DNA of 24,000 nt from Cyanobacteria bacterium J06638_28. Lineage in GTDB: Bacteria > Cyanobacteriota > Cyanobacteriia > Phormidesmidales > Phormidesmidaceae. The notes under the pieces were generated by a model, which made no database searches, was not told where the DNA came from, and was given only the letters and a program-made list of their open reading frames with translations. The position numbers and the translations under genes were made by a program. The DNA is taken from the NCBI GenBank assembly GCA_039819045.1, contig JBCBSR010000009.1:37076-61075 (forward strand). Reading direction: 5' to 3'. Below, piece by piece: positions 1-24,000 of the stretch; positions within the stretch are counted from its first letter, which is position 1, and the number at the start of each line of letters is the position of its first letter.

Positions 1-2447
1 CAGATCGCCAGTCCGAGCCCCGTACCGCCCTGATGACCAGTGTCAGAGACATTTAACTGCTCAAACTGATTGAAAATAATGTCTAATTTATCTTCAGGAA
101 TACCTTGGCCCTGATCGGTGACCTGAACTAATAACATCGCAGGTGTGTTTTTAGCCGTTGCTAATGCTGCTTTTGTTTCTTTTAGATGACGCTCTTCTAT
201 GGCAAGCGATTCCTGCCCAGGCTGAATTCTTTGCGCAATTATCTTTACAGTTGATCCCTTTGGTGAAAACTTAATAGCATTACTGAGTAAGTTTGTGAGG
301 GTTTGGATAAGGCGATCCGGATCGGCTAAGAGTCGAACTGAAAGGGATTGAACGGCAAGGTGGATTTCATTTTTCTCAGCCATTGCACACATTTCATCTG
401 CTGCTTGAGCCATTAAATCGACTAAATTGCAGACTTGTTTCTTCAGCGTAACTTTGCCTAACTTGATGCGTTCGGCATCAAGAATATCATTAACCAAACG
501 AACTAAGCGATTGGTGTTGGAAAAAGCGATATCTACCATGCGCTGACGTTTTTCATGATGCTGATCCAGACCGCCCTTGGCCAGCAATCCTAGAGCCGTT
601 CGGATGGATGTGAGGGGTGTCCGCAATTCATGGCTCACGACTGAAATAAACTCATCTTTCATCCGCTCAATGACTTGGCGCTCAGTGATATCCTTGAAAA
701 TAATCACAACCCCCAAAATTTTGTTACGCTCTTTGATCGGTGTGCTGACGTACTCGGCTGGAAAAATAAAACCATCATGGCGTTGAAATAAATCGCCCGA
801 AATATGGTGCGTATTGCCTTGATTTAAGGTTGCTAAGATGGGACTTTCTTCCCATAAATAAGCCGTGCCATCAGGTTGTGAATGATGCACTAAGCGATGC
901 ATGAATTGTCCAATCATAGATTCAGCAGACTGCCCCAGAATTTTGGCAGCAGCAGGATTTACAAAGACAATTTGACCTTGAGGATCGAGACCACAAATTC
1001 CTTCGCCAGCAGACTTAAGAATCAGCTCATTTTGATGACTAAGGCGTTCTAGAGAGTCGCGAGCCTGCTGTAATTCTTTGAGCGTACGTTCGCGCTCCAT
1101 AATTTCTAGCCTTAAGTTGGCATTAGCTTGCTGTAATTCAACTGTGCGCTGCACCACGCGCTTTTCTAGATCAGCATTCAGAACCTGTATTTCCTGGTAT
1201 AGCTGAGTCTGATAGATGACTGAAGCAAACTGAGCGGCTAATGCTTCGGCTAGTTCAACGGCTTCAGGTGTCCAGGCATGAGCTTGGTTACGCTTGAGTT
1301 CGCGCCAAGTCGCAAAGGATTGGCGGGGGCGATTTTGCCGGGGATCAGCTGCATCCAATCGCCCTGCCCAAATATTTTCAATATCGATAGCTTGCCGAAA
1401 GAAGCTTAGGTACCCCAACCACTGCTCGCCATATCTTAGGTTTACGACTAGGAGCCCTCGCAAGTTCCTTCGCAGCAGCGAAGCGGAAATGGCCCAGGGT
1501 AGTTGAGCTTGTTTGATATCGGCGATCGCCCGTAGTGTTCTCTCTGACTGAGTTGGATCTTCACCCTCTAACCAGGTTTGCCAACTGGGTAGATGTTCTA
1601 ATACTGGCGGTGTTCCCTGTCTGTAATGGTCCTGTCTAGCGGCAGCAAATGTATGTGGTTGTTGACCACTGGTAATCAGCTGAAAGGATTCTCCCTGCCG
1701 TCTCGTGGCGATATATAGCCGACCGCCAACGCTAGTCAAATCAGTAACCGCTTGCTCTAGAGCCGTTCTAAGTGAGTCCTCTCCGGGTGCGTGGAGCAAT
1801 GAAGCCACTTGGTTAATCGTAGCTTCACGCTTGGTTCGCAAGCGGCTCTGAGTCAGCAACTCGGCGTGGTTGATGGCGACCGCAACTTGATCAGCAATCA
1901 GTTGCACCATCTCTAACTCTTTAGGACTAAACCGTCGGGGCGTACTGTGGTGAGCGACCAGTAGTCCCCAAAGACACTCACGATGCAGAATGGGGACTAC
2001 CAAGGAAGCCTGTACTCCCATCGCTTTGAGATATTCGATGTGGCAAAGGTCAACTGGTCTGAACCAGAGGTTACTCTCTAACGGTATCTGAGTTTTATGG
2101 CACACCAAAGGGCTGATGCCGATTTCTTGCCTGGGCACATTGATGATGGTGCGCTGACGAGCAACGAGAAACATTTCCCGAGCATGCTCGGGAATGTCCT
2201 CGGCTGGAAAGCGATGGCTTAGTAGGGAGGGTAAGCGCTGAGCGGCAATGGCCTCTGCCATGACTTCTCCACTGCCATCGGCTTGAAAGCGATAGACTTT
2301 GACACGGTCAACATCGAGAAAAAGCTGCATTTCATTGACCGTTGAGGCCAAAATTTCTGGCAACTCAATGGAGCGACGTATGCGATCAGTGATGCGATGC
2401 AGCAGCCCTTCTAGGGTTTGAATCGTGTGGGCATTAGAAGCGAGCAT
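1..2447 (-). CDS. rfpA: RfpA, knotless-phytochrome sensor histidine kinase (N-terminal 815 codons; C-terminus lies beyond the left edge)
   Basis: Manual minus-strand translation from ATG 2447-2445 is open to position 3. It is missing from the ORF track because no stop is reached. It has an N-terminal GAF with bilin motif PVDLCHIEYLKAMGV (Cys codon 2043-2045), a second GAF/PHY-like region, a coiled coil and a PAS domain. It also has the H-box SHELRTPLTSI (His codon 630-632) and HATPase boxes NLLSNAIKF, DQGQGI and GGTGLGLAI. It lies 87 bp downstream of rfpB on the same strand. Confidence 0.9.
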   Translation of the reverse strand, partial: MLASNAHTIQTLEGLLHRITDRIRRSIELPEILASTVNEMQLFLDVDRVKVYRFQADGSGEVMAEAIAAQRLPSLLSHRFPAEDIPEHAREMFLVARQRTIINVPRQEIGISPLVCHKTQIPLESNLWFRPVDLCHIEYLKAMGVQASLVVPILHRECLWGLLVAHHSTPRRFSPKELEMVQLIADQVAVAINHAELLTQSRLRTKREATINQVASLLHAPGEDSLRTALEQAVTDLTSVGGRLYIATRRQGESFQLITSGQQPHTFAAARQDHYRQGTPPVLEHLPSWQTWLEGEDPTQSERTLRAIADIKQAQLPWAISASLLRRNLRGLLVVNLRYGEQWLGYLSFFRQAIDIENIWAGRLDAADPRQNRPRQSFATWRELKRNQAHAWTPEAVELAEALAAQFASVIYQTQLYQEIQVLNADLEKRVVQRTVELQQANANLRLEIMERERTLKELQQARDSLERLSHQNELILKSAGEGICGLDPQGQIVFVNPAAAKILGQSAESMIGQFMHRLVHHSQPDGTAYLWEESPILATLNQGNTHHISGDLFQRHDGFIFPAEYVSTPIKERNKILGVVIIFKDITERQVIERMKDEFISVVSHELRTPLTSIRTALGLLAKGGLDQHHEKRQRMVDIAFSNTNRLVRLVNDILDAERIKLGKVTLKKQVCNLVDLMAQAADEMCAMAEKNEIHLAVQSLSVRLLADPDRLIQTLTNLLSNAIKFSPKGSTVKIIAQRIQPGQESLAIEERHLKETKAALATAKNTPAMLLVQVTDQGQGIPEDKLDIIFNQFEQLNVSDTGHQGGTGLGLAI

Positions 2448-2534
2448 GGAAAGAATGGGAGGATGGTTGGGGCAGACGCTGGATACTTAAACGACTAGGG
2501 ACAGAGATATCGGCGATTACCGATTCGATATATT

Positions 2535-4469
2535 TCAGATTGCAGTTGCCGCGATCGCGACCATGGCTCGATGCAGCTGCGATTGCTTAAGCTGTTCGAA
2601 GAGACGTTGCAATAGGGTTGCATCAGCTGAAGATTTTTCCACTAAATCATTAGCTCCAACGCGGAGGGCGGCTGCCTTGGTCTCAGCATCACTATGGGCG
2701 GTTAGAAATACAATCGGCAAGCGACTCCAAACGGGGGCCTGACGGATGGCCTGACAAAGCTCAAAACCGCTAAATGTCGGCATTTCAATGTCTAAAAGTA
2801 GCAAATCTGGAGAAGACGTCTGCAACGTGCTCCAAAAGTCGCGGGGCTGGTTCAGGGTCGTGAGCTGCAATCCTTGTGGTTCTAAGAGTGTCTGTAAGGC
2901 TTCTAGAATCTGGCAATCATCATCCACCGCAAGTACTTTGTGGCTCAGCGGTTGGAGGTGCGATCGCATCTCTAGCACGACCTTAAGAACCTCGGCAACG
3001 TCTGGGTTATGAAAAAAGGAGTGATTGCCGAGATGGGCTGCTTTGACCCGATTGGCCAAACTACCATCAGGACTACATACGAGCACCAACATGGGCGGTA
3101 CCTGATGAATGAGCTGTGATAGCCACTGGAGTGTTGTTCTATTACTACCGGCTAAAGCGAAATTGAGCAGTACCACATCCACTGGTAAGTGCTTGGATGC
3201 CAAAGTCTTCAAGTTGACCTGTGACGGCTGTTTTAGTGTTGTTTGAAGTCCTTGTAGGGCTGCCTCTGTCAAAGCGGTCACGACCGCTAAACCCTGAGCT
3301 TGAAGCCCCTTCATCAACTGTTGTAGTAGCGGTAAATCGTTGTCGACGAGAATGAATAACGGCGCAACAGCGCCTGATGCCGGTGGCTCAATCTGCCCTA
3401 GGGCTTGACTCAGCTCGGCTTCCAGCATGCTAACCGTTTTGACGAGATGCGTTTGGCTATCGAGATCAATAGGTGCCTTCCCCCGCAAGATTTGCTCAAT
3501 TGATCGGGCTAAGTCAGAGCCTGACTGAAGGCCAAAGATGCCCAGGGCTCCAGTCAGGCTGTGGGCTGCCTGAGTCGCTTTCTGTCGTAACGGTTCATTG
3601 AGTTCTTGCCCCTGTAAAGCGTGGATGGTTTGCTTGATAATTTCTAGCTTTGCTAAATGCTGCGACTTTACTGATCGCCAGAGGGTGGCCAGGGCCGTCT
3701 GAGTTTGTTGCTTCTGGGTAGCTGTCAGTGTTGATACAGGTGCTGGCTGATCAGTTTGAGGCAAAGATTGAGGGTTGGGTTGAGCTTCAGCGGTCTCAAT
3801 CGGCTTGAGGCGATAGCCGACACCATATACCGTTGCGATCAAGTCGCTAGGGGCACCTACATTAACCAGTTTACGCCGCAGGCCTCGCATGTGAGCTGTG
3901 ACGGTATCTTCGCCTGGCGCTTCATTACAATTCCAAAGGCTATCGAGGATGGCACCCCGACTAAAAACTTGCGATGGCTTCCGCAGGAATAATTCCAATA
4001 GGCGAAATTCTTTGGGGGTTAGATTGAGGGCCTGATCACCATAGTTGACCTCTTGGCTATTGGGATCTAATTGCAAAGCGCCCCATTTCAATGTGGACAA
4101 TAAGGGAGTTTGAGTTCTGCGTAGCAACACCCGCACCCGAGCCAGCAGTTCCTTGAGTTCAAAAGGCTTAGTGATGTAGTCATCGGCTCCAGCATCCAGG
4201 CCCGAAATTTTTTGAGAGCCTGAATCTAGGGCCGTCACTAGCAAAACTGGCATGTGATATGAATTGTCCCGTAGTCTCTGACAAAGCTGAATACCATCCA
4301 GCTTGGGCAGCATCACATCGAGCACAATTAAGTCATAGTTAAAGGATTTGACGAGTTGCCAACCGGCTTGTCCATCGTTGGCTACATCAACGGCATAATG
4401 TTCGCTAATGAGGCTTTTTTCAAGATATTTTGCAACAGAATCGTCATCCTCAACGAGTAGTATCCTCAT
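2535..4469 (-). CDS. rfpB: RfpB, multi-domain response regulator/transcription factor (REC, OmpR-type winged helix, HPt-like, degenerate REC, REC)
   Basis: The ORF track gives 2535..4493 (652 aa) from a TTG. The ATG at 4469 giving MRILLVEDDD is the more typical receiver start. Using track numbering: REC1 has the acceptor LIVLD59; the wHTH is LTPKEFRLLELFL...VYGVGYRL; the HPt-like motif is AAH311SLTGALGIFGL; the degenerate receiver is VVLLN444F; REC3 is LLLLD568IEMP. Confidence 0.9.
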   Translation of the reverse strand: MRILLVEDDDSVAKYLEKSLISEHYAVDVANDGQAGWQLVKSFNYDLIVLDVMLPKLDGIQLCQRLRDNSYHMPVLLVTALDSGSQKISGLDAGADDYITKPFELKELLARVRVLLRRTQTPLLSTLKWGALQLDPNSQEVNYGDQALNLTPKEFRLLELFLRKPSQVFSRGAILDSLWNCNEAPGEDTVTAHMRGLRRKLVNVGAPSDLIATVYGVGYRLKPIETAEAQPNPQSLPQTDQPAPVSTLTATQKQQTQTALATLWRSVKSQHLAKLEIIKQTIHALQGQELNEPLRQKATQAAHSLTGALGIFGLQSGSDLARSIEQILRGKAPIDLDSQTHLVKTVSMLEAELSQALGQIEPPASGAVAPLFILVDNDLPLLQQLMKGLQAQGLAVVTALTEAALQGLQTTLKQPSQVNLKTLASKHLPVDVVLLNFALAGSNRTTLQWLSQLIHQVPPMLVLVCSPDGSLANRVKAAHLGNHSFFHNPDVAEVLKVVLEMRSHLQPLSHKVLAVDDDCQILEALQTLLEPQGLQLTTLNQPRDFWSTLQTSSPDLLLLDIEMPTFSGFELCQAIRQAPVWSRLPIVFLTAHSDAETKAAALRVGANDLVEKSSADATLLQRLFEQLKQSQLHRAMVAIAATAI

Positions 4470-4840
4470 CGATTTCTGCCCGTTTGATATCAATATTGAG
4501 ATCGATCAAAAATTAAGATCCTGACTGCTTAAAAACGCAAACCAGGATGTCTTTGCCTATTGGTTTAATGTTAACTATTTTATTTAATATTTTACCAAAA
4601 TTTATTAAAGTTAATCTTTTTGAGAGTGCTTGCAATTTTGAGGAAGAGACTTTTCTATGAAAATTGCTGATGAGTCTGTTGCTTGTCTGGAAATATTGCC
4701 AATTCTTTTCGTCCTTAGCTCAAAAGGAAAGCGCTAGCATTTTCATCAATTCTTGCCTTCCCGAAAAATTTAGATTTATATGTTTCACTTTAAATACAAG
4801 AGCGATCTTTGCTTCTTGATGCGATTCCTTGGCTTCCTGG

Positions 4841-4900
4841 GTAGGTTATCTTTTCAGGCGATCGCTTATAAAATAAGAAATATCCTGAAAAGATCCTACC
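4841..4900 (-). terminator. Composite stem-loop 27 nt downstream of psaJ2; possible operon terminator or RNA-stability element
   Basis: atcttttcagg (4848-4858) pairs perfectly with cctgaaaagat (4884-4894). The stem is extended by gtagg (4841-4845) pairing with cctac (4896-4900). The loop contains a HIP1 site and a small cttat/ataag hairpin. No clear U-tract follows on the minus strand. Confidence 0.35.
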
Positions 4901-4926
4901 CTTACCTCAAATCAGACTTAAAGCGC

Positions 4927-5058
4927 TTAATGGAAGTAGGTGCCATATTGCAAGCCAGGAAAAATCTGATTAAGTCCAATCATCAAGACAGCCAGGAAAC
5001 CTAAAGCGATCGCAGCCATGATAGGCGCACTGGTGAGATATTTGGTGAAGTATTGCAT
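4927..5058 (-). CDS. psaJ: Photosystem I subunit IX paralog, PsaJ2 (43 aa)
   Basis: Below the ORF-track size cutoff; found by manual translation as MQYFTKYLTSAPIMAAIALGFLAVLMIGLNQIFPGLQYGTYFH. It matches the PsaJ pattern (F/Y)L(S/T)xAP(V/I)M followed by a TM helix. GGAGAA lies upstream of the ATG, and the gene follows psaF as in psaFJ operons. Confidence 0.85.
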   Translation of the reverse strand: MQYFTKYLTSAPIMAAIALGFLAVLMIGLNQIFPGLQYGTYFH

Positions 5059-5174
5059 TGGATTCTCCTAAACACTAGAAGCTAATCATCGGAAATGAAA
5101 TGTGGTCAATTGTTCTTAGTTAATCTGCCCGCAACGCTTAATTCATAGGTAATGCTTAACTTGTCGCGAAGCGC

Positions 5175-5657
5175 TTACCGTGGTGATATAGAGAGTTCGC
5201 TATCCTTTGCGGTGAATTCTCCCGTCGTCACTTCCTTAAATACGACTAATGGCCACAGCAGACCCTGCGTGAATGAGCGAATTGCAAGTGGAATGTTGAT
5301 GAAGATTTCCATTTCTTCTGGTTTAGAAGATTGTTTGCTGCCAATCAAGTAGGCTCGACCTGACCAACCTACAAAACCAGCGAAGTAAAAGAAGATGGCA
5401 AAGGGAATTACGATATCAATGGCTCGGTCAAGCCTGAGTTGTAGATGAGGGAGTCCATCATCGCCACATAGAAGGTTGGATGAATAAGCCTGATAGGGTT
5501 GATCAAAGTAGTAGCCTTGGGGCGCATTTTGCATACGTTCTTGAAAGGCTATGGAGTCTTGGCAGGGTGTTAAATGAGTATCTGACACCGCCAAAGCTGG
5601 CGGCATGATACCCACCCACAATAGTAGAGATAACGCAATCATTAAAATCTGACGCAT
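5175..5657 (-). CDS. psaF: Photosystem I subunit III paralog, PsaF2
   Basis: PsaF-like: signal peptide MRQILMIALSLLLWVGIMPPALA, conserved LTPCQDSxAF and GWSGRAYL. I prefer the internal ATG at 5657 (GGAGA 7 nt upstream) over the track start at 5687. Confidence 0.9.
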   Translation of the reverse strand: MRQILMIALSLLLWVGIMPPALAVSDTHLTPCQDSIAFQERMQNAPQGYYFDQPYQAYSSNLLCGDDGLPHLQLRLDRAIDIVIPFAIFFYFAGFVGWSGRAYLIGSKQSSKPEEMEIFINIPLAIRSFTQGLLWPLVVFKEVTTGEFTAKDSELSISPR

Positions 5658-5746
5658 GAGAATATCTCCTAGTTGGTTTGAGTACATTTCATGTCAATGA
5701 AGTGCAAGCACGGGGATTCTCTGGATTGAGAATTGCTGAAGCGAGA

Positions 5747-5986
5747 TTACGAGACTGAGGTTGGTTCAGCTCCCATGACTGTTGATTGTCCTGATGATGG
5801 GCTTTCAAAAGCTGATTCTGTTGGGGTTTGTCCCATTAGGGTTTCGTTATTGGTTTCACGCTCAATCCAGAGAAATATGATCGCAAAAATGGGAAACGGC
5901 AGGATATAAAAAATCATTGGAATCATAATCCAAGGCAGCCAAGAAGCAGCATACTCGCCAGTGAGTTGGGTCATGTCAGCCATCAT
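5747..5986 (-). CDS. psaI: Photosystem I subunit VIII paralog, PsaI2, with an approximately 40-aa C-terminal extension
   Basis: The N-terminal half TGEYAASWLPWIMIPMIFYILPFPIFAIIFLWIE matches the PsaI core (GSYAASxLPWIxIP plus a TM helix). AAGGAG lies upstream. The remainder is an S/T/P/E-rich tail. Confidence 0.8.
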   Translation of the reverse strand: MMADMTQLTGEYAASWLPWIMIPMIFYILPFPIFAIIFLWIERETNNETLMGQTPTESAFESPSSGQSTVMGAEPTSVS

Positions 5987-6094
5987 TTTCTCCTTGTTTA
6001 GATCTTTATTTGGGATATGAAAAGGCTGTTCTTAGTTTTGTGATTGACTGGAAACGTTAATCACGAAGAATCAAAATTTAAGGACTAAGAACCC

Positions 6095-6664
6095 TCACCC
6101 TATTCCTCCCGAAACAATTGTCTGACTGACATTTACGGCACCTCGAAGAATCGCGTCGAGGTCGTCGAAGTTTTCTAAGAGTACATAGGCGAAGATCGCT
6201 CCGCCCATTGAACCGAGGAGGATGCCACCGCAAAGTTGGAACCAGTCTTCTTTCTTACGTAAAGGGCGTAGGCGATCGCGCGACTTAGAGTTGTATGGGC
6301 CTCGCGGATCCCCTTGAAAAGTCGTCAACGCAAAGATAGAAATACCAAGGCAAGCGGATACAGTGATGTAGATGGCGGTAATGAGACCGCTTAAGTTAGC
6401 CCCGTGGGCGGTTTCGCGGAGCGGGCCAACGACGACTTCAGGCCCCACTAAAAAATAGCCGTGAGCCATACCAATTTCTAACCCTCGCAAAAAGGGTGTT
6501 AGCCCCGGACGGTAAGCTGGCAAGTTGTTGATGTAGGCTTTCACCCAATCGGAATTGTTAATGGGCGTCGCCAAGTTACCTAAACAAGGGTTTCCCTGAT
6601 AGGGCTGGACGGGATCATCTGGACTGTAAGCATTGGCCCAAATGGGTTGTGAGGTATCTGTCAT
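6095..6664 (-). CDS. psaL: Photosystem I subunit XI paralog, PsaL2
   Basis: PsaL hallmarks: NLPAYRPGLTPFLRGLEIGMAHGYFLVGP and C-terminal TM helices. Confidence 0.9.
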   Translation of the reverse strand: MTDTSQPIWANAYSPDDPVQPYQGNPCLGNLATPINNSDWVKAYINNLPAYRPGLTPFLRGLEIGMAHGYFLVGPEVVVGPLRETAHGANLSGLITAIYITVSACLGISIFALTTFQGDPRGPYNSKSRDRLRPLRKKEDWFQLCGGILLGSMGGAIFAYVLLENFDDLDAILRGAVNVSQTIVSGGIG

Positions 6665-6822
6665 GGGATTGACCGCTTCCGAATCTTGAAAGTTGGCTGA
6701 TATAGCTGTCGCCAGCGACCTGAGGCCGCGACGGCGAAGCCATTTGGCTGTGTCCTAAGTATCAGAAGGATCCTAGGTGTCCTAGCCTAAATGGCTAAAG
6801 CTATAAGTGTTGAGAGAATAAA

Positions 6823-6849
6823 GTCCTGGCCGGCACTAACGGCCAGGAC
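6823..6849 (-). terminator. Perfect 10-bp stem-loop downstream of psaB2 (second of two)
   Basis: gtcctggccg (6823-6832), a 7-nt loop, then cggccaggac (6840-6849). Confidence 0.45.
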
Positions 6850-6875
6850 AGTCTGGGAGGAGAGTCCCAGTATTG

Positions 6876-6907
6876 CGGTCAGGGCCTTGCAGGAGTTGCC
6901 CTGACCG
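6876..6907 (-). terminator. Perfect 10-bp stem-loop immediately downstream of the psaB2 stop
   Basis: cggtcagggc (6876-6885), a 12-nt loop, then gccctgaccg (6898-6907). It begins 9 nt after the psaB2 stop codon. Confidence 0.5.
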
Positions 6908-6915
6908 ATGATGGG

Positions 6916-9147
6916 TCACGGAAATCGACTCGCTGTTGACGCAATCAGGAATGCGCCATAGGTTGCGATGTAGCCGACCGTGAAATGGGTGAGGCCCACG
7001 AGACGAGCCTGCACGATAGACAGGGCGACAGGCTTATCTTTGGGGTAGCCGAAGGACAGCGGCGTATTTTCGTGAGCCCAGATCAGCGTTTCGATCAGTT
7101 CCTGCCAATAGCCTCGCCAGGTAATCAGGAACATGAAGCTCACAGCCCAAACCAGATGGCCAAATAGGAACATCCACGCCCATACCGCCAGGTTATTGGT
7201 GCCATAGGGGTTGTAGCCATTGATCAACTGCGATGAGTTCAGCCACAGGTAGTCGCGGAACCAGCCCATCAAGTAGGTAGAACTTTCGTTGAACTGGGCG
7301 ACATTGCCGCTCCAGATAGCCAGATGTTTCCAGTGCCAATAGAAGGTAATCCACCCTAGCGAGTTCAGCATCCAGAACATAGCCAGGTAAAAGGAGTCCC
7401 AGGCAGAAATGTCGCAGGTGCCGCCTCGACCGGGGCCATCGCAGGGAAAGCTATAGCCGAAGTCCTTTTTATCGGGCATCAGCTTCGAGCCTCGGGCATC
7501 TAACGCGCCTTTGACCAGAATCAGGGTAGTGACGTGAAGACCCAGGGCGATCGCATGGTGAACCAACAAATCCCCGGGGCCGATGGTGAGGAATAGCGAA
7601 TTTGTCCCGCTGTTGATACCCTCTAACCAGCCCGGTAGCCACACATTGCCGTGATTGGGCCAAGCGGTGGTAGCCACACTGTCAGGGTTAGACAACAATG
7701 AACTAATGCCGTACAGGGTTTTGCCATGGAAGGCTTGAATCCACTGAGCAAAGACGGGCTCAATCAAAATCTGTTTTTCAGGAGCCCCGAAGGCAACTTC
7801 ACAATCGTTATGGACATAGATGCCTAGGGTGTGAAAGCCCAGGAACAACGACACCCAACTCAAATGCGAGATAATCGCTTCTTTGTGGTTCAGCACGCGA
7901 GCAAGGACGTTATCTTCATTAGCCTTGGGGTCATAGTCGCGGATGAGAAAGATGGCCCCGTGGGCAAAGGCTCCCACCATCAAAAAGCCAGCAATATACT
8001 GGTGGTGGGTATAGAGGGCCGACATGGTGGTGTAGTCTCGGGCCATAAAGGCATAGGGCGGCATGGCGTACATGTGCTGAGCCACCAAAGAGCACACCAC
8101 CCCCAAACAGGCCAGGTGCCAACCCAACTGAAAATGCAGGGAATTGTTGTAAGTGTCATAAATGCCCTGATGTCCCCGCCCGGTTCGAGGGGCAATGAAG
8201 AACCCTTTCCACCCTGGCCCCTGAAGGGCTTCGGTCATTTCCTTGATGCTGTGGCCAATGCCCCAGTTGGTGCGGTACATGTGACCCGCGATGATAAAGA
8301 TGACGGCGATCGCCAAATGGTGATGGGCCATATCCGTCAGCCATAGGGATTCCGTTTGAGGATGAAAGCCCCCTAGGAAGGTGAGCATGGCCGTCCCCGC
8401 CCCCTGTGCCGTCCCAAAGATATGGTCTGCCGTATCGGGATTTTGAGCGTAGGCTCCCCAGTTTCCCGTAAAGAACGGCACTAGCCCTTCTGGATGGGGT
8501 TGCACCGATAGAAAATTGTCCCAACCTACATGCTGTCCCCGTGATTCAGGGATGGCGACATGCACCAAGTGGCCCGTCCAGGCTAAGGCACTGACCCCAA
8601 ACAGACCAGCCAGGTGATGGTTCAGGCGGGACTCAGCATTTTTGAACCAGGCTAGATTAGGACGGAAGCGGGGCTGTAAATGCAGCCACCCCGCATAGAG
8701 CATCACTGCTGCTAGCAGCAGCAAGAACATGGCCCCCACAAATAGGTCAGTATTGGTGCGCATGCCGATGGTGTACCACCAGTGATACACCCCGGAATAA
8801 CAAATATCGACAGGGTTTTTGGCCCCCGCTTGGGTATAGGCTTCGATCGCGGCAGGCCCAAACTGGGCATCCCAAATCGCGTGAGCAATGGGCGAAGTGT
8901 TTAGCGGATCTTGAATCCACTGTTCAAAATTGCCCTGCCAGGCCACATGAAACAAAATGCCAGAAATCCATAGAAAGATAATGGCAAGGTGTCCAAAATG
9001 GGAGGCGAAGATCTTTTGGTAAAGATTCTCCTCTGTCATCCCATCGTGGGTTTCAAAGTCATGGGCCGTGGCGATCGCATAGAAGAGCCGACGAGTGGTC
9101 GGATCACGTTGCAAATCCTGACTAAATTTTGGAAATTTTGTCGCCAT
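6916..9147 (-). CDS. psaB: Photosystem I P700 apoprotein A2 paralog, PsaB2
   Basis: [20 protein letters not shown] is the canonical PsaB N-terminus, so the start is ATG 9147, not the track start 9180. It has the FX cluster motif [18 protein letters not shown] and is full length at 743 aa. Confidence 0.95.
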
Positions 9148-9227
9148 GGTTCGAAAGTGAGTTTGAAAGTATGAATTCAAAAATGAAAGTCACATCCCTC
9201 CTCTGAGGAGGGGTGCTTGAACATCTG

Positions 9228-11585
9228 CTACCCAATCGCCACCATGCGAGCCGTGAAAAAGGCCCAGGTCGTGACGATACCGCCTAATAGGTAATGTGCA
9301 ACCCCTACAGCTCGCCCATGGGTGATGCTCAAGGCTCGGGGTTGAATGGCTGTGGTGATCCTCAATTTGTTGTGCGCCCAAACGATGGATTCAATGAGCT
9401 CTTGCCAGTAGCCGCGACCACTGAAAAGGAACATCAAGCTAAAGCCAAAGACAAAATGCCCTGCTAGGAAGATCAGCCCATAGGCCGAAAGTGCTGAGCC
9501 ATAGGAGCCAATTGCCTGGGATGCCTGAGCCCACAAGAAGTCCCGCAACCAGCCATTATTCGTGATGGCCGATTGGGCAAAGTTACCCCCTGTGATGTGG
9601 GTGATGGTGCCATCCGGACTGATCGTGCCCCACACATCCGACTGCATTTTCCAGAAGAAGTGGAAAATCACAATCGATAGGGAGTTGTACATCCAAAACA
9701 GCCCTAGGAAGACATGATCCCAAGCCGAGACTTGACAGGTACCGCCACGACCTGGCCCATCGCACGGAAAGCGGAAACCCAATTCTGCCTTATCCGGAAT
9801 CAACCGCGAACTGCGGGCAAACAGCACGCCCTTAAGAAGTACCAGCACCGTTACGTGAATAGTGAACGCATGGATGTGGTGAATTAAAAAATCCGCAGTG
9901 CCCAGGTGAATGGGCATCATGGCGATTTTGCCGCCAACCGCCACCACATCACCGCCAAACGCATGGCTAATGGGAGCCATCACCCCAGGTACCGTCGTTC
10001 CCAAGCCTGTCAGTTCAAGATTACGGAGGCCGCCAAATACATTTCCTAAAGGCTGAGCGGCCTGTAGGGCTGAGTTATTGACTGCCATGGTGTGAATATG
10101 TTGAACCCACTGGGCAAAAATGGGCTGAAGCTGAATGCCCGTATCCGAGAACATATCCTGAGGTCGCCCAAAGGCTCGCATGGTGTCGTTGTGACAGTAC
10201 ATAGCAAAACTATGGAAGCCCAAGAACTGACAAACCCAAACGAGGTGCGAAATGATGGCATCGCGGTGACGTAGTACCCGATCCAATACGTTATTGACGT
10301 GATCGGCGGGATTATAGTCTCGTACAAAGAAGATGGCCGCATGGGCCGCGCCCCCGACAATGCAGAACCCAGCAATCCATACATGATGGGTGAATAGCGA
10401 GGTAACGGTGGCATAGTCCGTGGCTAGATAAGGATAAGGCGGCATGGCATACATGTGATGCGCCACCAGCAAACTAGCTGTGCCAAACTGCACCAGGTGA
10501 ATGGCTAAGTTGGCGTGCCAAGACGTTTCAAAGATCTTGTCGAGACCTCGGTGCCCCACCGGGCCAATAAAGTTGAAAAGGGGAAACATCTTCGGAGTTC
10601 TGGCATCATCCAGCAGTTCCCGGAAGGTGTGGCCAATGCCCCAGTTCGTACGATAGAAGTGTCCAGCAATGATGAACAAGACCGCGATCGCCACGTGATG
10701 GTGAGCGATATCCGTCATCCACAAGCCCCCCGTGACGGGATTCAGGCCCCCCTTGAAGGTAAGAAAATCGGTATAGGCTGACCAGTTCAGCGTAAAGAAC
10801 GGCTTGAGCCCCTGGGCAAAGCTGGGATACAGCTCCGCCATCAGGCTCTTATCGAGAATGAAGTCATGGGGCAAGGGGATATCTTGCAAGCTGATCCCAG
10901 CATCTAATAGCTTGTTCGTCGGGGCAGCTACATGGATTAAGTGCCCAGCCCAGCCTAAACTCCCCAGTCCCAGTAGTCCGGCTAGGTGGTGGTTCATCAT
11001 GGATTCCCAATTGCGGAACCACTCCAGCTTGGGGGCTCGCACATGGTAGTGAAACCATCCGGCAAATAGCATCAGGCCAGCCATGACCAACGCCCCCATG
11101 GCAGTCCAAAAGAGTTGGAACTCATGGGTAAATCCCTGGCCACGCCACATCTGGAACAGGCCCGAGGTAATCTGAATACCGTGAAAGCCACCCCCCACAT
11201 CGGCGTTAAGAATATCCTGGCCGACGAGGGGCCAAACAACCTGGGCACTGGGTTTCACATGGATTGGATCAGCCATCCAAGCAGAAAAGTTGGAAAACCG
11301 CGCGCCATGAAAATACATGCCGCTTAGCCAGATAAAGATGATGGCCAGATGCCCAAAATGGGCGGCGAAGATTTTGCGTGAAATGTCTTCTAAGTTACCG
11401 GTGTGGGTATCAAAATCGTGAGCATCGGCATGAAGGTTCCAAATCCAGGTGGTGGTTTTGGGGCCTTTTGCCAGGGTGCGTTCAAAGTGTCCCGGTTTAG
11501 CCCATGGCTCAAACGAGGTGGGAACTGGATTGTCATCAACGACAACTCGCACCGGTTGTCGTTGCTTGGGAGGACTCGTTGTCAT
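9228..11585 (-). CDS. psaA: Photosystem I P700 apoprotein A1 paralog, PsaA2
   Basis: The 785-aa protein has the PsaA N-terminus ([21 protein letters not shown]) and the FX motif [25 protein letters not shown] lies 7 nt upstream of the ATG. It starts 64 bp downstream of chlF. Confidence 0.95.
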
Positions 11586-11649
11586 TAAAAACCTCCTGAT
11601 TTTTACTCAAAAACTGATTGATGGAAACGCCTGGATGTCAATCAGGCCA

Positions 11650-12816
11650 TCAATCTTGGGATGGCCTCGTGGCTGAAGTATTGATGTTCGTATCCAACTC
11701 AGCGATCGCCCCCAGAACCACCGGAAAAGGAACTTCACTGGTGTCTTCAATCGCTTGGATCCCCTGATTGACGCGGGTTACTACATCGGCCCAAGTGGGT
11801 ACCACTGTTTTCTGGTGGTAGGTCTCGGATAACGGAGTTGTGAAAATCTGATCAAAACCAAAGGCAGCAGTGTCTATCCCGAGTGCTGCTGACCAAATAC
11901 CTGCAACCGGAAAGGCCGCCAAGAAAAAGTGCAGCGATCGCGAAGTTGTGAAACTGCATCCGCGCCACAACAGCTTCTGCTGATTCGCTTGAATATGCTC
12001 AAAGCTGTAGGCCCGTCGCGTATTCTTGGCCCAAGGTGGTTGCGGAAAGAAAGAGGGCGCATCGGGATGGCGAATGAGCGCCGATGTCACCAAAGCCCCA
12101 TGGGCTGCACAGAGCAAAGAGCCGCCAAACACACCAATGACACCTAACTGATGAAAAGGGTTTGCGAGAATGTTGTGGTCGGCCTGGAACTGCAACATGA
12201 ACGTAAAGGTACCGGCGATACCTAGGGGCATGCCGGAAGCAAAACTGCCTTGGCCAATAGGGTAAATCAGCAATACCGAAACCGCTGCGGCAACGGGGGC
12301 TGTGAAAGCTAGTGAAATCCAGGGTCGCATCCCTAAGCGATAGCTCAGTTCCCATTCCCGATCTTGATAGGCAATAATGCCAATCACAAAGTGGAAAACG
12401 ATGAGCTGATAAGGGCCACCATTAATTAGCCACTCATGCAAAGAAGCCGCTTCCCAAATGGGATAAAAATGCAGTCCGATGGCTGGGGAGGTCGGGACAA
12501 CAGCAGCGGTAATGAGGTTATTGCCACTGAATAAAGCGCCCGACAACAGATTGCCAGTGCCATCAACATCGACTGGAGGGGCTAGCAATAGCGCCAGAAC
12601 AAACGTAATAGCAGCGGCTGATAAAGTTGGAATCATCAACACGCCAAACCAGCCAATATAGATGCGATTGTCGGTGCTCGTAACCCATCGACAAAAGCGT
12701 TCCCAGGGATGAATATTGGACGAACTTCTTAGGGTGTCTAGGGAGCGCTTAATATTTGGGACTTCTTTTAGTTGGTCAAGAGGATCGACAGCGATCGCTC
12801 TACCAAGCTGTGTCAT
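11650..12816 (-). CDS. chlF: Chlorophyll f synthase (super-rogue D1, PsbA4/ChlF)
   Basis: It has the D1 fold ([31 protein letters not shown]). [10 protein letters not shown] replaces the D1 sequence YMGR(Q/E)WELSY (QD codons 12361-12366). The Mn4CaO5 ligands are lost: D170 to S (FASGMP), E189 to D (QADHN), and the HERNAHNFPLDLA tail becomes [14 protein letters not shown]. Confidence 0.9.
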
Positions 12817-13349
12817 CTTAAAGCTCCTGTATTCATAATTTGTACAACCGTGAATCGTTCACTATCGGCAGGTATCAGCCAGTGAAAGCGCGACAATTAA
12901 TTGACCTGATTCAGACAAAATAGATAAAAATCATCTTCTTAAAAATGAACCTATTGCCTGAAAATCTGCATGCCTTGCAACAAATTGCGGTCTATTAAAC
13001 GCTGAAGGTCAATAAGAAAATTCCTGCTAGCAGAACTCATAATAGAAAGTGGGTCTTTTTCTTGGGTAGGAACCACTAGCAGGAAAATAAAGACCAATTC
13101 GAGAAATCGATTTACCTCGATTTAATGAAGCAGCATAGGGAAGAAAAGTGAAAAACCGATGAAGATACCCTGCCAATTTAGAAAAAGTTACAGTTAAATG
13201 CCTTATGCCCTGGTGAATCCAGGAAATTCCTTTCTCCGTAAGCTCAAGCATGGATAAGCCCGACTTAGAAGAATTATGCCAATATTTCTTCGGCGACTAA
13301 GCTGCATTTTTATCCGTAGCTTGCTTTGAATAGCTGCTTAATTGATAGT

Positions 13350-13370
13350 CTTTATTCACTTGTAGAATTT
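13350..13370 (+). promoter_or_regulatory. Candidate cis-element CTTTATTCACT-N3-AGAATTT, about 115 bp upstream of psbV2
   Basis: A near-identical copy lies at 16555-16574 in the other large divergent intergenic region. Confidence 0.25.
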
Positions 13371-13481
13371 TATTCGAGGTGTTACTTAGGAATGTTTTTG
13401 AAAATACAAAAGATGAAATTTGAAAATTAAAACTATGCTATTTTTGATTTATTGCTAAATGAATTTGAGGATAAAGTCTGG

Positions 13482-13991
13482 ATGTTTATTCATTTGTTGA
13501 GAATTCTGAAAAAAGTTGTGATCGGCTCTGTTTTTATGGGGTTTGTTTCATTGACATGGGCTGGTACTGTCAATGCCGCAGAAATTGACAGTACGACACG
13601 AACGGTAACTCTGAATTCTTCAGGAGACCCAATCACCCTAACAACAAAACAGTTGCTGATTGGTCAGCGTAAATTTAACGGAACCTGTTCTCAGTGCCAT
13701 CTAGAGGGTGGCACTAAGCCTAATCCAAGTGTGGATCTGAGCCCTGAAACATTGGCCTTGGCCACGCCCTCCCGTAATAACGTAGAAAGTATCGTTGACT
13801 ATTTAGAAACCCCTACGACATATGATGGCTTGCAGTCTATTGCTGACCTTCATCCATCGACTAGGCGGACTGACATTTTCCCTAAAATGCGCGATCTCAC
13901 TCAAGAGGACTTAACCGCGATCGCTGGCTATATACTGGTTCAGCCTAAAATTGTGGGCGACCAATGGGCTGGTGGCAAACCTGCACGTTAG
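13482..13991 (+). CDS. psbV: Cytochrome c-550 paralog, PsbV2
   Basis: It has a signal peptide ending TVNA/AE, the heme motif CSQCH, and PsbV blocks SVDLSPETLALATPSRNN, TPTTYDG, LHPS and DIFPKMRDLT..DLTAIAGYIL. I prefer ATG 13482 (GAGGA upstream) to the track TTG at 13452. Confidence 0.85.
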   Translation: MFIHLLRILKKVVIGSVFMGFVSLTWAGTVNAAEIDSTTRTVTLNSSGDPITLTTKQLLIGQRKFNGTCSQCHLEGGTKPNPSVDLSPETLALATPSRNNVESIVDYLETPTTYDGLQSIADLHPSTRRTDIFPKMRDLTQEDLTAIAGYILVQPKIVGDQWAGGKPAR

Positions 13992-13994
13992 CTC

Positions 13995-14033
13995 AAAAAC
14001 CCTCAGCGTTCTATAAGACGCTGGGGGTTTGTT
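13995..14033. terminator. Bidirectional intrinsic terminator between convergent psbV2 and the nblA-like gene
   Basis: The stem is ccctcagcgt (14000-14009) with acgctggggg (14018-14027), including one G-U pair. It is flanked by aaaaa on the left (a U-run for the minus transcript) and tttgtt on the right (a U-run for the plus transcript). Confidence 0.65.
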
Positions 14034-14055
14034 AGGAGAAATGGCCTATCAGAAT

Positions 14056-14223
14056 CTAAATGTCTTTGAGCAAACGTTTGAACAGATTCTCCTTCATCAT
14101 CATCTGCCGCATAATTTTGACGACATAGTCCTGTGCCTGCTCGATCGATAACCCCTTCACCTGTTCCTCAATGATTTTCAGCTCAAACTCTTGCTCTAGA
14201 GTCAACTTTCCTGAGAACTCCAT
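14056..14223 (-). CDS. nblA: NblA-like phycobilisome degradation protein (55 aa)
   Basis: Below the track cutoff. Manual translation gives MEFSGKLTLEQEFELKIIEEQVKGLSIEQAQDYVVKIMRQMMMKENLFKRLLKDI. This follows the NblA pattern L(S/T)LEQ(Q/E)F...V..(L/M)S..QA.D..V.(L/I)..QM...E..(F/Y)..L(L/I)K. GGAGGAG lies upstream of the ATG. Confidence 0.75.
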   Translation of the reverse strand: MEFSGKLTLEQEFELKIIEEQVKGLSIEQAQDYVVKIMRQMMMKENLFKRLLKDI

Positions 14224-14262
14224 TACAATTTCTCCTCCGTCAAGATCATGCTTTCGATGCTG

Positions 14263-14397
14263 TTAACGCTGAATGAACTGCATCGCAGCGATCGCACCTA
14301 GAAAAAAGACGGTTGGAATGGCTAACGTATGTACGGCTAGCCATCTGACGGTAAAAATGGGATAAGTTACTGCTTGGTCACGGTTAAAGTTATTCAT
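14263..14397 (-). CDS. psbF: Cytochrome b559 beta-subunit paralog, PsbF2 (44 aa)
   Basis: Manual translation gives [44 protein letters not shown]. It is near-identical to the PsbF consensus, including the heme-ligating His in RWLAVHTLA. Confidence 0.9.
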
Positions 14398-14424
14398 GCT
14401 AAGTAAATTCCTGCTAACGACTGA

Positions 14425-15093
14425 TCAGACGACTTCTGGTTCGACGCGACCATAGAATTGACCTTGGATTTTGACGTCCATGGCTTCTTTCGCACCGAAA
14501 TCAGTGTCCGAAGGCTGCTCGCTCTCGAAAAAACCGGCAATTTCTCCGGTTATGCGATTGACCCGGTTAATCCGCAGTGAAATTTTTCCCTCGCCCACAT
14601 CAAAGGACTTCAGCGTTGGACGAGCAAATGCTTCACTATCCGCCTGGATTGGCAAACCCATGACAGCGTCATAACCCATCGTCAAGCCTCGACCTTTAGG
14701 GTCAATGAAACTGGATGTTCGATAAGGAGGGACCTGAAAGTTGCCAACTAAACGTGTCGAAGGGCCAAGGTTACGGGATGGATTCTGATTTTTGGCCACG
14801 AGTCCTTTAACGGTGAACAGCAGCGGTACCCGTTCACCATCCGGCAACTGTACGGTTACAGGCTGAAAGTCGAATCCACCCTGCTCAGTAAATTGCAAGC
14901 TACCATCAGAACTCATGTCGAGCGAACCACTGACCTGATCAAGGGTGAAACTTTCGCGCGTTAATGGTTTGGTGACCACGAATTTACTCTCTTGGCGTTT
15001 CATCAGTGGCGATCGCCGAACCAAAAAGGTTTTGGGCTCTAAGCAGAGTTCTTTTATTTGATAGGACTTGTTTATATCGATGGCAATCTCATC
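14425..15093 (-). pseudogene. psbO: psbO2 (manganese-stabilising protein paralog), C-terminal fragment downstream of the IS insertion
   Basis: PsbO blocks ELCLEPKTF, VTVQLPDGERVPLLFTVKGLVA, FIDPKGRG, FESEQPSDTDFGAK and DVKIQGQFY. The true reading frame enters from the IS junction at 15093. Confidence 0.9.
15086..15093. repeat. Target-site duplication, copy 1 (atctcatc)
   Basis: The identical octamer recurs at 16274-16281. Each copy directly abuts an IS terminal inverted repeat. Confidence 0.8.
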
Positions 15094-15117
15094 GAGTGCA
15101 GCCCAGTCTTGCAAGAC

Positions 15118-15951
15118 TCACTGCGAGAACCTGCCATTGAGATAAGCACAGCGCTGCCATAGCACTGATTGCACATTGTCCTCATGCCACTGAGCCCCTG
15201 AGATTTTGACCCGTCTTCCAATCTGCTTGACGGTTGACTCAATCTCACCTGAGCCGACCGAAATACCTTCAGCCTGGTAATAGCTGTAGTTGACGATGCG
15301 GTGTCGGTGTTTGGCAAGATAAGCGATGAATCGCTCCACGCGCGCATGCTGCCAGTCATCGAATAAGGCGACGGCCCCCTCGACATCACCGTTCCATAGT
15401 CTGGCTTCCACCGCATTGAGTCGCGACTGCGAGCCGCCCACTTTGCCCAGGTTCTCGACGAGGTGGTACCAATCTAAGATCTCAAGGCGCTGTATTGCCC
15501 CATCGAGTTGGGCAAACAACTTCCAAATGCCATCATGACCATCGCCCAGACAAACTAACGGAGAGGCTAGCGGTTGCTGATTGACCCAGTTGACCAGACT
15601 CTGATTGTCTCGAAAGTAGGCACTGACATCGCATTGGTGCAGGTTGACAGCTTTATAGTCACGCCATTCACTGGGTTCGCCCAAAGGTGTCCGCAAGCGT
15701 ACCTTGCCGCCGTCAAGGCTCATCTCCTTCACCCCACAATCGACCTCGGGGGATATCCATTCTTGTCGATGAACCAGACGTTGTTGCGTGCTGCTCGACA
15801 CCGTGATACCCGTCAGTATGGCAATATCCTCAGCGGCACACTGGTAGGACTCGTTGGCGCTTACCAACAGACAACACTTTTCTAAATACGGACTCCACTG
15901 GCTACGAGCTTTGAGCCCTAAACGTTGGCCTTGACGTTCACTGATGCTCAA
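15118..15951 (-). CDS. IS transposase, catalytic part (orfB frame)
   Basis: The 277-aa product has DDE-like blocks MSLDGGKVRLR, CLGDGHDGIW and GSGEIESTVKQIGRRVKISGAQW. It has no convincing start of its own (TTG) and lies in the -1 frame relative to orfA. Confidence 0.8.
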   Translation of the reverse strand: MSISERQGQRLGLKARSQWSPYLEKCCLLVSANESYQCAAEDIAILTGITVSSSTQQRLVHRQEWISPEVDCGVKEMSLDGGKVRLRTPLGEPSEWRDYKAVNLHQCDVSAYFRDNQSLVNWVNQQPLASPLVCLGDGHDGIWKLFAQLDGAIQRLEILDWYHLVENLGKVGGSQSRLNAVEARLWNGDVEGAVALFDDWQHARVERFIAYLAKHRHRIVNYSYYQAEGISVGSGEIESTVKQIGRRVKISGAQWHEDNVQSVLWQRCAYLNGRFSQ

Positions 15952-16208
15952 GTCTCCGATGATGCTGGCGATTGCTCGATGCCGTCCACTCGTAGTGCCG
16001 CTGCTCGTGCAGATAAAAAATTACCGATTTCCGGCCCTACATGCTCTAGCAGATGACCACGTACGGCTTTTTCAATCCCTTCTAGGGTCTTAACCGCTTC
16101 TGGGTCAGTCTCCTCATACAGCAACGCTGCGATCTCCTCAGTCAGGACTTTGAGGCGGGCTTCCTTCGAGGCATCCATGGGGTAACCAGTGAGGGGTGAA
16201 CTCTCCAA
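15948..16208 (-). CDS. IS transposase, N-terminal part (orfA frame)
   Basis: 86-aa ORF; the likely ATG is at 16178 (MDASKEARLK). It contains the heptamer T_TTT_TTA (16014-16020) in the X_XXY_YYZ register. The -1 frame is open from that point into orfB. Confidence 0.65.
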   Translation of the reverse strand: MESSPLTGYPMDASKEARLKVLTEEIAALLYEETDPEAVKTLEGIEKAVRGHLLEHVGPEIGNFLSARAAALRVDGIEQSPASSET

Positions 16209-16273
16209 AGCTTACCGCTCGTGCCATCATCCAAGGTGAGCATGATTACTCATTGCATAACTGGGATGCACTC

Positions 16274-16281
16274 ATCTCATC
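16274..16281. repeat. Target-site duplication, copy 2 (atctcatc)
   Basis: See 15086-15093. Confidence 0.8.
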
Positions 16282-16443
16282 TAAGCTAACCTCTGAAAGC
16301 TGAGGACAAAGATTCGCTAACCCACTCCCTCTAATATCGTCATAGCTTAGTGAAGCATTACTTGTTTGTGAGCCACTACTACAGGCAGTAAGTAATCCCA
16401 AACACAATGCTAAGAGAGTGGCTATTAAGGCACGGTATTTCAT
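16274..16443 (-). pseudogene. psbO: psbO2, N-terminal fragment upstream of the IS insertion
   Basis: MKYRALIATLLALCLGLLTACSSG is a signal/lipobox-like leader, followed by the PsbO N-terminal block LSYDDIRGSGLANLCPQLSE. The frame then reads into the IS end and stops. Confidence 0.9.
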
Positions 16444-16554
16444 CTTCTTACCCAAATCTACTTATTTGAACGATTGCTAAGTTTGGAGCATGAGCACCGA
16501 TGCTCGCTGCAATATAGGCGCTCCTTTTGAATTCAGATAAGGTCTTCTTCCTAC

Positions 16555-16574
16555 CTTTATTCACTGAAGAATTT
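16555..16574 (+). promoter_or_regulatory. Candidate cis-element CTTTATTCACT-N2-AGAATTT, about 115 bp from the psbO2 start codon
   Basis: Second copy of the bipartite motif at 13350-13370. It lies in the 1-kb psbO2/apcD5 divergent intergenic region. Confidence 0.25.
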
Positions 16575-16904
16575 CAGGCTCATGCAATTGAAGTTGACTT
16601 GCCCTCCTTAACTCTCAGCCTTGAGGTCAATCGAACTAAAAACCCCTCTATTTGGAGGATAGCGATAACCTTTGCATAAATCCTAAAATCCATGCTGCTA
16701 GGCGCAGAATATGAGAATTCTAAAGTGATGCCCACATCTAAACTCGAAAATATTAATCCTGCATGGCCATCATAAAACAGGTACTTGGATATCAATAAAA
16801 CCCAAGCACAGTAGTCACTAGCCATGTGGTTTAAGCAACTCAAGCCCTTGCCGACAGAGGCAATATCGCCCAGTCTGTATTAGGCATTTAATCAGGAAAA
16901 ACTA

Positions 16905-16984
16905 AAGAACTCATGAAGCGAGCATCTAGTCTTTGGGAGATGATTAACTTTGGTTAAGCGATTCTCATTCTTTCATGAGTTCTT
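16905..16984. repeat. Perfect 13-bp inverted repeat separated by 54 bp
   Basis: aagaactcatgaa (16905-16917) and ttcatgagttctt (16972-16984). Confidence 0.6.
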
Positions 16985-17461
16985 CATTTTCTTGGCTTAT
17001 TCTTCTTTCAAGCCTTAAGTCAAGTACAGGAGCTTATCAAGATACTTGAAAGCTCTTAGAGGTCCTCTCATATTTTGATAGGGCTTTGCTTGCCGCATCC
17101 TTTGATAAAGAAAGGTTAGGGTTACTTGAGTTGAATGCCCTCTGTTTTTTTGGCAATTTTTATAATGCTTTCTGTTTGATGCTAATTCTCTTTTAAGCCT
17201 TATTACCAAAAGAATTTAATCCCTCTGATGGTAATACTTACGCTATTAGGGTTGGCATCATGATAGATGCTTTCAGTGGGAATAAAAGTGCCTAAGGTCG
17301 ACACTTGCAGTCTTGCAGTTTGCTTTAGGTATGACTCATTTAGCCAAGGCATCTTTCCAAGGTCTTAAGTATTCGCAAGCTATACGTTAAACCTGATGCT
17401 AGAGGAAACGTGACTGAAGGTTGGCTTCTAATATTCAGTCTTGAAATAGGAGAATTTTAAA

Positions 17462-17938
17462 ATGAGCATAGTTACCGATTTGATCCTGAGTGCCGATAGC
17501 GAAGCACGCTATCCAGCCCCTAAAGAACTTCGGATTTTTCAAGACTTTGCTAAAACCGGAGAACAGCGTATCCGCATTGCTAAAGCATTAGCAGAAAATG
17601 AACAGCGCATTGTTCAAAACGGGAGCCAAAAGTTTTGGGAGCGCTGCCCCAATACGCCAAGTAATAGTGGTAATGATCGTAAAACTGCCTCTTGTCAGCG
17701 TGATCAAGGCTGGTATGTCCGCCTAATTGCTTACTCTATCCTAGCTGGAAGTGAACGCCCCCTCGAAGAAATTGGCACGGTGGGTATCAAGGAAATGTAC
17801 AACAATCTGGAAATCCCAATTAGGAATATTGCGGAATGTATGCGTTGCCTGAAAGAAGAAGCAATGTCACTCATGAGCCAAGAAGACGCTCAGGAAGTGG
17901 CACCTTACTTTGATTTGATTATTCATTCGCTTTCGTAA
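17462..17938 (+). CDS. apcD5: Far-red allophycocyanin alpha-type subunit (position of apcD5, formerly apcA2)
   Basis: It is ApcA/ApcD-like (MSIVT..., ARYP, the ASCQRD bilin Cys, YFDLII) with the insert-type motif RCPNTPSNSGN. GGAG lies upstream. The paralog number is assigned from gene order only. Confidence 0.8.
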   Translation: MSIVTDLILSADSEARYPAPKELRIFQDFAKTGEQRIRIAKALAENEQRIVQNGSQKFWERCPNTPSNSGNDRKTASCQRDQGWYVRLIAYSILAGSERPLEEIGTVGIKEMYNNLEIPIRNIAECMRCLKEEAMSLMSQEDAQEVAPYFDLIIHSLS

Positions 17939-17994
17939 ATGGATGCCTCAGTTAATTTGTCCAGATCCCTTTTTTGATTTCATAGGAGAATCCC

Positions 17995-18480
17995 ATGCAA
18001 GATGCCATCACGACCCTGATTAATTCCTCCGATGTTCAAGGTAAATATTTAGACGATACGTCTTTAAATAACTTGCAATCATACTTTCGCAGTGGTGATC
18101 TGCGCGCCCGAGCCGCCATGACTGTGAGTGCTAATGCCTCCAAGATTGTGACGCGGACAGTGGCACAGTCGTTGCTCTACACCGACATCACAGCTCCTGG
18201 TGGCAATATGTACACCTGCCGTCGCTATGCTGCCTGCATCCGGGATATGGACTATTTCTTGCGCTACGCCACCTACGCGATGCTCGCAGGGGATGCGTCA
18301 ATTTTGGACGAGCGCGTTCTGAACGGCTTAAAGGAGACCTATAGCTCCCTGGGCGTGCCGGTTGGCGCTACAGTGCGCTCTGTCCAGGCAATGAAAGAAG
18401 TCACCACCGAAATGCTGGGAACGGAAGCGGGTCGAGAAATGGGCGTCTATTTTGACCACATTTGCTCCGGTCTGAGTTAG
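17995..18480 (+). CDS. apcB2: Far-red allophycocyanin beta subunit, ApcB2
   Basis: It shows the ApcB consensus: [39 protein letters not shown]. Confidence 0.9.
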
Positions 18481-18531
18481 CCATCACTTCAACCGATATC
18501 TGTTCCACATTAGATAAGTTATTCACTCATC

Positions 18532-19011
18532 ATGAGCATCATTACCCAGACAATCGCGAATGCTGATCGTGAGGCTCGTTACCTTAGTCGGGGCGAACTT
18601 AACGCCATTAAGCATTTTTTTACAGAGGGTGAGCAGCGTCTGCGGATTGCTTCCATTTTGACCGCTAATGTGGAGTCAATTGTGGCAAAAGGCAGTCAGC
18701 GGTTTTGGCAGAGCTGTTCAATTACGCCCAGTAACAGTGGCAATAGTACCTTTCGAGCCTCCTGTCTGCGCGATCAGGCTTGGTTTCTTCGCCTGATTTC
18801 CTATGCGGTGGTGGTGGGTGATGTTGATCCGCTGCAAGCCAGTGGTGTTCGAGGCGCTAGAGAGATGTATCGTTCACTCGAAATTCCGCTCAGAAATGTT
18901 GCGGAGTGCATCCGCTGCCTCAAAGAAGTGACGCTGGAACTATTGGTAGTAGATGATGCCGCTGAGGTGGCTCCCTATTTTGACTACCTGATTCAAGGGC
19001 TTATGCCCTGA
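18532..19011 (+). CDS. apcD2: Far-red allophycocyanin alpha-type subunit (position of apcD2)
   Basis: It is alpha-type with the ASCLRD bilin Cys and the SCSITPSNSGN motif. The paralog number is assigned from gene order. Confidence 0.8.
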   Translation: MSIITQTIANADREARYLSRGELNAIKHFFTEGEQRLRIASILTANVESIVAKGSQRFWQSCSITPSNSGNSTFRASCLRDQAWFLRLISYAVVVGDVDPLQASGVRGAREMYRSLEIPLRNVAECIRCLKEVTLELLVVDDAAEVAPYFDYLIQGLMP

Positions 19012-19242
19012 CGCGACTGCTTTTCTCAGACATCAAGTTCATTGGCGAATGCTTCACGCTTAGAGCTTCTGCCACAATTCCTAAAGTCTCTCAGCTTTCT
19101 GAGACTTTGAATTGGGTCTCCCCCAGAATTGGGGGCCAAGGAGCCGTAGCCGGATTCAGCGGCGTAAAGCCTAACGCTTTCATATGCCACCCAGAACTTG
19201 ATGCTTAAAAAGACATTTTGAATTTTGAGTTGGTAAAACACC

Positions 19243-21603
19243 ATGACTGATCGGACCAATGGGGGTAGCCCAGTCGTCCATCCACAGCAGTACCACACGG
19301 TACCTACGAGCATCATTGCCGAGGCCCAGCAGCGCGATCGCTATCTGAATCAAAGTGAGGCTAAAGAACTCTCCCTCTTCTTTAGCATGGGCTTAAAGCG
19401 GTTAGCGATCGCTCAGACCCTGACCCAACAGGCTGCCAAAATTGTGAGCGCTGGGGCTAATCGCATTTTTATCGGCGGCAACCCCATGATCTACCTGGAA
19501 CAGCCAGAAGATCCGGTGGGAATGCCGGGTTCAGACTATTACATAGGGGAAGATTACCTTTCTGCCGCCAGACGGCAACAGAAAGTAAAAACGGCGGCTC
19601 GCGATCGCCCCCGCTATGTAGATTCTTCCAACCAGATCGTTGAGTGGCTTAAAGATGTTGTCGCTGGGGGACGCCCCGCGATTCCCAGTCGCTTTCGAGC
19701 CATTGATATCGCCCGCTACGGCACTGTGCGAATGAAGCGCTCTTTGCGGGATCTGAGCTGGTTTTTGCGTTATGTCACCTACGCGATTGTTGCTGGGGAC
19801 ACGAGCATCTTGACGGTTAATACCCGAGGTTTGCGCGGGGTGATTCCTGAAGATGTCACCCTGGCTACTGTGGTGGCTCTACGGGAAATGCAGTGGAAAG
19901 CGCTCACTTACTTTCCAGCTGAGTCAGCAGCCTCGGCTTTGGTGAAGCAATACTTTGAAGTCCTCATCAATGACTACTGGGTGGAAAAACCTGACCCTCA
20001 GCTGAGGGTTGGCGTTTCCAAACATCATGCGGGCTTGCCGTTACCGCAAAGTTATCGTGACAGTGCGGTTGCTCACCCCCGCTGGGCTATGAAGCCCCGT
20101 TTGCCGGACTTTGAAAAAGATGATGTTATCCGGGCGGCTTACCGACAGGTCTTTGAGCGCGATGTGACCCATCCCTATGGCCCCACCCTGACAGAGCCGG
20201 TTTCGCAGGTGAAAAGTGGCCTTCGCTCAATGAAAGAATTCATTCGCCAACTCGGGAAGTCGCGACTCTATCGGCAACTGTATTATGAGCCGTACACTAT
20301 CAGCCGTAGTATCGAGCTAGCCTGCCGTCACTTCTTGGGACGGGGGATAAGCTGCCTAGAGGAGTTCCAAGGTTATTTTGAGGCAGTATCGGCTCATGGA
20401 TTCCCCTCTTTGGTGGACACATTCCTGGATTCTCAGGAATATGCTGACTATTTTGGTGAAGAGACGGTTCCTTACCTTAGAGGGTTAGGGCTGGAGGCGC
20501 AGGAATGTGGTAACTGGGGACCCCAGTTGGATTTGTTTAAATACAGTGCGCCTGTGCGCAAGGTGCCCCAGTTCGTCACGACCTTTGGCCGCTATCAGCA
20601 GCCTTTACCCAATCAGCATTCCTATGGTGTGGGTAACGATCCGCTGGAAATTCAGTTTGGAGCGATTTTCCCTCAAGAAACCCGTTCTCCCAAATCACAA
20701 CCGGCTCACTTTAGTGAAGACAGCCGTCGCATTTTGATTAGCAGCGGAGCGGGAAATGGTCATCGCGGTTTTAAGGATAGCTTTACCAACGGTTCCAACG
20801 GAACGGTTGAGTGGGGTAGAGTCCCTGGTTCAGCCAGCCATCGCATTTTAAGGTGGGAGTCGATACCTAACGGCAAGGGTCACAGGGTTAGCCCCCTGGC
20901 AGACGCGGCTACCTCACAACCCAGTATGAACCTGACGCATCATTCGCGCGAAGCGGTAATTCATGCTGCCTATCGCCAAGTATTTGGTCGCGAGTTGTTG
21001 GGAGGGCAGCGCCAAACTACCGCTGAAATGCAGCTTAAGGGCGGGCATATCACGTTGCGCGAGTTTGTGCGTCAGCTGGCAAAGTCACGTCCATTTCGCC
21101 AGATGTATTGGGAAGAGCTCTACATTACCAAAGCGATTGAGTATATCCATCGGCGACTGCTGGGGCGGCCGACCTATGGACGACGGGAAATGGCCCAATA
21201 CTATGACATCTGTGCCCGTCAAGGTTTCTATGCTTTGGTCGATACCCTAATCGACCATCCTGAATACACCCAGGTCTTTGGGGAGAATATTATCCCCTAT
21301 GAGCGCTATCTGACGCCTCGTGGTGTTGCCCTGCGATCGCCACAAGGACCAGTGGCTGGGTCAAAACCTCGGGATAATCCAGCGATTGCGGGTGAATGGA
21401 TGCAGCAGCATCCTTATCCCCATTCGGCCCAGGCTAAGACTACGAGTATTGCAGTTGTTGAGGCATCGCGGCCATCTTCAGCATCTTCAGCAAGCTCGGA
21501 ATCGTCAGCCCCTCAGGTGAGTGCTGCCGACAGCAGTGGCACCCATCCTGAAACGGTTGCTACTGAGACAGCCTCCCAGCCAGAAATCAGTATGCAATCT
21601 TGA
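19243..21603 (+). CDS. apcE2: Far-red core-membrane linker, ApcE2 (phycobiliprotein domain plus two REP linker domains)
   Basis: The ApcE N-terminus is GGSPVVHPQQYHTVPTSIIAEAQQRDRYL, and the PB domain carries SLRDLSWFLRYVTYAIVAGD. There are only two REP repeats: about 20120-20485 starting VIRAAYRQVFERD, and about 20950-21310 starting VIHAAYRQVFGRE. A Ser/Ala-rich tail follows. Confidence 0.9.
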   Translation: MTDRTNGGSPVVHPQQYHTVPTSIIAEAQQRDRYLNQSEAKELSLFFSMGLKRLAIAQTLTQQAAKIVSAGANRIFIGGNPMIYLEQPEDPVGMPGSDYYIGEDYLSAARRQQKVKTAARDRPRYVDSSNQIVEWLKDVVAGGRPAIPSRFRAIDIARYGTVRMKRSLRDLSWFLRYVTYAIVAGDTSILTVNTRGLRGVIPEDVTLATVVALREMQWKALTYFPAESAASALVKQYFEVLINDYWVEKPDPQLRVGVSKHHAGLPLPQSYRDSAVAHPRWAMKPRLPDFEKDDVIRAAYRQVFERDVTHPYGPTLTEPVSQVKSGLRSMKEFIRQLGKSRLYRQLYYEPYTISRSIELACRHFLGRGISCLEEFQGYFEAVSAHGFPSLVDTFLDSQEYADYFGEETVPYLRGLGLEAQECGNWGPQLDLFKYSAPVRKVPQFVTTFGRYQQPLPNQHSYGVGNDPLEIQFGAIFPQETRSPKSQPAHFSEDSRRILISSGAGNGHRGFKDSFTNGSNGTVEWGRVPGSASHRILRWESIPNGKGHRVSPLADAATSQPSMNLTHHSREAVIHAAYRQVFGRELLGGQRQTTAEMQLKGGHITLREFVRQLAKSRPFRQMYWEELYITKAIEYIHRRLLGRPTYGRREMAQYYDICARQGFYALVDTLIDHPEYTQVFGENIIPYERYLTPRGVALRSPQGPVAGSKPRDNPAIAGEWMQQHPYPHSAQAKTTSIAVVEASRPSSASSASSESSAPQVSAADSSGTHPETVATETASQPEISMQS

Positions 21604-21766
21604 ACGGCAGAAGGCGTACAGAACTGCCATCGGCCACGGCTGGGCACAGAAGTGTCCTATTCTTAACTCCCCTTTATGCCAAATGACTTCCATCCATTCC
21701 TCTACCTCTAACCCTGCCTCTTTACCGTTAACGCCAAATTTGCAGGCTCCAGAAACGCCAGTGAAG

Positions 21767-21826
21767 CCGTCCGAGCGACACCTGAATTTCTGGGACTATC
21801 GCATTCATATTGGCTGGTTTGGCGGT
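21767..21826 (+). pseudogene. psbA/chlF-family 5' relic (corresponds to D1 N-terminal residues PWERFCxW...NRIYIGWFG)
   Basis: It translates to PSERHLNFWDYRIHIGWFGG. Positions 21794-21824 are 28/31 nt identical to chlF codons 49-59 (reverse complement of 12642-12672), including an 18-nt exact run at 21807-21824. Similarity is lost after GWFGG, about 30 bp before the apcD3 ATG. Confidence 0.7.
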
Positions 21827-21854
21827 ATTCATGTCTATTCCATCGCTGAGAACT

Positions 21855-22385
21855 ATGAGCATCGTTAAACAAGTCATTCTCAACGCTGATGAAGAACAGC
21901 GTTACCCCACCCCTGGGGAACTGCGAATGATTCGCACCTTCTGCCAAACCGGAACGGAGCGGATTCGTTTAGCTAAAACTTTAGAGCAACAGGCACCCAT
22001 AATCGTTGAACAGGGTACCCGCCGATTTTGGCGCGTATGTCCTCAAACGCCTAGTAACAGCGGTAATCGTCGCAAAACGGAGGCGGCTAAGCGCGATGTC
22101 GGTTGGTATGTCCGCCTGATTAGCTACTGCCTGCTGGCCGGCGACGATCGCCCCCTGCGCGAAATTGGCTTGGTGGGCATGAAGGATCTGTACACCAATG
22201 TCGGCATTCCCCTCACCAATATTTTGCAGTACATGCGCTGCTTGAAAGCTGAGGCCCAGACTCAGCTAGAAGAGACTGATGCCGTAGACATCATTCCCTA
22301 CTTTGACGAAATCATTCAGGAACTGGCGCTACCGGGGCCACCGTACTTCATGAATGATGGCCCCGGCGAAAGTGAACCAGTTTAA
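21855..22385 (+). CDS. apcD3: Far-red allophycocyanin alpha-type subunit (position of apcD3), lacking the canonical bilin Cys
   Basis: [18 protein letters not shown] is the phycobiliprotein N-terminus, so the start is 21855, not the track start 21810. It has the [11 protein letters not shown] motif. The canonical Cys position reads EAAKRD, against ASCQRD and ASCLRD in its paralogs. It has a C-terminal extension of about 20 aa. Confidence 0.8.
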
Positions 22386-22417
22386 GCGAGGACATATCAA
22401 AACAAGAGGATATCCCC

Positions 22418-23476
22418 ATGACAATTTCCATTGGTGCAATACAGCCAGCGAAGAGCTGGGTCGGTGAGGTTGATGATTGGTTGAAGCGCGATCGCTTTGT
22501 GTTTATTGGATGGTCAGGATTACTGCTGTTTCCTTGCGCTTACCTCGCGATCGGAGCCTGGTTCACGGGTACGACCTTTGTGAGCTCTTGGTACACTCAT
22601 GGCCTGGTCAGCTCCTATCTCGAAGGGTGCAATTTTCTGACAACGGCTGTCTCGACGCCTGCCGAAAGCATGGGACATTCCCTATTGTTTTTGTGGGGGC
22701 CAGAAGCTAATTGGGATTTTGTCCGTTGGTGTCAAATTGGCGGATTGTGGAATTTCACAGCCTTTCACGGCGTCCTAGGACTGATGGGCTTTATGCTACG
22801 GCAAATTGAGGTGGCGCGCTTAATTGGCCTCAGACCCTATAACGCGATCGCTTTTTCAGCGCCGATTGCCGTTTTTGTTGCAACGTTTTTAATCTACCCG
22901 CTGGGTCAATCAAGCTGGTTTTTTGCTCCCAGCTTTGGCGTTGCCGCTATTTTTCGATTTTTGCTATTTTTCCAGGGGTTTCATAATTACACCCTGAATC
23001 CCTTCCATATGATGGGGGTTGCGGGTGTCTTAGGAGCTGCCTTACTCTGTGCGATTCATGGGGCAACCGTGCAGAATACGCTGTTCAAAGACTCAGACGG
23101 CAAGAATACCTTCAAGGGCTTCAGCACAGCCCAAGCGGAAGAAACCTATTCGATGGTGACGGCTAACCGCTTCTGGTCCCAAATTTTTGGTATTGCCTTT
23201 TCAAACAAACGCTGGCTGCACTTTTTCATGCTGTTCGTCCCAGTAACGGGTTTGTGGATGAGCGCCATCGGCATGATTGGGTTGGCTTTTAATTTGCGGG
23301 CCTATGACTTTGTCAGCCAGGAAATTCGAGCAGCGCAAGATCCGGAATACGAAACCTTCTACACCAAAAATGTCTTGCTGAATGAAGGGGTTCGAGCCTG
23401 GATGGCGGAGCTTGATCAACCCGCGAAGAAGTTTATCTTCCCCGAAGAGGTTCTACCACGCGGCTTTTCGGAATAG
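22418..23476 (+). CDS. psbD: Photosystem II D2 paralog, PsbD3
   Basis: Full-length D2 of 352 aa with [34 protein letters not shown], and a C-terminus of [12 protein letters not shown]. Confidence 0.93.
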
Positions 23477-23662
23477 ATATTCCAAGCGAAGAGCACGTTA
23501 GGACACTCTATGGAAAGCTAGGTCGCCATACTGCCTCCCGTTCGCTCATAAGGACTTTCAGAATTCCATCCCGTCCGAGTGATTGCGTTTCCCCACCGAT
23601 GTTTCAGCATCTAAGTCCATCTTGCGAGAGGAGTGGGGAGGTGAAGTTCCTACATCGGGGGT

Positions 23663-23680
23663 TTGGGGGCATGCCCCCAA
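23663..23680. repeat. Perfect 18-bp palindrome ttgggggcatgcccccaa in the psbD3-psbC2 spacer
   Basis: Read directly from the sequence. It can form a G/C-rich hairpin on either strand. No U-tract follows. Confidence 0.6.
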
Positions 23681-23866
23681 GGGTTCGGCACCTGACTGTC
23701 ATTGCCTTAACTGTTTCTTCAACTGTAGTAGATAGCGCCAGAGAACTCAGAAATAGGAAAGGTTCAACTTTAGGCTTTCTCCCAGCTTTCCTTATCTATT
23801 TTTCCTGTTCCCCCTTTGCCTGATCGCGCAGCCAATGCCATTCACCGATTAAGGAGGTTTAACTCT

Positions 23867-24000
23867 GTGGAAACACCGATCGAAACAATTCCCGATGTCT
23901 CTATCACGCTCCCAGCCGAGGAAGGTTCAATCTTTGCGCCAGCCAGACCCGGTTACGATGAAGTCTCTAGTGGTTTTGCCTGGTGGGCAGGCAATGCCCG
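23867..24000 (+). CDS. psbC: Photosystem II CP43 paralog, PsbC2 (5' end; runs off the right edge)
   Basis: The start is GTG, preceded by AAGGAGG with a 9-nt spacer. The translation VETPIETIPDVSITLPAEEGSIFAPARPGYDEVSSGFAWWAGNAR contains the CP43 N-terminal signature GFAWWAGNAR. Confidence 0.85.
   Translation, partial: METPIETIPDVSITLPAEEGSIFAPARPGYDEVSSGFAWWAGNA

Follow-up and report, generated by a model that had tools for sequence, protein, structure and literature searches.

psbO2 encodes an optional far-red paralog of the photosystem II (PSII) manganese-stabilizing protein. A described case of a gene interrupted by a related type of mobile element is IS256 in icaC of Staphylococcus epidermidis, where a Mutator-superfamily insertion sequence (IS), accompanied by an 8-bp duplication, switches a non-essential gene off, and where precise excision would restore it. 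Both the IS family and the host in that case differ from those of the psbO2 case considered here.

Together with psbV2 and psbF2, psbO2 belongs to the optional genes of far-red light photoacclimation (FaRLiP) that are typical of early-branching Nodosilineales, and it is missing from most lineages (Antonaru et al., 2024, 10.1101/2024.05.15.594131). The ISMich2 group, for its part, belongs to the ISKra4 family and has DDE transposases of the Mutator-like type p-MULT 4. Its members are simple IS elements of about 1.2 kb with inverted repeats and 8-bp duplications, their hosts include cyanobacteria, and all of them carry two open reading frames (ORFs) with a conserved -1 frameshift that has been read as programmed frameshifting (Guerillot et al., 2014, PMC3942029).

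The window, by which we mean the whole 24-kb stretch of DNA that was analyzed, is a FaRLiP gene cluster of the marine metagenome-assembled genome (MAG) ‘Cyanobacteria bacterium J06638_28’, in which exact protein matches assign it to a contig of 133 kb. From left to right, it contains rfpA (which runs off the left end), rfpB, psaF2, psaL2, psaB2, psaA2, a chlF-like gene whose product is a divergent PsbA of 388 aa, psbV2, nblA, psbF2, a split psbO2, three allophycocyanin genes and apcE2, followed at the right end by one more apc gene and a D2/D1-like (psbD-like) gene. A scan of the entire window against Rfam returned no family at gathering score. The gene order (apc operon, psbO2-psbF2, psbV2, chlF-psa-rfp) is shared with the FaRLiP clusters of Nodosilineales, as is the orientation of the chlF-psa-rfp part, and the PsbO2 proteins encoded in the clusters of relatives are 72-81% identical to the PsbO2 rebuilt below. 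Two differences stand out: psbO2 is interrupted here, and nblA probably lies in the psbO2 transcription unit, while the main text of the preprint describing these clusters does not include nblA (10.1101/2024.05.15.594131).

In this cluster, psbO2 is cut in two by an IS of 1180 bp (15094-16273 in window coordinates). Our reading, which we hold with high confidence, is that an ISMich2-group element transposed into this optional far-red gene and inactivated it. The features on which this reading is built are given below, in the direction in which psbO2 is transcribed.

16282..16443, reverse strand: psbO2 5' fragment, 54 codons, with a signal peptide carrying a lipobox-like LLTAC and extending to ...CPQLSEVSL
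16274..16281: target-site duplication, copy 1, ATCTCATC (GATGAGAT on the gene strand)
15094..16273, reverse strand: insertion sequence, ISKra4 family, ISMich2 group, 1180 bp, transposase in the same direction as psbO2
16253..16273, reverse strand: inverted repeat at the transposase 5' end, GAGTGCATCCCAGTTATGCAA
15948..16178, reverse strand: transposase orfA, ATG at 16178, 76 codons plus stop, zero frame
16014..16020, reverse strand: T TTT TTA heptamer in the orfA frame, predicted -1 frameshift site
15118..16017, reverse strand: transposase orfB, the -1 frame part, 299 codons plus TGA
15094..15114, forward strand: inverted repeat at the transposase 3' end, GAGTGCAGCCCAGTCTTGCAA
15086..15093: target-site duplication, copy 2, ATCTCATC
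14425..15085, reverse strand: psbO2 3' fragment, 219 codons plus the last base of the split codon and the stop
14425..15114, reverse strand: chimeric 229-aa ORF (GenBank MEO1095028.1), starting inside the IS
14263..14397, reverse strand: psbF2 (cytochrome b559 beta paralog), 27 bp downstream of psbO2
14056..14223, reverse strand: nblA, 39 bp downstream of psbF2 on the same strand

The two copies of ATCTCATC match exactly over 8 bp, which would be expected by chance at fixed positions with a probability of about 1.5e-5. A first-pass annotation, made from the letters of the sequence and their ORFs, had proposed an exact 8-bp repeat at 15086-15093 and 16274-16281 around an 1180-bp element with terminal inverted repeats matching at 18 of 21 positions; the coordinates, the length and the repeats all proved correct. 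When the element and one repeat copy are removed in silico, the segments 16443-16282, octamer and 15085-14425 join into 831 nt, which read as 276 codons plus a stop and give ...CPQLSEVSLDEIAIDINKSYQIKELCLEP... across the join. The product of this excised sequence, and of this sequence only, matches the Pfam profile PF01716 (MSP/PsbO) over its full length (E=3.4e-96, profile positions 2-242 of 242), so that the intact, in-frame 276-codon gene predicted by the first-pass annotation is indeed obtained.

The rebuilt PsbO2 aligns over its whole length with the PsbO proteins of related cyanobacteria, at 81-61% identity, and failure to do so had been named at the outset as an outcome that would speak against the split-gene reading. 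Relative to these proteins it keeps all invariant columns, including both Cys residues, C46 and C71, and the insertion falls between these two, as had been noted before. An alignment of 37 sequences assigns it two private substitutions at otherwise invariant columns (the other sequences have 0-2), and the 828 nt of the rebuilt coding sequence hold no stop, no frameshift and no indel. The rebuilt psbO2 shows no sign of decay, and the earlier description of the two gene halves as undecayed stands, with private changes in the range of intact orthologs.

Uninterrupted versions of the same locus exist. The closest full-length PsbO2 proteins retrieved by protein search are 81-76% identical to the rebuilt product, and three orthologous loci, from the MAG J06626_18, Leptolyngbya sp. 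SIO1E4 and a TARA scaffold, carry an uninterrupted psbO2 of 275-276 aa at the equivalent position. In all three, psbO2 and the apc operon point away from each other, and the genes after psbO2 are psbF2, (nblA), psbV2, chlF and psaA2, with nblA present after psbF2 in two of them. Over the insertion point, the DNA alignment is gap-free for SIO1E4 and the TARA scaffold and has a single codon gap (three columns) for J06626_18. In each of the three orthologs, GATGCGAT occurs once, as the counterpart of the octamer GATGAGAT. These syntenic loci support the proposal that a PsbO paralog was split by an IS.

The element itself is well delimited. GAGTGCAGCCCAGTCTTGCAA and GAGTGCATCCCAGTTATGCAA match in inverted orientation at 18 of their 21 positions, with GAG at both ends, and a degenerate pattern of the inverted repeat finds these two sites only in the 24-kb window, where 0.01 would be expected by chance. 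With orfB alone, the NCBIfam profile NF033572 (ISKra4 family transposase) scores 250.6 bits over profile positions 101-421 of 422, above its curated cutoff of 205 bits. We surveyed related copies by scanning contigs with orfB, the best matches being 91% identical. The copies are 1145-1299 bp long, all but two of them 1145-1222 bp, and their termini read G(G/A)G(T/A)GCAT, with GAG at both ends in 15 of the 54 relatives surveyed. Among the 47 related insertions for which both flanks were available, 19 show a perfect 8-bp duplication and five a 9-bp one. On these sequence features, the window element is a typical and apparently intact member of the ISMich2 group. Its length of 1180 bp falls a little below the 1250-1400 bp that ISfinder gives for the group. 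The relatives retrieved include Microcystis copies of the group, at 49% identity. The length of about 1.2 kb, the inverted repeats, the 8-bp duplication and the two ORFs with a -1 frameshift are features that the element has in common with the published group, whereas its GAG ends differ from the GGG of that group (PMC3942029).

At first sight, the transposase looks broken into two overlapping ORFs, a layout that the first-pass annotation does not mention. Called as a stand-alone ORF, orfB encodes 277 aa, and an exact search with orfB and with two variants of the fused transposase returned no entry. Fused across the overlap, however, orfA and orfB give a protein of 353 aa that aligns end to end with full-length homologs, N-terminus included, and that keeps the invariant residues D156, D213/D216 and E314, which are candidate DDE residues with spacings of about 57 and 101. 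Homologs are also called as ORFs of about 275-277 aa in the majority of the best 120 of 2,933 matches, including those at 69-92% identity. About 70 loci in many cyanobacterial genera, with 51 distinct sequences among them, show a -1 overlap of orfA and orfB at the equivalent position, and each of the 51 has a heptamer with a T-run at the overlap (T TTT TTA/G/T, in a few cases A TTT TTA). One NCBI protein of 353 aa is a translation across the shift, made from DNA that has no contiguous ORF. The idea of a dead IS that has suffered a frameshift mutation in a T-run was rejected, as the -1 layout is conserved down to 35-40% identity in orfA. An RNAalifold consensus for a frameshift-stimulating structure, computed over the heptamer and the 75 nt that follow it in the 51 sequences, was empty. 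Conservation of this kind indicates that the two-ORF transposase is not damage but the normal, conserved state of the ISMich2 group, and we infer that the 353-aa transposase is made by -1 ribosomal frameshifting.

Taken together, the proposed course of events would be as follows. An ISMich2-group IS with a Mutator-like DDE transposase, produced from two ORFs as a 353-aa protein by -1 ribosomal frameshifting on T TTT TTA, would have inserted into codons 55-57 of psbO2. Cuts made by the transposase at GATGAGAT would have been staggered by 8 bp, and the octamer would have been doubled during repair. In the occupied state, the 5' reading frame enters the IS and reads ...SLDEMSASQLCNE* to a stop at 16246-16248, giving a product of 65 aa; on the other side of the IS, the only in-frame start available to the 3' fragment is a TTG within the inverted repeat at that end. 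Inactivation would thus leave a signal-peptide stub of 65 aa and a 3' fragment that could be translated only without a signal peptide, and the function of psbO2 has presumably been lost. In its place, the standard PsbO would serve the far-red PSII. Loss of PsbO2 is probably tolerated in this way, judging by analogy with other strains, since psbO2 is optional among FaRLiP lineages and since PsbO1, not PsbO2, has been reported as the main form in the far-red PSII of Synechococcus 7335.

Sequencing run SRR22824326, a sister of run SRR22824284 discussed below, includes a contig in which the same end of the IS, matching at 801 of 802 bases (99.9%), borders a completely different flank, and the IS must accordingly be multi-copy or mobile in these samples; it is probably still active. 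With this 99.9%-identical copy elsewhere, a perfect duplication and only two private substitutions, a recent insertion is plausible. None of these three observations allows the insertion to be dated. The same facts about PsbO2 that would make its loss tolerable also lend themselves to another reading, in which the insertion is real but old or neutral, psbO2 having already been dispensable or silent in this lineage. The gene is an optional one that most lineages do without, another strain builds its far-red PSII mainly with PsbO1, and about half of the related IS copies lack duplications, so that copies of this kind can persist for a long time. We nevertheless regard an old or neutral insertion as unlikely, given that the coding sequence is free of stops, frameshifts and indels, that its two private changes at invariant columns lie within the range of intact orthologs, that the duplication is perfect, and that a near-identical IS at another locus argues for ongoing activity.

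The insertion also bears on the genes downstream. The spacings of 27 bp between psbO2 and psbF2 and of 39 bp between psbF2 and nblA make it likely that the three genes form one operon, with psbF2 probably co-transcribed with psbO2, and the IS now sets psbF2 and nblA 1.2 kb apart from the psbO2 promoter. No convincing intrinsic terminator was predicted on the transposase strand within the IS. A ‘terminator-like’ hairpin with a T-run at 16035-16023 turned out to be the slippery T-run itself. Cyanobacteria are not known to have Rho, so that untranslated stretches need not end transcription. Read-through from the psbO2 promoter would therefore be as likely as the polarity on psbF2 and nblA that the first-pass annotation expected, considering the co-directional transposase, the lack of a convincing terminator and the lack of Rho. 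A comparison of the region upstream of psbO2 in the window and the three orthologs revealed no clear conserved block that could be a far-red promoter motif, except for the area of the ribosome-binding site.

Such an arrangement invites the suggestion that the insertion is regulatory or adaptive, whether by uncoupling psbF2-nblA, by placing the transposase under far-red control or by acting as a reversible switch through excision. The transposase is indeed co-directional with psbO2 and downstream of its promoter, no clear terminator separates the two, and elements of the related IS256 family are known to excise precisely between their 8-bp duplications. Nothing points to selection for the insertion, though, and a consensus scan found no outward sigma-70-like promoter at the IS end facing psbF2, where the TTGCAA in the inverted repeat, inspected by eye, has no suitably spaced -10 element. 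Nor was the uninterrupted allele recovered: a 28-mer over the rebuilt junction has no match in JGI metagenome contigs, and a search of 5.8 billion protein clusters gave a best full-length hit of 81%, with 100% identity only for the C-terminal fragment. In contrast to inactivation of the IS256 type, neither reversion nor phase variation is in evidence for psbO2. A regulatory or adaptive role is therefore very unlikely in our view. Its most specific form, in which far-red light would drive the transposase from the psbO2 promoter and excision between the 8-bp repeats would restore PsbO2, is just as improbable; if true, a photosystem gene would be under the control of a reversible mobile-element switch conditioned by light.

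We also considered whether the junctions hold up as such, an assembly artifact having been raised with the original proposal as something that would refute it. The Logan assembly of SRR22824284 yields one contig across each junction, both with 100% identity to the window: L001 covers window positions 11437-15123 and stops 30 bp inside the IS, while L088 starts at window position 16246, 28 bp inside the IS, and runs to the right. Both junctions were thus recovered in an independent assembly. Logan assembles with 31-mers, and contig ends about 30 bp inside the IS are what such an assembly would produce from a repeated sequence. An empty allele at appreciable abundance would have caused the contigs to break at the junction itself, contrary to what is observed. 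As SRR22824284 may be the MAG's own read set, this result excludes an artifact of the assembler rather than one of the library, and, the source being a MAG, the population sampled may be mixed and the occupied allele one of its variants. Erroneous placement of a repeated IS in the psbO2 contig during assembly is hardly credible, even though the source is a short-read MAG and a repeated IS is the type of sequence that assemblers misplace, because a misjoin would not yield an exact 8-bp target duplication of the length typical of the group, both junctions are contiguous in the Logan assembly, and the halves of psbO2 fit to the base.

What remains is transposition of an ISMich2-group element into psbO2, which has direct consequences for annotation. 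The chimeric 229-aa ORF (MQDWAAL-DEIAID...) takes its TTG start and first seven codons (MQDWAAL) from the inverted repeat at 15094..15114, and it has neither a signal peptide nor the first conserved Cys. The corresponding GenBank entry, MEO1095028.1, is labeled ‘photosystem II manganese-stabilizing polypeptide’ (PsbO) and would be better marked as a disrupted gene. In the same way, the two-ORF transposase should not be taken for a dead IS.

The event as such is ordinary: it involves a known type of IS in a known optional gene, and its hallmarks fit the published family. Its main value lies in the correction of the annotation and in a possible natural knockout. From its sequence, the J06638_28 MAG appears to represent a natural knockout of psbO2 whose FaRLiP cluster is otherwise intact, and, if J06638_28 can be cultured, it would offer a means of studying the role of PsbO2, and possibly that of psbF2 and nblA, under far-red light.

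The interruption of psbO2 by the ISKra4-family element has left a trace in GenBank, where the part of the gene beyond the insertion is represented by the following record:

Window 14425-15114, minus strand: MEO1095028.1, 229 aa, 'photosystem II manganese-stabilizing polypeptide'

This protein is chimeric, as its codons 1-7 derive from the inverted repeat of the IS. Because it was entered as a protein under an ordinary product name, it appears not to have been handled as a pseudogene.

The same IS occupies a second insertion site in a sister sample, on a Logan contig of run SRR22824326 (L089), with 801 of 802 bases identical. The flank of that insertion contains no long ORF:

L089 1-168: flank of the second IS insertion, 168 bp

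Among copies of the ISMich2 group, to which the element belongs, we found a -1 slippery heptamer at an identical codon in the overlap of transposase orfA and orfB in 51 distinct sequences from many cyanobacteria (loci L002-L081). The heptamer is mostly T TTT TTA, with the variants T TTT TTG, T TTT TTT and A TTT TTA, and two loci (L045 and L048) have a 2-nt overlap instead. No conserved RNA structure was detected downstream of the heptamer.

In PsbO2 and the proteins most closely related to it, those of PCC 7335 and Halomicronema hongdechloris among them, the signal peptide is closed by a lipobox-like LLTAC, which Thermosynechococcus PsbO does not have:

Window 16380-16395, minus strand: LLTAC, PsbO2 residues 17-21

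The motif suggests that the PsbO proteins bearing it may be lipid-anchored.

A conserved 46-aa ORF lies 75-90 bp 5' of psbO2 in two distinct lineages, in both of which psbO2 is intact; it is absent from the window. The copies are located as follows:

L084 (Leptolyngbya sp. SIO1E4), about 5780-5925: 46-aa ORF
L085 526-666: 46-aa ORF
L086 1088-1228: 46-aa ORF
L087 (TARA scaffold) 5786-5926: 46-aa ORF

The product consists of another PsbO-like signal peptide, also lipobox-containing, followed by ...LSYDDIKE(E/G)ISL(I/V)(K/Q)T*. Its reading frame is unbroken in both lineages, despite a DNA identity to the 5' end of psbO2 of only 57% in L087. Either the 5' part of psbO2 has been duplicated here, or the ORF encodes a small lipoprotein or acts as a leader.

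Immediately 3' of psbO2-psbF2, the FaRLiP cluster contains nblA, a phycobilisome degradation gene, an arrangement that the window shares with two of the three orthologous loci:

Window 14056-14223, minus strand: nblA
L082 (MAG J06626_18) 5648-5848: nblA
L087 7183-7350: nblA

Far-red light is known to raise nblA transcripts in another strain, and the gene is unmentioned in the main text of the 2024 preprint on FaRLiP evolution (Antonaru et al., 10.1101/2024.05.15.594131). In the window's lineage, nblA may belong to the optional FaRLiP genes without having been listed among them.
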